Part shown: positions 1 through 64,000 of the stretch, piece after piece
Layout of the letters: each line of letters opens with the position of its first letter
How positions within the stretch are numbered: position 1 is the first letter of the stretch
Assembly: GCA_963678315.1 (NCBI GenBank)
Contig: OY782781.1
Span: 2,912,001-2,976,000 of the forward strand
Length of the DNA: 64,000 nucleotides
Direction: 5' to 3'
From: Candidatus Cloacimonadales bacterium
Lineage (GTDB): Bacteria; Cloacimonadota; Cloacimonadia; Cloacimonadales; JAFGVF01
The notes under the pieces: generated by a model
The model's database searches: none
Told to the model about the DNA's origin: nothing
Seen by the model: the letters and a program-made list of their open reading frames with translations, nothing else
Program-made: the position numbers and the translations under genes

Positions 1-2
1 AA

Positions 3-1748
3 GCTAGAGTTACTGATGTAGACCTTAATGTGCAGTTTTACCCAGAAAAACTGGACGCTGGTGTATCTGGAACTTTAATCTTAAAAAATAAAACACAAGC
101 ACCTATTGATTCATTGCTTTTTTATATTAATGAAAGCGATGATTTCACAAACTATACTATTGATAGAGAATTCCAAGAGTTGATTCATGATGATAATTAT
201 GGTTTATATCTTGTAAAACTGTCTAATAGCTTAGAAGTTGGAGATTCCTTAACTTTTACTTTTGAAGATTATCATAAGCATAAGGGTTATGAAGTTGATA
301 CTCATATATGTGAAAATGGCTCATTTGTTAATAGTAGTATGTTTATGCCTAGTTTCGGTTACTCAGACGCTTATGAATTAGGAAATAACGAACTTCGTAG
401 GAAATATGGTCTTGCTCCCAAAGAAAGAATGGCTGAAACTGATGATCTTGAAGCAAGAGGAAACACTTATATTTCAAACGACTCTGATTGGGTTAACTTC
501 AAGGCTACTGTTGGTACAACAGAAGATCAGATTGCTGTAGCTCCAGGATATCTTACAAAGACTTGGCTTGAAAATGGTAGAAAGCAGTTTTCATATGAAA
601 TGGATATGCCGATACTCAAATTCTTTTCATTTGTTTCAGCTAGATACGAACTTGCAGAAGATAAATGGGTTTCAGATTCTGGTAAAGAAGTTAAACTAGA
701 GATATATCATCATAAGGGTCACGATTACAACCATAATTCAATGTTCAAAGCTCTTAAAATGGGATTAAGTCACTATTCTAAGATCTATATGGAATACCCT
801 CATAAACAAATGAGAATTCTTGAGTTTCCAAGATATGCAACTTTTGCTCAATCCTTCCCTAACACTGTACCTTACTCAGAAGGAATAGGCTTTATTGCTG
901 ATGTTGAAGACCATGATGAACAAGATTATCCTTTCTTTGTAACAGCTCATGAATTAGCTCATCAATGGTGGGCTCATATAGTTATTGGAGCTAATGTACA
1001 AGGTGCTGTACTTATGAGTGAAGCTCTAGCCCAATACTCAGCATTATCTATTATGGAACAAGAATATGGTCAAGTTAAGATGGGAGACTTCCTTAAGCAT
1101 GAACTTTCTTCTTATATTAATGGGAGATCTTCTGAAGGCTCTAAAGAACAACCACTCTCCAAAGTAGAAAATCAGCAGTATATTCACTACAATAAAGGTT
1201 CTGTTGTGATGTTTGGTCTTAAAGGCTACATTGGTGAAGATAGAGTAAATGCAGCCCTCAAGGAAGTTGTGGATAAATATAAGTATCAAGAACCACCATA
1301 TATTAACTCTACAGAATTCTTGGAATGTATCTATAAACAAGTACCTGATTCTCTACAAAGCTTTGCTCATGAGCTATTCGAAGACATTGTCCTTTATAAC
1401 AACTCTATCAAAGATGTTCAAGTTACTGAAATTGGAGATAAGTTCAAAGTAGATATGACTTTTGAGTGCCACAAGGTCAGAGCCGATTCTATTGGTAATG
1501 AAACCGAGATAGCTATGGATGATTGGGTTGAAGTACTTGTCTTTAATGAGCAAGTAATTAACAGTAAGAAACAAAAGACTATTGCCAACCCGGATAATAG
1601 ATGGTTTAAGCTACAAAAGGGCGAAAACAGAGTATCAATTATAGTAGAAGATAAGCCTGTTGAAGCTGGAATTGACCCTTTCTTTAAACTACTCGATAAA
1701 ACTGTCTACAACAACAGAAAATTAATACACTCAATAAAAAAAGGATAA
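3..1748 (+). CDS. M1-family zinc aminopeptidase domain protein, 5'-truncated by the window (probably the C-terminal part of an ABC-permease/M1 peptidase fusion)
   Basis: HELAH zinc motif with downstream SEALAQY glutamate and YNKG; the frame is open back to position 3 (ARVTDVDLNV). Confidence 0.85.
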   Translation, partial: ARVTDVDLNVQFYPEKLDAGVSGTLILKNKTQAPIDSLLFYINESDDFTNYTIDREFQELIHDDNYGLYLVKLSNSLEVGDSLTFTFEDYHKHKGYEVDTHICENGSFVNSSMFMPSFGYSDAYELGNNELRRKYGLAPKERMAETDDLEARGNTYISNDSDWVNFKATVGTTEDQIAVAPGYLTKTWLENGRKQFSYEMDMPILKFFSFVSARYELAEDKWVSDSGKEVKLEIYHHKGHDYNHNSMFKALKMGLSHYSKIYMEYPHKQMRILEFPRYATFAQSFPNTVPYSEGIGFIADVEDHDEQDYPFFVTAHELAHQWWAHIVIGANVQGAVLMSEALAQYSALSIMEQEYGQVKMGDFLKHELSSYINGRSSEGSKEQPLSKVENQQYIHYNKGSVVMFGLKGYIGEDRVNAALKEVVDKYKYQEPPYINSTEFLECIYKQVPDSLQSFAHELFEDIVLYNNSIKDVQVTEIGDKFKVDMTFECHKVRADSIGNETEIAMDDWVEVLVFNEQVINSKKQKTIANPDNRWFKLQKGENRVSIIVEDKPVEAGIDPFFKLLDKTVYNNRKLIHSIKKG

Positions 1749-1750
1749 AA

Positions 1751-2449
1751 ATGAAAAAGATTATAATCTCATTAATAATGCTAACTGCATTATTCTCATT
1801 ATATTGTAAAGAAATCAATGACCAATTGTGGCTGAAAGCAGTTCAACTTAAACGTAATGCAAAGAACTACTATGCTTCAAAAACTACTTTCCAGACTATC
1901 CAGAAAGATAAGAGAGGTAATGAAAAGGAAAAGAGTGTAGTAACTCTGAAATATATTGAACAAGATGGTAATATTATTACTAAATTTGTTGAAGGCTACC
2001 AAGATGGAAAAGCATTAACATCCGATGATAAAATGGTAGAAAGTTATATGCAGACACCTGCTAATATTGATGATGGTCAAGGTTTCTTCTTTACCAGAAC
2101 ATCTGACTCTTTCAAGTTAAAAAGGAAAGGTTCAGAAGTAATTAATGGTGACAACTATATAAAATTCTGGATTGAACTTGAAAAAGAAGAGGATGGTGAA
2201 GAAATAGATATAGAAGGATATATCTGGATTAATGAAGAAACTGGGGTTCCCTTGAAGAGTGTTCTTGATCTTGATCCTCATAAAATTATGGTCAAAAAAA
2301 TAACAATGACTAATCGCTATCAATTAGTTGACCAAAATAAATTATGCATTTACGATACAAGCTTGGATATTGTAGCAAGTATGGTCTTAAAGAAGTTCTA
2401 TATTACTCAAAGATCAAGCCACAGTGATTTTAAATTGCTTGGACAATAA
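1751..2449 (+). CDS. secreted hypothetical protein
   Basis: 232-aa ORF with MKK-hydrophobic signal peptide, 2 nt after the peptidase stop. Confidence 0.7.
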   Translation: MKKIIISLIMLTALFSLYCKEINDQLWLKAVQLKRNAKNYYASKTTFQTIQKDKRGNEKEKSVVTLKYIEQDGNIITKFVEGYQDGKALTSDDKMVESYMQTPANIDDGQGFFFTRTSDSFKLKRKGSEVINGDNYIKFWIELEKEEDGEEIDIEGYIWINEETGVPLKSVLDLDPHKIMVKKITMTNRYQLVDQNKLCIYDTSLDIVASMVLKKFYITQRSSHSDFKLLGQ

Positions 2450-2553
2450 TATATATATCATTCGCTGTAATTGTACATTGATTACAGCCAGTGCTATTAG
2501 ATGATATCAAAAGATCTCATCGTGTTTTCTCTTTTTTATTAATACAATAAAGC

Positions 2554-2587
2554 AAAAAAAAAGAGCCTTGGCAAAACCAAGGCTCTT
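2554..2587 (-). terminator. intrinsic terminator
   Basis: AAGAGCCTTGG/CCAAGGCTCTT stem preceded by an A-tract (U-tract on minus strand), between convergent genes. Confidence 0.75.
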
Positions 2588-2686
2588 CTATAGGAACAAA
2601 AATCCTACAATAATATTATATTTTTATCATTTACCATACTTCTAAAAGTCCATTTACTAGGATTAAAGAAGCAGGTTCAGATGATA

Positions 2687-4186
2687 CTATTTCATTAAGA
2701 TCATTTTCTTAGTTCCACTATATTTTCCATTTGTCATTTTGTAGAAATATAATCCTGAAGAAACTTTATTATTGTTATTATCTCTACCATTCCAAACAAC
2801 TTTATGGTTTCCAAGTGTTTGAGGAGAATTAACTAAAGTATTAACCAATTGACCTTTAACATTATATATTTCAATTGATACATTTTCATTATAATTAACA
2901 TTATAAGAGATAGTTGTTTCAGGGTTAAATGGATTTGGATAGTTATCAATCAAGCCAATGTGAGAAGCTACATCTTCTAAATCTTCATTAGCAACAGGTT
3001 CTGATAATAGGTTAAAAGTAACTTCAACGTTAGACATTTGATGACCACCATCACCATAACTATCAGCAATATTAAGTATCCATTCACCAATAGGATCTTG
3101 ACCAACAAAATCATATAATGTGATATCTAGAGCTGTAGGGTTAGTATCAGAAGCGTTGAAGAGTGTTAAGACCTCTCCACTTGGTGATTGAAGTGTTAGT
3201 GAACCTTCAGATGGGTAGTCCACAGATGTCCATGTTCCTGTTAAATGAATAGAAACAATAGGATCTTGAACATAAATAAAGAATGAAGTCCAACCTAAAT
3301 CTGCAAAAGAATTACTAAATGGTGCAGTATTATTTGGGTAAGCTGCTTGAGCAGGACTATCATCAGCAGTATTAATTACTGCTTCAGTTTGATCTTCACT
3401 AGGAACAGCCATTACTGAGATAACATAGTCTAAGACTTCACCAGATGAAGAACCTTGGATTGAAACTGTGAATGAACCCATAGTAGCAGTAGTTTCAATA
3501 GTTAACTCTGTACCTGTAATTGTAGCAGAAATAGCTTCATCATCAGAAACTTCTGTTACAGTATATTCAACAGGGTCACCTAATGGATGATACATGAGAC
3601 CGTCTAGCTCGATATTTGTTGTTGAAGTAAGCTCAAGTACTTGAGCAGGAATTGATCCTGTATAATGAATATGTGAAAAAGTAGCAACTGCACCTGGCAC
3701 TGCTGCTTGGGCACTTGACCATTCGTTCTCACCATACATTAAGATATTACCAGCCCCGATAACTGCGAAGAATGGTACATAACCATTACCAAATGCAGAA
3801 TATTGAGCATCTAGTTCTGGTGCATAAGGAAGGTTAGTATGGCCTTGAGCACTCCAATCGTGTGCTGTTAATAAATAAACTTCATCTGCGTTTTGTTCTG
3901 GAAACCAAGTATTTAACTGCGGCGCCGCCGCAACACAACCTGATCAACCAGGTGAACCCCAGAAAAAGACAACAGCTTTTCCTGAGTTAGTTACTTGACT
4001 TAGTGATGTAGATTCACCATTTAAAGTCCATGTAAAATCATCAACAATCTCACCAACTCCATAAGCACGGGAGTTAATCACTACATCAGCATCCTTATAT
4101 TGCTTAGGACTGATAGGTGTAAATGATTGACCGATTAATGAAAATGTTGTTAAAATCACAAAAATGGTAATTACAAATTTTTTCAT
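2687..4186 (-). CDS. secreted selenoprotein candidate (~499 aa): signal peptide, thioredoxin-fold redoxin with UxxC, proprotein-convertase P-like domain, FlgD/T9SS-type C-terminal domain; in-frame TGA at 3944-3946
   Basis: ORFs 3944-4186 and 2687-3739 share one frame; the 68 intervening codons have no stop; reads FFWGSPG-U-SGC...NGYVPFF; GC-rich hairpin just after the TGA. Confidence 0.85.
3918..3943 (-). promoter_or_regulatory. bacterial SECIS-like hairpin
   Basis: After TGA: TCAGGTTGTGT-TGCGGC-GGC-GCCGCA; perfect GC stem with a G-initiated loop 17 nt after the TGA, made of GCG GCG GCG CCG codons atypical for this AT-rich DNA. Confidence 0.7.
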
Positions 4187-4230
4187 GTAATCTCCTATTT
4201 AGTTATTCCTTAGATTTTCTAAGTTATCCT

Positions 4231-4259
4231 AATATAGAACTATTTGCATATAATGTCAA
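4231..4259 (-). promoter_or_regulatory. sigma70-type promoter
   Basis: TTGACA-17 nt-TATATT on the minus strand upstream of the ATG at 4186. Confidence 0.55.
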
Positions 4260-4741
4260 TCTATTTTATCCTTCTTTTAACATTGATAAAATTGCTATCT
4301 AAACAATTAATTAACAATTATTTAAATAAATAGCATTAAAACAACTAGAGTTTTCCTAAAATAAAACAAAGAATAAAAAAGTTGGTGTTTAGCTTCTAAC
4401 TTTCACAAACAAAGTGGAAATGTTGCAGAAAAACAACAAAAACTTTATTAGTATTGAGACATACTAAATAAAACTTACATTCTAACATCTATAACTGTTT
4501 TTAGTGCCCAGTAATTTTGCAAATCACATATTCATGCTGAACAGCTTAGAATTAATAAATTAAAAAGCTGTTGAAGATTATTGTAGACCTAATTCAAATA
4601 TAGTGCCATATTATATCATAGCTAATCAACCTTATATCACATTTTTTTAGGATAACTCATAATTATACTTTACATCTTTGAGATCTCATTGTATACTAGT
4701 TATTAGATAAGACTGATTATAATAATATAAGGAGTTGAAAA

Positions 4742-7198
4742 GTGAAGAAAATAATTCTATGTATTCTATTTATAATTATTGGATTGCTGTATGCCCAAGG
4801 AACTATGCCTCAAGGACAAGGGACTGAAGAAAATCCTTTTTTAGTAACAAGTTTAGATAATCTTAGGTATATTTCTGAGCATGAAGATATGTGGCTAAAC
4901 AAGCACTATCTACAAACTAATGATATTGATGCATCTGATACTGAAAATTGGAATGATAGTACTGGTTTTGACGGATTTGGAGAACTTGAAGTATTTTATG
5001 ATGAGGAGGATGATGATGAAAGCTATCATGAATATCATTATTTTGATTCAACATATTCAGGAAATGGATTCACAATATTTAACTTATATTCACACAGATC
5101 AATGGCAAGTTTTATTTCATTGTTGGGAGAGAATGGAATTGTGGAAAATTTAAACTTTTCTTCTCCAGAGATTATTGGTAGCAACTATTCAGCCGTCATT
5201 GCTGCACATTGTAATGGTCTTGTAAGGAATTGTAATATAACTGATGCAAATGTTGTATGTATGAGAGTTGGATTTGTTACAGCCTTATTGAGTGGAGATG
5301 GAAAAATAATAAACTGTGATATTGAGGGAGAAATTGCTGGCTATAGCAATTATCCGGGTACTGGTATAATTGCAGGTTATGTTCACGATGGTCAGAGCAA
5401 CACAGGTCAAATGATAATAGATTGCAGTGCTAGAGTAATATTTGGAGATGACACAATTTCTAACCAACCATTTGTTAAAGGTCTCATTGGAAATGATAAG
5501 TATAAAACAGTAAAAAATTCCTATTATTGCATCGAGAACAATGATGAAACAAGTTCTAACTTTACTGGGTTTGGAGGCATAAGTGAAGAACTATTTCAAG
5601 AATGGCTAGATAATGGCAAAGAACTACAAATAAACAATTATCTGACTCATGATGGGGATGATTATATTATTGATAGCCCTAATGATTTCGAGTATGTCAG
5701 AGCTTTTTACGATACAACACTGACTTATAGTATCTCGAATGATTTAGATTTTTCACTATACCCTAATCTAAATATTCCATATACTCGATCTTCTTTCGAA
5801 GGTAATAATCACACCATTTGCAATATTACATTTGATTCAGATAACTTATATGTTGCACCAATAGGGATTTTTAGAGGAGAATATTTTCAGAATTTAAATG
5901 TTTCAGATGGTAATGTTATCGGGTATAAGTATGTATCACTCTTAATAGCAGATAATTATGGAAATGTTTCTAACTGTCATGTTACCGGAAATGTAACAGG
6001 TCAATATTTTGTAGGAGGTATGATTGGAAATTCTGTTAGGAGAATAAATACTTCAGTTTTGGATTGCTCTGCTAATGTTACCATAGTTGGAGAAAGCTGG
6101 GTTGGAGGATTATTAGGTTGTGGAGTTGCAACAAATTGTAACGCTTATTCTGTTATAGATGCTAGCAGTTTTGTTGGAGGTATGATAGGAGTTGGGTGCG
6201 CTATAAATTGTAACGTTGAAACAGAGCTAAGTGGTTCTTCTCGTATTGGGGGCTTATTGGGGGTTGGTTATGCTACTGCTTCATCATCAATAGGGACTAT
6301 TGAAGGTGTAGTAAATATCGGAGGGCTCATAGGATATGTCAACAATTATGAATCAGCAAGTACGAATATTTCAGAAGATATCGAAAGATTGGAAATCATG
6401 GAAAACAATTTTTCAAGCTGTGAAATATCAGGAGTCTCCGAAATTGGAGGATTATATGGTTATGTAAAAGGTATTTATGATATTATTATTAAAGATAGCT
6501 ATTCTATTGGTCAAATAAATATTTCATCAAGGTCATATTCTAGTAGTCAAATAAACTCAGGTGGATTTATAGGTGAAACTTTTCAAGATGATATTGAAAT
6601 AAGAGATTGTTACACTGCATCAGAAATAGTCTATCCTTTAAATGAAATTGAAGATATATCATCTATTTCAGCTTTTATCGGCAATTCAACAGAAGAAATT
6701 GATATTTATAATTGTTTCTGCAGCGAAGAAATTGCAGGAGTTCCTGCACACAACGGGGCTAATAATGTAACTATAGCTGAACTTCACAATATAAACACTT
6801 ATCTTGATGTAGGATGGGATTTTGCTAACACATGGACTATTGATAGTGAAGCAAATGGTGCTTATCCTTACTTAAGAATTCACCAAGCTACTCCAAACAT
6901 AGAAGAAGAAGTAGAACATATCCAAGTATCTAATATTCTAAAATCAGCTTATCCAAATCCTTTTAATCCAGAAACTACTATCGAATTTACAGTAAAAGAT
7001 GATGAGATGGCTTCCCTAAAAATATACAACATTAAAGGTCAGCTTGTGAAAAATTTTGATATATTTGAATCAGGTGAGCATAAAATTGTTTGGCAAGGTA
7101 CTAACAACAAAAATAAGAGAGTAGCTTCTGGTTTATATCTATACAAATTAGAATCTAAAAATTCATCTCAGATTAAAAAAGTACTAATGATTAAGTAA
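4742..7198 (+). CDS. secreted GLUG-repeat (beta-helix-like) protein with FlgD/T9SS-type C-terminal domain
   Basis: Signal peptide, GxGTEENPF motif, repeated VGG(L/M)(I/L)G motifs, AYPNPFNPETTI tail. Confidence 0.8.
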   Translation: MKKIILCILFIIIGLLYAQGTMPQGQGTEENPFLVTSLDNLRYISEHEDMWLNKHYLQTNDIDASDTENWNDSTGFDGFGELEVFYDEEDDDESYHEYHYFDSTYSGNGFTIFNLYSHRSMASFISLLGENGIVENLNFSSPEIIGSNYSAVIAAHCNGLVRNCNITDANVVCMRVGFVTALLSGDGKIINCDIEGEIAGYSNYPGTGIIAGYVHDGQSNTGQMIIDCSARVIFGDDTISNQPFVKGLIGNDKYKTVKNSYYCIENNDETSSNFTGFGGISEELFQEWLDNGKELQINNYLTHDGDDYIIDSPNDFEYVRAFYDTTLTYSISNDLDFSLYPNLNIPYTRSSFEGNNHTICNITFDSDNLYVAPIGIFRGEYFQNLNVSDGNVIGYKYVSLLIADNYGNVSNCHVTGNVTGQYFVGGMIGNSVRRINTSVLDCSANVTIVGESWVGGLLGCGVATNCNAYSVIDASSFVGGMIGVGCAINCNVETELSGSSRIGGLLGVGYATASSSIGTIEGVVNIGGLIGYVNNYESASTNISEDIERLEIMENNFSSCEISGVSEIGGLYGYVKGIYDIIIKDSYSIGQINISSRSYSSSQINSGGFIGETFQDDIEIRDCYTASEIVYPLNEIEDISSISAFIGNSTEEIDIYNCFCSEEIAGVPAHNGANNVTIAELHNINTYLDVGWDFANTWTIDSEANGAYPYLRIHQATPNIEEEVEHIQVSNILKSAYPNPFNPETTIEFTVKDDEMASLKIYNIKGQLVKNFDIFESGEHKIVWQGTNNKNKRVASGLYLYKLESKNSSQIKKVLMIK

Positions 7199-7240
7199 AA
7201 TATAAGAATTAATGCCTTATATTAATCAAAATTAATAAGC

Positions 7241-7957
7241 CTAATAATTGACTTGCTCTGTAAGCTTTGCTTCATACTTCTTAGAAAAGAAGCCTGCAAT
7301 AGCGGCACCTAATATTGGAGCTAGCCAGAATAACCACAGCTGTTTTAAAGCCCATGTCCCCTGAAATACTGCTGTTCCTGTAGATCTTGCAGGGTTAACA
7401 GATGTACCAGTTACAGGCAAACCAACTAAAATTACTAGGGTTATTGTAATTCCAATGATGAAAGGAGCTATTTTCTTATTAGCTTTAGTGTTAGTGGAAC
7501 CAAAAATCACAAACAAGAACAATCCTGTAAGCAGAACTTCTGTAACAAATCCAGCTAATAGAGAAAAATTCTTGGGTGAGTTCACTCCATAGCCATTACA
7601 AGCAAAACCTGATTGTTCAGCATGAAAATTTGGAATACTTTGTGCGACTACATAGATACAAAATCCACCGACAATAGCACCAAGTACCTGCACCAAAATA
7701 TATGGTAACACTTCTTTTTTATGCATTCTCCCACCTACCCACATAGCAACAGTTACTGCTGGATTAAAATGAGCACCAGATATGTTTATGAAAGCTGTAA
7801 CAAGTAAGAAAACAGTTAAGACTGTTATTAAAGCAGTCCCATAATAGCCCAATCCTCCCTCAATAAATTGGGGTGCAAATAAACCACTTCCACAGGACGA
7901 AAAGACAAGAAATAATGTTCCAAAGAATTCAGCACTTAATCTATTAGACAGATTCAT
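7241..7957 (-). CDS. aqpZ: aquaporin Z (MIP family)
   Basis: ISGAHFNPAVT and TSVNPARS NPA motifs, ACNGYG..SP loop, QLWLFWLAPILG; start placed at the ATG with a GGAG RBS. Confidence 0.9.
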   Translation of the reverse strand: MNLSNRLSAEFFGTLFLVFSSCGSGLFAPQFIEGGLGYYGTALITVLTVFLLVTAFINISGAHFNPAVTVAMWVGGRMHKKEVLPYILVQVLGAIVGGFCIYVVAQSIPNFHAEQSGFACNGYGVNSPKNFSLLAGFVTEVLLTGLFLFVIFGSTNTKANKKIAPFIIGITITLVILVGLPVTGTSVNPARSTGTAVFQGTWALKQLWLFWLAPILGAAIAGFFSKKYEAKLTEQVNY

Positions 7958-8133
7958 TATATTCTCCAATGCAATATGTGATATAGCAATAATTTTGTAT
8001 TTGCGTAATTGGGCAAATAGTATTGTGTTAAATAATCTTAATAATTGTCTTAAGCTTATTAATTTTTCTAACTAAAAATGCAGTTTATATTTATATTTCC
8101 TTAGATAGTAAGTTTTCTGGGACAGCTATCGAA

Positions 8134-10389
8134 CTATATAAGACTAGATTGCTTATCGATAATACTAAACCCAAGGCTTTTGTATGCTTTCTTACGTTTA
8201 TTATACATTTTACTTAGTCTTTCAATATTGCCATCAACATAATCATAAACTTCGATAGATGTTTTATTCTCGTAAGTTCTAACTATTCTGCCAATATATT
8301 GATTAAGTGTTCCTTTCCAAGAAATGGGAAGAGCTAGAAATAGAGTATCAAGAATTGGTAAATCAAATCCTTCTCCTATATATTTACCAGTAGCTATTAT
8401 TATAAATTTATCATTAGAGCTAAGTGATGCTAGTTTATTCTTAGTCGTTTCTTTAGCCTTTGTCTTCATGTTGCCTTTGAGAACAATTATCTTGTCACAT
8501 ATTGGCGATAACTTCTCTTCAAGTATTTTTAGATGTGATACTCGCTCTGTTAATAAAAGAGGCTTTCTTCCTTTATCTAAAGCTTGAGCTATATCATTAC
8601 ATATTTTATTATTTCTATTAAAATCTTCTGACAAAATAGATAATTGCTTAGCTAAAGTAATATTTCCATCTACAGCATTTGAACCTGTTTCTATTTTATA
8701 AGCTATCATAGAATCAAATGATAGTTTAGTTGTAGATCTATATTTGATTTGACCACACTGCATGAAGACTATTGGATGATGTCCATCTTTTCTATTAGGT
8801 GTTGCAGACATTCCCAATATGTATTTAGCTTTTGACTTCTTTAAAATATTTTCAAAAGTGAAGGCAGCTATATGGTGGCATTCATCTATAATTATCTGTC
8901 CATATTGATCAATATTTTGAGCTGAAACATTCTTAAGAGTCTGGATCATAGCTATGTCAATTTGTAGTGTTTGGTTTGATTTTGTAGCACCTAGAGTGCC
9001 AATTTCGCATCCCGCAGTAAATATCTTTAATTTTTCTTTCCATTGGTTAAGAAGCTCAGTTCTGTGAACTAATATCAGTGTATTAACCTTTCTTTCGCAT
9101 ATTATTTTTGTAGCTAATACAGTTTTTCCAAAACCTGTAGAAGCGCACAAAACCGACATTTCATGCTTTATAAGTTCATTAAATGCCTGAACTTGTTTAG
9201 GAAACAACTTCCCTTGGAAACTACAATCAATCTTCTTTCCTTTGTTTCTCTGGTCATGAATTACATACCTTAACTTATTAGATACTATCGTCTCAATAAC
9301 TTTTTCATATAGTCCTGTAGGTAAACAAAGCATTTGGGGAAGGTTATTACCACATTGAATAAATCTTGGTATTTTATGAGTGGAACGCCTGGAAGCTTGT
9401 GCTATGTAAAACTCAGGATTAGAAAACACTGCTAGTTGAAGTAATTTATGATATAGATGCTTCGGTAACCCATTCTTACTAATATAAATTTGGTTTGAAA
9501 GAATAATACTAATCTTCTGTCTTTGATTAGTATCACATACTGGAATTATTATCTCCTTATTTCTGAGAATATCATCAACATCATTCTTAGTTAATCTATT
9601 TACAAGAGATAAATAAGCCCATTGGTCTTTAAATGGTTTAAATTCAGTATCAACAAATACAGAACCATTAAAGGATCTAGCTCTTTTTTGCAATGGGAGT
9701 GCTATCAAGTTACCAAAACCACCCTCTGGCAAGTAATCTTGATTTGGAAACATTCTATCATAAGATTCAAGATCTAGTAAATTACCGGTCTTCAGAGTCT
9801 CCGATATGATATGAGCACCTAATTTTCTTGCCAGTAAAGCTGTAATATCTTCTGAAAAGAAAATCCATAAGTGTGCACCTTTACCAGAACGTGATATTTC
9901 TATAGATGAAGGAATATTTAGTAGCATACAAGTTGAATAAACTGCTAATACATCTTTCTTCCAGTCTTTTTTATCAAAGTCAATTGCTAAGAATCTACAG
10001 CAATCATTATCCATTATTGGATATATTCCTACAACAATAACTCCTGAAAGATGATTATATATCACTCTATCACTTATTGGCTTGAAGTCTCTGTATTGGC
10101 AATTAACACATTTGATTTTGGGAAGACCACATTTAGGTTTTACCCATTTGTTATTACAGACTGGAGAATATCCAGATACACCTTTATTTTCCCATCTTTG
10201 AGCAAAAAAGTCTTCTCTACCTTTAAACAAAGAACGAAACAGTTTAATTTTATCTTCAGTTGAACTTAAATTATTAATTACCTTAGACTTTCTTGCAAGA
10301 ATTTCTTGGTTTTCAGAAAGACCTAACAATTTTCTAAGATATTTGTTTTCTTCTTCAAGTTGTTTGATTCTTTGTTTTAAGGAGTCCAT
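8134..10389 (-). CDS. AEP primase-like domain fused to an SF2 (DEAD/DEAH, ResIII-like) helicase; TOTE-conflict-system-like architecture
   Basis: LAIDFD and SRSGKGAHLW primase motifs, GNLIALPLQ; STGFGKT Walker A, DECHH, SATP, GEGFDLP helicase motifs. Confidence 0.8.
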   Translation of the reverse strand: MDSLKQRIKQLEEENKYLRKLLGLSENQEILARKSKVINNLSSTEDKIKLFRSLFKGREDFFAQRWENKGVSGYSPVCNNKWVKPKCGLPKIKCVNCQYRDFKPISDRVIYNHLSGVIVVGIYPIMDNDCCRFLAIDFDKKDWKKDVLAVYSTCMLLNIPSSIEISRSGKGAHLWIFFSEDITALLARKLGAHIISETLKTGNLLDLESYDRMFPNQDYLPEGGFGNLIALPLQKRARSFNGSVFVDTEFKPFKDQWAYLSLVNRLTKNDVDDILRNKEIIIPVCDTNQRQKISIILSNQIYISKNGLPKHLYHKLLQLAVFSNPEFYIAQASRRSTHKIPRFIQCGNNLPQMLCLPTGLYEKVIETIVSNKLRYVIHDQRNKGKKIDCSFQGKLFPKQVQAFNELIKHEMSVLCASTGFGKTVLATKIICERKVNTLILVHRTELLNQWKEKLKIFTAGCEIGTLGATKSNQTLQIDIAMIQTLKNVSAQNIDQYGQIIIDECHHIAAFTFENILKKSKAKYILGMSATPNRKDGHHPIVFMQCGQIKYRSTTKLSFDSMIAYKIETGSNAVDGNITLAKQLSILSEDFNRNNKICNDIAQALDKGRKPLLLTERVSHLKILEEKLSPICDKIIVLKGNMKTKAKETTKNKLASLSSNDKFIIIATGKYIGEGFDLPILDTLFLALPISWKGTLNQYIGRIVRTYENKTSIEVYDYVDGNIERLSKMYNKRKKAYKSLGFSIIDKQSSLI

Positions 10390-10408
10390 AATATCTTCAT
10401 GTTAATGG

Positions 10409-11410
10409 TTACTCTTTCTTAGTTTTACGACTACCTATCTTAGCTTGTTTCTCAATAGAATTAATTGTTTCTAGATATTCTTTTTCAACACTTTCAAGAG
10501 TTTTGGCTTTATATTTTTTGTATTCTTCTTTAGCTTTTGATTTAGCTTGATTTGAGGATATTGAGTCTGAATTATTTAACACTTTACGACCAGTGGAAGA
10601 GAGTATGCTATCTAATTCTCTAACGAAATCAGACATAGTCATCGCTCTTTCTTCTATAGCATTAAGTTCAGCTAAATCGAAATATGCTGATACTAAATTA
10701 TTCAATACTTTCAGTTCCTGTATAGATAAATAATTTTTTGCAATCATTGCTTCTGCTTGGGTTGGTTGTTCTCCTCTGAAATTTGTAAGACCTACAAAAG
10801 GTTTATTACTATCAACTCGAAGATAAATTACTTCACTTGCCGTATTCCCATGAGCTGCAAAGTGTAGTTTGTTCTGAACAATTTTAAAAAAAATCATGCT
10901 TTCATCGCTTTTAGGATTATAATCAATAGCGGTAGCATAGAGTTCTAAAACTTGTCTATACATAACTTTTTCACTGCTTCTTATGTCTCTAATTCTTTCA
11001 AGTAATTCCTTCCAGTAATTACCACCACCAAAATTTTTTAATCGCTGGTCATCGATAGTAAAACCTTTAACAATATATTCTTTAATCCTAGTGGTTGCCC
11101 ATTGTCTAAAACGGGTACCCTGAATAGATTTAACCCTGTAACCAACTGAAATAATAACATCTAGATTATAATAATTAGTAGGTTTAGTAGAAAAATCGGA
11201 ATTTCCGATTTTTCTCATTGTATCATTTCTATCAAGCTCTTCTTCTTTATATATATTAAGTATGTGTTCATTAATTGTCGAACGGCTTTTTTCAAACAAC
11301 TCAGACATTTGTTCTATGGTCAACCAAACAGTTTCTTCTTCTAATCTAACCGAAATATTTGATTTTCCATCATCACTTCTGTATATTATTATTTCATTAT
11401 TTTTACTCAT
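10409..11410 (-). CDS. RhuM-family DNA-binding protein
   Basis: YNLDVIISVGYRVKS..GTRFRQWAT, RIRDIRSSEK, VQNKLHFA and AKNYL motifs; alternative start at 11428. Confidence 0.85.
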   Translation of the reverse strand: MSKNNEIIIYRSDDGKSNISVRLEEETVWLTIEQMSELFEKSRSTINEHILNIYKEEELDRNDTMRKIGNSDFSTKPTNYYNLDVIISVGYRVKSIQGTRFRQWATTRIKEYIVKGFTIDDQRLKNFGGGNYWKELLERIRDIRSSEKVMYRQVLELYATAIDYNPKSDESMIFFKIVQNKLHFAAHGNTASEVIYLRVDSNKPFVGLTNFRGEQPTQAEAMIAKNYLSIQELKVLNNLVSAYFDLAELNAIEERAMTMSDFVRELDSILSSTGRKVLNNSDSISSNQAKSKAKEEYKKYKAKTLESVEKEYLETINSIEKQAKIGSRKTKKE

Positions 11411-11796
11411 TATAAATCCTTTTAACATAAGCCTACATGTAAATTATATTATTTATCAAGCATTACATATTAATGTTAATTGTCAAGAAATGAGAGAAAA
11501 ATCGGAATTTCCGATTATTCTATTTATAACTAAAATTGTTTTTCACTATGGTGGTCTGAAAGATTTAAGAATGATAAATGATATTCATCTTTAAACAGCA
11601 TAGTATAATGTGCTACTTGACTTGTAGTTAGGGGTCCTCTCTGAAATAACTTTACCTATATCTATATAGGCTAGTATCATTTCAGAGTTAACTGCACTAT
11701 AAGTCTTGTATTGTGATTTCTCAATCCCTTTTTAAGTTCAATGAAAGCATCTAAGCAATCTTGTTTAAGTGAGTTTTGATTCATGAGGAATTACTG

Positions 11797-12642
11797 CTAA
11801 TCTTTGTCCTCTAACTCTTTTAATGTTAAACCATCTTTAGACTTCCACTCAGCCAATCCATTGGCTGTTCTACCTAAAACAAGAGATGCTGCTGTAGAAG
11901 CACTTGTAAATAGATAATCCTGAGTAATAATAAGTGAATTATTCTTTAATTCTAAAACTTCGTCTGTGATTAATCTTTCTCTAAATTTATTATGACTCTG
12001 TTTGAAAGAATTAACTACTGGAGATGAAAAAAATGAGTCTTTTAAAACAACAAAACCTTCTGAAGTAACTATGCCCTTTGCATTAGCACCGCGAGGACCT
12101 GAAAGATATAGGATATCTTTATTCTCAACTTTAACTTTTACTATTTCATCAAACACTTTATGTCCAAGTACTGGTACTATCATCAAGATGTTTCGGATAA
12201 ACTCTTCCATTTCGGCTTGATCAGCTTCTGATATTATAGGTATTCTAGGGTTCTGTATATTTACTACATTGTACCTTTTAGTGTATATCGCAATTTGAAT
12301 TAATCTATGTTCTAAATATCTTATATGAGCTTTGTTAAGATTTTCATCTTTACTAGTAAAAACAAGTACCTCATTCCAGAAATCCTTTCCTAAGTCGTGC
12401 TTAGTTAGTCTTGTATATATTTCTTCAGATTCGCCTATATATATAGAATTACTGTCATCATCGTCTTTGCCGAATAAGAAATATACTCCTGTTCCTTTTA
12501 GTTCAGGTCTATCATTACTTTCTTTTAATAAAACTCGTGGAATTTTAATTGCCTTGCCTGACCAATTAGATAATTCACAGGTCAATCTTCCATCAGAAGT
12601 ACCATCCATAAGATATAGCTTTATTGATTTTGGTGTTTTCAT
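11797..12642 (-). CDS. GIY-YIG nuclease with C-terminal DUF4357-like domain
   Basis: GVYFLFG...IYIGESE, LNKAHIRYLE, FTSASTAASLVLGRTANGLAEWK. Confidence 0.85.
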   Translation of the reverse strand: MKTPKSIKLYLMDGTSDGRLTCELSNWSGKAIKIPRVLLKESNDRPELKGTGVYFLFGKDDDDSNSIYIGESEEIYTRLTKHDLGKDFWNEVLVFTSKDENLNKAHIRYLEHRLIQIAIYTKRYNVVNIQNPRIPIISEADQAEMEEFIRNILMIVPVLGHKVFDEIVKVKVENKDILYLSGPRGANAKGIVTSEGFVVLKDSFFSSPVVNSFKQSHNKFRERLITDEVLELKNNSLIITQDYLFTSASTAASLVLGRTANGLAEWKSKDGLTLKELEDKD

Positions 12643-12928
12643 TAATCCTCCTACATTACTAAGAGTTGTCTATATTCAATATTGTCAAGAAGGGATATAT
12701 AAATATCTTCTTTTATTAAGCCCAAGATACATCAGAAGCTATCATAATCTTGCAAAACATGCTTATTACCAGAAACTTAACACACTATTCCCTCTTCAAA
12801 TATCATAGAAGAATACTCCCCTCTATAAACATATAGGGCACACTTTATTTATGTTCAGCACACTTTTTGAAAAAAGTTTAATTATTTAAATAAATTGGTA
12901 CAATTTTATAAGTATAAAATTTTTTTAG

Positions 12929-13036
12929 CTGATGAAGATAATTAATCACTCTTCTCAAGCTGTTACTCTTAGATATATTGGTATCACTAAAGAGCAGATT
13001 GATGATGTTTATATTAATCTGGATAAGATACTATGA
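12929..13036 (+). pseudogene. tyrosine recombinase C-terminal remnant
   Basis: Translates LMKIINHSSQAVTLRYIGITKEQIDDVYINLDKIL*, the NHSS..TLRYIG His/Tyr catalytic segment; an in-frame stop lies immediately upstream. Confidence 0.75.
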
Positions 13037-13090
13037 TTATTGAAGTTCATTTTCTCCCAAGTGAGAAAGTGAATTTTGTTTATTATTTTT

Positions 13091-16000
13091 CTATTCAGCA
13101 AGCTTATTTACTCGTTCTTTATATTGTTCTTTAAGCAATCTATCATGCTTATTATCAGATGGTAATGAATCTACAAACTCATTCAAATCAGATAGAAACT
13201 CCTCTCGAAGTTCTATTGATTCTTTAGTTTGTTCTGGTTTAAGTTCTAATGATTCATTTAGATTATAAATTGAAATCACATTATCAATATATGTAGGTAC
13301 TTCTCGTGGTAAAAATGTTTCCCAAGGTATTGATGTATCATTGTTAAGAATTTTAGTTAAACTATCACTATATAAACTGAAACAAGAACGACTAAACCTA
13401 TAGTTGTTGTATATAGGAACAAACCAGTAACAATATATATCAGTGGTATTATTATTCTGCAAATCATTTACAATATTCAAAATATCTTGAAAATTCATTA
13501 TTGGTTCACTTGGTGCATAAAACAGTACGATATTCTTTATATGTCCATATACAACAATCTTATTAAATAATTCTACTGACGGAGGTAAAGTTTCTTTAAT
13601 TTTTTGCAATATATTATTTTCTTTTTCAACCCTCATTTCTTTTATACAATCAATAGGGTTTCTAACTTTGATTGATGATTTTGTACTCCATAAATAATCA
13701 AGTAAATCATAAACATCTTGATAGTATTGAAGCTCTGTTTCGTTTATCTGACTAATATTGAAGAAATCAGTATTATCTTTAAAATAGTCATTGAAGAAAG
13801 AATGAACCTTAGATATGTGATTTATTGAATCATACAGGTTGTGCAAACACAATTTGTGTTCTTTATTAGTCCCTAATATAATAGTATTGAATTGTGTATA
13901 AAATTTGCTGATTGATGTTGCCCAATTATTCAAATCATCATTTGAAACCATTCTTTTAACATTGAATGATAATGATTTTATTATAGATATCTGATCTATT
14001 GTTTTTCCTCCAATATGAATCACTTGCGAGTAAAGTTTGTGCATTTTGGGCAATAAATGATCTAAATCATTAGGTTTAACTCCATTGAGATAAAATAATC
14101 TTAGTTCAGTCATTATATTAAAAGATGTTCTTCTAAAATCGTTCCAATACCCTTGTAAATCATAACTAGTTTTAGGTAAGAAAGGTATAATCATTTGTCT
14201 ATATAATTCTGAATAAATCATTGTAACAAAGCTTGGTTGCAGATTCTTAGGGGGGGTATGTTTTGTATTTTTACTAGCATTTGGCACTAAACCACCAATA
14301 TTTATTTCCTTTGGTCGACTATCATATCTATTATATCCAGGATATATCATGTATAGTTTTTCTAATTTTTTTGAAGCAATATTAAGATATTCCGTATCAC
14401 CTGCTAAAATAGGACAAAATTCAATAATGATTGAATCTTTGTTTTCAATAATGTTGTGGCAACTCAAATTATACTTCACTGAGTCTTGTAAGTTTTTTTG
14501 ATTTTGCTTTATGAATTTCAAATAAAGATCATAATTGTAATTAAATAAACCAAATGTAAAATAACAAAGTTCACTAAAATCGACCTTATCAATTTCAATT
14601 TCCTTAATTATAATTGAAAGTTCATTACTTAAATTACATTCAAATTTAACTAAATTTATCCAATATAAAAATATACCTATATCCTTAATATTTTTAAGAT
14701 GTGTCTTTATATCAATACTCTGCAAGAAATAAAGAATGTATTCATAACTATTCAAATCTTTACTGAATCGGCTAACAATATCTCGTAATTTTGGGTAGAA
14801 ACCCTTAACAGACTCATTAAGAGCTGATACAAATCCAAGGTTTTTGCCAATTAATGATAATTCATAAGATATTATCATTAATGAACCAAATCCTGTTAAG
14901 CTATATGCTTTATTAATTAAAGTAATGTTATTTGCAACATATTTACATACTGAAGCTGAGTAAAATGCTTTCAACACATTGATTACAGATGCTAAATCAA
15001 GGGTAGAAAAGAAACTTTTAGATTTATCGATAAAATTATTATACTCAATATCATAGTTAGTTAGAATATTATAGACTGTACTGTATATGTTTGATAATGA
15101 ACAATATGGTAGTATTTGATTCAAAGTATTAATAACGGGAATGTATTTATCGTGTAGTATTTCAACAAGATGTTTTGATCTAGTCTGATGTAGTCCGGTA
15201 AAATAATCTCCGTTCTCCATAATATATTCGTTGTTTAGAGTATTTAAGATTATTTGAGTATCTTCGTATAGTGGGATAAGTTTTACAATTTCATCTATAG
15301 GAATGTATATATCTAACATATGTGCAAGTGAAACTAACCTGATAATATTTTTCTTTGTTACTGAATAATTTCCATATGATAGTTCTCTAATTTGATCATT
15401 CAACCTATCTTTTAACAGGATTCCTTTTGTACTTAAGTATACATATTCAATTAATAATCTAGGTTTATCAAGCAACTCGAATGGTTGAAGATAAGACTTG
15501 AAACTTTTGCAAACTAGTCCTTTATCGTTTAACTTCTTAAAAACACTTTCAGCTTCCGAATCATCTAAGTAAACATCCACAACTTTAAACTCGAAATTGC
15601 TAATAGGTATATGATTCCAGTTTTCTTGCCTAATTGTTATCAAAAAATTAATATCTTTATCTTGGCACTGTGAGATAATTTTTGATTTATATCTAAAGCT
15701 TGCTTTAACATCATCAATAAGTATTAAAATTGGTAAACCTAATTTACAAATACTATTTAGATACCTGACAACACTTACTGCTTCATTTTCAGATTCAACA
15801 TTATTTATAATATATATTTGATTTTCGTTATAAAATTCCAAAGCATATTGATACATCAACGTTGTCTTTCCTTGTCCACTAGAAGCTCTAAGAAAAACAA
15901 CATCAGACTTATCATTAATGTCATTGAATTTATTGAATATGTAATTAATCCAATTTGATCTTTTTATCCCACATTTATCTTTTATATGGCTAGGTAATGT

Positions 16001-16759
16001 GTATTTTCCATTATAAAAATCATCTTCTTTTGACGTATTTGACCAATCTACTCTTGAAATAAGTCCTTCCCCATAAGCATTATATTCTTCAGAAGCAATA
16101 GTCTCTTGAGTATTGGTACAGATATTTGATATTATATCATAAGTAATATTACCACGATTTATAGAAACATTATAAAACTGAGCTAGTAATACATCATGAA
16201 TATATTTTGCAGTTTCTTCTAAGCAATTACATTCAGAAATTATCATTTCAACATTTTGCTGTTCTAATTCGTGTTTCGAGTGTATTTCTAGATTAATTTT
16301 AGAAAGTAGTTCATCTATTTCTTGATTGGATAAAGAGATAGTTGTATCGTCCACTATCTTCTTTTTTAATTTTTTCTTTTTCAGGAAATCTTTAACTGAT
16401 GTTGCAAATTTTTTATTTGTTATTACCTTAAAATCTCTAGTCTTATCTACAACATATATCTTTGCAAAACCAACTACAATTTCACTAAAGTCTGTCCAAT
16501 TGAGCTCACTCTTTCTATATTTTACTTGTATATAAGAAGAACTATTTTTACATTCTGAACCAACTTTATCTTTGATATTTTTTAATAGGTCTATATCTTC
16601 GATACCTTCTAATGTTAATACATCTTCTCTATTTGAAAATAATGAACATCCAAGATTTACAGAAAATAATATTTGATAGTAAAATCCATTTATGCTTACT
16701 GCTCCATGATATCTTTTACTTAATAATATTTCTAACCCAATATTAGCATAATCTTTCAT
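13091..16759 (-). CDS. large nuclease-NTPase: N-terminal PD-(D/E)xK (Cap4-like) endonuclease, STAND-like P-loop NTPase and long C-terminal region; probable antiviral defence protein
   Basis: GFYYQ...EGIEDID...YIQVKY nuclease motif; ASSGQGKTT Walker A; ILIDD Walker B. Confidence 0.7.
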   Translation of the reverse strand: MKDYANIGLEILLSKRYHGAVSINGFYYQILFSVNLGCSLFSNREDVLTLEGIEDIDLLKNIKDKVGSECKNSSSYIQVKYRKSELNWTDFSEIVVGFAKIYVVDKTRDFKVITNKKFATSVKDFLKKKKLKKKIVDDTTISLSNQEIDELLSKINLEIHSKHELEQQNVEMIISECNCLEETAKYIHDVLLAQFYNVSINRGNITYDIISNICTNTQETIASEEYNAYGEGLISRVDWSNTSKEDDFYNGKYTLPSHIKDKCGIKRSNWINYIFNKFNDINDKSDVVFLRASSGQGKTTLMYQYALEFYNENQIYIINNVESENEAVSVVRYLNSICKLGLPILILIDDVKASFRYKSKIISQCQDKDINFLITIRQENWNHIPISNFEFKVVDVYLDDSEAESVFKKLNDKGLVCKSFKSYLQPFELLDKPRLLIEYVYLSTKGILLKDRLNDQIRELSYGNYSVTKKNIIRLVSLAHMLDIYIPIDEIVKLIPLYEDTQIILNTLNNEYIMENGDYFTGLHQTRSKHLVEILHDKYIPVINTLNQILPYCSLSNIYSTVYNILTNYDIEYNNFIDKSKSFFSTLDLASVINVLKAFYSASVCKYVANNITLINKAYSLTGFGSLMIISYELSLIGKNLGFVSALNESVKGFYPKLRDIVSRFSKDLNSYEYILYFLQSIDIKTHLKNIKDIGIFLYWINLVKFECNLSNELSIIIKEIEIDKVDFSELCYFTFGLFNYNYDLYLKFIKQNQKNLQDSVKYNLSCHNIIENKDSIIIEFCPILAGDTEYLNIASKKLEKLYMIYPGYNRYDSRPKEINIGGLVPNASKNTKHTPPKNLQPSFVTMIYSELYRQMIIPFLPKTSYDLQGYWNDFRRTSFNIMTELRLFYLNGVKPNDLDHLLPKMHKLYSQVIHIGGKTIDQISIIKSLSFNVKRMVSNDDLNNWATSISKFYTQFNTIILGTNKEHKLCLHNLYDSINHISKVHSFFNDYFKDNTDFFNISQINETELQYYQDVYDLLDYLWSTKSSIKVRNPIDCIKEMRVEKENNILQKIKETLPPSVELFNKIVVYGHIKNIVLFYAPSEPIMNFQDILNIVNDLQNNNTTDIYCYWFVPIYNNYRFSRSCFSLYSDSLTKILNNDTSIPWETFLPREVPTYIDNVISIYNLNESLELKPEQTKESIELREEFLSDLNEFVDSLPSDNKHDRLLKEQYKERVNKLAE

Positions 16760-17032
16760 TCCTATAACCTCTCTCTTACCCCTCAAACGTCTCTCTCAAC
16801 ACTGCTTGCATCAAGTGTTCAAATGTCTCTTTATTAACTTTATTTTTCATCATTAAGTTAGGATAAATATATTGTGTGCAAGTTTCTCTTTCAGTTAGAT
16901 CTTTTTTTAACATCTAATCTCCTCTATGCAACCAAAATTACAAGTAATGTTACTAAATTTCATCAATCCATTATCAATTATTTAATTAGTCAAGTAAAAA
17001 AGCAATTTTTTAATACAGTGATTTGTACATTA

Positions 17033-17280
17033 TTAATGCAGACGAACAGACCACTTCTCAAAGGCAACACCTGAACCTGTCTTGAGGTACGTTCAAATTG
17101 ATGTGCTTTGTTCTCATCTGAAAAGGATGTATATGTTACTAGTTCCCAAGGTTTGTATTTCTTGGTGTGATATGATTTGCCGGAGTTGTGGGCTATTAAA
17201 CGTTGTTTTAAGTCTGAGGTTTTACCAGTATAATACCTTTCTGGAAAATTGATGCTTCTTATGATATAAACGTAATACAT
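17033..17280 (-). pseudogene. small GIY-YIG (UPF0213/SLX1-like) nuclease with a 1-nt frameshift near 17089
   Basis: MYYVYII...YYTGKTSDLKQRLIAHN..KYKPWELV; the expected tail YLKTGSGVAF lies in another frame (GAA CG TAC CTC AAG). Confidence 0.75.
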
Positions 17281-17373
17281 GTGCCCTACTCTTGTATATT
17301 TTTTTTTCTTTCTTTCTTTCTTTCTACTTCGCAATTTCCTACTCCTACAGTCGTAGTTGCTTCGTAGAATGTA

Positions 17374-18191
<818 letters not shown>

Positions 18192-18292
18192 ATTCATTTC
18201 AATCGGCAAACAGCTTGTTTGATATATTATTATTAAAAAAGCTTTAATGTCAAGTAATAATTAAGAATCAGTCTTAATTTCATAATATTTTA

Positions 18293-18784
18293 TTAACTTA
18301 CAATATCAACAATCTTCTGCGAAACGTCATTCAATGATAAAGAGGAAGAGTCTATCTTTATAGTATTCATTTGATAATAAGACTCCTGCCTTTTTATTGA
18401 GTCAGCAATTTCTATTTGACTTCTTCCATCCTTTTTAAGTCGCTTTTCAAGTACATCTAAGTCAGAGCAAACTAGTGATATCTTATAAGTTTTCACTCCC
18501 TTAAGATTAAGATTATCAGTTATTCTTTTCATGAGTTTTTCATGTCCTATAACCCAATTAAAGATAATATAGTGGAATTGTGAATTAGCTAGAAAGTTGT
18601 TTAGTACATGAAATATATTACTTTCTACCATTTCTTTATTTTTATCATTAACAAGAAAGGGATTCATCATCCAGCACCAGTCTCCATCAAGCCAAACAGA
18701 AGCATTCAATGATTGATAAAGTATTGATGCTACGCTTGTTTTACCACTTCCGGGGGCACCATTGATAATAATTAACTTCTTCAT
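18293..18784 (-). CDS. P-loop nucleotide kinase-like (AAA family) protein
   Basis: GAPGSGKT Walker A, WLDGDWCWMMNPF motif. Confidence 0.8.
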   Translation of the reverse strand: MKKLIIINGAPGSGKTSVASILYQSLNASVWLDGDWCWMMNPFLVNDKNKEMVESNIFHVLNNFLANSQFHYIIFNWVIGHEKLMKRITDNLNLKGVKTYKISLVCSDLDVLEKRLKKDGRSQIEIADSIKRQESYYQMNTIKIDSSSLSLNDVSQKIVDIVS

Positions 18785-18890
18785 ATTTACCTCATGCTAA
18801 TTAGATTAGCTGTCTGCTTTTTGTCTAGAACTTTAAGAAAATATTTGACTTTGAGTATAGTTTATGTATTTATTGGTTTATGGAGGATTT

Positions 18891-21800
18891 ATGGAAGTTA
18901 AAATAGTCCCTTACAATGATAAATACGCAAAAGCAGTAGCGGTAATGTGGAGCCAGAGTAGCCAAGGTTGGAACGGATCTGAAATGTCTTTTTCAGAAGA
19001 GTCTGTAATCAATGAAGAAAAGAAAGGGAAAGTTGCAACAAATCTTGCCCTTTCAGGAGATAAAGTAGTAGGTTATTGTAATTTAGAAAGCGGTAAATTC
19101 GCTGATGCATATTATATTGGGCTATTAAATGTTCTTCCTGAGATGCACGGTAAAAAGATTGGGAAAAGGCTAATTTTGAAGGCACTTGATAAAACAATTG
19201 AAGATGGTATTAAGAGGTTAGATCTTCATACTTGGAGTGGGAATACTTTAGCTGTCCCATTGTATAAGAAGACTGGTTTTCTATGGCGAGAATCGCCTCA
19301 AGGTGTCCATTTAGTAAATTATATACCATATCTATTAACCCATGACTTCTTCAAAGAATTTTTTGCTAAGCTTGATTGGTATAAAGATAGAAGTGATGAG
19401 ATAATTGTTGAGCCAGATGGTAGACTGATTGATAATTTTTATGTATATGAATATAGTTGGAAGAACAATCAAGAAGAGTTAACTATTATTATTGAAGACA
19501 ATGGAAAATCTATATGCGGAATAGAAACAAAAGATTATTCACTTTCAATAGCCTGTCCCAACAAAGATTTAACAATTGGTCAGGAGCATATTGCAGAAGT
19601 CACATTTACTCCAAAGCAGGATAAAAACTTCGATTTAATAATAGATGGTGTAAGTAATAAGTATGTTAACATGGATTTTCATACAAAGGATGTTACTAAT
19701 CAGAAGAAAACATTCCCACTAGCATTCTCATTGAATCCGCAAGATAATAGTTTTGTAGCTTTACCATCACTTCCTACGGTAGGATGCAATATTTCTATTA
19801 ATGCCAAGAGCATAGCTTTAGGTTTGGGAATTAATCCCATCTATGCAGTAGATTTAAAGTTTGAAAGTAAACAAGACTTCTTTATAAAAAACAGTCAAAC
19901 TGAAGTTTTACTTTGGTGCAAAAACAATTCTGATAAGGATATAGAGATAGAGATTGATTTATCTAGCCTTGAGTGCTATACAGGAAATAATCTTTCTATT
20001 TCTATCAATTCTCATAAAGAAGCAAGTCTCACCGTGCCTCTTACAATGACTCAATCTATGTCAGGCAAATATATAATACCTGTTAAGTTCATAGATACAG
20101 ATATTCGAGCTATGATTCCTATGGAAGTATGCCTGGTGCTTCATAATGAATCAAAGTTAAGTGAGTTTAAATCTTGCCTTTTTTATTCTTACAACAACAT
20201 CAATTATGTATTAACGAAGTCAGGAAACCGAATTTTAAGAGTTAATAATAATGATTGTTTTTCACATTTGAACTTACCTATCTTAGGAGATAATTATACA
20301 AATGAATTTATTAAAGATGGTTATGAAGGTGCTGAAGTAGATTCACATAATATGTCTGTAACAGAAACAATGTTCAGTAATATTTATCCAGGTCTTAGGA
20401 TTGTTAGAATTACAAGTTTTGATAGAAATCATGTTAATGTACGTTTATCGGCTTTTAACGATTCAGCAAAGCAAATATCTAATATAAAACTTGCTCAAGG
20501 AATTGGAGGTTATCCACGATATCAGCACACTTATAAAGATGGAATATATAATCGAGGAATTGACTATCCTGATTTAGATCCTAAAAATATAACAGAACCA
20601 TGGTTGCTCTATAAAAAAGACAATAGTTCTATCTTAATGCTCTTTTCTGAACATGATTCTTTTGAGATAATCGGCTGGCAATGGCATTTAAAAAAAGCTA
20701 TAGATAGCCTCTCTGCTAAGCAAGAATGCATCGTGTTTGATATTAATTATTACTTTGACTTAGTCTCTAATTATCAGCAAGTTAGAAGGAATTTCTTTAA
20801 TAAAGAAGGATTTTTAAAAGAATACAGTCTCTTTAACGTAAATACATCTGACAACAATCCAGTTTATGATATTGATAAGACCCAGAAACTAGAATTTAGT
20901 ATAGAAGCAGTGGATATAGGAAGAGCTAATGTAGAATGCAATGGTCATGAAATTGCAATCTCAAACAACAATTTTAAAGATAGCTTTGATGCACTAAAAG
21001 AAGTTGGTTTAAATACTTATATCTTAAATTTTAACCAGTCCAATTGCCAATTTACCTATAAAAAGTGTTTCTTAGCTTTTAAAGCGGGATCACCTATAAC
21101 TAAGAAAGAAGATGACAGTCTAATTGTTAGCAATGCTTTCATAGAGATCTCAAGTGATATCAAACATCATCCAGGAATATATTCACTAAAGATAGATAAT
21201 CAGGAGATCCTAGACATATCTTATCCAAATCCTAAACCTCACGGCTGGTACAATCCTTGGTATGGTGGAATTGCTCTTACAGATCAACACAATGGGGCAG
21301 GTAGACTTATGAAAGAAGCATCAAGTCAGAAATTTGTATCTGTAAATGACGATTTTGGTAATTTATGGGAAGGTATTAGACTATCAACAAAATATAGTCA
21401 GGCTGATGACTGGAAAGAAGATGTAACAATTAACCAGTTCTATTTACTGCTAGCAAATTCACCTGTAATGATTGCTTTTGCTCTTTTTGATTATTCTCAC
21501 AAGAAAATTGATTCTAACAAAAATTGGAATCTTGAAGTATTCCTTGGGGGGGCTGACTTAAAGAATTATTCTGTTATAGCTAAAGAAGATAATATTCAAT
21601 ATAGAAAAATCAACTGTGGTATTTCCCAGAATTCATTAGAATCTAGAGTTTTACAAGTAAAGAGAAAAGACTGTCATAGCTTCATCTTCTTTTCTTCTAA
21701 CCCTAATAAAGACTCTTATGCTGTAGGAGCTGACAGATTTTTGAATCTTACAAGTAGCAACTTCCTTAAGAGAAAGAAAATCTCTGATAAAAAAGTAATA

Positions 21801-21896
21801 TCCGATATTCAGTTCATGGTATTTACTGAAGATCTCCCTGAATCAGAGGAGTTACATAAAATTCGAGAGATTTCTTTTAACTCTTTATTGAAATGA
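18891..21896 (+). CDS. large protein with N-terminal GNAT acetyltransferase domain
   Basis: LNVLPEMHGKKIGKRL acetyl-CoA motif, LHTWSGNTLAVPLYKKTGF; GGAGG RBS before ATG 18891. Confidence 0.8.
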   Translation: MEVKIVPYNDKYAKAVAVMWSQSSQGWNGSEMSFSEESVINEEKKGKVATNLALSGDKVVGYCNLESGKFADAYYIGLLNVLPEMHGKKIGKRLILKALDKTIEDGIKRLDLHTWSGNTLAVPLYKKTGFLWRESPQGVHLVNYIPYLLTHDFFKEFFAKLDWYKDRSDEIIVEPDGRLIDNFYVYEYSWKNNQEELTIIIEDNGKSICGIETKDYSLSIACPNKDLTIGQEHIAEVTFTPKQDKNFDLIIDGVSNKYVNMDFHTKDVTNQKKTFPLAFSLNPQDNSFVALPSLPTVGCNISINAKSIALGLGINPIYAVDLKFESKQDFFIKNSQTEVLLWCKNNSDKDIEIEIDLSSLECYTGNNLSISINSHKEASLTVPLTMTQSMSGKYIIPVKFIDTDIRAMIPMEVCLVLHNESKLSEFKSCLFYSYNNINYVLTKSGNRILRVNNNDCFSHLNLPILGDNYTNEFIKDGYEGAEVDSHNMSVTETMFSNIYPGLRIVRITSFDRNHVNVRLSAFNDSAKQISNIKLAQGIGGYPRYQHTYKDGIYNRGIDYPDLDPKNITEPWLLYKKDNSSILMLFSEHDSFEIIGWQWHLKKAIDSLSAKQECIVFDINYYFDLVSNYQQVRRNFFNKEGFLKEYSLFNVNTSDNNPVYDIDKTQKLEFSIEAVDIGRANVECNGHEIAISNNNFKDSFDALKEVGLNTYILNFNQSNCQFTYKKCFLAFKAGSPITKKEDDSLIVSNAFIEISSDIKHHPGIYSLKIDNQEILDISYPNPKPHGWYNPWYGGIALTDQHNGAGRLMKEASSQKFVSVNDDFGNLWEGIRLSTKYSQADDWKEDVTINQFYLLLANSPVMIAFALFDYSHKKIDSNKNWNLEVFLGGADLKNYSVIAKEDNIQYRKINCGISQNSLESRVLQVKRKDCHSFIFFSSNPNKDSYAVGADRFLNLTSSNFLKRKKISDKKVISDIQFMVFTEDLPESEELHKIREISFNSLLK

Positions 21897-22026
21897 TGAA
21901 ATGATACACGTCCCAGAGTAACAACTTAGGAAAACATGTTCAGAGCCTTGAAAAATCAAGGCTCTTTGTTTTTGCTTTATTTCCCAAAATAAAATCTGCA
22001 ATAGACTAACTAAAGCATTAGTCGAA

Positions 22027-22227
22027 GAGACCTTTTTTCCAAACATCTCTACATCCTTACTTGCCTCATTGAAAAAAAGCCGATTTTTCAAGGAGACCCT
22101 TAAGGAAGGAGTTATGAGTGCGGAGTGAGGAGTTATGAATTAGGACAGGAGTCTCGGAGGGACGACATGGACATACTGGGATCGCTAGCCTCTGTGCTGG
22201 CTTCACTTAGAACATAGTGATAAGTGA
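22027..22227. repeat. dispersed REP-mosaic repeat, inverted copy at 47029-47191
   Basis: Shared TCTCTACATCCTTACTTGCC, TTGAAAAA..TTTTTCAAGGAGACC and GGATCGCTAGCCTCTGTGCTGGCTTCACTTAGAAC blocks. Confidence 0.85.
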
Positions 22228-22228
22228 G

Positions 22229-23089
22229 CCCATCAAGCTGATGGCCTTCCGACTTTGCAGGATAGCCGGCTATTCAAATACATAGAACACAGATAACACA
22301 GATTATACAGATAAAAAATGTTTAGATGTTTAGTTGTTAAGAGGTTTAATTGTTTAGGGTCTGGATTTGTGTAGCTTAGTGTTTTTTCGTGTCATTGTGT
22401 TAAATATGTTTTTAGTCCTGAAAGGACGACATTTATTAGCATGGGTCTTGCACCCCATGTAACATGATATAAAAGGTTTTAGTCCCAGAGGGACGACATA
22501 ATGAAAAATTAAAAGTGAATAATGAAAAATTATTGATGGACTGTAAGCATCCACCAATAGGTTGAAAATAGTTCATGCTTACACTAAGAGATGTTTTAAA
22601 ACATCTCCATAAATTCACATATCACTATGTACTAAGTGAAGCCATCAAGCTGATGGCGTTCCGACTTTGCAGGATAGTCGGCTATTCAAATACATAGAAC
22701 ACAGATAACACAGATTATACAGATAAAAAATGTTTAGATGTTTAGTTGTTAAGAGGTTTAATTGTTTAGGGTCTGGATTTGTGTAGCTTAGTGTTTTTTC
22801 GTGTCATTGTGTTAAATATGTTTTTAGTCCTGAAAGGACGACATTTATTAGCATGGGGTCTTGCACCCCATGTAACATGATATAAAAGGTTTTAGTCCCA
22901 GAGGGACGACATAATGAAAAATTAAAAGTGAATAATGAAAAATTATTGATGGACTGTAAGCATCCATCAACAGGTTGAACATAGTTCATGCTTACACTAA
23001 GAGATGTTTTAAAACATCTCCATAAATTCACATATCACTATGTACTAAGTGAAGCCATCAAGCTGATGGCGTTCCGACTTTGCAGGATA
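22229..23089. repeat. tandem duplication of a ~412-bp non-coding mosaic unit (2 copies plus a partial third)
   Basis: CCATCAAGCTGATGGC recurs at 22230, 22642 and 23055 with near-identical sequence in between. Confidence 0.95.
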
Positions 23090-23157
23090 CTCTCAAAGGA
23101 GTAAACAAAAAAGCCCATGAGTTCTATCGTGGTTTAAGTCATGTCAAAATAAACAGG

Positions 23158-23811
23158 TTAAAAGAGTCCAGGAATTGTAGCTTGTGAACAAGGTGAGAAT
23201 GATAGTCTATGGTGTTTTGTTATGCCATGCTTATCAATAGCTTGCATGTGTTCTTTAGTAGGATAGCCTTTATTCTTCTTCCAATTATAGACCGGATGTT
23301 TTTCATGGAGTTCAAGCATTATATTATCTCTAGTAACTTTTGCCAGCACTGAAGCAGCCGCGATTGAGAGATATTTGCTATCACCTTTAATGATAAATCT
23401 AGATTTACTAGCATTTCTAGGAGGAAGTTTATTGCCATCTATGAGACACAAGTCTGGATTAACTGACAAGGATTCGATAGCTCTATCCATTCCTTCCAGC
23501 GATGCCCATAAGATGTTAAGAGTGTCAATAGTTTCAGGGTCAATTAAGATTATTGAATAAGATTGAGCATATTTTTTAATCAAAGGAAAAAGCTTATTTC
23601 TTTTACTTTCGGAGAGTTTCTTAGAATCATTTAATGTTTCTACTAAGTATTTAATCTCTTCATTGTCGTTATTTTCAAGTATATCTAAATTAAATGATAC
23701 TGCAGCGCAGACAACAGGTCCGGCCAAAGGACCACGACCTGCTTCATCTGCTCCACAAACTATTTTATAATCTTTTAGTATCTTTAATTCATTATTTAGA
23801 AGTTCAGACAT
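23158..23811 (-). CDS. rnhB: ribonuclease HII
   Basis: GADEAGRGPLAGPVV, LNDSKKL, IAAASVLAKVTRD, NKGYPT. Confidence 0.95.
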   Translation of the reverse strand: MSELLNNELKILKDYKIVCGADEAGRGPLAGPVVCAAVSFNLDILENNDNEEIKYLVETLNDSKKLSESKRNKLFPLIKKYAQSYSIILIDPETIDTLNILWASLEGMDRAIESLSVNPDLCLIDGNKLPPRNASKSRFIIKGDSKYLSIAAASVLAKVTRDNIMLELHEKHPVYNWKKNKGYPTKEHMQAIDKHGITKHHRLSFSPCSQATIPGLF

Positions 23812-23813
23812 AA

Positions 23814-25517
23814 CTATTTAGCAATGAAATATATTCTAGAGAATCTTTCATCAAGATCTTCAGGGTAGTAGTTAATTAGATTCATGTTATCATTGTTGTT
23901 ATAGACAGCGATAAGCTCAAATCCTGCTTTATCTAGCAAGTCTCTGATTCTACGAACTGGATAAATTCTTTGATAATGTGTCTCTTGTATGTTCTTACAG
24001 AAAAATCTTTCTTTCTTATAAATATCTAAGAAAGACTTTTGCAGACTCTCATCTGGGTCCCAATCACTAGTATGCAGAACTTTGTAATCAGCATACTCTT
24101 CATAATTGATAAAGCCATCAAGGATTTCTTCACAATTATAGATTGTAGAAATATCGAATATAAAAAGCCCAGTTTTTGACATAGCTTTCTTAACATTCTT
24201 AAAACAAGTTAAAACATGGTCCTCACTTAGCAGATAATTTATACTGTCAAAGACGCATAAAGTTAGATCAATGTCTGCTACAGGTAATTCTTCTAACATA
24301 TTATGTCTAAATAGATTAAGTTCAGCTTCTTTCTTTTCTGCAATATGAAGCATTCCTTCTGATATATCACCAGCAAAAACCTCATTTTCAGGATTCACCA
24401 TTCTTTTAGCAATCTCACCAGTACCACAGGCAAGCTCATAAATTCTTTTTACTTTATGAGAAGAATATTGTGAAACCCAATTCTTAATCTTAGAAGTCCA
24501 CTTATCATAGCTAACATGAGCCATATAGTTATCATAGAAGTTACCAAACTCATTATAGGTCTTCTCTTGGATAACATCATCAACCAAGCGACTTTCCACC
24601 CAATGAATAGCAGACTTCATAGATGTGAAGTCAGCACTGTTATCTTTAGCGATATCAAAAGCTGTACCATGGTCTGCTGAAGCTCTATAGATTGGTAGTC
24701 CAAGAGTCACATTTACTCCTGCCCCATCAGCAAGCATTTTGAAGGGAATTAACCCCTGATCATGATAGGGGGATATTACAAAATCATAGTTATCTTTTGC
24801 ATAAGAGAAAAAAGTATCTGCCGGGAAAGGTCCTTCAAGGTCATGGCCATTAGCTTTAATTTTTCCCACTAGAGATTTGAACATCTCATCAGTTAGACCA
24901 AAGGCACCATCTTCACCTGCGTGAGGATTCTTACCTAGAAGAGCAAACTTAGGATTCTTTATAATCTTAGATACTTCTAGGCAGATAAGAGAAATCTTGT
25001 CATAGGCATACTTTTCATCTATTATCTCAGCCAATTGATGAAGTGGATAATGGGTCGTTAGAAGTCCAACTTTGATATCATTAGACCAGAAGGTCATCGC
25101 CACATCACTAGCATTTAAGATCTTTTCTAAGAACTCAGTATGACCTATAAAGTCTTTGTGACTTTCACGAATATACTTCTTTGAAAGTGGTGCTGTTACA
25201 ATAGCATCAAGCTTTCCATTCTTTGCATCATTGCTGCATCTTTCTAAAATACTATAAGCAAGCTTACCGCTCAATGTTGAGGGGCAACCGAGCTGAATTT
25301 CCTTATCATTAATGTCGATATGATATATTTTGCCTGATTCTACAGCTTGGTCAATATCTTCAATCTTAATTGCTTTATGACCATTTTGATTTTCGATATA
25401 TTTGCCATATACAACATAAGCTACATTATCTTGTAGCTTATGGTATTTTAAACTTTTAGCTGTAATTTCAGGACCAATACCAGCAGGATCGCCGGTAGTA
25501 ATCCCAATTCTTTTCAC
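23814..25517 (-). CDS. pdxA: PdxA-family dehydrogenase fused to a class I SAM methyltransferase
   Basis: GDPAGIGPE, GHTEFL, NPHAGE, YHDQGLIP, DHGTAFDIA, then YELACGTG and FDSINYL methyltransferase motifs in the same frame. Confidence 0.85.
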   Translation of the reverse strand: MKRIGITTGDPAGIGPEITAKSLKYHKLQDNVAYVVYGKYIENQNGHKAIKIEDIDQAVESGKIYHIDINDKEIQLGCPSTLSGKLAYSILERCSNDAKNGKLDAIVTAPLSKKYIRESHKDFIGHTEFLEKILNASDVAMTFWSNDIKVGLLTTHYPLHQLAEIIDEKYAYDKISLICLEVSKIIKNPKFALLGKNPHAGEDGAFGLTDEMFKSLVGKIKANGHDLEGPFPADTFFSYAKDNYDFVISPYHDQGLIPFKMLADGAGVNVTLGLPIYRASADHGTAFDIAKDNSADFTSMKSAIHWVESRLVDDVIQEKTYNEFGNFYDNYMAHVSYDKWTSKIKNWVSQYSSHKVKRIYELACGTGEIAKRMVNPENEVFAGDISEGMLHIAEKKEAELNLFRHNMLEELPVADIDLTLCVFDSINYLLSEDHVLTCFKNVKKAMSKTGLFIFDISTIYNCEEILDGFINYEEYADYKVLHTSDWDPDESLQKSFLDIYKKERFFCKNIQETHYQRIYPVRRIRDLLDKAGFELIAVYNNNDNMNLINYYPEDLDERFSRIYFIAK

Positions 25518-26305
25518 TATTTATCACTCCTACCTGGTTTAGTAAGAGGAATTCCATCTTTGCATAGTGGACATTCTTCTGCTTCCCAAGAAACAGCATC
25601 AACAGTAAGTAATGCTTCGACAGGAGTTCCAAAATCGATAGTACCATTAGATCTATCAACTAATAGACCTATAGCTACACATTCCATGCCTTTATCTTCA
25701 AGAAGTTTTTTCACTTCAAAAATAGAACCACCTGTAGTTGTCACATCTTCAATAATAAGTGCTTTCATACCAGGCTTTACATCAAAACCAGAACGGAATG
25801 ACATTTCTCCATCCTTTCTTTGTGAGAAGGCAAATGGTTTGTTTAGCTGTTTAGCAACTTCATAACCAAGAACTATAGCCCCATAAGCAGGTCCAATTAC
25901 TATATCAGCATTGTAGTCAGCAAGTCTCTTTGCTAGCATATTACATAATATTGCAACTTTAGCTGGATTTTGGATTACTTTAATCTTTTCAAAATATTGG
26001 TTACTGTGTCTGCCAGAAGTTAAAAGGAAATGGCCATCTAATTTAGCGCCGATTTCAATAAAAATTCTTTCTGTAAGATAACTATCACTGATATCTTCGA
26101 GGAATTCTTTAGCATCTTCAAGTTCTTCTTTGATAACTTGCACTTCTAAGAACATAGTATCTCCACCAGCTACTCCTGGTAGGTTTGAAACCATGTATTC
26201 ATTCTTTAAATTTACAGTAAAATTGTTGTCTTCAAGTAGTTCTTTAACTAGTTCTGCTTCAAATATGTCTGTATAACTTCTAAGAGTAACGAAACTGTTT
26301 TCCAT
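25517..26305 (-). CDS. pyrE: orotate phosphoribosyltransferase with an N-terminal DUF2007-like extension
   Basis: GHFLLTSGRHS, IIEDVTTTGGS PRPP motif, CPLC..KPG tail; ~75-aa extra N-terminus. Confidence 0.88.
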   Translation of the reverse strand: MENSFVTLRSYTDIFEAELVKELLEDNNFTVNLKNEYMVSNLPGVAGGDTMFLEVQVIKEELEDAKEFLEDISDSYLTERIFIEIGAKLDGHFLLTSGRHSNQYFEKIKVIQNPAKVAILCNMLAKRLADYNADIVIGPAYGAIVLGYEVAKQLNKPFAFSQRKDGEMSFRSGFDVKPGMKALIIEDVTTTGGSIFEVKKLLEDKGMECVAIGLLVDRSNGTIDFGTPVEALLTVDAVSWEAEECPLCKDGIPLTKPGRSDK

Positions 26306-26456
26306 TGTTCCTCCAATGATGTTAGGAATTTATATAAAGTCATGTTTTCTTGTTTATGTTATTAACTAGTGAATATTTTTAGTTATTGAGTAGCTAATAA
26401 GAAGGGGCTAATTTCTCAGCCCCATACCTTCTATTTATAATCTAATTAACTTTGAC

Positions 26457-27653
26457 TTATCTGTCAAGCTTCTTATATTCTTCAAGTCCAGATTTAAAGA
26501 TAGCCATAGCCTTTCTGAGGTCTTCTTCTTTTAAAATATAAGCGAAACGAACTTCATTAAGTCCCATATTCTCAGTTGCATAGAAGCCTTGAGCTGGGGC
26601 AACCATAACTGTTTCATTATTAACAGAATATTCTTCTAACATCCACTGAACAAAATCTTCTGCATTAGCAATAGGTAACTTAGCAACAATATAGAAAGCA
26701 CCTTCTGGTTTAACACAAACTAATCCATCTATAGTTTGCAATTCTTCGAAGACAATATCTCTTCTCTTACAATATTCATCTTTGATATCATTGATATATT
26801 TATCATCCAAGTTAACACAAGCTTCACCTGCTTTTTGGTCAATAGTTGGAGGACATAATCTAGCTTGAGCAAGCTTAAGAACTGCTTTCATTAGGTCTTT
26901 ATTCTTGGAAACAAGGCAACCAATTCTAGCACCACAAGCACTATATCTTTTTGAAATAGAATCAACTAAGATTGCATGTTCTTCAAGGCCTTCGATTTCC
27001 ATTATTGAAGTAGCTTTGCCTCCATCATAAACAAACTCTCTATAAACTTCATCAGAGATAATATATAAATCATTTTCTTTAGCTAAATCAGCAACCATTT
27101 GCACAGTTTCTTTAGGATATACTTTACCAGTAGGATTACCAGGATTACAAATCATAATAGCCTTAGTTTTTGGACTGATTAATTTAGCTATTTCTTCTTT
27201 AGAAGGTAACTCAAATCCATTTTCAGCATAGGTTGTTATTGGTTTAAGAATAACACCTGCAGAAGTTGAAAAACCATTATAGTTAGTATAGAATGGTTCT
27301 GGAAGTAATATCTCATCACCAGGATTACATGTTGCCATCATAGCAAATACAAGTGCTTCAGAACCAGCAGTAGTAACAATAACTTCATCATCAGTAATTT
27401 TTATATCATGTTTGCCATAATATTTAACTAATGCTTTTCTATATGATGCCAAACCTTGTGAAGGTCCGTAAGCCAATACTTTATCACTAAAATTATGATA
27501 AACATCCATCATTTCTTTTGGAGTTTCAATATCAGGTTGACCGATATTTAAATGATAAACTTTAATACCTCTTGCCTTTGCACTATCAGAGAAAGGAAGA
27601 AACTTACGAATTGGAGAAGCTTGCATACTCTCCACACGTTGAGATAATTTCAT
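26457..27653 (-). CDS. PLP-dependent class I/II aminotransferase (aspartate aminotransferase-like)
   Basis: LNIGQPD, NPGNPTG, SDEVY, SISKRYSACGARIG. Confidence 0.9.
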   Translation of the reverse strand: MKLSQRVESMQASPIRKFLPFSDSAKARGIKVYHLNIGQPDIETPKEMMDVYHNFSDKVLAYGPSQGLASYRKALVKYYGKHDIKITDDEVIVTTAGSEALVFAMMATCNPGDEILLPEPFYTNYNGFSTSAGVILKPITTYAENGFELPSKEEIAKLISPKTKAIMICNPGNPTGKVYPKETVQMVADLAKENDLYIISDEVYREFVYDGGKATSIMEIEGLEEHAILVDSISKRYSACGARIGCLVSKNKDLMKAVLKLAQARLCPPTIDQKAGEACVNLDDKYINDIKDEYCKRRDIVFEELQTIDGLVCVKPEGAFYIVAKLPIANAEDFVQWMLEEYSVNNETVMVAPAQGFYATENMGLNEVRFAYILKEEDLRKAMAIFKSGLEEYKKLDR

Positions 27654-27959
27654 ACTACACCTCGAACTAATATATTTTTTTGAGGTAAATATTATTTTTC
27701 AAGCTTTTATGGCAAGGAAATATTTTACTATTTTCCTCGAACTCTTAAACTCTTATTATTTAACAACTTAATCAACACAATAGGTTAAGACAATTAGACT
27801 TTAGTAATATGTCATAATTCCTAGAGATAAAAATGCAACACATGATAAACAAAAATAACTTAATAGTGTTAATGTGAATAGCTAATGAAAATCTTTGACA
27901 GGAAATTAATAAGATTAATCATGTCACATAGGAAAAAAAATATAATAGGAGATTTTATT

Positions 27960-29204
27960 ATGTCAGGAAAATTAAATCTAACTAAATCTATGAAGATGTA
28001 TGAAGAAGCTTTAGAGCTTGTTCCAGGTGCTGTAGCAGGTATTAGAAGACCTTACAACTTTGTTCCCGGTGAATACCCAATATTCTTTGACCATGCTAAA
28101 GGTGGTAAAGTATGGGATGTTGATGGTAATGAATATCTTGATTTCTTATGTGCTTATGGTCCTATCATTATTGGACATCGTGAAGAAGTTATTGATGAAG
28201 CAGTGATTGAACAAATTAGAACAAAAGGCTTCTGTTTCTCATTAACACAAGAAGTTCAAAATAAGCTTATCAGAAAATTACAAGAACATATTCCTTCATG
28301 CGAGATGGCTGCTTTACTTAAAACTGGTTCAGATTCAACAACTGCTGCTATTAGAGTAGCTAGAGCTTATACCGATAGGAAGAAAATCATTAGATGTGGT
28401 TATCACGGATGGCATGATTGGTGCTGTGAAGTGAAAGGTGGAATTCTTGAAAAGAACTATGAAGATACTTTAGAATTTACTTATAATCATCTTGATGAAT
28501 TAGAAGATTTAATGAAAAAGCACGGTGATGATGTAGCTGGTATTATTGTAACTCCAGTAGGTCATCCTCTAGGTCATGAAGTTGAAATGCCAAAAGCAGG
28601 CTTCTTAGAAGGTGTAAGAGATATTGCAACAAAACATGGTTCTGTTTTAATCTTTGATGAAATCAGATCAGGTTTTAGATGCTCTTTAGGTGGCGCTCAA
28701 AAATACTTTGGAGTTACTCCTGATTTATCTACATTCGGTAAAGCTATGGCTAACGGTTATGCAATTGCTGCTCTAGTAGGTAAAAAAGAGTTTATGAAAG
28801 TGTTAGCAGATAAAGCATTCTTATCATCTACTTACTTCCCAAATAGTGATTCACAAGTTGCTTCTTTAGCTACAATTAAGTTCTTAGAAGAAAACAATGT
28901 GCTTGATGTAATTCATGATAAAGGCCTTAGATTCGGACAAACTGTTAGTAAGATTGTTGAAGAATCAGGCTTACCAATTAACTTCTCTGGTTCTCCTTGG
29001 ATGCCTTTCTTAACATTCAGACCTGATGCTGATAAGATTTATAAAAAAGCTAGAGTTCAATTCTATTCTGAGCTAATCAGAAGAGGTGTTTTCTTACAAC
29101 CTTACCACCATGGTTATATTGCATTTAGACACACTGAAGAAGAATTAACTCATGCTGCGAATATGATAAAAGAAGCTCTTAACGAGATTAAATCTATATA
29201 CTAA
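27960..29204 (+). CDS. kat: class III aminotransferase, probable 3-aminobutyryl-CoA aminotransferase
   Basis: DVDGNEYLD, FDEIRSGFR, TFGKAMANG; directly upstream of kce; GGAG RBS before ATG 27960. Confidence 0.8.
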   Translation: MSGKLNLTKSMKMYEEALELVPGAVAGIRRPYNFVPGEYPIFFDHAKGGKVWDVDGNEYLDFLCAYGPIIIGHREEVIDEAVIEQIRTKGFCFSLTQEVQNKLIRKLQEHIPSCEMAALLKTGSDSTTAAIRVARAYTDRKKIIRCGYHGWHDWCCEVKGGILEKNYEDTLEFTYNHLDELEDLMKKHGDDVAGIIVTPVGHPLGHEVEMPKAGFLEGVRDIATKHGSVLIFDEIRSGFRCSLGGAQKYFGVTPDLSTFGKAMANGYAIAALVGKKEFMKVLADKAFLSSTYFPNSDSQVASLATIKFLEENNVLDVIHDKGLRFGQTVSKIVEESGLPINFSGSPWMPFLTFRPDADKIYKKARVQFYSELIRRGVFLQPYHHGYIAFRHTEEELTHAANMIKEALNEIKSIY

Positions 29205-29223
29205 AAAATAATATAATATGTGA

Positions 29224-30063
<840 letters not shown>

Positions 30064-30199
30064 GAATTCTATCTTAAAGATATATTAGAGATTGTTCAAT
30101 GAGCAATCTCTTTTTTTGTGTATCAAATATAATATAATTCTTGCTTACTTTACACTGTTTTCTGAAAATGTCCAAACTAATCTAAACGAGAGGACTTTT

Positions 30200-31549
30200 G
30201 TGAATAAAAATAAATTGTTACAGAGTGAAAATATACCCCAGCTACTGCTTAAATTAACCATTCCTGCGACCATTGGAATGTTGGTTATGGCACTATATAA
30301 CATAGTAGATACTATTTTTATAGGTCGTTATATTGGACCTAAAGGAATAGCAGGCCTATCAATTGTTTTCCCAATTCAGTTAATTGTTATGGCATTTGGA
30401 CAACTTGTTGGTATGGGGGGAGCGTCAATAATATCTAGAGCATTTGGAGCTGAGGACTTTGAGAAAGCAAATCGTACTTTCGGCAATCAAGTAATTTCTA
30501 CTTTCTTCTTTTCAGCATTAGTTATTATCCCTGGGGTCATGTTCCCACAAGAGATATTAAAACTCTTTGGAGCAACCGATAGCATTTTACCATATTCACT
30601 AGATTACTATAGAATAGTTGTATTTAACGCATGGCTCTTCATGTTTGCTATGATGACCAACAACGTATTGAGGGCTGAAGGAAGAGCTAAGCTGGCAATG
30701 ACCAATATGATAATTTCGGCAGTTCTGAACATGATTTTAGATGCCGTTTTCATAGCTGGTTTAGGAATGGGTATTAAAGGAGCAGCCTTAGCAACAGTAA
30801 TAGCTCAAGGTATTGTTGTTCTTTATTTTATCTATCATTTCACTTTTGGACAAAGTTACTTCAAGATTAGATTAAAATATCTAATACCTAACTTCAAGCT
30901 ATTAAGAGAGATATATGCTATTGGATTATCAGCATTCTTTAGACAAGTCTCAGGTTCTTTGATCGTAGTGTTGATTAACAACAAACTTGCTTCTTTTGAT
31001 ACTCAAGGAATCTACATCGCTGTTTATGGAGTGATTAATAGACTTTGCTCGCTATTCTTCATGACAATGTTTGGTATTGCTCAAGGCTTACAACCTGTAC
31101 TTGGTTTTAACTATGGCGCTAAACGTCTTCATCTTGCTAAGAAATCAATCAGATTAGCCTTTACCTGGGCTACAGGAGTAGCATTAGTTAGTTTTGCACT
31201 CATAATGATTGTTCCTGAATCTTTGATTAGTATGTTTACTAAAGACCCTGAAGTTATTGCCAAAGGTACCTATGCAATGAGAAGAATCAACTTGTTATTC
31301 CCTCTCTTAGGTTTCCAGATTATTGGAGCAGTAATATTCCAATCTCTGGGTAAAGCTACTGAATCATTGATTTTAGCAATGTCTAGACAGGTAATATTCT
31401 TCTTACCAGCATTATATATACTATCTTATTATTTCCGCTTTGATGGAGTTTGGTATGCTTTTCCAGCAGCTGATATGATTTCAGTTCTTGTAACATTATT
31501 CTTTGTTAAAAAGGAATTGAATTCATGGAAGAAATTTCAAGTTAATTAA
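30200..31549 (+). CDS. MATE family efflux transporter
   Basis: LYNIVDTIFIG, LRAEG, GIKGAALATVIAQ, GFNYGAK; many TM segments; GTG start inferred. Confidence 0.9.
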   Translation: MNKNKLLQSENIPQLLLKLTIPATIGMLVMALYNIVDTIFIGRYIGPKGIAGLSIVFPIQLIVMAFGQLVGMGGASIISRAFGAEDFEKANRTFGNQVISTFFFSALVIIPGVMFPQEILKLFGATDSILPYSLDYYRIVVFNAWLFMFAMMTNNVLRAEGRAKLAMTNMIISAVLNMILDAVFIAGLGMGIKGAALATVIAQGIVVLYFIYHFTFGQSYFKIRLKYLIPNFKLLREIYAIGLSAFFRQVSGSLIVVLINNKLASFDTQGIYIAVYGVINRLCSLFFMTMFGIAQGLQPVLGFNYGAKRLHLAKKSIRLAFTWATGVALVSFALIMIVPESLISMFTKDPEVIAKGTYAMRRINLLFPLLGFQIIGAVIFQSLGKATESLILAMSRQVIFFLPALYILSYYFRFDGVWYAFPAADMISVLVTLFFVKKELNSWKKFQVN

Positions 31550-31711
31550 TGTGATTGAGTTAGACTTCTAACTGCCTTCTTACCCAAGCCCCTCCTGCAT
31601 AAAAAGCCGATTTAATGCTGGAGACCTTTAATCATTAAGTAAAAAAGAAGAGTAATAAATTACTCCTCCCATTTTGAAATTTGTTACTGGTTAAAATAAA
31701 ACTGTTGAATA

Positions 31712-32560
31712 TTAATTCATTATCTGAAGTTTATTATTTTCTTTAGCAGTCTTACTTAATTCAGCTACATAAGAGTGAACATACATTTGAGACTTACCAT
31801 CTATAAGGCAATCAAACATAAAGTCTTTTCTTTCATGTTGATTAAGATTAGTCCCTTGGCAACGTTCAGTAACAAGAATCAAGTGATGCCCAAATTCAGA
31901 TTTAATTGGTAAAGAAACTTCATTGAGGTTAATATCAAAAATAATATCATCTAGCTCTTTGATTAGGACATTCGGTATAACATAGCCCATATCGCCACAT
32001 TTAACATTACTAGGGCATTCTGAGTACTTATCAGCCATGTTTTCGAAATCTTCAAGAGTATTAATCGAATCTCTAATGTTAATAGCTTTTTTATAACCAT
32101 CAATAGATTTATCAGCAATGAGTATATTGTATACACGAGCTTGATGACAACAGGCAAAAATATCAGAGTGTTTATCTACAAAATCACCAATATCCTGTGA
32201 AACTTGTTCTTTAATAAAAGTATTGAATTTATCTAAGAATTTAGAAATTAAAATATTTTCTTTTAGTGCAATTTCATATCTAACTCTAGTTAACTTGTGA
32301 GAACCAATATAATCCTCGTATTCTTCAACAGTATCAAATCTAGTTGATATATCAAAAATCTTGTCATTCCATTCATCATCAGAAACAGTCAAATTGAATT
32401 TCTTAGCCTCATGTAGTAACAAACATCTATCTATAAGATATTCTAAGGCTTTATGTTCTACATCATTACAATTGCAATTAAAACTTGAAACAAGAGTTTT
32501 AGCATAATCTAATTCTTTATCGGTAATTTCAAAGTCATATACTCTCGCGATAACAGACAT
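31712..32560 (-). CDS. parvulin (PpiC/SurA-like) peptidyl-prolyl isomerase
   Basis: ADKYSECPS...GDMG, PIKSEFGHHLI; SurA-like N-terminal helices. Confidence 0.8.
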   Translation of the reverse strand: MSVIARVYDFEITDKELDYAKTLVSSFNCNCNDVEHKALEYLIDRCLLLHEAKKFNLTVSDDEWNDKIFDISTRFDTVEEYEDYIGSHKLTRVRYEIALKENILISKFLDKFNTFIKEQVSQDIGDFVDKHSDIFACCHQARVYNILIADKSIDGYKKAINIRDSINTLEDFENMADKYSECPSNVKCGDMGYVIPNVLIKELDDIIFDINLNEVSLPIKSEFGHHLILVTERCQGTNLNQHERKDFMFDCLIDGKSQMYVHSYVAELSKTAKENNKLQIMN

Positions 32561-32571
32561 TACTTCTCCAT

Positions 32572-33489
32572 CTAATTATTTTCATTTATAAACTTTTCAA
32601 TATAATAATCTATATCTTTATATTTAATCGATTTTCGGTAAAAAACAAGGTCTAATTTACATTTTCTATACCATGTTAGCTGTCTTTTGGCATAATTTCT
32701 AGAATGTTGTTTTGCTAAATTGATACATTCTGACAAGGGCCTTTTATGCAAAAGGTTTTCTAACAGTTCTTTGTAACCAACAGCCGTCATCCCGGGGTCA
32801 TTCTCTTTGTAGCCCATTTCAAGAAGTTTTCTAGTCTCATCTAAGAGCCCGTTCTTTACCATTATTTCATATCTTGTATTAATTCTATGATATATATCTT
32901 CTCTATCATCAACAACCACAATGTTAAGAACTTTCCTTGGTGTGAGAATTCCCTGTTCTTCCCAGAAGTCACTGAGTTTCTTACCTGTTCCAAAGAAGAC
33001 TTCTAGTCCTCTACATATTCTCTGCTTGTCATTATCAGAAATACGCTTCGCTACTATGGGGTCAATTTCGCTTAGCTTATCATACATCAAGATAGAACCA
33101 AGTTTATCATAATCTGACATAACTTTGTTCCTTACTTCAACAGCTATTTCAGGAATAATACAAAGCCCTTCTAAGAAAGAAGAAATATAGAATCCTGTAC
33201 CACCACATATAATAGGGAATTTAAGATCTGTATCATCAACCAGTCTACTTGCGTCTTGAGCAAAAGCTCCGGCGTTATACTTCTCATCAGGTCTTATTAT
33301 GTCTATAAGATGATGCTTAACTCTTGCTAACTCATCTGCTTCAGGCTTAGCAGTTCCTAAATCCATATATTTGTATATCTGCCTTGAATCTGCTGAAATT
33401 ATATCTAAATTAAATTTCTCTGCTAAAGAAAGAGCCAAGGAACTCTTGCCTACAGCAGTAGGACCTTGAATTATAATCACTGGTTTCAT
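32572..33489 (-). CDS. miaA: tRNA dimethylallyltransferase
   Basis: GPTAVGKS, SADSRQIY, GTAKP, GGTGFY, YAKRQLTW; follows mutL. Confidence 0.95.
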   Translation of the reverse strand: MKPVIIIQGPTAVGKSSLALSLAEKFNLDIISADSRQIYKYMDLGTAKPEADELARVKHHLIDIIRPDEKYNAGAFAQDASRLVDDTDLKFPIICGGTGFYISSFLEGLCIIPEIAVEVRNKVMSDYDKLGSILMYDKLSEIDPIVAKRISDNDKQRICRGLEVFFGTGKKLSDFWEEQGILTPRKVLNIVVVDDREDIYHRINTRYEIMVKNGLLDETRKLLEMGYKENDPGMTAVGYKELLENLLHKRPLSECINLAKQHSRNYAKRQLTWYRKCKLDLVFYRKSIKYKDIDYYIEKFINENN

Positions 33490-35511
33490 TTATATTATCC
33501 GTTTAAATTTCTTTTTGAAATCATCCACACCATACTTGATGATTAAAGGTCTTCCGTGTGGACAATAATAAGGTACTTGACAGCCAAAAAGGTCACCTAT
33601 CAACTTAACCATCTCTTTTGCAGTAAGCATTTTCCCTGCTTTTATTGCAGCTTTACAAGATACTGATTTAGCAATACTATCTCTAAAATCCTCTGTTTCT
33701 TCATATTCTTCATCAAGTTGCTGTAGAATCTCCAAGAAGATATCTCCTCCACCCCATTCTTCGAGTTCAACCGGAATTTCATCAATCACAAGTGAGTTTC
33801 CAGAGAAAGTTTTTACTGAGAAACCGATACTATAGAATACTTCTAAATTATCTTCTATCAACTCTTTCACTGTAGAAGAAATATAGTTTGGTAAGTCTAT
33901 TACGAGTGGGAAAAGAAGTTTTTGAGTTTCTGGCTCTTCACCTCGTATTCTACTCATAATCTTTTCATAAAGAATACGTTCATGGGCAGCATGCTGATCA
34001 ATAACCATTAAATCTTCGCCAACTTGAATGAAGATAAATGTATTTTGAAACTGCCAAGGATTAACAGCATCTATTTCACTTTTTACAGGCAAGCCAAGAT
34101 GTCTATTTTCAGGTACTTCTATAGATTTGCTATCTTCATTAGAATCAGCTTGCTCAAATATATTAGCTTGAACAACCTGTTGAAATTCTTTCTTATAAGT
34201 TGAGAATCTAGGTATTTGTTCCTTAGTATAATTGTGTTCAGAACTAAGTCTAGAAGTGTTATTTGCAGAGACAGTATCTGGGTTTGATGGAAGCTTCATC
34301 TTTTGATTATCTTGAAGTGTCTCCTTTCTCCTTTCTTCAGACTTACCATAATCTGATATAGCTTGTGGATACATCTCTCGCTGAACATCTGGCGTGTTTT
34401 CTTCAATAATCCTTTGTGCTTGCACTTCAGAAAACTGTCTTGCTGATTGAGCAAACCCACTTCCAAATTTCCTTTTTATCTCTTGGAAACGTTCTTCTTG
34501 CAAAAGATTTAGCTTATTTGAGATAGCTCTTTTTATAGAATCAAATACTAAGTGATTATCTCTAAATCTAACTTCGCGTTTAGCTGGGTGAACATTAATA
34601 TCAATCAGTTCTGGTTCAATTTCTAAGAAAAGAATAAATGGTGGGACTGTACCCTGTTGCATACTTCTTACTTTTGCCATAAATGGCTGGTAAGCAGTCT
34701 TGATTGCTTTAATAATTATCTTATCGTTGATGTATCTTCCATTAATAAAGAGATATTTGAACTTTTCATAGCCTTTATGAAATTCTTCTAGTCCAGAGAT
34801 ATAACCAGTAATATTTAGCTTACCAATATCATATCTAACTTCTACAAAATCCTGATTTTCAAAGGATTTACCAAACACTTCTTTGATTCTTTTCTTATAG
34901 TTCTTAACTGCCGGGTAATTTAACTTTTCTCTACCATTAGCAATTAGTTTAAAAGTAACATTTGGATATAAAATAGATTGATAATGAACATAATTAAGAA
35001 TATGTCTAAACTCTACTAAATCAGATTTTAAGAATTTTCTTCTAGCAGGAATATTATAGAATATTTTACGAACAGAGATTGATGTTCCTCGGTTAGCAGC
35101 TGTTTTACGGACATCTTTAAGAGTTCCGCCCTCAATATAAATATCTGTAGCAACATCAGAATCATTATCTCTAGTAATCAAATTGAATCTACTAATAGAT
35201 GCTATAGAAGGAATTGCCTCACCCCTGAATCCTAAGGTATCAATGTGAATTATATCATCCACTGTCTTAATCTTACTAGTAGCGTGACGTTCTAAACATA
35301 GCATGGCATCATCATTTGACATACCTTGTCCATCATCGATTACTTGAATGAGCTCTTTTCCACCTTTCTCAATTCTAATATAAATGTTCGTAGAACCTGC
35401 ATCAAGAGAGTTCTCAACAAGTTCCTTAACCACAGACACCGGTCGTTCAATTACTTCACCTGCAGCAATTCTGTTTGTTACATTCTCAGATAGAAGCTTT
35501 ATTCTGTTCAT
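33490..35511 (-). CDS. mutL: DNA mismatch repair protein MutL
   Basis: IAAGEVIERP, GFRGEA, DQHAAHER, CPHGRP. Confidence 0.97.
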   Translation of the reverse strand: MNRIKLLSENVTNRIAAGEVIERPVSVVKELVENSLDAGSTNIYIRIEKGGKELIQVIDDGQGMSNDDAMLCLERHATSKIKTVDDIIHIDTLGFRGEAIPSIASISRFNLITRDNDSDVATDIYIEGGTLKDVRKTAANRGTSISVRKIFYNIPARRKFLKSDLVEFRHILNYVHYQSILYPNVTFKLIANGREKLNYPAVKNYKKRIKEVFGKSFENQDFVEVRYDIGKLNITGYISGLEEFHKGYEKFKYLFINGRYINDKIIIKAIKTAYQPFMAKVRSMQQGTVPPFILFLEIEPELIDINVHPAKREVRFRDNHLVFDSIKRAISNKLNLLQEERFQEIKRKFGSGFAQSARQFSEVQAQRIIEENTPDVQREMYPQAISDYGKSEERRKETLQDNQKMKLPSNPDTVSANNTSRLSSEHNYTKEQIPRFSTYKKEFQQVVQANIFEQADSNEDSKSIEVPENRHLGLPVKSEIDAVNPWQFQNTFIFIQVGEDLMVIDQHAAHERILYEKIMSRIRGEEPETQKLLFPLVIDLPNYISSTVKELIEDNLEVFYSIGFSVKTFSGNSLVIDEIPVELEEWGGGDIFLEILQQLDEEYEETEDFRDSIAKSVSCKAAIKAGKMLTAKEMVKLIGDLFGCQVPYYCPHGRPLIIKYGVDDFKKKFKRII

Positions 35512-35525
35512 ATTATTTTAGATCC

Positions 35526-36638
35526 TTAAAATTCCCCATCCATTTCTTGAAAGGCAAGAAATGATTTTAATTTGCTATGCAACACTTCATCTCTTCTGAT
35601 TACATCAATTATTATATTATTAATTTCAGCTTTATTTATGTAGAATTGAGAATAAGTTTTATACTTGTCTTGAGCTATTTGTATAGTCTTATCTCTCTCT
35701 TTTTGAGAATTAATCTTTCTTGACATAATCTCATTTTTTATGTCTCTTTTGAAATCTTGGAATTCAAGTTCGTTATAGCCTGTTTCAGCTCTAAATGATT
35801 CAACAAACTCTTTTGAATACCTAACAGCCATTTCTTTGGTGTTATCTTTGCATAGTTTATAAGCCTTAGAAATAGACCTCTTTTTATTACTATCTACAGC
35901 AAACTTATTCACCATGATTTTTTTATTGTTCTGTGATATCTTGAACCAGGAAGGTACTATATCATTGTATTTTGTATTATCTATTTGAGGCTTTTCAGCA
36001 ACTGCTTCTTCCTCTGCTGTTAACTCTAAGGCTTCAACTCCCTGCTCTTTCAAAATCTTCTTATAAGTCTCTGATTTAGCCATCCATTTAGCTATAGTCT
36101 TTCTTTTCTGGACTTGATCAACATATATTTTATGCAATTCCTTTTTAGGGAAGCCTACAACAACAAAACATCTAACTGAATCATCATTCTTTTCAAGGCT
36201 TTCTGTTTGAATAACTTTGAAATATTTAGAATAGTTATATTCAAAAACTAAACTGTTTAGAGCTCTGATTCTGTTCATCTTGAATCTGCTTGCTGAATCA
36301 CATTCGTGCAATATTTTGCTTGTTAAATTAATGACATAGCCTTTATTAACATGAAGAAATCTTTTTTGAGCTTTATCAACAGCAATTTGCTTAGCTTCAG
36401 TTAAGTCTGCCCCATCACCTATATTATAAGAAAAAATATAAACATCTTCATTTAAACTTTTCCACCAAGAAGGTCTGTAAGAATCATCATAATTATCAAC
36501 ATTACTTGCAACTTCGACAGAAGCTTCTTCATTAGAGTTATTTACACTTTCACTTTGTAATTCTTTATCTTTACTCTTGCAACTTATTGATATTAGTGTC
36601 ATAAAAGCTACCAATAAAATGATATGACTTCTTTTCAT
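35526..36638 (-). CDS. lipoprotein of unknown function with two LPP20-like repeats
   Basis: Lipobox ISISC; RPSWW and VPSWF motifs open two similar halves. Confidence 0.65.
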   Translation of the reverse strand: MKRSHIILLVAFMTLISISCKSKDKELQSESVNNSNEEASVEVASNVDNYDDSYRPSWWKSLNEDVYIFSYNIGDGADLTEAKQIAVDKAQKRFLHVNKGYVINLTSKILHECDSASRFKMNRIRALNSLVFEYNYSKYFKVIQTESLEKNDDSVRCFVVVGFPKKELHKIYVDQVQKRKTIAKWMAKSETYKKILKEQGVEALELTAEEEAVAEKPQIDNTKYNDIVPSWFKISQNNKKIMVNKFAVDSNKKRSISKAYKLCKDNTKEMAVRYSKEFVESFRAETGYNELEFQDFKRDIKNEIMSRKINSQKERDKTIQIAQDKYKTYSQFYINKAEINNIIIDVIRRDEVLHSKLKSFLAFQEMDGEF

Positions 36639-36726
36639 ACATTCCTCCATCTTTATCACTGTTATTTTTTTAATAATTATTCTTCAAAATATTGAAGAAG
36701 ATAATGTCTTGTCAATATTCTTTTTC

Positions 36727-36818
36727 GCCGGTTAGCAGCTCAGCGTTCCCAGTTTTTGCCGGCTAGCAGCCTAGCGTTCCCAGTGTTTGCCGGCTAGCAG
36801 CTCAGCGTTCCCAGTTTT
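36727..36818. repeat. three tandem 31-bp GC-rich REP-like units
   Basis: GCCGG(T/C)TAGCAGC(TC/CT)AGCGTTCCCAG at 36727, 36758 and 36789. Confidence 0.9.
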
Positions 36819-36875
36819 ACAGGTAGAACTAGTGTTTCCATTCAAGTCTTCTTTAGTCCACCTGCTTAAAGTTCC

Positions 36876-37520
36876 CTACCACGTAACTAAATTATAGGCA
36901 TCATCCATGAATTTATAGTCTAGTTTACATGAATAATCAAAAACTTCTTTCATTTTTTTAATAGTCTGTTCATCAACATCACTGCTATACTTTTCAACTA
37001 GACTCTTTATCCATTCTGTTTGCTGCATGAATTCTTGGCTCACATAAGTATCTATCCAAGATTGATATTTATTGTTTTCTACTGTACGTTCTTGAATATA
37101 TTTACCATTTTCCAAATAAACCCAAAAGCATGGTAAGAGGGAAGATAAGCCTATTATAAAGGATTCTTCTTGTACAGTCATCTTCAAAAAACTAGAATAA
37201 GCTAAGCAAGCTGGTTGCATCGTACTTGTATATTCTATATCAAAGCTTTTAAAGAACTCTTGTTGAATTATATATTCAAGTTCATAGGATTCTTGAGCCA
37301 TTCGATACAGTTCATCCTTAAGAACTTCATCTGGAGCTTTATCAGAAAGTAATCTCATTGCGTCAGCATAATGTTTTATATAAAGAGAATCCTGCTGAAT
37401 GAAAAATCTAAATTTTTCTACATTTAAGGTGCCATTAGCTAGCTCTAAAGGGAAATTATGTTCTTTGAACCTTTCGATTGTTGTTCTGGAGTTTGCCCAT
37501 AGTTTATCGCAAATATTCAT
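36876..37520 (-). CDS. tenA: thiaminase II / TenA
   Basis: FIQQDSLY, LLPCFWVY, YQSWIDTY; last gene of the thi operon. Confidence 0.9.
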   Translation of the reverse strand: MNICDKLWANSRTTIERFKEHNFPLELANGTLNVEKFRFFIQQDSLYIKHYADAMRLLSDKAPDEVLKDELYRMAQESYELEYIIQQEFFKSFDIEYTSTMQPACLAYSSFLKMTVQEESFIIGLSSLLPCFWVYLENGKYIQERTVENNKYQSWIDTYVSQEFMQQTEWIKSLVEKYSSDVDEQTIKKMKEVFDYSCKLDYKFMDDAYNLVTW

Positions 37521-38327
37521 TTATTCCCAAGTCTTGTAAAAGTGCTTTACTGGGCTTTTCCCTTTTCCTAGTCGCATACTTGATCCAGCTAGAATCGCGT
37601 GAGTTATATATTCTTTTGCTTTGATTACGGCATCTAATGTTGTGTAACCTTTAGCTATATATGAAGCAATAGCAGAAGAAAGAGTACAGCCGGTTCCATG
37701 ATTATTCTTTGTTTCTATCCTTTGGCTTTTAAACCACTCAACATAGCCAGTATGGTCACAGTACAAATCAGGAATCTCATCATTTTTATAGTAAGAACCT
37801 TTGAGATATACTGATGAACAGCCAAAAGATAACATTTTCTTCGCTGCCTTAAGCATATCATCTTTTGAATTAATACTTACACCGGTTAACTCAGTTGCTT
37901 CCATTTGATTTGGAGTTACAACTCTTGCTAATGGGAAAAGATAGTCCTTAATAGCATCAATTGCATCATTTTCTAATAATTTATCTCCTGATTTAGCTAC
38001 CATAACAGGATCTAAGACTACATCTTTCACTTTATAATCTAAAAGTTTATGTGCAACAGTAGCTATTAGTTCAACTGTACCAAGCATACCAATTTTTACT
38101 GCATTCGCCCCTATATCTTCAAAAACTGAATCAATCTGTTTTCCTACAAATTCTGCATCAACAGGGTATATTCCTTGAACTCCAACAGTATTTTGAGCAG
38201 TGAGAGCAGTTATAGCTGTCATACCATAACATCCTAAAGCACTAAATGTTTTTAAATCTGCTTGAATTCCAGCTCCTCCCCCACTATCTGAGCCTGCAAT
38301 TGAAAGAACTTTATGATAATAAATCAT
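37521..38327 (-). CDS. thiD: HMP/HMP-P kinase
   Basis: IAGSDSGGGAGIQADLK, TAQNT, DPVMVAKSG, HGTGCTLS. Confidence 0.95.
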   Translation of the reverse strand: MIYYHKVLSIAGSDSGGGAGIQADLKTFSALGCYGMTAITALTAQNTVGVQGIYPVDAEFVGKQIDSVFEDIGANAVKIGMLGTVELIATVAHKLLDYKVKDVVLDPVMVAKSGDKLLENDAIDAIKDYLFPLARVVTPNQMEATELTGVSINSKDDMLKAAKKMLSFGCSSVYLKGSYYKNDEIPDLYCDHTGYVEWFKSQRIETKNNHGTGCTLSSAIASYIAKGYTTLDAVIKAKEYITHAILAGSSMRLGKGKSPVKHFYKTWE

Positions 38328-38333
38328 GAAAAT

Positions 38334-38969
38334 CTATATCCTTTTAAACTTATTTATTTTATTTGTAAATTCTCTAGATGCTGCTTCTGGGGAATCTGCA
38401 GAACAAATTGCTGAAACTACAGCAACGCCATCAACACCTGCTTCGAATAACTTTTCTACATTATCAATGTTTATTCCACCTATACCGACAAGCTTATGTG
38501 AAGATAGGCTCTTAATTTTCTTAATACCTTCTAAACCGAGAGGTTTTGCAATATCTAGTTTTGTATTAGTTGAAAATACTGGTGATATACCTAGATAATC
38601 AACGTCTAACTTTTCTGCATCAATTGCATCTTGAATTGTTTCCACTGATAAGCCTATTATAGCACCTTTACCCATTATTCTTCTTGCAACTTGATAAGGA
38701 ATATCGCTTTGACCAATATGAAGTCCTTGAGCATTTACTGCTAAGGCAATATCTAATCTATCATTGATTATCAAGGGAATATTTAATGTTTTCAGAAAGT
38801 TCTTAACTTCTAAAGCAATATTATAGAAGTCTCTTGAAGAACAATCTTTTTCCCTAAGTTGAACAACAGAAACCCCACCAGTAACAGCTTCTTTGATAAC
38901 ATTTATCAAATCTCTGCCATTGGTAAGGTTTCTATCAGTTACCAAATATAAACTATAATCAAGATCCAT
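38334..38969 (-). CDS. thiE: thiamine-phosphate synthase
   Basis: LYLVTD, VQLREK, IINDR, HIGQSD, GIGGI. Confidence 0.95.
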   Translation of the reverse strand: MDLDYSLYLVTDRNLTNGRDLINVIKEAVTGGVSVVQLREKDCSSRDFYNIALEVKNFLKTLNIPLIINDRLDIALAVNAQGLHIGQSDIPYQVARRIMGKGAIIGLSVETIQDAIDAEKLDVDYLGISPVFSTNTKLDIAKPLGLEGIKKIKSLSSHKLVGIGGINIDNVEKLFEAGVDGVAVVSAICSADSPEAASREFTNKINKFKRI

Positions 38970-38971
38970 TT

Positions 38972-39766
38972 CTATGATAGCCTTAAATGGGATACGACAT
39001 CAACTTCAGATAATGTATATAGCTTATCAATGAAGTTCATTTGTAAGGAAGCAGGACCATTTGATGTTTGTACAGCTATTTCACCTGCAATCCCCATGAC
39101 AGACATTGCAGACACACATGCTATTAAATAATTATCATGAACAGCACAGAAAGCACCAACTAATGCTGTTGCAGTACAACCTAGTCCTGTAACCTTCGGC
39201 ATCATTTCATTACCATTATTAACACAAATTGTTCTGTTGCCATCTGTAATTATATCTTGTGGCCCAGAAATTACAACAACACACTTATATTCTGTAGCTA
39301 ATTTTTCTGCATAAGAACGAGCTGTTGAAGTTGAACTTGAGCTATCAACACCTTTTGTCTTAATTGAGCTATCCACTAAAGCCATGATTTCTGAAGCATT
39401 TCCTCTTATTACACTTGGACGTACTTCATTTATTAATTTCAGAACTGTCTCTGTTCTATATTTAGTTGCTCCAGCACCCACAGGGTCAATCACTATTGGT
39501 ATATTCCTCAATTTCGCAGCCTTCATAGCTAGACTCATAGATTCAATCCAATTTTCTGAAAGAGTACCAATATTAATCACTAAAGCTGAAGCTATCATGA
39601 CCATATCTTCAACTTCATCAATAGCATGAGCCATCACTGGAGAAGCTCCAATTGATAAAAGAGCATTAGCAGTATTATTCATCACTACATAATTTGTTAT
39701 ATTATGTACAAGTGGGGATTTTTCTCTTACTTTTTGAACAAGTCCCCATACATCAGAGCTATTCAT
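38972..39766 (-). CDS. thiM: hydroxyethylthiazole kinase
   Basis: PLVHNITNYV, GASPVMA, DPVGAGAT, RGNASEI, TGLGC. Confidence 0.95.
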   Translation of the reverse strand: MNSSDVWGLVQKVREKSPLVHNITNYVVMNNTANALLSIGASPVMAHAIDEVEDMVMIASALVINIGTLSENWIESMSLAMKAAKLRNIPIVIDPVGAGATKYRTETVLKLINEVRPSVIRGNASEIMALVDSSIKTKGVDSSSSTSTARSYAEKLATEYKCVVVISGPQDIITDGNRTICVNNGNEMMPKVTGLGCTATALVGAFCAVHDNYLIACVSAMSVMGIAGEIAVQTSNGPASLQMNFIDKLYTLSEVDVVSHLRLS

Positions 39767-39779
39767 TTTATCTCCTAAT

Positions 39780-40484
39780 CTACTTCTTAATCGCTTTTAC
39801 AGCAACATAATCACCACAATCATATCCAGGAATTGGTTGTTCAATAACATCATCTGAATAAGCAGGGTGCTTAGTTAAAGTTTGTGCAAATTCTAATTCT
39901 ACAAAACCAGCTTTTTCTAGCATAGTTATCTTTTCAGGAGTAGAACGCCAATTTGATTCTTTGATAAATGATATAGGGTAAGCATTAGGTGCCTTAGCAT
40001 CTTCAAAATATGGATTATCCCATGTACCAATTTCTTTTGCTAAATTGTATAAAAGGCCATAAGAGCTCTCTTTTGGTACATCAAGAACTACTATCATTCC
40101 ACCTTTCTTTAATGCTTTATATGCTTTATCAAAAGCTTTTTGCAAGTCATCTATATAGCTTGGAGTACCGTTAAAGATTACAGTATCGTATTGATCTGTG
40201 CCGAATTCAGTTTCCTCAGCAGTGCCGACTGTAACTTTTAGTCCTCTCTTTTGAGCTATTTCAGCCATACCTGTTGCTGGTTCAATACCTTCTGTAATTT
40301 GGATATTGTATTCTTTCTTTAGAATAGCTTCAAATAAGCCACTTCCGCAACCTACTGAAAGAGATTTTCCTGGTTCTTTTAAGAAATGAGCTAGTAAAGC
40401 AGCCTCTGAAGCTAACAAGTTAAGGTTTTTTAAAAACCATTCATCATATTTATCTGCGTATTGATCAAATGCACCATCTATCAT
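39780..40484 (-). CDS. class I SAM-dependent methyltransferase
   Basis: FDQYADKYDEWF, SVGCGSG motif I, ALKKGG. Confidence 0.85.
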   Translation of the reverse strand: MIDGAFDQYADKYDEWFLKNLNLLASEAALLAHFLKEPGKSLSVGCGSGLFEAILKKEYNIQITEGIEPATGMAEIAQKRGLKVTVGTAEETEFGTDQYDTVIFNGTPSYIDDLQKAFDKAYKALKKGGMIVVLDVPKESSYGLLYNLAKEIGTWDNPYFEDAKAPNAYPISFIKESNWRSTPEKITMLEKAGFVELEFAQTLTKHPAYSDDVIEQPIPGYDCGDYVAVKAIKK

Positions 40485-40580
40485 TTGTTTTCCACCTTTA
40501 ATTTTATATTGTTTTTACAAGAAATTATACTGTAATATTTGTCAAGATACATTAAACAGTGAAGATTGTTTGGTAAATCT

Positions 40581-41690
40581 CTATTTCTTTATACTCTCTA
40601 TTATAACGAACTTTTTATTCTGTGCTAGAATTTTAACTTCAGTAAATATTTTTGTTAAGTGTTGTTGGTATCCCAAATGCCTATTTGCAACTATAATTAG
40701 CTTCCCATTGGCTTTTAAAACTTTTTTACTAGCTTCAAAGATTTCTAAGGCTGTAGAAATTGATATTTTATGCTTATCATGAAATGGAGGGTTACAGACT
40801 ATAGCATCAACTCCCACTTCTTTGATAGCATCTAAAGAATTATCTCTGTATATTGAAGCTTCCTTATTTTGTAACTGATTAACCTTGAGGTTATCTTTTG
40901 TTGATTCTATTGCAGAATAACTTATATCACTAAATATCAATCTGCTGATATTTTTTGTCTTTGCTAGATAGATTCCTAAAATCCCATTCCCACAGCATAC
41001 ATCAATTAGTGAATCCCACTTGTCTATATTCATCTTGTCTACATTTTCTAGAAAGAACCTTGTGCCTAAATCTAACTTCTTTGAAGAAAATGAATTTATT
41101 TTATTTACCATTTTGATATTAAATTCAGGAATATCAAGGTGAATATAGTCTTGCACTTCATTATCACAAGCTTTAACTCCAGCAGTTATTACTTTTGCTT
41201 TTTTCCAAGAAAGTGAATAAGTTGTATTTGATAGCTGCTCTGTTAATAAGTTATAAACAGAAGAATTAAGATATTTAACCATAGCCGAGCAAATTACTTT
41301 TGTACCTTCTGGATAGGATGAGTTAATCTTGTCTATTAGGAACTTTAAGTAATCATTGCTTTTGGGAATCTTGATAATAATATAGTCTATCTTTTCAGGA
41401 AATTTCTCATAAGGAGAAAGATGACTTATCTTATCCTGATTTATTCCATTTCTAGAAAAGTTCTCGACTATTCCCTTTTCAGATAAAACAGAATCATTTA
41501 CAAGATAAGCTTTATCATAAGATAGATTTAAGGCTAAAGCTCCAAATTCATCTTCGATTATAAGAACATTACCTAGACTATCTTCATTATCAGTCAAGAA
41601 ACTAATAATATATTCATCTGCAGAATTCCACGCTTGAAAGCTATCATCTGTTCGATATGGATATCTGCATAATTTTATATCTTTTTTCAT
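40581..41690 (-). CDS. rlmG: RlmG/RsmC-like rRNA guanine-N2 methyltransferase
   Basis: QAWNSADEY, DEFGAL, LDLGTRF, DVCCGNG, CNPPFH, VANRHLGY. Confidence 0.75.
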   Translation of the reverse strand: MKKDIKLCRYPYRTDDSFQAWNSADEYIISFLTDNEDSLGNVLIIEDEFGALALNLSYDKAYLVNDSVLSEKGIVENFSRNGINQDKISHLSPYEKFPEKIDYIIIKIPKSNDYLKFLIDKINSSYPEGTKVICSAMVKYLNSSVYNLLTEQLSNTTYSLSWKKAKVITAGVKACDNEVQDYIHLDIPEFNIKMVNKINSFSSKKLDLGTRFFLENVDKMNIDKWDSLIDVCCGNGILGIYLAKTKNISRLIFSDISYSAIESTKDNLKVNQLQNKEASIYRDNSLDAIKEVGVDAIVCNPPFHDKHKISISTALEIFEASKKVLKANGKLIIVANRHLGYQQHLTKIFTEVKILAQNKKFVIIESIKK

Positions 41691-41717
41691 TCTATCTATA
41701 TGTGTTAGCTAATTATC

Positions 41718-42860
41718 TTATCGCATGATTATCTTAGCTAACTTAGTATCAAGATTACCATTTTTTAAAGATTTCTTCCAATGTGCCCTAAGTCTTAATT
41801 TTGGAACTAAGTCAGCAGAGCCGCAAAGAACATAAGCTACACTTGCCGGACACTTCTGTTTAAAGAAGTCACCTAAGTCATTATAGAGCTTTTCTGTTCT
41901 TTTTAAGTCTCCCATCCTTACTCCATAAGGAGGATTACAGACTATTGTTCTATCTTGGCCTGCTTCTAAATCTTGAAACTTAGAAACTTTCAATTCTACT
42001 CTATCACCATAAGGTAATAAACTTAATGATTTCTTTGCAAAAGATAGACTTTTTGAAGATACATCAGAGCCTTGAATCAGCCCCTGTGGCAATGGTACTA
42101 TAGCATCGTTTGCATCTTTTCTTACTCTTTCCCACAATTCTTTATCGAAATCTGGCATATAGTAGATTCCACTATCGTCACGCAAATATCCAGCCGGAAT
42201 CTTACAGTAACGCATGAGAGCTTCCACTAGCAGTGTTCCTGCCCCACACATTACATCCATTAAAACATTCTCTCCATTCCATTCTGTTAACTTAATTACT
42301 ACTGCAGCTAATGTTTCTTGCATAGGAGCGACATTTGTTCCTTTACGATAGTTCCTCTTGTGAAGACTCTTTCCAGCAACATCTATCGATACAGTAGCGA
42401 AGTTCTTTCTGATATGAAGTGAGAAAACTATGTCTGAGTCCTTAGCATCAAAGTCCGGTCTATCTCCATATTTTTCTCTGAACTGGTCACAAATAGCATC
42501 TTTCATGACCTGCCCTGCATATAATGAGTTTTGAATCTTACTATCGCTTACATTAGAAATGATACAAAATCTTTCTTCTAAATCAAATAAGCTAGTCCAA
42601 TCTATATTTTTATAAAGCTGTGAATAAAGGTAATTTTCACTGTGACACTCTAAACTAATTATCGGAGCTAAAACTCTCTGAATCAAACGTGCCTTATAAA
42701 TGATATTATACAATGTCTCTTTGTCACAAGAGAATCTAATACCTCTTGGAACTTCTTGTTCTATCTTTGCCCCAAAAGAAATTAATTCTTCTTTTGCATG
42801 TGCCTCTATGCCACCTGAAACTTGAGCAAAATACTTTTCTGTTTTTATATATTCGTACAT
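41718..42860 (-). CDS. THUMP-domain RNA methyltransferase (RlmL-like)
   Basis: KDAICDQFR, SLHKRNYR, APMQETLAA, DVMCGAGT, CNPPYG. Confidence 0.88.
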   Translation of the reverse strand: MYEYIKTEKYFAQVSGGIEAHAKEELISFGAKIEQEVPRGIRFSCDKETLYNIIYKARLIQRVLAPIISLECHSENYLYSQLYKNIDWTSLFDLEERFCIISNVSDSKIQNSLYAGQVMKDAICDQFREKYGDRPDFDAKDSDIVFSLHIRKNFATVSIDVAGKSLHKRNYRKGTNVAPMQETLAAVVIKLTEWNGENVLMDVMCGAGTLLVEALMRYCKIPAGYLRDDSGIYYMPDFDKELWERVRKDANDAIVPLPQGLIQGSDVSSKSLSFAKKSLSLLPYGDRVELKVSKFQDLEAGQDRTIVCNPPYGVRMGDLKRTEKLYNDLGDFFKQKCPASVAYVLCGSADLVPKLRLRAHWKKSLKNGNLDTKLAKIIMR

Positions 42861-42862
42861 TT

Positions 42863-43306
42863 CTAACTCTTCTTATTTATTTTTCCGGTTAAAGATTCTA
42901 TATCAAAGACTAACATTGTTACTGCCTCAATATGTTTTAGAGAAGCTTGACTGAATTCTCCCCCAAAATGTTCAATCAAACATTTTAAAGCATATTCTTT
43001 TTCTTCCTTGCTTTCACAAAGACTAATTTGACCATAACCCATTACTGAGCGATAACGCATGGTTGAGCCATCTACATAAGAATCAATATCGACAACAAAG
43101 GCTGCTTTAGGATTCTTTTCTATCAACTCAAGTTTATGGCCTTCATTCGCACAATGAATATACAATTTATTATCTTTATATCCATAATTTAATGGCACTA
43201 TATATGGAAATGGCTCATCATGAAGAGCAACTCTACATACAATTCCCTTTCTTAGAATATCTTCCAAAACTTGAATATCTGTTACTTCTCTATCCTTTCT
43301 TCTCAT
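42863..43306 (-). CDS. pyridoxamine 5'-phosphate oxidase-like (NimA-type) flavin-binding protein
   Basis: MRRKDRE, PYIVPLNY, YIHCANEGHK, YRSVMGYG; start reassigned to the ATG with AGGAG RBS. Confidence 0.85.
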   Translation of the reverse strand: MRRKDREVTDIQVLEDILRKGIVCRVALHDEPFPYIVPLNYGYKDNKLYIHCANEGHKLELIEKNPKAAFVVDIDSYVDGSTMRYRSVMGYGQISLCESKEEKEYALKCLIEHFGGEFSQASLKHIEAVTMLVFDIESLTGKINKKS

Positions 43307-43327
43307 AAATACTCCTATCATTCTAAA

Positions 43328-43440
43328 CCCAGATGATATATTAGGCTTGACGAAAATAGTGCAGATTCCATCTAAGCCGGACACGGTATTTCAGCAAAAT
43401 AATATAGTGCTATTTTTCAAGTTCTAATGCATTATTTGGG
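43328..43440. repeat. long imperfect inverted-repeat element, second copy at 45392-45484
   Basis: CCCAGATGAT...GAAAATAGTGC...GTGCTATTTT...ATTTGGG in both copies. Confidence 0.8.
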
Positions 43441-43506
43441 TTAAATATTATTTTTTGATAGGCTGTGTGGATGTCAACGTAAAGTTGTTATAAGATTAAA
43501 AGAACT

Positions 43507-43601
43507 ATCTCTTAGCGTAAGCATGAACTTTCTTGTTCAGCCTAACGGCGGATGCTTACACTCCTTTTTCTGAGACGTTTTTCCAAACGTCTCTACAAAT
43601 T
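43507..43601. repeat. 95-bp direct repeat, second copy at 46935-47029, ending in a GTAG-type REP palindrome
   Basis: One mismatch seen between copies; contains GAGACGTTTTTCCAAACGTCTCTAC. Confidence 0.92.
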
Positions 43602-43734
43602 AACTTTGGGTTGGAAGCATCTTGCTTGCATTTGAGACATTCTGCCGAACATCTCTACCGGTTTAGCATAAAGAAGAGTCTTGACTGGTTCAAGACTCTC
43701 ATATTATCAATTAATATTATTAATTAGTATGATA

Positions 43735-45375
43735 CTATTTAATCAAGGTAATTTTTTTGTTTACAGTATTTTTTTCAGTAGAAATACGTGTAAAATATAT
43801 ACCAGAAGAGACTTCTTTATTATCATTGTTTTTACCATTCCAAACAATATCATGATAACCAGCTTCCATATTTTCATGACAAAGATTTTTTATTAGCTGT
43901 CCTTTAATATTATATATTGATATTTTAACATTACTTTCTTGTGGCAAACCAAATCTTATTGTGGTTTCTGGGTTAAATGGATTTGGGTAAGCCATAATTT
44001 CTAAAGATGATATTTGTTCAACAATACTGTTGTCATTGCCTACAGTAGTATCAGAAAGGTCTGCATTCCCAGCAAAGACATAAACTTTACCATGCCAAGA
44101 GTTGTTACCACCATAAGGAGCTGAAAAAGCTATATCATCAAAACCATCATTATTAAAATCACCTACAACAATTTCTTTACCAAATCCACCAGTATGTTCA
44201 GGTGATTCAAGAATTAAATCACATATCCCATTGGGATTTTCTCTACCTAACCAAATGCCTCCAATTCCACTTTCAAAAGCATGCTCATCTTTACTTCCAA
44301 CAATATCAGAGTAACCATCATTATTGAAATCCCCGTATCCTGTATGATCTTGTAATACTCCTGCGTCAATTAAATTAGGTCTCAACCAATCTCCATATAG
44401 AGGGAACTCATCGGTATTGAGAATATCTTCTCCACCTAACTTAAGACCAAAACCTATATCTGTAATATCTAAATCACTTGGATATATATAATCATCAAAA
44501 CCATCGTTGTTGTAATCACCAATTCCTCTAGCTCCATTGAAGAAACGCCCCTGAGTAGTTAAATAGAGGAAGTCAAATGGATTAGAAAATCCATCATTCT
44601 CTACATCAAGATGAAACTCTGTAATGTGAGGAAGATCATAGCCGTCTCCAGTATGGGCACAGTGGCCTATTGCGTAATCAACTTGACCATCATTGTTTAT
44701 ATCTCCAAGTCTGCAGAAGTTGTGTGCACTTGCACATGACTGATAATCATATATAGTTTCTATCTCAAAGTTCCCACCGTGCATAAGACATACCATTCTA
44801 TTTCCCCACTCTCTAGTTGTAACCATGGGTATATCATCATAGCCATCATTATCAACATCGCCTATAGTATGAAGTAGTCTATCCTCATACTCATAATCAT
44901 CAGGGCTAACCCAGAAATCATATAGATAATCGGCTTCTAAGTCTGCATCTGGTCCCCCATAATAAAATGAATAACCTGCATGATATTCAACTACATGAAC
45001 ATCACACTCTTCTAATTGCCCTAATGAAGCAAAATCCTCATAACCATCCCCATTTATGTCTCCACAATCATGAAGTCCTCTCCCATATTGTTGAAAATGT
45101 TCTCCTGTTACCATCATATCTGGAACATTGTCAAAATCATCTCCTCCGAAATATACATAGATTCGACCAAACCAATCAGGATAATCATTATAAGTTGACT
45201 CAACTATTAAATCATCTATACCATCGCCATTGAAATCAAGAGATATTATCCCTTTCCCAAAAAGTGAACATTCATAGACCCCTTCCATCTCAGCCATAAT
45301 TTCCAGGATGTTTTCTGATGCTAATGATGATGCGACAAGAATCATTAAGCATGTAACTATTATTTTTATCTTCAT
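43735..45375 (-). CDS. secreted FG-GAP (integrin-alpha-like) beta-propeller protein with FlgD/T9SS-type C-terminal domain
   Basis: Seven GDxN(G/N)DGxDD-type Ca-binding repeats, signal peptide, AYPNPFNPETTI tail. Confidence 0.88.
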   Translation of the reverse strand: MKIKIIVTCLMILVASSLASENILEIMAEMEGVYECSLFGKGIISLDFNGDGIDDLIVESTYNDYPDWFGRIYVYFGGDDFDNVPDMMVTGEHFQQYGRGLHDCGDINGDGYEDFASLGQLEECDVHVVEYHAGYSFYYGGPDADLEADYLYDFWVSPDDYEYEDRLLHTIGDVDNDGYDDIPMVTTREWGNRMVCLMHGGNFEIETIYDYQSCASAHNFCRLGDINNDGQVDYAIGHCAHTGDGYDLPHITEFHLDVENDGFSNPFDFLYLTTQGRFFNGARGIGDYNNDGFDDYIYPSDLDITDIGFGLKLGGEDILNTDEFPLYGDWLRPNLIDAGVLQDHTGYGDFNNDGYSDIVGSKDEHAFESGIGGIWLGRENPNGICDLILESPEHTGGFGKEIVVGDFNNDGFDDIAFSAPYGGNNSWHGKVYVFAGNADLSDTTVGNDNSIVEQISSLEIMAYPNPFNPETTIRFGLPQESNVKISIYNIKGQLIKNLCHENMEAGYHDIVWNGKNNDNKEVSSGIYFTRISTEKNTVNKKITLIK

Positions 45376-45794
45376 ATTGTCTCCTTATTATCCCAGATGA
45401 TGCATTAGACTTCTCGAAAATAGTGCAGATTCTTTTAGCAAAATAATATAGTGCTATTTTAGAAGTTCTAGTGCTTTATTTGGGATTATTTACCTCTAGT
45501 GTCAATTAACTAAACCCAGCTATCTAGACTGTATATGCAAAATACAAGAATTAAGCAAATGCGCCAGTTAACTCATTAACATTATCCTTCACAATTATCA
45601 TATGCAACTCTTGGTGCATTTTCATAATTTACTTGACTTGAATTAACAGCTGTACAATAAAATACTAACAATAATAAAATTATAAATCTGTATCTTTTCA
45701 TATATTCTCCTACTTAGTATACAGATGATTATTGAAAAGTTACCTAAAGGCATCTTAACTTATTAATAGACAGGCAGTAAATAAAGGTCTAGCA

Positions 45795-46775
45795 ATGGAT
45801 AATGTTTTAAAAGAGATTGAGCAAATAGCACGTAGAGTTGCGTGTAATTATTTAGATGGTAATATATACACTGAAGATGTTGTACAAGAAGCATTAATTA
45901 TATTTTACAAAAATAGAGATAAGATTGACTTAGATAATCTTGTAAACTGGACATATACGGTTGTAAAGCACCTATGCCTTAACCTTATAGATAAAGATAA
46001 ACGGAACTTAAAACTAAAGCAAGAAATTGAATTAAATAGACTTGCTGATAAAGAAACTATTATAGACGATTACAACAAACAGACTGTTGATAATTTTCAA
46101 TCAATTTTGGAAGAACTCGACAGCTATACTTTTATAAATGATACAGATAAAAAGATATTAAAGAAGTATCTTCTAAAAGAACAAGGTCTTACCCAACTAA
46201 GTAGAAGCTATAAAATTAAAAAGAGTGTTTTAAAGAAGCGTATATATCAAGCACTTAGGGAGATTAAATTCTTTGAAATGTTATCAAAAGATGTTGTGGA
46301 TTTTAATACTATTCCTGGAACTAAGATGCATACTAACGTAAGTAATTTCTTAAAGGCTCTGGAAAAAGCTCTAATAGATAATAATTTAAGTATTTTAAAA
46401 AACTATCTCAGATATGCGATTATTCATGATACCATAGCTAAAATAAATCTAAAACAGATAGTCGGTCATAGAATATCACTATTAAAAAATGATTCTTATA
46501 GGTTAACAATTACTTATCAAGATAACAATGACAACTATAAAGTGTTTGGTATTAAATACTCTATCTTAGATAACAAAAGGATTTCAGTAGATGAAATTCC
46601 AATATTTCCTAAAAGTGTAAAACTAATAAGTCAAGAATATGCTGAAGGCAAGAAGGGCTTAAAGATGTTAACTAGCAAAAGAGGTATATACAACGGTAGA
46701 CTAGGTGGTTTAGACGGCAAGATAGATAGAACAATTGGAAAAGTAATTCAGGATAAATCTGACTTTGTTGAATAA
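45795..46775 (+). CDS. ECF-like sigma70 factor with long C-terminal extension
   Basis: EDVVQEA...NWTYTVVKHLCLN region-2 pattern, region-4-like HTH (LTQLSRSYKIKKSVLKKRIYQA), then ~160 extra residues. Confidence 0.7.
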   Translation: MDNVLKEIEQIARRVACNYLDGNIYTEDVVQEALIIFYKNRDKIDLDNLVNWTYTVVKHLCLNLIDKDKRNLKLKQEIELNRLADKETIIDDYNKQTVDNFQSILEELDSYTFINDTDKKILKKYLLKEQGLTQLSRSYKIKKSVLKKRIYQALREIKFFEMLSKDVVDFNTIPGTKMHTNVSNFLKALEKALIDNNLSILKNYLRYAIIHDTIAKINLKQIVGHRISLLKNDSYRLTITYQDNNDNYKVFGIKYSILDNKRISVDEIPIFPKSVKLISQEYAEGKKGLKMLTSKRGIYNGRLGGLDGKIDRTIGKVIQDKSDFVE

Positions 46776-47229
46776 CTTATTCTTGGTTAATCTTTCGGAT
46801 GGAGTCTTTCCTTCCAATTAACTAAAGCATTCTATCCGAAGTCTAGCTAACATTATCAATTAGCATTTCTTCCTCTCATCACCCACGATTGAAATCATGG
46901 TCTCTGAAGAGATATGTTCTTCCAGGACAATACAATCTCTTAGCGTAAGCATGAACTTTCTTGTTCAGCCTAACGGCGGATGCTTACACTCCATTTTCTG
47001 AGACGTTTTTCCAAACGTCTCTACAAATTCACTTATAACTACGTTCTAAGTGAAGCCAGCACAGAGGCTAGCGATCCAATTATGTCATTCCTCACCCCTC
47101 ACTCCTAACTCCTAACTTACTGGTCTCCTTGAAAAAAAGCCGATTTTTCAAGGGGCAAGTAAGGATGTAGAGACCTTAGGAAAAACGTCTCAAGCCAGCT
47201 CGGAAGGCTGGCGATCCTAATTAAGTTTG

Positions 47230-48006
47230 TCATTGATTTAAGTAATTAACTGCTTCCTTAATTGTCATAATCTTTAAGTCATTACGACATAAATAGTCCA
47301 TAATTTCTCTGAAGTTATTTATGGTACAGACATCAGGGCCTAAATTAATATCATCATAAACTCGATGAAAGCCCAAGATAATTAGATCTTCATTATTATT
47401 TATGCCTGTTGTAATTCTATCAATTACATCCCGATAAGAATACTCTGAGCTATAAAAGAAGTAACCTAAGTCATATTGATTTAATGGTACCTTCATTCTT
47501 TGATCTAGACTTGTACGAATAATTGGGAAGTACTTTTTTAACATTTCTCTTTGTTCAAAAGTAGCGTGTCCGTTAGGCAAGGAAAATCCACTTGGCTTAA
47601 GTCCATGTTCTTGAAAATTAGCTAAATCAGTTTCAATATCTCGGATAAACTCTTGGTTAGTGTAATCTTCTAAGTGATTGTGATTAAGAGAATGAGCAAA
47701 AACTTCCCATTCATAATCATTGGTAAGTTCTGTAAGTTGTTGCCAGGACATGTGTCCATACTTATTCATTCCACCAGAATAGACTGTATTTGACGCTACA
47801 AGCCTGCAATTGTATCTTGTGGCATATTCTTGCATAATTGGTAAAGCCTTGGTATAAGTTGAGACATGCTCATCATCGAAACTTATCACTATTATAGGTT
47901 TATTAGTAGTCTGTGGTTGAACTATATCACAAGAAGTCAAAATTAATACTAAGCTAATTAAAATTAAGCTCAATTTGCATGCCTGCATCATAATATGAGT
48001 CTCCAT
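47230..48006 (-). CDS. polysaccharide deacetylase (CE4) lipoprotein; start uncertain
   Basis: ISFDD, AHSLNH, LPNG, LGFHRV motifs; lipobox ILTSC. Confidence 0.8.
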   Translation of the reverse strand: METHIMMQACKLSLILISLVLILTSCDIVQPQTTNKPIIVISFDDEHVSTYTKALPIMQEYATRYNCRLVASNTVYSGGMNKYGHMSWQQLTELTNDYEWEVFAHSLNHNHLEDYTNQEFIRDIETDLANFQEHGLKPSGFSLPNGHATFEQREMLKKYFPIIRTSLDQRMKVPLNQYDLGYFFYSSEYSYRDVIDRITTGINNNEDLIILGFHRVYDDINLGPDVCTINNFREIMDYLCRNDLKIMTIKEAVNYLNQ

Positions 48007-48982
48007 AAGGTGGATTAGTAAGGGTTGAATTTACACCAATATTGAAAAATTCAGATAGCTGGTACTTAATAATTGCCATATTTTGGCAAGTTTGTTCAGA
48101 AAAAATAGAAGATCTTTTGTTAATCAGATTTATTTGCATGTGTCCCATTCTGTAAACCAAAGCTAAAGCAAAGCCTTGCTCATTATCCCAATCATTAGGT
48201 CCATCAGAATAATCTGTTAACTTATAATATGCGAGCAAGTCTATTCTCTTGTTTAAGAGTTCTTTTACACTTCCTTCGATGAAGTATCTATTAACAAAGT
48301 ATTTTCCCTCTTCATAATCATTGTCTATCAAATTGAGGTCAGCTGCTAATTTTATACTGAAATGCTGACTAGCTAACTTATTCTTTAAGATAAAATGGTG
48401 ATTAAACTGATTATAGATTTCATCTCTACCTGTATTTATATAGTTTGCTGTAAAATCAAAAAAGTCACTTTTAATGTTATACAAGAAGCTAAATATCCCA
48501 GTATCTAATTGATTACCTCCAAGATTCATTATGACACTATGCCCACCCTTATGAAAATGGACTACAGCCCCATTAAATCGAATATTACTCAAAACATCTT
48601 GATTAAAATAAGGTAATCGAGGACTTAAAGATTCTACTTCAGATTTAAATGAATATTCCATGTCAGTTAACTCATAACCTATCTTAAAGTCTTTGTACTT
48701 ATAGTAATATTTCAGCTGATTAAGTTCAAGATCTGTGTTCTTTAACTCTTCCTTATTAAGTAAAACAAGACTGAGATAATTACTGTCATATTCAAGCTTA
48801 TATCCCAATTCAATTCTTTTGCTATCAAGGTAAGTATATTGACAATTGCTCTGCTTGTTTTCATTTATTTCAAGAGCTGAAAAAGCAAAAGCTTTAACAT
48901 AAATGTCATCTTTTAGATTTATACCAAAAGAACAAAGCTGACTAACATAAGCAAATATAATTAATATAAGTATTCTTTTCAC
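47954..48982 (-). CDS. putative outer-membrane beta-barrel protein
   Basis: Signal peptide, alternating aromatic/hydrophobic strands, near-terminal Phe. Confidence 0.55.
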   Translation of the reverse strand: MKRILILIIFAYVSQLCSFGINLKDDIYVKAFAFSALEINENKQSNCQYTYLDSKRIELGYKLEYDSNYLSLVLLNKEELKNTDLELNQLKYYYKYKDFKIGYELTDMEYSFKSEVESLSPRLPYFNQDVLSNIRFNGAVVHFHKGGHSVIMNLGGNQLDTGIFSFLYNIKSDFFDFTANYINTGRDEIYNQFNHHFILKNKLASQHFSIKLAADLNLIDNDYEEGKYFVNRYFIEGSVKELLNKRIDLLAYYKLTDYSDGPNDWDNEQGFALALVYRMGHMQINLINKRSSIFSEQTCQNMAIIKYQLSEFFNIGVNSTLTNPPYGDSYYDAGMQIELNFN

Positions 48983-49213
48983 TATAACTCCTTGAACTAA
49001 TTAAAAGTGTTTAATTTATATTGTAAATAAAAAATAAGTTGGTAAGCGTTTTATATATCATTAAATACGATTATATATATGTCTCTTACATTATTATATA
49101 AATCAAAGACTGCTAAATAATTCTTTATTTTGTGTTAAGTCTAAGAAGAAATTTGACAAATGCATGTATCTGATTTTATCTAGTAATGTAATTTTTACTT
49201 TCAAGAGGTGATA

Positions 49214-51181
49214 ATGACTATTAATAAAATACAAGATTCGGAGCTTCCTTTTTTAGGATTGCTATCTGAAAAATTCCCTAATATTGCTAGTGCAAGCACA
49301 GAGATTATTAACTTATCAGCAATACTAAATTTACCCAAAGGAACTGAGCATTTCCTTTCTGATATACATGGTGAATTTGATTCTTTTCAACATGTTTTAC
49401 GAAATGCTTCTGGAGTTATAAGAAATAAAGTTAAATCCCTTTTTGAGATGCACCTTACTGAATCTGAAATTGGAGAATTATGTTTCTTAGTTTATTATCC
49501 TGAGGAAATACTGAAAACAGCATTAAGCACACAAGAGTCAATCATGGATTGGTACACTGTAAACCTTTATAGATTAATTTTACTCTGTAAAGAATCTACT
49601 TCAAAATATACCAGATCAAAAGTTAGAAAAGCTCTTCCTAAAGAATTTGCTTACATTATTGACGAGCTTCTCTATGAACATGCAGAAAATAAACATGAGT
49701 ATTATACTCAAATCATTAAAGCAATAATAGAATATGGCCAAGCAGAACCTTTCATTATCCAAATAGCTAAACTAATCCAACGTTTTTCAATCGACCATCT
49801 ACATATAATTGGAGATATTTTCGACAGAGGACCTAGCCCACACCTAATCATGGATATGCTAGCTAAACATCACTCACTTGATATCCAATGGGGAAACCAT
49901 GATATACTATGGATGGGGGCAGGTGCTGGATCAGAAGCTTGTATTGCTAATGTTCTTAGAATTAGCCTCAGATATGGCAATCTAGAAACTATTGAAGATG
50001 GATATGGAATTAACCTTCGTCCTCTTTGGAACTTCGCTACTGAAACATATAAAGAAGATCCTTGCCTAGAGTTTTACCCAAAAAATAAAGAAGAACTTTC
50101 TGATGAGTTGGCTATTAACTTAGCTAAAGTTGCTAAGGCTATCACAATTATTCAACTTAAACTTGAATCACAACTGATTAAAAGAAGACCTCTCTTCGAT
50201 ATGAATGATAGACTTTTACTTAATTGTGTCGACTACAAGCAAGGAACTATTAATATTCAAGATAAAACTTATCAGCTAACAAGCTGTAACTTCCCTACTA
50301 TCGATCCTGATAACCCTGGTAAATTAAGCAAGAAAGAAAAAGATATTGTTGAACAATTAAGATCTGCTTTTATTCAAAATGATAAGCTTCAATCTCATGT
50401 AAGATTGTTATATTCTCGTGGTTCTCTTTATAAAATTCACAATAACAATCTGCTTTTCCATGGTTGCATACTTCTGAATGATGATAAAACTCTAAAAGAA
50501 CTTACAATTCAAGGTAAAGAATACTCTGGCAAAGCCTTAATGGACAAGTTTGAGAAACTTGCAAGACAGGGCTATATGTCTAAAGATAGCAACAAAAAGT
50601 CTTATGGAAAGGATATTATGTGGTATCTTTGGTCAGGAATGGATTCTCCCCTCTTCGGAAAGACTAAAATGGCAACTTTCGAAAGACTCTTCATAAATGA
50701 TAAAGAAACTCACAAAGAAGAAAAGAATCCATATTATAGCTATAGAAATGAGGAAGCGACCTGTAAAATGATAATTAGAGAGTTTGGCTTAGACCCTGAT
50801 TCTTCTCATATCATTAATGGTCATGTTCCTGTTAAAACTATTGCTGGTGAATCCCCTGTAAAAGCAAATGGTAAATTGATAGTCATTGATGGTGGACTAT
50901 CAAAAGCTTATCAAAAAGTTACCGGTATTGCTGGCTACACACTTATAGCGAATTCTCATGGGCTTACCCTTACTGCTCATCAACCATTTGTATCTCAACA
51001 AGAAGCAATTTCTAAGAGAATAGACATTGAATCCCAGCGTTCTATCCTTGAAACTTCCAAACAAAGAATAAGAGTTAAAGATACAGATACTGGAAAAAAA
51101 CTACAAGAACAGATTAATAATATTAAGAAACTTTTGATAGCTTATAGGTCAGGAGATTTCCCTGAAATAAAAAGTTTATGA
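49214..51181 (+). CDS. fbp: fructose-1,6-bisphosphatase class III
   Basis: ILNLPKGTEHFLSDIHGE, GDIFDRG, QWGNHD, IINGHVPV, IDGGLSKAY. Confidence 0.95.
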   Translation: MTINKIQDSELPFLGLLSEKFPNIASASTEIINLSAILNLPKGTEHFLSDIHGEFDSFQHVLRNASGVIRNKVKSLFEMHLTESEIGELCFLVYYPEEILKTALSTQESIMDWYTVNLYRLILLCKESTSKYTRSKVRKALPKEFAYIIDELLYEHAENKHEYYTQIIKAIIEYGQAEPFIIQIAKLIQRFSIDHLHIIGDIFDRGPSPHLIMDMLAKHHSLDIQWGNHDILWMGAGAGSEACIANVLRISLRYGNLETIEDGYGINLRPLWNFATETYKEDPCLEFYPKNKEELSDELAINLAKVAKAITIIQLKLESQLIKRRPLFDMNDRLLLNCVDYKQGTINIQDKTYQLTSCNFPTIDPDNPGKLSKKEKDIVEQLRSAFIQNDKLQSHVRLLYSRGSLYKIHNNNLLFHGCILLNDDKTLKELTIQGKEYSGKALMDKFEKLARQGYMSKDSNKKSYGKDIMWYLWSGMDSPLFGKTKMATFERLFINDKETHKEEKNPYYSYRNEEATCKMIIREFGLDPDSSHIINGHVPVKTIAGESPVKANGKLIVIDGGLSKAYQKVTGIAGYTLIANSHGLTLTAHQPFVSQQEAISKRIDIESQRSILETSKQRIRVKDTDTGKKLQEQINNIKKLLIAYRSGDFPEIKSL

Positions 51182-51380
51182 ATTTAAGAAAAATTGTTGA
51201 ATTGTTAACAAAAAAATATATTTACTTATAAAAAAAAGTGTTTGACAAATTAATACTACTATTGAAGTTGTTATAATAGTCTTATTTTATGCAATAGAAT
51301 AGGTGTAGTAAGAGTTCTAAACGACTTAATATAAATATTTTATTAGTAAAAGCTTATTTTATAATGATAAGGAGAAATCT

Positions 51381-54242
51381 ATGCACAGAAACCAGCACAA
51401 GACATGGTCGATATTGTTACTATGTTTAACTGCTTTAGTTTTTTCTTTTAATCTTCATGCATCTGATGCAAAAGAAGTTAAAATTGAGAACTTCAAAGTG
51501 GAGGATATCCCTGGTGATCGCGGTAATGGTTTGATTCTAAAATGGAAACCACTATCAGATGATCTAAGGATTATGGAATATAGAGTATATCGTGGAACCA
51601 CAAAAGATGCTCTATACTATTTAGGAACCGTTGCTTTAAACCCAGATGTGGGATTTAAAGGTGACACATTAACTTTTTCAGATCAAGGTTGGAAACCTTT
51701 CGTTGATAAAACTTGTCCAGGCTCTAGAGTAGTCGACAAAAATGTTGAATCAACTGAAGCAACTTTCTACGGAACCATGCAAAAAGGTTACCCAAGAGAT
51801 CTTGATATTCTTGCTCAAGAAAATGGAAAACTACAATTTTTAACTCAGATTGACAGAGGAATCTACTATAGTAAAGGTAAAATGGTACAAGAAGATTCTA
51901 CTACTGTTTTATCAAGCTATCCAATTGGTAATGTAAGTGTTCTTGCACAAATAATACCAGATAGCACTTACTATTATAGTGTAGTTCCTGTTAATGAAAA
52001 CAGAAGATATTATTCTCCATCAGAAATTGTTAGTGGCTCTCCTATAGCTAATCCATATTTTAGACCTGCTAAGGATTTTTATGGTGCATTAATAACAGAT
52101 GAAGATACAAATGAAAAGACTCTAAACTTTGAATGGGATTATCATTCAGATTCTTCATTACCTTTAACAAAAATTTATTTATTTGATGCTTATTGGGATG
52201 ATGTTGCTACTGATATTAAATATAAAGATCAGGCTAAGAGAATTCCTTATTCAAATTCATATAATACTCTTTTCACTCCTATTGTTCTTCCTATTACATC
52301 ATCAGAAAATAGACAAAGCTATAAACTAGAACAAATTGAAGATAATTACTGCTTCATGACTGGTAATGATACTATTATTATTGATGTTGATAATATTGAA
52401 AAATATACTGTAGCTATCGTTGGTACTCTTCAAGGTGAAGATTATCTTTATTATTTAGAAGAAAACGAAAACCTTAATTCTGGAATAAATTATAAAGAGA
52501 TAGTAAGATATACTACTGCTGATTTACCTCAAGTTAAAGAAGTAACAGTATCAGATAAACCTAATGATAAAGGTGATACACAAGTATTAGTATGGGAAAA
52601 ACCAACTATTGAGATTACTAAAACCAATTTCTCTAACAAACTTGGTTCTTACCTAATTGTTAACTATGAGTACTATGAATCAGAAGCTGAAAAGATTAAA
52701 TCTGTTAACTTTGATTTCATGTATGATGATAATGATGAAGTTATAATGTCTTACAATGAGTTCTATCTTAACAATATTATTAAGATGTCATTACCTGAAG
52801 AATATGACAATCATAACTTAATTGTTAAAATGACTATTACAACTAACAATAAAGAAACAGAACCTTATTCAATTATTCAGTATTTAAACTATGATGAAAT
52901 CATGAAATCACTAAATCCTGGTGATATTTTCAAAGATGGTTTAAACCTTAGAGATTTCACTTATGATATATATGCTAAATCTCAAAGACCTAACTTTGGT
53001 CTTATTAAAACAAGAACACCTGGTAAAACAAACAATTACCCTGATGTAATTAGTTATGAAGATAAGATTACTACTTTAGTTCATAGATTTGATGTTGAAA
53101 CAAAAGGTATTTTAATTGCTTCTGATCTTACAGTTTTTTATGATACTCAATCAGAAATGTCATTAGAATTAAGTCCTTTCTCTGAAATTGCTCAAGGTCA
53201 GATGGACAAGCAACTTGCTCAACTTGAAAAACAAGCAGAGACAAACGAAAAAGCTCAACTTTTCAAAACAAACATCATGTACATTAAAGAGTTTCTTGAT
53301 ACTAACCCATCAGACTCAAAATGGATGTCATTTGTTAAGAAGCAAAGAGATAAATCTCTTCGTCAAAGAGCTTATAAAATGGTTGCTACCAATTCAAAAG
53401 GTTTATTTGTAGATTACAAATTACCTCAAGATGAACAAGGTAATGATATTTACTTCATGCCTGTATCAAACGACTTTGACTATACAAAGTGGCCAATGCT
53501 TTTAGCTACAATCATTTTCGGTTTATTAGTTGCTGTAATGGTTTCTATGGCTAAACGTGGTAAAGATTTATATATCAGACCTATCGCAGGTATTCAAGAA
53601 ATTGACAATGCTATCGGTCGTGCTACAGAGATGGGACGTCCAATCCTATTCGTACCTGGTATGTCATCAATTAGTGCAGTTGCAACACTTGCTGCTTTAT
53701 CTATATTGGGTAAAGTTGCTAAGAAAGCTGCAGAATATGATACAAGAATCATTGTACCTTGTAAAGACTTCATCGTGATGCCTATTGCTCAAGAAATTGT
53801 TAAAGAATCACATATTGAAGCTGGTAGACCTGATACTTATGATAAGAACTCAGTGTTCTTCATTACTCAATCACAATTTGCTTATGTGGCTGGTGTTAAT
53901 GGTATCATGATTCGTGAAAAGACTGCTACAAACTTCTACATGGGACAATACTTCGCTGAATCACTTCTTATGACAGAAACTGGTAACACTACTGGTGCTA
54001 TCCAGATTGCTGGTACTGACTCAGTTACTCAAATCCCATTCTTTATTACTACTTGTGACTATACTCTAATTGGTGAAGAGTTATATGCTGCTTCAGCTTA
54101 TATGTCTAAAGAACCAATGATTTTGGGTACTCTTAAAGCTCAGGATTATTTCAAGTTTATCATCTTGTTCTTCGTGATTGTTGGAACTATTCTTTCAACT
54201 GCACAAGTAACATTCCTACTTGATATATTCCCAACTAAATAG
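51381..54242 (+). CDS. secreted FN3-like ectodomain plus membrane-anchored DUF6754-like domain
   Basis: Signal peptide; D(I/K)PxDxG..LxW repeats; TM helix followed by YIRPIAGIQEIDNAIGRATEMGRP and TLIGEELYAASAY. Confidence 0.7.
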   Translation: MHRNQHKTWSILLLCLTALVFSFNLHASDAKEVKIENFKVEDIPGDRGNGLILKWKPLSDDLRIMEYRVYRGTTKDALYYLGTVALNPDVGFKGDTLTFSDQGWKPFVDKTCPGSRVVDKNVESTEATFYGTMQKGYPRDLDILAQENGKLQFLTQIDRGIYYSKGKMVQEDSTTVLSSYPIGNVSVLAQIIPDSTYYYSVVPVNENRRYYSPSEIVSGSPIANPYFRPAKDFYGALITDEDTNEKTLNFEWDYHSDSSLPLTKIYLFDAYWDDVATDIKYKDQAKRIPYSNSYNTLFTPIVLPITSSENRQSYKLEQIEDNYCFMTGNDTIIIDVDNIEKYTVAIVGTLQGEDYLYYLEENENLNSGINYKEIVRYTTADLPQVKEVTVSDKPNDKGDTQVLVWEKPTIEITKTNFSNKLGSYLIVNYEYYESEAEKIKSVNFDFMYDDNDEVIMSYNEFYLNNIIKMSLPEEYDNHNLIVKMTITTNNKETEPYSIIQYLNYDEIMKSLNPGDIFKDGLNLRDFTYDIYAKSQRPNFGLIKTRTPGKTNNYPDVISYEDKITTLVHRFDVETKGILIASDLTVFYDTQSEMSLELSPFSEIAQGQMDKQLAQLEKQAETNEKAQLFKTNIMYIKEFLDTNPSDSKWMSFVKKQRDKSLRQRAYKMVATNSKGLFVDYKLPQDEQGNDIYFMPVSNDFDYTKWPMLLATIIFGLLVAVMVSMAKRGKDLYIRPIAGIQEIDNAIGRATEMGRPILFVPGMSSISAVATLAALSILGKVAKKAAEYDTRIIVPCKDFIVMPIAQEIVKESHIEAGRPDTYDKNSVFFITQSQFAYVAGVNGIMIREKTATNFYMGQYFAESLLMTETGNTTGAIQIAGTDSVTQIPFFITTCDYTLIGEELYAASAYMSKEPMILGTLKAQDYFKFIILFFVIVGTILSTAQVTFLLDIFPTK

Positions 54243-54252
54243 GAGAAAATAA

Positions 54253-54891
54253 ATGAAGAAAAATATACCTTTAGCGATAGTTATCCTACTTGGATTCGTA
54301 TTTGTTGGTTGGACTCTTATTCCAGCTAAATGGATGCAAGATGATTTCTATTTTGCTTTCCAAGAATTTTCTAAAACTATGTCACCATTTGCTGCATTTT
54401 TGGGTATTTACTCATTAGTATCAGTTAACTGGGCTAAGATTAGAATGAAAGCTCCTAAATGGGGTTACTCAGTTGTTACTCTTGCAGGTCTTGTAATCAC
54501 AGCTACTGTTGGTTTCATGTGGGGTGTAAAAGCTGGTACTCCTGCAATGTGGATATTCAAAAACATTCAAATGCCTATGAGTGCAACAATGTTCTCATTA
54601 CTTGCATTCTACATGGCAACTGCTGCTTATAAATCATTTAGAGCACGTTCAGCTGAAGCTACAGTTCTTTTAGTAGCAGCTGTTATTGTTATGCTCGGTC
54701 AAGTTCCTCTTGGAATGACTTTAACCAAAAGCTGGCCTATTAATATTCTAGACATTTCACAATGGATTATGGATGTACCTAACTTAGCATCTAAAAGAGG
54801 AATTGCTCTAGGTGTTGGTTTAGGATCTGTGGCTACAGCACTTAAAATCCTCCTTGGTATTGAAAGAACATACCTTGGTGGTGGAGACTAG
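54253..54891 (+). CDS. polytopic membrane protein
   Basis: About six hydrophobic segments; TMFSLLAFYMATAAYKSFR, KILLGIER; AGGAG RBS. Confidence 0.75.
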   Translation: MKKNIPLAIVILLGFVFVGWTLIPAKWMQDDFYFAFQEFSKTMSPFAAFLGIYSLVSVNWAKIRMKAPKWGYSVVTLAGLVITATVGFMWGVKAGTPAMWIFKNIQMPMSATMFSLLAFYMATAAYKSFRARSAEATVLLVAAVIVMLGQVPLGMTLTKSWPINILDISQWIMDVPNLASKRGIALGVGLGSVATALKILLGIERTYLGGGD

Positions 54892-54902
54892 AGGAGGAAT
54901 TA

Positions 54903-55934
54903 ATGGCTAATTTAAAAAACTTACAAAACTTAGATAGAAGATGGGTTTACTTATTCATAGCTGTTGCTATTATTACACCACTTATCTTCCCGTTTAACTC
55001 AAAAACATATTCAACAACTTATGTTGAAAGCTTATACCAATTAGTTGATTCTTACTCTCCTTATGTGAGAGCTGATGATATTAACCAAGATGGTGTTATT
55101 GATGACAGTGAAGTTGAGAAATTCAAAATAGACCGTGCTATTTTCATGGACTTCTATCATGATGCATCAACTATGCCTGAGCTCTTCCCTATGGAAGTTG
55201 CTATGCTTAGACACTGTTTCTACCGTAGAATTCCAGTATTTACTTTCACTGCTTTGATTGCTGCAGCTCCGATTATTGAAGACGCTATTGCTCAAGCAAG
55301 TGAAGGTGTTTCAAAACAAACAGGAAGACCAATTGTTCGTGGTAAAGACTACTGTAACATTGGCTACAAACCTGCTGCTCTTTACTTACCTATTCTTCTT
55401 GGTATGGGTGATGATATTGCGAAAGTTGTTGAAACAGATGCTGACGGTAACAGAATGGAATCACTTCCAATCTTTACTGAAACTACTATTAAAAACTATA
55501 CTCAAATGAATCTTGTTTATGAAACTTCTGGTTCTGAACCTGGTACATCATGGATGATTTATGCTAGACCTAAGTTTGGTGTTAATGTTGGTGTTGGACT
55601 TACTGCTGTTATGGCAGCTGACCAATATCCTTACCTACAATCAGGTCAATGTGTTGGTATGACTGCTGGACTAAAAGGTGCTGCTGAATACGAAATGCTC
55701 GTTGATAGATTTGCTATGCGTGGTATACCATTCTCTAAAGGTCAATTAGACTCTTATGATGAAGAAGCTGAAAAGGTTCTAGATATTACTAGTGATGCTG
55801 TTCCTACTAGCTTTAAACAAGCTCGTCTTGGTATGAATGCTCAGTCTGTTGCTCACATGTTAATCATTCTTTTCATTATCGTAGGTAACATTGGTTACTT
55901 CATGGAAAGAAAGAAATCTAAAAAGAATTTATAG
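54903..55934 (+). CDS. membrane-anchored protein of unknown function
   Basis: N- and C-terminal TM helices; PYLQSGQ..G...GLKGAAEYE, MNAQSVAH. Confidence 0.75.
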   Translation: MANLKNLQNLDRRWVYLFIAVAIITPLIFPFNSKTYSTTYVESLYQLVDSYSPYVRADDINQDGVIDDSEVEKFKIDRAIFMDFYHDASTMPELFPMEVAMLRHCFYRRIPVFTFTALIAAAPIIEDAIAQASEGVSKQTGRPIVRGKDYCNIGYKPAALYLPILLGMGDDIAKVVETDADGNRMESLPIFTETTIKNYTQMNLVYETSGSEPGTSWMIYARPKFGVNVGVGLTAVMAADQYPYLQSGQCVGMTAGLKGAAEYEMLVDRFAMRGIPFSKGQLDSYDEEAEKVLDITSDAVPTSFKQARLGMNAQSVAHMLIILFIIVGNIGYFMERKKSKKNL

Positions 55935-55946
55935 GAGGTAAATAAG

Positions 55947-56543
55947 ATGACTTTACTCGGTCAAATTGTTGCGGTATTTTTTACGCTAGCAATATTCTCA
56001 TTTCTCTATAAGGATAATCCAGCTTATAGATTTGCTGAATACCTCCTTGTAGGTGTATCAATGGGTTACGGTATTCCCCTAATTTGGGAACAAGCCTTTA
56101 TGCCATTCGTTTATCAAAGACTATTTGTTGAACATAAATGGATCTTTATTATTCCATGTCTATTCGGTATGTTATACTGGTTTAGATTCAGCAGAAACCT
56201 AGGTTGGTTATCTAGATATCCAATCGCTATCGGTATGGGTGCTGTTGGTATGAGTGTTACTATGAGTATGAACTCTATGGTTCTTGTTCAAGTTAGACAA
56301 GCTATGGTTCCACTAGAAAACTTTAACTTATTCTTAGTTTTCTTAGGTACTATTACTGTGCTTTTCTACTTCTTCTTCTCAAAAGCTCATACAGGACTCT
56401 ACGGGAAGTTCTCTAAGATTGGTATCTGGTACATGATGATTGGTTTCGGTGCTTCATTCGGTTTTACCGTTATGGCTCGTATCTCTCTTCTTATCGGAAG
56501 ACTTCAATTCTTAGCACAAACTTTCAGTGGTTGGTTCTCATAG
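55947..56543 (+). CDS. polytopic membrane protein
   Basis: SFLYKDNPAYRFAE, MIGFGASFGFTVMARISLLIGR; GGAGG RBS. Confidence 0.75.
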   Translation: MTLLGQIVAVFFTLAIFSFLYKDNPAYRFAEYLLVGVSMGYGIPLIWEQAFMPFVYQRLFVEHKWIFIIPCLFGMLYWFRFSRNLGWLSRYPIAIGMGAVGMSVTMSMNSMVLVQVRQAMVPLENFNLFLVFLGTITVLFYFFFSKAHTGLYGKFSKIGIWYMMIGFGASFGFTVMARISLLIGRLQFLAQTFSGWFS

Positions 56544-56572
56544 AAACTGAAATATAAGAATATAAAATATCT

Positions 56573-56607
56573 AAGAGCTTTGACTTATGTCAGAGCTCTT
56601 TCTTTTT
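56573..56607 (+). terminator. intrinsic terminator of the four-gene membrane operon
   Basis: AAGAGCTTTGAC-TTAT-GTCAGAGCTCTT followed by a T-rich tract. Confidence 0.8.
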
Positions 56608-56691
56608 GATGTATAAGTATACACAAATATATCGAAGGAAGTATGATAGCATTCTGCTAGAGTGCTTTCCATGTTCATGCTTATACAAACT

Positions 56692-56716
56692 GTAGAGACG
56701 TTTGGAAAAACGTCTC
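56692..56716. repeat. GTAG-type REP palindrome
   Basis: GTAGAGACGTTTGGAAAAACGTCTC, the reverse complement of the copies at 43572 and 47000. Confidence 0.85.
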
Positions 56717-56940
56717 AATTGCAAGCAAGTTGCTTGCAACCATCTCTTATGGGGTGCATTCAATCGTCTTCGCCGATCACGGTCCCTTTTGAATGCGCAT
56801 CTTTAAACCCTATTCGCAGTCGAGAATTCCTGCAATCCGTAAGCTAGCTTCCTTGTTCACCTATCTCTGAGCTTAATAGTCTCCTGCATTAAATCTCATT
56901 TTAATTCAAGAGGCCTTTGACTATGACAAGAATTCAAAGC

Positions 56941-56975
56941 AAAAAAAAAGAGAGCCTTGACAAAGTCAAAGCTCC
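56941..56975 (-). terminator. intrinsic terminator of ppdK
   Basis: GAGCCTTGAC-AAA-GTCAAAGCTC stem preceded by an A-tract. Confidence 0.7.
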
Positions 56976-57011
56976 CAATCTATTTTCAATTATCTAAATA
57001 ATCTTAGTTAA

Positions 57012-59744
57012 TTATGATCTAGGGTTTTTAGCTGCTGCTTGTGCTGCTGCTAATCTAGCGATAGGTACACGGAATGGTGAGCATGAAACATAGTTCATAC
57101 CAACACTATGACAGAATTCAACTGATGATGGTTCACCACCATGTTCGCCACAGATACCAACTTTAAGTTCAGGTCTAGTTGAACGACCTTTTTCTGTACC
57201 CATTTGAACTAATTGTCCAACACCTGATTGATCAAGTTGTTGGAAAGGATCTGATGGTAGAAGACCTTTTTCAAGATAGATAGGTAAGAATTTACCAGCA
57301 TCGTCACGTGAGTAACCGAATGTCATTTGAGTAAGGTCATTAGTACCGAATGAGAAGAATTCAGCAACTTCAGCAACTTGGTCAGCAGTTAAAGCAGCTC
57401 TAGGAATTTCAATCATTGTACCAACCATGTAATCTACAGATTCGCCTGTTTCAGAAAATACTTTAGAAGCAGTTTCTCTGATGATACTTTCTTGAAGTTT
57501 AAGTTCAGCAACTGTACCGATAAGTGGAACCATGATTTCTGGGTGTACATCGATACCTTCTTTTTTCACATTGATAGCAGCTTCGATGATTGCTCTAGCT
57601 TGCATAGCAGTGATTTCTGGGTATGTGTTACCTAAACGACAACCACGGTGACCAAGCATAGGGTTGAATTCAGCTAATGATTCAACTTTGTCTTTAACTT
57701 CTTGAAGAGTTAAGCCCATTTCGTCAGCCATGATTTGTTGTGCTTTTTCATCATGAGGTACGAATTCGTGTAATGGTGGATCAAGTAATCTAACAGTTAC
57801 ACCGAATGTATCCATAGCTCTGAAAATACCTTCGAAGTCTTCACGTTGGTAAGGTAAAATTTTAGCTAAAGCAGTTTCTCTACCATTAACGTCTTCAGAA
57901 AGAATCATTTCTCTAACAGCTTTAATTCTTTCACCTTCGAAGAACATGTGTTCTGTACGGCAAAGACCGATACCTTGAGCACCGAAGTTTCTAGCTACTT
58001 CAGCATCATGTGGAGTATCAGCATTAGTTCTAACATACATGTTTGTGAATTTGTCTGCAAGTTCCATTAATTTACCGAAGTTACCTGATAATTCAGGATC
58101 GATAGTTTCAATGTTACCTTCATAAACTTCACCAGTAGATCCGTTTAATGAAATCCAGTCGTTTTCACCATAAACTGTACCACCGATTGTAAGTGTTCTT
58201 TTCTTATAGTCGATTTTTAAAGCACCAACACCTGATACACAGCATTTACCCATACCACGAGCCACAACAGCAGCGTGAGAAGTCATTCCACCACGAGCAG
58301 TAAGGATACCTTGAGCAGTGTTCATACCTGCTAAATCTTCAGGAGAAGTTTCGATTCTAACAAGAATAACTTTTTCACCTTTAGCAAATCTTTCTTCAGC
58401 TTCATCAGAGAAGAAACAGATTTTACCTGTAGCAGCACCAGGAGATGCAGGAAGACCAGAAGCTAATACTTTACCAGCAGCTAAAGCTTCTTTCTTGAAT
58501 ACAGGGTGTAGAAGTTCATCTAATTTGTTAGGTTCAACTCTTAATAGAGCTGTTTTAGCATCGATGAAACCTTCTTCCATCATTTCGATAGCCATTCTTA
58601 CCATGGCTGCACCAGTTCTTTTGCCATTACGAGTTTGTAAGAACCATAATTTACCATCTTGGATAGTGAATTCAAGGTCTTGCATATCTTTATAATGATC
58701 TTCTAGTTTTTGTTGAATATCATCTAATTCTTTATAGATTTCAGGCATTGTTTCTTCTAATGAAGGATAATTAGCTGCTCTGTCTTCTTCTGTAACATTA
58801 GCTAATTTAGCCCATCTTCTTGAACCTTCAAGAGTAATTTCTTGTGGAGTTCTAACACCAGCAACAACGTCTTCACCTTGAGCATTGATTAAATACTCAC
58901 CATTGAAGATGTTTTCACCTGTAGCAGCGTCACGTGTGAAAGCAACACCAGTAGCTGAGTTTTCACCCATGTTACCATAAACCATTGCTTGAACGTTAAC
59001 AGCTGTTCCCCATTCACCAGGAATGCTATTCATTTTTCTATAATAGATAGCTCTTTCATTATTCCAGCTACCAAACACAGCAAAGATTGCACCCCATAAT
59101 TGTTCCCAAGGACAATCAGGGAAATCTCTACCTGTATTTTCTTTAACAGCAGCTTTAAATTTAGCAACTAAAACTTTTAAGTCTTCAACTGTTAAATCTA
59201 AATCACTTTCAACACCTTTTGCTTCTTTCACTTCTTCAATGATTTCTTCAAAAGGATCAATATCTTCTTTTGATTTTGGTTTCATATCAAGAACAACATC
59301 ACCGTACATTTGTACGAAACGTCTGTATGAATCCCAAGCAAATCTGTCATTTCCTGATTTCTTTGCAATGCCTTCGACAGCATCATCATTTAAACCAAGA
59401 TTAAGAACTGTGTCCATCATACCTGGCATTGAAACTCTAGCGCCTGAACGTACTGATAAAAGAAGTGGATTTTCATTAGAACCAAATTTAGTTCCAAGAA
59501 TATCTTCTACATTTTTAATAGCAGCTTCAACTTCTGCTTTCAATAATTCTTTAATTTTCTCTTCACCAATTGTGTTATATTCAGTACATACATCTGTAGT
59601 AATTGTGAATCCTGGAGGCACAGGAACTCCAACCAAGTTCATCTCTGCCAAGTTTGCACCTTTACCACCAAGAAGGTTCTTCATTGAAGTCTTACCTTCT
59701 GCTTTGCCATTGCCAAATAAATAAACGCGTTTCACGTCGGACAT
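57012..59744 (-). CDS. ppdK: pyruvate, phosphate dikinase
   Basis: [28 protein letters not shown] phospho-His motif, [17 protein letters not shown]. Confidence 0.98.
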
Positions 59745-59968
59745 TTTTCCTCCTAACTTTTAGGTTATATATTGTCTTTAAATAAGTTACAACTTAATTA
59801 TTTTACGCATTCATTTCTAATAACTTATGCTATCTTGTCAATTAATATTTGGGAAAAACTTAACAATTCTCAAATGAACTCTTTGAATGCTAATTCTTGA
59901 TTAATTTATGATAAATTTACTATCAATATTAATCATAAAAACACTTCTTAACTTGAGACTGACAATAC

Positions 59969-60370
59969 ATTATTCGACTAATTCAACAAATAGTTTGACA
60001 TCTAAACTAAAAAAGCTAAAGTTTGCAATATTTTTTAATAGCAAGAGGTAAACATGAAAGAAAATGGGGTTTATATTTTAAACAAATTTGAAGTAGGACA
60101 ATTCTACGCTAAAAATCATAACTTAAACTATGGGGCAAACAATCCTCATAAGTTATATATATATATATATACTTTAGAAATCTAGCTTTCCCATAAAAAA
60201 CGACTGAATTCAATGTGAGAGCTGAATTCAGTCCGTAATAAACACTACAAGTGTTGTGTTGAAATTAATCAACGCAACATTATTACAAAAATAAAAAAAG
60301 TAAAGGAAAATATTATGAAAAAGATAATAATAATGTTGTTAGCCTTGTTGGCTATTGGGATAGTTAGTGC
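59969..60370 (+). repeat. ~400-bp promoter/leader/signal-peptide cassette, second copy at 62997-63396
   Basis: Near-identical sequence at offset 3028/3026, from upstream of TTGACA to the end of the signal peptide MKKIIIMLLALLAIGIVSA. Confidence 0.95.
60054..60185 (+). CDS. leader peptide (43 aa) containing a (TA)9 tract
   Basis: GAGGT RBS; MKENGVYILNKFEVGQFYAKNHNLNYGANNPHKLYIYIYTLEI*; substitutions versus copy 2 are all synonymous. Confidence 0.6.
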   Translation: MKENGVYILNKFEVGQFYAKNHNLNYGANNPHKLYIYIYTLEI

Positions 60371-60677
60371 ATATACATTAGTGATTAGAACTGATGTACC
60401 TGTAGATTTAACAAATTGGATGTATAGATACAACGATAATGGACCATATTATCCATGTCCAAATCATGATGAACATTTATCACCTGGAGTTTATACTTAT
60501 GAATTAGCTGCACCGCATTATAAATTTAACTATAAGTACTTTTCAGAAATAACAGGGAATATGAGAACTGGAGTAAAATATTTAGATTTTAGTTCAACAG
60601 ATGTTATAGAAATTGTGTTCAAAGGTAAACTTGGTATAACACCAATAGAACCTGTGTTTCCACCAAGTGGACAATAA
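60315..60677 (+). CDS. small secreted protein
   Basis: Signal peptide identical to that of 63341-63682; Pro-rich tail. Confidence 0.75.
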   Translation: MKKIIIMLLALLAIGIVSAYTLVIRTDVPVDLTNWMYRYNDNGPYYPCPNHDEHLSPGVYTYELAAPHYKFNYKYFSEITGNMRTGVKYLDFSSTDVIEIVFKGKLGITPIEPVFPPSGQ

Positions 60678-60729
60678 TTATAAGTAATTACAAAGGGAGC
60701 TAATGCTCCCTTTGAATAAGGAGGAAGAT

Positions 60730-62934
60730 ATGTTAAAAAGACTATTTTTATTAGTAATATTACTAGCTATTTTAAGTTTGAGTGCTGTTTTCGACTTAAG
60801 TTTAGAATCTGAGTTTAATACTTCGTCTAGAACTAGATGTTTGCACATGAGTATTGATGGAGATTACTTATGCTACAATAGTTTTCATGGACTACATATT
60901 ATTGACCAAGACTTTAATGAATTTAATGAGATACCATTGTCCAATATTGATGATTTTCAGATGTGCAACAATAATTTATATACATACACTGACCATGGGG
61001 AGCTTAATTCATACACAATAGATCTTTATAGGAACTATTTAACCAATAGTGGAGAATATAGATCTATAACATTTACCAATAGTTCAATGTGGCGAATGTC
61101 CAAGTGTAACAATGTTTTATTAATCAACTATTATGACTATGATAATCACGGATATCGTACTCTGACTTTAGATTCCTACTTAGCTGTATCTCATATTGAA
61201 TCTTTAGATGATTATAAATTTCTATCCAAAATTAATAATAGTGATTATATCTTAGCAAATAATGAGAATAATGATTCAATATGCATGTTCTCTATTTCAT
61301 CTGAGGCAAATAATACTGTCGATATTATAGACTTGCCAGATAGTAACTATTATGAAGGGAGTCTCTACAACAATATATTAGCATTAAGAAACCAAGAAAG
61401 TGTTGATTTTATAAATCTAGAGACAAATGAGACTTTCTACAACTATACTTATGATGATGCCCTGAACTCATACAATGGTATCTATGTTGATGAGACTGTA
61501 TTGATTTTTGCTACATACATTGACTCCAGATTTAAACTAAAGGTTGTTGATATTGCTTCAGGAGAACTTCTAATGTACAAGGATGTTAATGATCTAGTGA
61601 ATCTGCAATATATGGAATTATCATTTTTATCAGAATTGTGTCAATGTGAGAATGATTTATATTTAATTGCTAACAATCAACCGTTAATCAAACTACAAGT
61701 TAACAATGATGATATTGAGTTAGTTGATTATTTTAACAATGTTTACTCTCCTATACTAGGGACTTACAGCAATGAAAACTACTTTTATCATTGTAATATT
61801 CCAGAGCTACTTGTTACAGATATAAGTGACCCCTCAAATCCTGTTAACATAGAGCACAATCTCCCAGATGGTATATATCAATGGTATGATATAAATGAAC
61901 AACTAACTGCTTTGCGATATAATCTTGATAATGGTATGCTATATCACTACACAATAGAAAATAATGAAATAGTAAGCTCTGACTCATTAGTTAACCTATC
62001 TATTTTTCAAGATGACTATATGACCCCTTTAGATTGTAATGAAGAAAGAGTAATATATAAAAACTCAGAGGGGGTTAAAGCTGTTGATCTAATAGATCAT
62101 TCGCTAATGTGGGAGTTAGATTATAACTCACCAGTTATGTTACAAGCAGTTATTGGTGATTACTTATATGTTGGTGAATTTATGCACAATGATTATACAG
62201 TATATCAGTTTGATAATGAGTCTATTACATTTATTCAAGATTTCCATACTGATAACATTGAGTTTGCTGATTTTTACACTCAAGATGAAATGTTAGTTGT
62301 TCATGGTTTTGAAGGTGGCTATTGCTATGATATCAGAGAAAATCCTGTACCGCAAGAGCCAATCTTAGAAGATGTTATAACTAACGTCAACAGTAATATT
62401 GTTTCATTTAACAATAGCAAGCTGTTTGTAGGGAATATACTACAAGATGGTCAAGAATTATCCAACTACTTGTGTTGTATCAATGAAGATGATGGAAACT
62501 TCTCTCTTATTGGAGCAATACCTGTAATGTATGAATACGTCAATGTAAGTTTAAATTACATCGACAATACAAACTTCAACATTATCTTTGATGGAAATGT
62601 AGGTTCTGCGATCTATTCATGTCATTTAACCCCCAACGGAAACTTTGAAGTTCAACCTGTTAATCTAGAATGTTCAAACTACCCTAATCCTTTTAATCCG
62701 CAAACGACTATTTCCTATAATATTGATAAAGCGTCAGATGTAGAGCTAACAATCTATAATATTAAAGGTCAGAAAGTAAGAACACTTGTTGATGATCAAC
62801 AAGAAGCAGGTAGACATGATATTGTTTGGGATGGTACAGATAGCAAGGGTAAGAAAGTAGCTTCAGGAACTTACCTCTATAAGGTAAAAGCTGATGACCA
62901 AGAAGTAGTAAATAAGATGTTAATGATTAAATAA
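60730..62934 (+). CDS. large secreted beta-propeller-like protein with FlgD/T9SS-type C-terminal domain
   Basis: GGAGG RBS, signal peptide, LVIVD-like LVTDISDPSNP, NYPNPFNPQTTI tail. Confidence 0.8.
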   Translation: MLKRLFLLVILLAILSLSAVFDLSLESEFNTSSRTRCLHMSIDGDYLCYNSFHGLHIIDQDFNEFNEIPLSNIDDFQMCNNNLYTYTDHGELNSYTIDLYRNYLTNSGEYRSITFTNSSMWRMSKCNNVLLINYYDYDNHGYRTLTLDSYLAVSHIESLDDYKFLSKINNSDYILANNENNDSICMFSISSEANNTVDIIDLPDSNYYEGSLYNNILALRNQESVDFINLETNETFYNYTYDDALNSYNGIYVDETVLIFATYIDSRFKLKVVDIASGELLMYKDVNDLVNLQYMELSFLSELCQCENDLYLIANNQPLIKLQVNNDDIELVDYFNNVYSPILGTYSNENYFYHCNIPELLVTDISDPSNPVNIEHNLPDGIYQWYDINEQLTALRYNLDNGMLYHYTIENNEIVSSDSLVNLSIFQDDYMTPLDCNEERVIYKNSEGVKAVDLIDHSLMWELDYNSPVMLQAVIGDYLYVGEFMHNDYTVYQFDNESITFIQDFHTDNIEFADFYTQDEMLVVHGFEGGYCYDIRENPVPQEPILEDVITNVNSNIVSFNNSKLFVGNILQDGQELSNYLCCINEDDGNFSLIGAIPVMYEYVNVSLNYIDNTNFNIIFDGNVGSAIYSCHLTPNGNFEVQPVNLECSNYPNPFNPQTTISYNIDKASDVELTIYNIKGQKVRTLVDDQQEAGRHDIVWDGTDSKGKKVASGTYLYKVKADDQEVVNKMLMIK

Positions 62935-62942
62935 TTCTGTTA

Positions 62943-62968
62943 GGAGCAGGCTTTTTAGTCTGCTCTTT
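62943..62968 (+). terminator. probable intrinsic terminator
   Basis: GAGCAGGCT-TTTT-AGTCTGCTC followed by TTT, just after the stop at 62934. Confidence 0.6.
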
Positions 62969-63081
62969 AATTAATTTTGTTACAGTGAGATAACAAATTA
63001 TTCGACTAAATCAATAAATAGTTTGACATCTAAATTAAAAATGCTAAAGTTTGCAATATGTTTTAATAGCAAGAGGTAAAC

Positions 63082-63222
63082 ATGAAAGAAAATGGGGTTT
63101 ATATTTTAAACAAATTTGAAGTAGGACAATTCTACGCTAAAAATCATAACTTAAATTATGGGGCAAATAATCCTCATAAGCTATATATATATATATACTT
63201 TAGAAATCTAGCTTTCCCATAA
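63082..63222 (+). CDS. leader peptide (46 aa) containing a (TA)8 tract
   Basis: Same RBS and N-terminus as 60054; one fewer TA gives the ending LYIYIYFRNLAFP*. Confidence 0.6.
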   Translation: MKENGVYILNKFEVGQFYAKNHNLNYGANNPHKLYIYIYFRNLAFP

Positions 63223-63340
63223 TAAACGACTGAATTCAATGTGAGAGCTGAATTCAGTCCGTAATAAACACTACAAGTGTTGTGTTGAAATTAATCAACG
63301 CAACATTATTACAAAAATAAAAAAAATAAAGGAAAATATT

Positions 63341-63682
63341 ATGAAAAAGATAATAATAATGTTGTTAGCCTTGTTGGCTATTGGGATAGTTAGTGCGAAA
63401 ACAATACATATACACACAGATATGATAATTGATAACATAGCCGTATATAGATACGACCATCTTGGCACCTGTAGTTTGTATAATACATATGGTAATTGTA
63501 AAGATATCAGTGGCCTACCTTCAGGAACATACAGAACAGTTATTGACGGAAAAACTATAATTGATCGTTTCCCTGTTACATGGGTTGAAGATAATATTTG
63601 GTTGATTACTGGCGATGAAGTTACTATTGAAAAATACTATGATACGGCGTCTGGTGATCCAGGAACAGGTAATGAACAATAA
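63341..63682 (+). CDS. small secreted protein
   Basis: Same signal peptide as 60315-60677, different mature region. Confidence 0.75.
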   Translation: MKKIIIMLLALLAIGIVSAKTIHIHTDMIIDNIAVYRYDHLGTCSLYNTYGNCKDISGLPSGTYRTVIDGKTIIDRFPVTWVEDNIWLITGDEVTIEKYYDTASGDPGTGNEQ

Positions 63683-63738
63683 ATAAAGCATTCAGGGTAG
63701 ATAATCTACCCTGAATTCTACACTTTTAAGGAGGATAA

Positions 63739-64000
63739 ATGGCTTTTTTTAGAATTTCAACTATCTTATTATTTTGTTTTTTAGCAGTTAGCTTATTTTG
63801 TAATGTAGATTTTGAGAGTTCCAATTATTTTGGAATTGCAGATTCACCTCAAAATTTTTTTAAAAGTATACATATGATGAACGACTTACTAATCTCAGAA
63901 ACTGCATTTGGGTTAAATTTCAAACAAATTCATGAAGATGGTTCTCTAGAAAACTTGTGCTCTCTTAGATGTGACAGTCTTAGCAGCATTGTTGCATCCA
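63739..64000 (+). CDS. secreted protein, 3'-truncated by the window (positional counterpart of 60730-62934)
   Basis: AGGAGG RBS, MAFFRISTILLFCFLAVSLFC signal-like N-terminus, frame open to the window end. Confidence 0.7.
   Translation, partial: MAFFRISTILLFCFLAVSLFCNVDFESSNYFGIADSPQNFFKSIHMMNDLLISETAFGLNFKQIHEDGSLENLCSLRCDSLSSIVAS

Follow-up and report, generated by a model that had tools for sequence, protein, structure and literature searches.

The minus strand of the window, meaning the whole 64,000-nt stretch of a Candidatus Cloacimonadales (phylum Cloacimonadota) genome analyzed here, carries two open reading frames that lie in the same frame, 3944..4186 (80 aa, with a signal peptide) and 2687..3739 (350 aa, with a C-terminal sorting domain). 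The first-pass annotation had proposed that they form a single frame with the TGA at 3944-3946 as its sole interruption, and translation bore this out: reading 4186..2687 with TGA as U yields 499 residues, in which U81, in the context VVFFWGSPG-U-SGC-VAAAPQLN, is the only codon that deviates from table 11. The stretch from the TGA to the ATG of the second frame is GNGYVPFFAVIG; its 69 codons are open and include invariant residues. The gene and its flanking signals are as follows.

2687..4186, minus strand: whole gene, 499 codons plus a TAG stop, with one in-frame TGA (Sec81)
3944..3946, minus strand: TGA predicted to encode selenocysteine 81, which opens the U-S-G-C motif (frame translation, homologue conservation, independent assemblies)
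4191..4196, minus strand: putative ribosome-binding site AGGAGA, separated by 4 nt from the ATG at 4186-4184 (read from the sequence)
4231..4259, minus strand: promoter-like site TTGACA-17-TATATT (11/12 consensus match only)
2559..2589, minus strand: hairpin resembling an intrinsic terminator, with a T run after it

The N-terminal domain of the product is, according to the AlphaFold model, a TlpA/ResA-like thioredoxin fold with U/CxxC at the N-terminus of helix 1.

3683..4054, minus strand: TlpA/ResA-like thioredoxin-fold redoxin domain, residues 45-168 (AlphaFold model, pLDDT 96.7, and structure matches)
3935..3937, minus strand: Cys84 (TGT), predicted resolving residue of UxxC, invariant (alignments)
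3773..3775, minus strand: Pro138 of GNGY-V-P, expected cis-Pro loop before a beta-strand, invariant (alignments and model)

U81 lies at the start of helix 1 in the model, and the cysteines found at this column in homologues, together with confident models, upheld the earlier placement of the TGA at the first Cys of a thioredoxin-fold CxxC. The downstream YVP, suggested as a candidate cis-Pro, contains Pro138, which is invariant in 34/34 and 32/32 sequences and precedes strand 140-143 in the model. Foldseek with the redoxin domain returned pneumococcal Etrx2 as the closest structure (TM 0.74-0.76), then ResA-like proteins, TlpA, and CcmG; the search with the whole 499-residue model was uninformative and dominated by multi-Ig proteins. 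Pfam scores of the domain were below gathering (Redoxin, 21.9 vs 26.6; AhpC-TSA, 20.6 vs 26), and at E <= 0.01 these two families matched 24/32 and 23/32 members, respectively. The best PDB profile match had an E value of 3e-5, and the closest matches in both sequence and structure were of the TlpA/ResA/Etrx and tryparedoxin types. The redoxin is the best-conserved part of the family, with a mean column identity of 63% (alignment A4) vs 25% (A3).

Selenocysteine is typical of peroxide-reducing enzymes. A genuine selenoprotein acting at the surface as a peroxiredoxin-like peroxidase, or as a scavenger of peroxides, sulfenic or selenenic species, would fit the low-scoring Pfam hits for Redoxin and AhpC-TSA and the presence of the peroxiredoxins AhpE, Tpx, and Bcp among the structure matches (TM 0.64-0.70). 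We consider such a function improbable: the PxxxT/SxxC signature is absent, the residue at U-7 being hydrophobic rather than Pro and that at U-3 variable (alignment A4), whereas the site is a thioredoxin-type UxxC with the second Cys invariant three residues on, and the nearest matches are the thiol-disulfide types named above. A peroxiredoxin identity was rejected because this active-site motif is missing.

The remainder of the protein consists of an export signal, two beta-sandwiches, and a sorting domain.

4127..4186, minus strand: predicted N-terminal signal peptide, about residues 1-20, MKK followed by a hydrophobic helix 2-18 (by inspection)
3404..3664, minus strand: Ig-like beta-sandwich, residues 175-261 (AlphaFold model)
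3005..3388, minus strand: P-domain-like beta-sandwich with a DSYGDGGH motif, residues 267-394 (model; PF01483, 20.8 bits vs cut-off 21)
2690..2959, minus strand: type IX secretion system (T9SS) type A C-terminal sorting domain, residues 410-499 (PF18962, TIGR04183, and model)

The division proposed earlier, with a signal peptide in the upstream half and a T9SS-type sorting domain in a downstream half that has no signal peptide of its own, was confirmed, and the sorting domain exceeds the curated cut-offs of PF18962 (39.5 bits vs 27) and TIGR04183 (39.3 vs 23). The T9SS machinery is present in the genome (PorU, 573.6 bits vs 420; SprA, 517 bits vs 200). The predicted signal peptide, the sorting domain, and this machinery suggest that the protein is a T9SS type A cargo, displayed on the surface or released. 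The P-domain of the first-pass annotation stood only in part: the model does contain a beta-sandwich, but PF01483 matches at E <= 0.001 in 2/34 family members, and a protease domain is absent from the protein; as the PF01483 score is sub-threshold, the region is better named a P-domain-like beta-sandwich. Lys and Arg make up 3.0% of the protein, and a stretch of 373 residues (71-443) has neither. A Lys/Arg-poor composition is common to other T9SS cargo of the genome, where the sorting-domain proteins have a median Lys+Arg content of 4.3% vs 11.3% in other long ORFs. In relatives, the same redoxin head carries other passenger domains, among them PKD plus beta-helix, carboxypeptidase-regulatory-like, fn3, and cleaved adhesin domains. 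Family members are 330-1000 residues long and, as far as seen, restricted to Cloacimonadota.

In 8/21 relatives' loci, the gene directly abuts a cluster encoding DsbD, a CxxC protein, a TlpA-like protein, DUF6029, and a small T9SS cargo, in which DsbD is full-length and the TlpA-like protein has 169 aa. The cluster is unlinked in 12/21 loci (up to ~10 kb on each side, with several loci ending at a contig end), and in the genome of the window's protein it lies 2.4 Mb from the gene. The linkage prompts the question of how an extracellular redox enzyme is re-reduced, no reductant system being known beyond the outer membrane. One tentative answer, which we hold to be possible but rather unlikely, is that the surface UxxC selenoprotein is the outermost member of an envelope-spanning thiol-disulfide relay. 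A cytoplasmic reductant would supply inner-membrane DsbD; from there, reducing equivalents would pass via the CxxC lipoprotein and the TlpA-like protein in the periplasm to DUF6029, on to the small T9SS cargo, and end at the UxxC selenoprotein on the surface. DUF6029 is perhaps an outer-membrane protein and has a conserved Cys pair, as does the small T9SS cargo. If such a relay exists, it would bring enzymatic reducing power beyond the outer membrane of an uncultured anaerobe, for example for opening disulfides of extracellular proteins ahead of proteolysis, and its terminal member would be the first case of a selenoenzyme exported by the T9SS.

The abutting DsbD and TlpA-like genes of those 8/21 loci and the recurrence of one redoxin head on many unrelated passenger domains would also be compatible with a genuine selenoprotein whose redoxin works in the periplasm or in cis rather than as an extracellular catalyst. 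The periplasm is where T9SS cargo folds. A folding or redox checkpoint for such cargo, charged by DsbD/TlpA before export, is conceivable. We give little credence to a periplasmic or in cis function, because the window's protein has its only C at position 84, so that its passenger domains are cysteine-free and offer nothing to fold oxidatively in cis, and because the redoxin is the best-conserved part, as a functional head would be. The surface thiol-disulfide enzyme is the reading followed below.

The in-frame TGA is conserved across the phylum. In a survey of 232 Cloacimonadota genomes, with a strong match defined as E <= 3e-16 and the matches of the own genome excluded, the family was present in 53/232 genomes, and 58 of the 60 strong homologues had exactly one in-frame TGA; the homologues with the conserved codon were spread over several families, and the two lacking it were located by tblastn. 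Among the 12 genomes of its own taxonomic family, the genome analyzed here is the only one with a copy, which makes lateral acquisition conceivable. The TGA fell inside the same FWGxxxUxxC motif in all 30 loci checked (L050-L079). W53, U/C81, C84, P89, G133-N134-G135, and P138 were invariant in 34 sequences. Homologues with Cys at the U81 column have CGGC, CSYC, or CGPC, further forms are CxxS and SxxS, and the CGGC homologue (P0004; 48% identity) has a sorting tail. The alternation of TGA and Cys that the first-pass annotation had proposed as a check was seen at this site, and none of the homologues examined had Trp there.

The codon is followed by a hairpin that resembles a selenocysteine insertion sequence (SECIS).

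3916..3934, minus strand: SECIS-like hairpin, core stem 3932-3927 with 3923-3918, loop GGC at 3926-3924, starting 11 nt after the TGA

The stem has 6 bp, and the 3-nt GGC loop lies at nt 21-23 after the TGA. The GC-rich core (columns 19-26) was invariant in 28/28 genes; pairs 17-27, 19-25, and 20-24 formed in all 28 and pair 18-26 in 27 of them. Compensatory changes were found at pairs 17-27 (CG 25, AU 3) and 15-29 (AU 14, UA 9). The covariation score was 0.231 vs 0.114 in shuffles and was reached by 0/500 shuffles, although such scores are inflated, as the pairs were counted in kindred sequences and the structure was derived from the same sequences; 44/500 shuffles had at least as many pairs in which both sides had changed. 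Codons 86-89 hold the gene's only three GCG (of 36 Ala codons) and its only CCG (of 26 Pro codons), and genome-wide these account for 2.3% of Ala and 3.5% of Pro codons, respectively. In the whole genome (2.99 Mb, 32.8% GC), the 13-mer core is found at a single place. Two non-Sec homologues, of the SxxS and CxxS forms, use GCA, GCT, or GCC codons instead and lack the hairpin, the stem of a distant UxxC paralogue differs while its GGC loop is again at nt 21-23, and the selD hairpin is similarly built (7-bp stem, GGU loop). The folding energy of the 66-nt stretch was unremarkable (z = -1.28; 25/200 shuffles fold equally well) and does not by itself single out the hairpin, so the argument for a SECIS rests on conservation and codon usage. 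An Rfam scan of 3800-4050 detected no SECIS family; its two matches were at chance level (E 1.8 and 4). Located 3' of the UGA at a fixed distance and with a G-containing apical loop, the hairpin is a putative SelB site. Very compact and invariant, it is a clear-cut case from nature against which SECIS models can be set.

The genome was found to contain all of selA, selB, selC, and selD, for which the first-pass annotation had suggested a search. The tRNA-Sec (61.4 bits; called SeC(tca) by ARAGORN) adjoins selA and selB, and profile search of the genome gave 487 bits for selA and 325 bits for selB, both open without TGA, and 357 bits for selD, which carries its own in-frame TGA. All four matches, to tRNA-Sec, SelA, SelB, and SelD, were above curated cut-offs and came from this one genome. 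A read error, the other check suggested, was countered by independent public assemblies from two other studies, which retain the TGA at 3944-3946 (X2 record 12, X3 record 13, X10 record 4) and differ from the window only at other places. No RNA run was listed among the holders of the stretch, the metagenomic RNA-Seq label of X10 being a doubtful one.

Automated annotation splits the gene, as had been predicted. A public protein collection holds an 80-aa entry (P0003) that is 100% identical to the first ORF, and relatives appear in such collections as N-terminally truncated 'hypothetical protein' entries. A protein search with residues 1-170, using an insensitive word index, gave one match, a 557-aa 'hypothetical protein' at 47% coverage, and no full-length Sec-annotated form. 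These gene calls, and the use of TGA as a stop in this genome (90/1222 long stop-to-stop frames), are what would be seen if the TGA were a real stop separating two genes or breaking one through a nonsense mutation or sequencing error. That is very improbable, as the TGA recurs at the same codon in nearly all strong homologues across several families, open codons with invariant residues follow it, a signal peptide is missing from the second ORF and an independent fold from the first, and the hairpin, the Sec machinery, and the concordant assemblies are all present; both the pseudogene and the two-gene readings were rejected on these grounds. Decoding of TGA as Trp or Gly, the ordinary amino acids that it specifies in codes 4 and 25, to which its position as the rarest stop (7.4%) might point, has a negligible probability and was rejected, because all 103 other query-matching places in the genome have no internal stop, selA and selB are free of TGA, a dedicated tRNA-Sec exists, and the TGA falls exactly on the CxxC cysteine column.

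Judging from sequence, the TGA at 3946-3944 is almost certainly a genuine selenocysteine codon, and 4186..2687 is very probably one monocistronic gene for an exported selenoprotein, a putative surface thiol-disulfide reductase or isomerase that is T9SS cargo. We propose that the ribosome reads UGA-81 as selenocysteine, with the GC-rich hairpin recruiting SelB and Sec-tRNA(Sec). The signal peptide would direct the protein to the Sec translocon and folding in the periplasm, after which the type A domain would hand it to the T9SS (SprA translocon, PorU sortase) for surface display or release. The U81 selenolate may attack a substrate disulfide or other oxidized sulfur species, C84 would resolve the selenylsulfide intermediate, and Pro138 would line the site; the enzyme may serve an anaerobic amino-acid fermenter as a surface thiol-disulfide reductase or isomerase. 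Its recharging is probably through a DsbD-fed envelope pathway, as the gene linkage in relatives suggests. The Ig-like and P-domain-like sandwiches may form a stalk or binding module, replaced by other passenger domains in relatives.

Bacterial selenoproteins are mostly regarded as cytoplasmic or periplasmic redox enzymes. The family described here would bring selenocysteine chemistry onto or beyond the outer membrane via type IX secretion. Public gene calls break it into a truncated 'hypothetical protein' and a fragment of ~60-80 residues, so that these bacteria, abundant in anaerobic digesters, are credited with too few selenoproteins and too few surface proteins.

UxxC redoxin selenoproteins are already a known class, and the unusual architecture claimed by the first-pass annotation therefore applies to the T9SS-cargo multidomain form, which is new with respect to the literature searched, where no description of it was found. 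The reviewed members, as described in the passages searched of PMC13188914 and PMC9312934, likewise have a TlpA/redoxin-like fold in which Sec takes the place of the first CxxC cysteine and were predicted by the same criteria of UGA, SECIS, and Cys homologues. The Cloacimonadota family differs from these in being multidomain T9SS cargo, a comparison by description that leaves room for its coinciding with a reviewed family. The searched passages of both reviews do not mention secretion or Cloacimonadota, and those of the 2026 review do not mention signal peptide or periplasm either. For Cloacimonadota selenoproteins, the literature searched yielded none, and PMC5330540 concerns tRNA-Sec. Cloacamonas acidaminovorans and selenocysteine appear together in the literature in a tRNA-array paper.

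A cell-surface counterpart is HBP35 of Porphyromonas gingivalis, a modified form of which is on the cell surface and whose recombinant protein has thioredoxin activity, according to PMC2907840. In contrast to the window's protein, to which it is likened by description, HBP35 uses Cys, binds hemin, and belongs to Bacteroidota (PMC2907840). The best structural matches were Etrx1/Etrx2 of Streptococcus pneumoniae (PDB 4hqz, 2yp6, 4hqs; TM 0.74-0.76, E 4e-7). Like the window's redoxin, which is predicted to be exported, these TlpA/ResA-like reductases lie outside the cytoplasm and are exposed at the surface. CcdA feeds them, and they in turn serve a methionine sulfoxide reductase at the surface. 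They differ in having Cys active sites, a lipid anchor, and a Gram-positive envelope, and share 18-20% identity. The DsbD/CcdA-fed reductases TlpA, ResA, and CcmG/DsbE have the same fold as the window's redoxin but remain periplasmic, whereas the window's protein carries a predicted outer-membrane export signal and Sec.

Two open reading frames (ORFs) on the minus strand of the window, 3944..4186 (80 aa) and 2687..3739 (350 aa), share one frame. Translation of 4186..2687 with TGA read as selenocysteine (U) gave 499 residues followed by a stop, and the only departure from table 11 was U81, in the context FFWGSPG-U-SGC-VAAAP. This confirmed the first-pass annotation, in which the two ORFs were taken as a single frame broken only by that TGA. 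Between this TGA and the second ORF's ATG lie 69 open codons, GNGYVPFF being among the residues encoded. The gene and its flanking signals are as follows.

4259-4231: promoter-like site
4196-4191: AGGAGA box
4186..2687 (minus strand): selenoprotein gene, 499 codons
3946-3944 (minus strand): in-frame TGA, codon 81
2589-2559: terminator-like hairpin

With its own promoter-like site, AGGAGA box, and terminator-like hairpin, the gene looks monocistronic. Its neighbours encode an M1 peptidase, a 232-aa protein without assignment, a second type IX secretion system (T9SS) cargo, and an aquaporin, and no functional tie to these four was evident. The divergent neighbour (4742-7198, plus strand) is a T9SS cargo of 818 aa, of which Pfam recognises only the sorting domain, the body being repetitive, with a high content of Gly, Ile, and Ser. 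Farther along, 8134-12642 (minus strand) is a probable defence island, whose genes encode an archaeo-eukaryotic primase + helicase of the TOTE system (751 aa), a protein of the RhuM family (339 aa), and one of the DUF4357/GIY-YIG type (281 aa). At the window's end (about 62,670-64,000), a tandem array of five or more paralogous ORFs with sorting domains (about 750-766 aa, ~3.1 kb spacing) begins and runs on to position 2987196 of the contig, with matches at 2974671, 2977581, 2980785, 2983673, and 2986894.

The genome holding the window (G000; one contig, 2.99 Mb, 32.8% GC) was found to contain the whole selenocysteine machinery, one of the points on which the first-pass annotation depended. 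The selenocysteine tRNA (selC; 61.4 bits; ARAGORN call SeC, anticodon tca) is directly adjoined by selA (487 bits) and selB (325 bits), and selD scored 357 bits. The selD gene (725680-726606 of the contig, minus strand; locus L018) has one in-frame TGA in the context YSGUGAK and is thus itself a selenoprotein gene. A sequencing error was excluded because contigs from two other studies span the site and retain the TGA, all their differences falling outside 3916-3946. General reassignment of TGA was likewise excluded, since 103 other places in G000 that match the query sequence have no internal stop, and TGA ends 90 of 1222 long frames.

A 6-bp stem begins 11 nt past the TGA (window 3932-3918), its loop, GGC, lying at nt 21-23. 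When 28 genes were aligned, columns 19-26 were invariant, pairs 17-27, 19-25, and 20-24 were formed in every gene, pair 18-26 was formed in 27 of them, and both sides had changed at pairs 17-27 (CG 25, AU 3) and 15-29 (AU 14, UA 9). Overall, 83% of cells were paired versus 73.6% in shuffles, and the covariation score of 0.231 (0.114 in shuffles) was reached by none of 500 shuffles, figures that are inflated because the genes are related and the structure itself was derived from them; slid controls gave at most 62.9% pairing and a score of 0.137. By folding energy alone the hairpin region was unremarkable, and no matching family was found in Rfam. Codon usage is the stronger argument. The hairpin codons, GCG-GCG-GCG-CCG, include all three GCG codons of the gene (36 Ala codons in total) and its single CCG (of 26 Pro codons), and genome-wide these account for 2.3% of Ala and 3.5% of Pro codons, respectively. 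The 13-mer core of the hairpin occurs once in the whole genome. Natural controls agree with the hairpin reading: homologues with SxxS or CxxS at the site spell the alanines GCA/GCT/GCC and have no hairpin, and in a distantly related UxxC paralogue the stem differs and is AU-rich, with an identical GGC loop at an identical distance. Downstream of the TGA in selD of G000 lies a comparable stem of 7 bp, closed by a GGU loop.

We searched 232 genomes of the phylum Cloacimonadota with residues 1-165. At E <= 3e-16, 60 places were found in 52 genomes besides G000, and 58 of them had exactly one in-frame TGA; the two copies without TGA had CxxS and SxxS. Carriers were concentrated in two families (37 of 62 genomes in f12, 13 of 21 in f17), with one each in f5 and f13. 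The motif FWGxxxUxxC, with TGA at the same site, was present in all 30 fetched loci, as was a signal peptide at the start of every copy and a sorting domain at the end of every complete copy. Variants within the family, at loci L085 (G151:C160), L086 (G185:C145), and L087 (G180:C16), comprise SxxS (redox-dead), CxxS (monothiol), and a UxxC paralogue of greater distance with a hairpin of its own; L086 is 7 kb from a selenocysteine paralogue. G000 is the sole carrier among the 12 genomes of its family (0 of the 11 others in this survey), and other families hold the nearest copies (45-55% identity). This distribution suggests that the gene was laterally transferred long ago or lost repeatedly.

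Matches at E <= 0.001 numbered only 53 in 1.84 billion representative proteins, and most of these begin just 3' of the TGA, the mark of the split annotation that had been anticipated; the 80-aa first ORF is already on record as a protein. At the site, full-span matches had CGGC (in a protein of 48% identity that has a sorting tail), CSYC, or CGPC, so selenocysteine alternates with Cys and never with Trp. We conclude that this is very probably a real selenoprotein gene, well supported, that annotation has cut in two.

An AlphaFold2 model built on an alignment of 34 sequences (mean pLDDT 86.2) consisted of the following parts.

Residues 2-18: signal helix
Residues 19-39: disordered linker
Residues 45-168: thioredoxin fold
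Residues 175-261: Ig-like sandwich
Residues 267-394: second beta-sandwich
Residues 399-408: linker
Residues 410-497: sorting domain

The redoxin domain by itself reached pLDDT 96.7, with U81 at the start of helix 1, and C84 and Pro138 were invariant in family alignments, in keeping with the thioredoxin-fold UxxC and candidate cis-Pro of the first-pass annotation. Its best structure matches were Etrx2, a ResA-like oxidoreductase, TlpA, and CcmG; peroxiredoxins scored somewhat lower, and their signature PxxxT/SxxC is absent. Profile matches in the PDB were thiol-disulfide isomerase, tryparedoxin, and ResA (E 3e-5 at best), and Pfam Redoxin and AhpC-TSA fell under their gathering scores. By sequence, the domain appears to be a remote member of the group to which its best structure matches belong. 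The proposed P-domain stood in part: a beta-sandwich was modelled, but the score of 20.8 bits fell short of the cut-off (21) and just 2 of the 34 family members matched, and we use 'P-domain-like'. The proposed T9SS-type sorting domain passed both PF18962 and TIGR04183, and G000 encodes PorU and SprA, both above cut-offs, as well as some hundred further proteins with sorting domains. In relatives, the passenger parts are P-domain-like + carboxypeptidase-regulatory-like, PKD + right-handed beta-helix, fn3, cleaved-adhesin, MAM, and others, and the constant part is the redoxin head (mean column identity 63% vs 25% over whole proteins). Lys+Arg make up 3.0% of the selenoprotein, with a 373-residue run that has neither (residues 71-443; recorded under window 2690-3975); the median in G000 was 4.3% in 59 sorting-domain ORFs and 11.3% in 1118 other long ORFs. 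Such a composition fits extracellular life. The scarcity may shield the protein from proteases that the organism itself secretes, or the T9SS may require it.

In 8 of 21 distinct relatives' loci (L081, L082, L083, L100, L103, L104, L106, L107), the selenoprotein gene directly adjoins a conserved cluster with these members.

DsbD, full-length
CxxC protein, roughly 365 aa, an apparent lipoprotein with a weak DUF1223 match
TlpA-like CxxC protein (redoxin), 169-172 aa
DUF6029 protein
T9SS cargo, roughly 250 aa, with a conserved Cys pair

One genome has the cluster flanked by two selenocysteine paralogues, and one further locus has part of it about 7 kb from the selenoprotein gene; the remaining 12 had no cluster gene within the fetched stretch (up to about 10 kb per side, several stopping at a contig end). 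G000 holds the whole cluster at about 495.2-501.1 kb (locus L088, 7194-13105), 2.4 Mb from the selenoprotein gene. Its DsbD contains the usual cysteines, the proteins of 364 aa and 172 aa have CxxC motifs, and DUF6029 and the small T9SS cargo carry conserved Cys pairs. In the ESM Atlas, DUF6029 is a family commonest in Cloacimonadota. Guilt by association suggests that a route fed by DsbD charges the selenoprotein, either in the periplasm or, in a bolder form, all the way to the cell surface.

Computation shows one unit with a conserved UGA and hairpin, in a genome with selenocysteine machinery, whose product combines a thioredoxin fold with a sorting signal for the T9SS. Selenocysteine would be inserted at codon 81 by a SelB-dependent process, and Sec-dependent export and periplasmic folding would be followed by T9SS transport to surface display or release. 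In catalysis, the selenolate would attack a substrate disulfide and C84 would be the resolving residue. With a surface redox function included, we consider the identity of the protein quite likely, and that of its substrate distinctly less so.

Two reviews (PMC13188914, PMC9312934) cover UxxC selenoproteins as TlpA-like (cd02966), Redoxin (PF08534), and Prx-like (PF00578); the portions available had no mention of secretion or Cloacimonadota, nor that of the 2026 review of signal peptide or periplasm. Compared by description, the present family may be among those already filed under these names without having been noticed. The terms T9SS, sorting, Cloacimon, and TlpA were absent from the available part of Haft's preprint on new selenoprotein families, and the literature searched held nothing relevant on selenoprotein or selenocysteine jointly with type IX secretion, T9SS, or Cloacimonadota/Cloacimonetes. 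Structurally, the redoxin domain resembles Etrx2, a pneumococcal surface-exposed thioredoxin lipoprotein (TM 0.74-0.76). HBP35 of P. gingivalis, described in the accessible part of PMC2907840, is likewise a thioredoxin-motif T9SS cargo, whereas it uses Cys and the present protein selenocysteine. UxxC selenoproteins of the thioredoxin fold are known; the multidomain, lineage-specific form with predicted T9SS export appears to be new in the literature searched.

Follow-up and report, generated by a model that had tools for sequence, protein, structure and literature searches.

Close to the 3' end of the 64,000-nt stretch of a Candidatus Cloacimonadales genome analyzed here (the window), two leaders contain a short open reading frame (ORF) that runs into a (TA)n tract just upstream of a stem-loop. 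According to the initial annotation of this locus, slippage in the tract repositions the stop codon of the leader ORF relative to the stem-loop and in this way toggles the surface-protein genes downstream. The question is whether the leader indeed bears such a switch and, if so, on which structure the leader ribosome would act. All window features described below lie on the plus strand.

The cassette array and its leader ORF

The 2.99-Mb genome carries an array of six tandem cassettes, 3 kb each, and not only the two copies initially described. Each cassette consists of a leader block of approximately 400 nt, a gene for a small secreted protein and a gene for a cargo protein of the type IX secretion system (T9SS) of approximately 750 aa. 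The leader blocks are 92-98% identical across the six cassettes, and identity drops to about 45% directly 3' of the block. In cassette 1 the conserved block (59975..60372) comprises the promoter, the leader ORF, the TA tract, the hairpins, and the ribosome-binding site (RBS) and signal-peptide codons of the small gene; in cassette 2, as defined by comparison between the copies, it covers positions 63003..63398. The small protein of cassette 1 (120 aa, 60315..60677, signal peptide MKKIIIMLLALLAIGIVSA), for which no Pfam family was found, is followed by a 734-aa protein (60730..62934) with a type IX secretion C-terminal sorting domain (Pfam matches FlgD_ig, 1.1e-15, and Por_Secre_tail, 8.9e-09) and a predicted all-beta structure, and the terminator scan closes the cassette with an intrinsic terminator (62942..62967). 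Cassette 2 encodes a small secreted protein of 113 aa (63341..63682) and the start of a large T9SS-sorted protein (63739..64000) that continues past the window end. T9SS sorting domains are present on the large proteins of the cassettes, and the genes downstream of the leaders are secreted or T9SS-sorted.

Homologous leaders were found in all seven genomes of a sister genus (G001-G011 series), in which 17 leaders bear a TA tract 5' of the small gene, at a distance of 133-182 nt. Together with the six leaders of the window's own genome (G000) they form a set of 23 leaders from eight genomes. The six paralogous copies have been homogenised by gene conversion, and thus are not independent witnesses. 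An Rfam search yielded five matches at E-values up to 10, all far under the gathering scores and outside the leader core.

Both window copies have the TTGACA hexamer that had been noted initially, and the promoter scan completes it to a sigma-70-type promoter, TTGACA-16-TAAAGT, at 59995..60022 and 63023-63050. As judged by eye, TTGACA recurs in sister-genus leaders, followed 16-19 nt downstream by a hexamer resembling TATAGT. The Shine-Dalgarno (SD) motif GAGGT, previously proposed as the RBS of the leader ORF, indeed lies 5 nt 5' of the ATG in both copies (60045..60049 in cassette 1); the 3' end of the 16S rRNA is GGATCACCTCCTTT. The two ORFs both start with MKENGVYILNKFEVGQFYAKNHNLNYGANNPHKLYIYIY. 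The one in cassette 1 encodes 43 aa and ends with TAG (60054..60185); the one in cassette 2 encodes 46 aa and ends with TAA (63082..63222). The former had been described as unannotated, but it has already been called by the gene caller in the protein collection.

An SD motif, an ATG or GTG start and 33-37 open codons leading into the tract are present in 20 of the 23 leaders, the ORF of G009a having merely 11-14 codons. The ORF bodies are 45-67% identical at the nucleotide level among the 23 leaders, and at this divergence the probability of the frame staying open by chance is 0.0065-0.064 per lineage, the remaining two forward frames being interrupted by stops in 18 and 30 codon columns. Since the start signals and the open frame are retained in so many divergent leaders, with so low a chance expectation, the leader ORF is almost certainly translated.

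The substitutions upstream of the tract that distinguish the two window copies (AAC/AAT twice and TTA/CTA) are all synonymous, as the initial annotation had pointed out in support of translation, but this signal fails family-wide, with 10 synonymous vs 51 non-synonymous codon-state changes among within-genome paralogues and no excess at third positions (22 of 69 changes). Judging from these alignments, the frame is maintained open while the peptide sequence drifts freely, and the peptides can hardly be aligned between clades. Peptides of several clades share a weak motif, C/L-N-x-Y-N, together with K-V/I-H before the tract.

The TA tract and the stops behind it

The tracts, (TA)9 at 60154..60171 and (TA)8 at 63182..63197, have the lengths originally reported, and they set the frame of the 3' end of the leader ORF. 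Over the six cassettes the tracts are (TA)9, 8, 6, 7, 7 and 7, so that all three post-tract frames are used. The whole genome contains eight tracts of at least (TA)6, six of which belong to these leaders, and all five tracts of at least (TA)7 are leader tracts; the leader TA runs include the longest dinucleotide tracts of the genome. According to the PhasomeIt account (PMC6321876), at least six dinucleotide units are the published cut-off for candidate phase variation, and the (TA)6-9 leaders of this genome reach it.

In 351 aligned columns of the six leaders the only indels are three nested 2-nt gaps, all of them within the tract. A pure TA run occupies the equivalent position in 23 of 23 leaders of the two genera; its length, 4 to about 13 units in the sister genus, differs there among paralogues of one genome, and varies among paralogues otherwise near-identical, with the caveat that metagenome-derived or long-read assemblies may contain tract-length errors. 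As the comparison of sequences indicates, the tract is a conserved indel hot spot that is hypervariable on the evolutionary scale. The leader contig of another strain (run X6) is longer by a net two letters over positions 60033-60340 taken as a whole.

In the coordinates of cassette 1, the (TA)7 frame ends at TAG 60175-60177, 24 nt before the stem of the first hairpin (H1), the (TA)9/6 frame at TAG 60183-60185, 16 nt before it, and the (TA)8 frame at TAA 60194-60196, with a pyrimidine box CTTTCCC (60186-60192) located between the alternative stops. The initial placement of the two stops used in the window, the TAG 16 nt and the cassette 2 TAA (63220-63222) 5 nt before the stem, is correct, as is the remark that the third frame stops earlier; the latter is the frame of the three cassettes beyond the window that have (TA)7. 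The repeat reads Tyr-Ile in every frame and hence can never create a stop. Tract length alone thus selects among three staggered stops, and all three are used in nature, by 8, 10 and 5 of the 23 leaders. Across the genera, the stops directly after the tract and directly after the box keep their positions. The furthest stop in the window ends 5 nt short of H1; a stop lies within the H1 loop in leaders of G001, G007b and G003b, and past H1 in G007a.

Leader folding and the proposed switch

The 11-bp stem reported in both copies stands, and it covaries as an RNA helix. H1 (GACTGAATTCA/TGAATTCAGTC, 10-nt loop) occupies 60202..60233 in cassette 1 (arms 60202-60212/60223-60233) and 63228..63259 in cassette 2 (arms 63228-63238/63249-63259). 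In the alignment 97.6% of its cells are paired, and 5 of the 11 pairs have changed on both sides; its covariation score is 0.391 vs 0.223 in shuffles, a value reached by none of 500 of them, and only 14-50% of the cells pair if the partner is slid by 1-3 columns. Eight cells of H1 are G.U or U.G, and only about two are of the C.A kind, corresponding to minus-strand pairing. A further hairpin, H3 (60251..60280), recognized from the fold and compensatory changes, has a loop of 6 nt on a stem of 12 bp, one of them U.G; two compensatory changes and three G.U pairs that pair on the plus strand only were observed in it. Both hairpins are real helices of the plus-strand RNA, with compensatory changes. 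The leader as a whole folds far better than shuffles (z = -5.0 to -5.7; none of 100-200 shuffles is as good).

The alternative hairpins proposed to follow H1, AACACT/AGTGTT and TGTTGTGTTGA/TCAACGCAACA, are present in the sequence and overlap by 4 nt, but AACACT/AGTGTT is missing from the minimum-energy folds. Read by eye, the alignment shows nothing in the sister genus that corresponds to the AACACT arm. Moreover, no plus-strand U-tract follows H1 or H3 in any of the 23 leaders, and since the hairpins lack it, a classical attenuator or terminator, as the initial annotation implied, is not evident.

For most leaders of the sister genus, the models point to a helix occluding the RBS of the small gene as a better-supported target than an H1/H3 terminator. 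In ten shuffle-tested leaders (G001, G003, G005, G007, G009a/b, G010) the predicted duplex between the pyrimidine box and the RBS has an energy of -9.2 to -12.8 kcal/mol, equalled by 0-3.8% of shuffles, and cognate pairs are stronger than cross-clade pairs. Among the five of these leaders that were folded, the modelled probability of the SD being unpaired with no ribosome present is 0.02-0.09 in four and 0.28 in G003a; with a ribosome at the later stops it becomes 0.54-0.99 in four of the five. In the window's own genome, the SD of the cassette 1 small gene (AAAGGA, 60302..60307) forms 5 bp with UUUCC of the box in the predicted fold, with -4.9 kcal/mol, a value equalled by 55% of shuffles and thus not above chance. 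There a ribosome at any of the three stops would already cover part or all of the box, hence the frames differ little (modelled SD accessibility 0.79, 0.94 and 0.90). In G011 and G009c the pairing is not above chance either, and a local hairpin covers the RBS whatever the leader ORF does.

Translational attenuation leaders of the ermC/cat type work in a related way: a leader ribosome, stalled by the drug, lies over one strand of a helix and frees the downstream RBS. An RBS freed by a ribosome is likewise modelled for the leaders of G001, G003, G005, G007, G009a/b and G010, but here the ribosome position would be set heritably by the repeat length, and the window's own leaders have only a weak helix.

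The observations are best explained as a whole, in our estimate with a probability of roughly 0.55, by a slippage-driven frame switch of the leader ORF that sets cassette expression, and the leader is probably a real, conserved contingency switch. Each cassette would form one transcription unit, from the promoter through the leader ORF, the hairpins and the genes of the small and the large protein to the terminator. The leader ORF would be translated, its last codons being the (TA)n tract, and replication slippage, by gaining or losing TA units, would move the ribosome among three frames with three fixed end points: directly after the tract, just before the pyrimidine box and just after it (in some relatives the second one would be within or past H1 instead of before the box). 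The distance travelled by the ribosome would determine how much of the downstream leader structure is opened, and this, in turn, the expression level of the two cassette genes. In most sister-genus leaders the structure opened would be the helix by which the box pairs with the SD/AUG of the small gene; this helix is vestigial in the organism of the window, where the only frame-specific structural difference would be the (TA)8-frame ribosome reaching into H1. With every cassette switching on its own, populations would be mixtures of cells that differ in the variable surface proteins on display. We infer here the translation of the leader, the switching inside populations, the direction of the switch (the ON frame) and its effect on cassette expression.

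The combination of slippage with a leader peptide is not new as such, being already published for pil1 of Streptococcus gallolyticus: according to Danne et al. 2014 (PMC3894217), the phase-variable leader-peptide attenuator of pil1/pil3 is experimentally proven. As in pil1, a simple sequence repeat lies within a leader ORF that is promoter-proximal and has an RBS of its own, gain or loss of repeats shifts the frame and thereby the position of the leader stop with respect to a stem-loop further downstream, the repeat number varies between strains or copies, and the element heads an operon for surface structures, whose control is here predicted. Unlike in pil1, the repeat is TA (2 nt, 4 to about 13 units) and not GCAGA (5 nt, 13-22 units, as given in PMC3894217), the host belongs to Cloacimonadota rather than Firmicutes, and a genome has up to six tandem cassettes with one candidate switch apiece. 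The stem-loop lacks a terminator U-tract, whereas the read-out described for pil1 is terminator melting (PMC3894217); the furthest stop of the window lies before the stem rather than inside it, positions inside or beyond the stem being seen only in some relatives; and in most relatives the better-supported target would make the control translational, not transcriptional. Finally, pil1 is known from experiment, and the present leader from sequence and models.

The hmw locus of Haemophilus influenzae, where a repeat hairpin in the 5'-UTR is processed by RNase III (PMC12721329), also has a simple sequence repeat transcribed within the structured 5' leader of an adhesin gene and acting post-transcriptionally. 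Unlike here, in that account, as far as it goes, one arm of a long hairpin consists of the repeats themselves, the expression level follows the number of repeats, and no leader ORF or frame logic is described.

Alternative readings and significance

Next to the frame switch, an unlikely but serious alternative is a constitutive translated leader, serving as 5' ribosome cover, for mRNA stabilization or for ribosome loading, in which the TA tract is tolerated low complexity that drifts neutrally, as every frame ends harmlessly within about 25 nt. The nearly frame-independent SD accessibility modelled for the window's genome, the unconstrained peptide sequence and the roughly equal use of the three frames, expected under neutrality, are consistent with it. 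Yet a neutral tract should decay by point mutation, while the run is pure in all 23 leaders and ranks among the longest dinucleotide tracts of the genome; the post-tract and post-box stops hold their positions across genera; and the box:RBS helix of the relatives gives frame-dependent accessibility in the models.

It is improbable that the ORF encodes a functional small protein, with the tract varying only its C-terminal tail and the downstream genes unaffected. Repeat-based switching of C-terminal sequence is named for Helicobacter canadensis in PMC2823697, and conservation of the ORF with its SD and start codon, as well as the weak C/L-N-x-Y-N and K-V/I-H motifs, would fit such a role, but a folded or binding protein would not leave the substitution pattern given above, peptides barely align between clades, and the product has no Pfam family and no homologue in the protein collection beyond the window's own cluster.

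Quite improbable, too, is a role of the tract at the DNA level, as a spacer that changes the -35/-10 distance of an internal promoter. Such phase variation, with a (TA)9-11 spacer, is established for hifA/hifB of Haemophilus influenzae (van Ham 1993 and Geluk 1998, cited in PMC2651432), and the present tract shares with it the repeat unit, an overlapping length range and a location 100-225 bp upstream of surface-structure genes; moreover, its 3' end always forms a good -10-like hexamer, TATACT or TATATT. However, the hif tract lies between -35 and -10, whereas here a conserved ORF ends in it, approximately 130 nt into the transcript. By eye, no -35-like hexamer is present 16-18 nt upstream for any observed n, the promoter scan gave no promoter bracketing the tract, and 4 to about 13 units (8-26 nt) is a range much wider than a working spacer permits. 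The hif-type spacer was rejected on these two grounds, the missing bracketing hexamers and the range of n; it would also leave the conserved SD, start codon and open frame into the tract unexplained.

Very doubtful is a cis-antisense small RNA on the minus strand, ending at H1 followed by GTTTTTTATG and repressing the RBS of the small gene: H1 scores as a minus-strand intrinsic terminator in both window copies, an extended -10-like motif, TGTAATAAT, is seen by eye upstream of H1 on that strand, and the minus strand folds well too (z = -5.05), but the T-run after H1 is not conserved in the leaders of G009, G011 or G003, and the G.U pairs of H1 and H3, compared with the few C.A-kind cells, favour the plus strand.

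The frame switch of the leader ORF may be generalized, tentatively, to the whole family as a phase-variable translational riboregulator, in which the TA repeat would heritably set the reach of the ribosome into an RBS-occluding fold, switching translation of the genes behind it on or off, and the cassettes would switch independently, providing antigenic or phage-receptor variation in Cloacimonadota. No such system was found described for Cloacimonadota in the literature searched. To our knowledge, repeat-slippage phase variation is known almost exclusively from host-adapted pathogens, and its leader-peptide version from a single experimentally proven system, S. gallolyticus pil1/pil3. In the order Cloacimonadales, an uncultivated lineage of anaerobes, a pil1-like logic is now suggested with another repeat, in two genera, and in arrays before hypervariable T9SS cargo. 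If confirmed, it would make leader-ORF repeat switches a recurrent, convergent design and provide a natural test bed for frame-dependent translation control, leaders with and without the RBS helix being built-in comparative controls. For annotators, short ORFs ending in TA runs 5' of surface genes are worth retaining. For the organisms, up to six tandem switching cassettes of hypervariable secreted pairs would, if the switch is real, yield many surface-protein combinations per clone, and digester and sediment bacteria would thus diversify their surface, perhaps against phages or grazers.

A tandem array of six cassettes

The genome under study (G000) is assembled as one contig of 2,988,751 bp with 32.8% G+C. 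The initial annotation had described two cassettes, and both are indeed found in the window, but the genome carries six of them, arranged in tandem, approximately 3 kb each and reaching the contig end. Each cassette consists of a leader, a gene encoding a small protein, a gene encoding a large protein, and a terminator, in this order. The small protein (113-120 aa) carries the signal peptide MKKIIIMLLALLAIGIVSA and matched no Pfam family; the sole recognised part of the large protein (about 750 aa) is the C-terminal sorting domain of the type IX secretion system (T9SS).

The 5' block of the cassette, reaching from the promoter through the final codon of the signal peptide (approximately 59975-60372 in window coordinates), shows 92-98% identity among the six copies, both mature proteins about 45%, and the last 300 nt of the large gene, encoding the sorting domain, together with the terminator (62640-62960 and counterparts), 92-97%. 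Thus, the ends of the cassettes are homogenised and the middles are hypervariable, so that each variable middle is framed by recombination-prone ends. Between the small and large genes there is an 8-bp G+C-rich hairpin without a U-tract, AAGGGAGC-TAAT-GCTCCCTT (60693-60712), with a similar hairpin behind the small gene in cassette 2 (approximately 63692-63716). Directly upstream of the first cassette, on the minus strand, lies an ORF of 910 aa (57012-59744), which, judged from its sequence, may encode a pyruvate phosphate dikinase; the array begins approximately 230 nt later. At the other end, the sixth large gene is split at the contig origin (G000:C1) into 259 aa and 473 aa. The two contig ends share identical 14 nt, and tblastn places the frame change exactly there, the split being most likely a circularisation overlap left by the assembly and no real frameshift.

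The AlphaFold model of the large protein encoded at 60730-62934 (mean pLDDT 59.9, low confidence) is all-beta with repeated four-strand units. Foldseek matched it to tandem beta-propellers of a generic kind. The best match, PorZ (5m11), is one of the surface components of the T9SS and combines a sorting domain with two beta-propellers, but its TM score of 0.23 is too weak for a function name to be taken from it.

Leader anatomy and the TA tract

The leader copies of the window, 97% identical across 331 nt, have the architecture initially proposed. Both contain the promoter TTGACA-16-TAAAGT and an ATG located 5 nt after GAGGT, which opens a short leader reading frame (uORF) starting with MKENGVYILNKFEVGQFYAKNHNLNYGANNPHKLYIYIY and running into the tract, (TA)9 at 60154-60171 and (TA)8 at 63182-63197. 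The uORF stops leave gaps of 16 nt and 5 nt, respectively, to the 11-bp stem GACTGAATTCA/TGAATTCAGTC of a downstream hairpin, hereafter H1. With n denoting the number of TA units, the uORF ends in ...YIL at n = 7 (TAG, 24 nt before H1), in ...YTLEI at n = 9 or 6 (TAG, 16 nt), and in ...FRNLAFP at n = 8 (TAA, 5 nt). The leader folds are much more stable than those of shuffled sequences (z = -5.0 to -5.7), and an Rfam search of 59000-64000 in the E-value mode yielded no relevant family. In cassettes 3 and 4 (G000:C1:2978310-2978735 and 2981348-2981791), a G-to-C substitution in the H1 loop, at the site corresponding to 60210-60215 of the window, abolishes a TGA behind an ATG; this ATG, itself in the loop, is thereby in frame with the small gene, yielding ORFs of 141 and 147 aa.

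The tract lengths of the six cassettes are 9, 8, 6, 7, 7, and 7 units; none of the six copies has an interrupted uORF, and each of the three post-tract frames is occupied. An alignment of the leaders over 351 columns contains no indels except three nested gaps of 2 nt, all within the tract. Six of the eight tracts of at least six TA units in the whole genome belong to the leaders, as do all five of at least seven units. The other two (TA)6 tracts are at G000:C1:992897 and 2448789, and the genome also contains one A13 run. A role of the tract as a promoter spacer was discarded, as the search revealed no hexamers that bracket it.

Fourteen sequencing runs from six studies contain the stretch, wholly or partly, with no RNA datasets among the runs listed. 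Four of the runs (X1, X2, X6, X9) were compared as contigs only, with all leader copies merged into one contig per run. In terms of net length, with the place of the differences not assignable in the merged copies, the leader contig has 304 letters over 308 positions in X1 (four fewer), 306 over 310 in X2 (four fewer, the base differences being those of cassette 4), and 310 over 308 in X6 (two more), the latter being a strain approximately 5% different in the small gene.

Leaders of the sister genus

The DNA search with the 331-nt leader against 60 relatives revealed no full-length leader outside G000, only short hits (21-54 nt) in the TA tract or in A-rich segments; hence the leaders of the sister genus g2 were missed by DNA similarity alone and were revealed by the proteins. 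Homologues of the large protein, 24-25% identical, occur in two g2 genomes of the same family. The small-protein profile (alignment A2), searched in 203 genomes of the order, gave full-length homologues only in family f1, in all seven genomes of g2 and none of the four g3 genomes; other families gave weak matches, chiefly over the signal peptide. A pattern scan of genome contigs based on the small-protein alignment gave 598 matches, one of them confirmed (G009), and a metagenome scan with the H1 pattern gave 14 loci, all unrelated palindromes and none a relative.

The g2 leader set comprises 340 nt upstream of 17 small-gene starts. A TA tract is present in all 17 leaders, ending 133-159 nt before the small-gene ATG, and the region from the tract to this ATG can be aligned between the genera (alignment A3). 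The number of units is 10, 8, and 9.5 in copies a, b, and c of G009; 10, 8, 4, 5, and about 12.5 in the five copies of G011; 6, 5, and 7 in G005; 6 and 6 in G007; 7 and 6 in G003; 6 in G001; and 9.5 in G010. Both leaders of G003 (L092) and that of G010 (L095) also have a second tract, (AT)5, which immediately follows the leader promoter's -10 hexamer, close to where transcription is expected to start.

In 20 of the 23 leaders from both genera, a purine-rich ribosome-binding motif (SD; AAGGAAAG, AAAGGTAAG, AGGCAGGT or AAGAGGT) is followed by ATG or GTG and then by 33-37 codons leading into the tract. Given the 3' end of the 16S rRNA, GGATCACCTCCTTT, SD-led initiation is expected. The exceptions are G009a (11-14 codons after AGGAG), G009b (34 codons with no obvious SD, or 18 if counted from an internal ATG preceded by GAGGA), and G011_C6a, truncated by the contig end. 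The uORF bodies of six lineages are only 45-67% identical, and the frame is open in all of them. Among dinucleotide shuffles, 0.65-6.4% have an open frame; multiplied across the six lineages this gives 3e-10, a figure that somewhat exaggerates the case, the lineages being related; the shifted forward frames have stops in 18 and 30 codon columns. The synonymous bias initially noted holds for the window copies, whose three pre-tract differences are all synonymous, and for G000 as a whole (8 of 13 variable sites in third positions, P = 0.035), but not family-wide: among within-genome paralogues the third-position share is 22 of 69 (P = 0.64), with 10 synonymous vs. 51 non-synonymous codon-state changes. 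Together, the open frame and this excess of non-synonymous changes suggest that selection would keep the act of translation and not the peptide, as expected of a regulatory leader ORF. When the 46-aa uORF was searched against the protein collection, the sole hit was the 43-aa cluster of the window itself.

As TA repeats are read only as TAT and ATA codons, the tract is passable in any frame. The stop of frame A is a TAG that follows the tract by 0-3 nt. That of frame C, TAA or TAG, comes 19-22 nt downstream of the tract, right behind a pyrimidine box (YCCW); the stops of both frames were found in all aligned leaders. The frame B stop varies, being 8-11 nt downstream of the tract in part of the leaders, in the H1 loop (TAA, +38) in G001, G007b and G003b, and beyond H1 (+80) in G007a. 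Frames A, B, and C are used in 8, 10, and 5 of the 23 leaders, respectively, cassettes of one genome usually being in different frames.

In alignment A4, the H1 arms are paired in 97.6% of cells, with changes on both sides in 5 of the 11 pairs and four pairs exchanged between G000 and g2. The covariation score is 0.391, compared to 0.223 in shuffles (none of 500 reaches 0.391), and only 14-50% of cells pair when the partner is slid by 1-3 columns. Another hairpin, H3, shows two compensatory changes (G009b, G011) and three G.U pairs (G000, G007b, G010). The wobble cells are mostly of the plus-strand type, with eight G.U/U.G in H1 and three in H3, vs. approximately two C.A cells (pairing on the minus strand only), so both hairpins are plus-strand RNA helices. 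A function of H1 as an antisense terminator is rejected, being not conserved in the g2 leaders of G009, G011 and G003; on the plus strand, no U-tract follows the helices in the leaders scanned and aligned, which thus have no terminator signature. The alternative hairpin AACACT/AGTGTT of the initial annotation did not stand: it is absent from the minimum-energy folds, and no g2 counterpart was seen on reading the alignment.

Possible read-out of the stop position and known systems

In G001, G003, G005, G007, and G010, the region of the pyrimidine box (CTTTCCC in the window) forms a helix with the small gene's SD and, in part, with its AUG, e.g. AAUAUCCUU with AAGGAUAUU in G010, while in G009a and G009b another box, ACUUCCUU, pairs with another SD, AAGGAAGU. 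As the pairing register differs between clades, this helix was assessed by duplex energies and not by column-wise covariation. In ten leaders the energy is -9.2 to -12.8 kcal/mol, against shuffle averages of -2.9 to -5.8, and 0-3.8% of shuffles equal it; cognate pairs are stronger than cross-clade ones (e.g. -10.8 vs. -5.4). The modelled probability of the SD being unpaired is 0.02-0.09 in the free RNA of four of the five folded leaders (0.28 in G003a); a ribosome placed at the first stop raises it to 0.25-0.71, and one placed at a later stop to 0.54-0.99.

In G011 and G009c the duplex is not above chance in the shuffle test, and in G011 a local hairpin is predicted to cover the ribosome-binding site irrespective of the uORF. 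Nor does the helix exceed chance in G000, where UUUCC:GGAAA gives only -4.9 kcal/mol, equalled by 55% of shuffles. For the window copies, a ribosome stopped at the TAA of the (TA)8 frame would overlap the beginning of the 5' arm of H1, and the fold constrained in this way loses H1 (from -33.2 to -22.0 kcal/mol); within these models, this coverage is the only frame-specific structural difference shown for them.

The literature search yielded one direct precedent, pil1/pil3 of S. gallolyticus. There, a 38-aa leader ORF contains GCAGA repeats that shift its stop, otherwise 39 bp ahead of a stem-loop terminator, into or past the terminator, and ribosome-mediated melting of the latter raises pilus transcription (PMC3894217). 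Hence, the coupling of slippage to a leader peptide, inferred in the initial annotation, has already been published. The hif system shares the TA unit, with a different logic, (TA)9-11 being a promoter spacer (PMC2651432), and in the hmw 5'-UTR hairpin the repeat is transcribed, but without a leader ORF (PMC12721329). A search for phase variation in Cloacimonadota returned nothing on the topic, judging by titles.

The anatomy of the leader, as read from the aligned genomes, is real and conserved over two genera. The element is best regarded as a candidate leader-ORF switch, driven by the repeat, that would control the cassettes of variable T9SS cargo, a reading that we hold slightly above even odds (about 0.55). 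Compared to pil1/pil3, it differs in the repeat, the phylum, the arrayed copies and the lack of a terminator signature; new relative to the known systems, along with these features, is a read-out that, from the modelled folds, is probably translational in most relatives.
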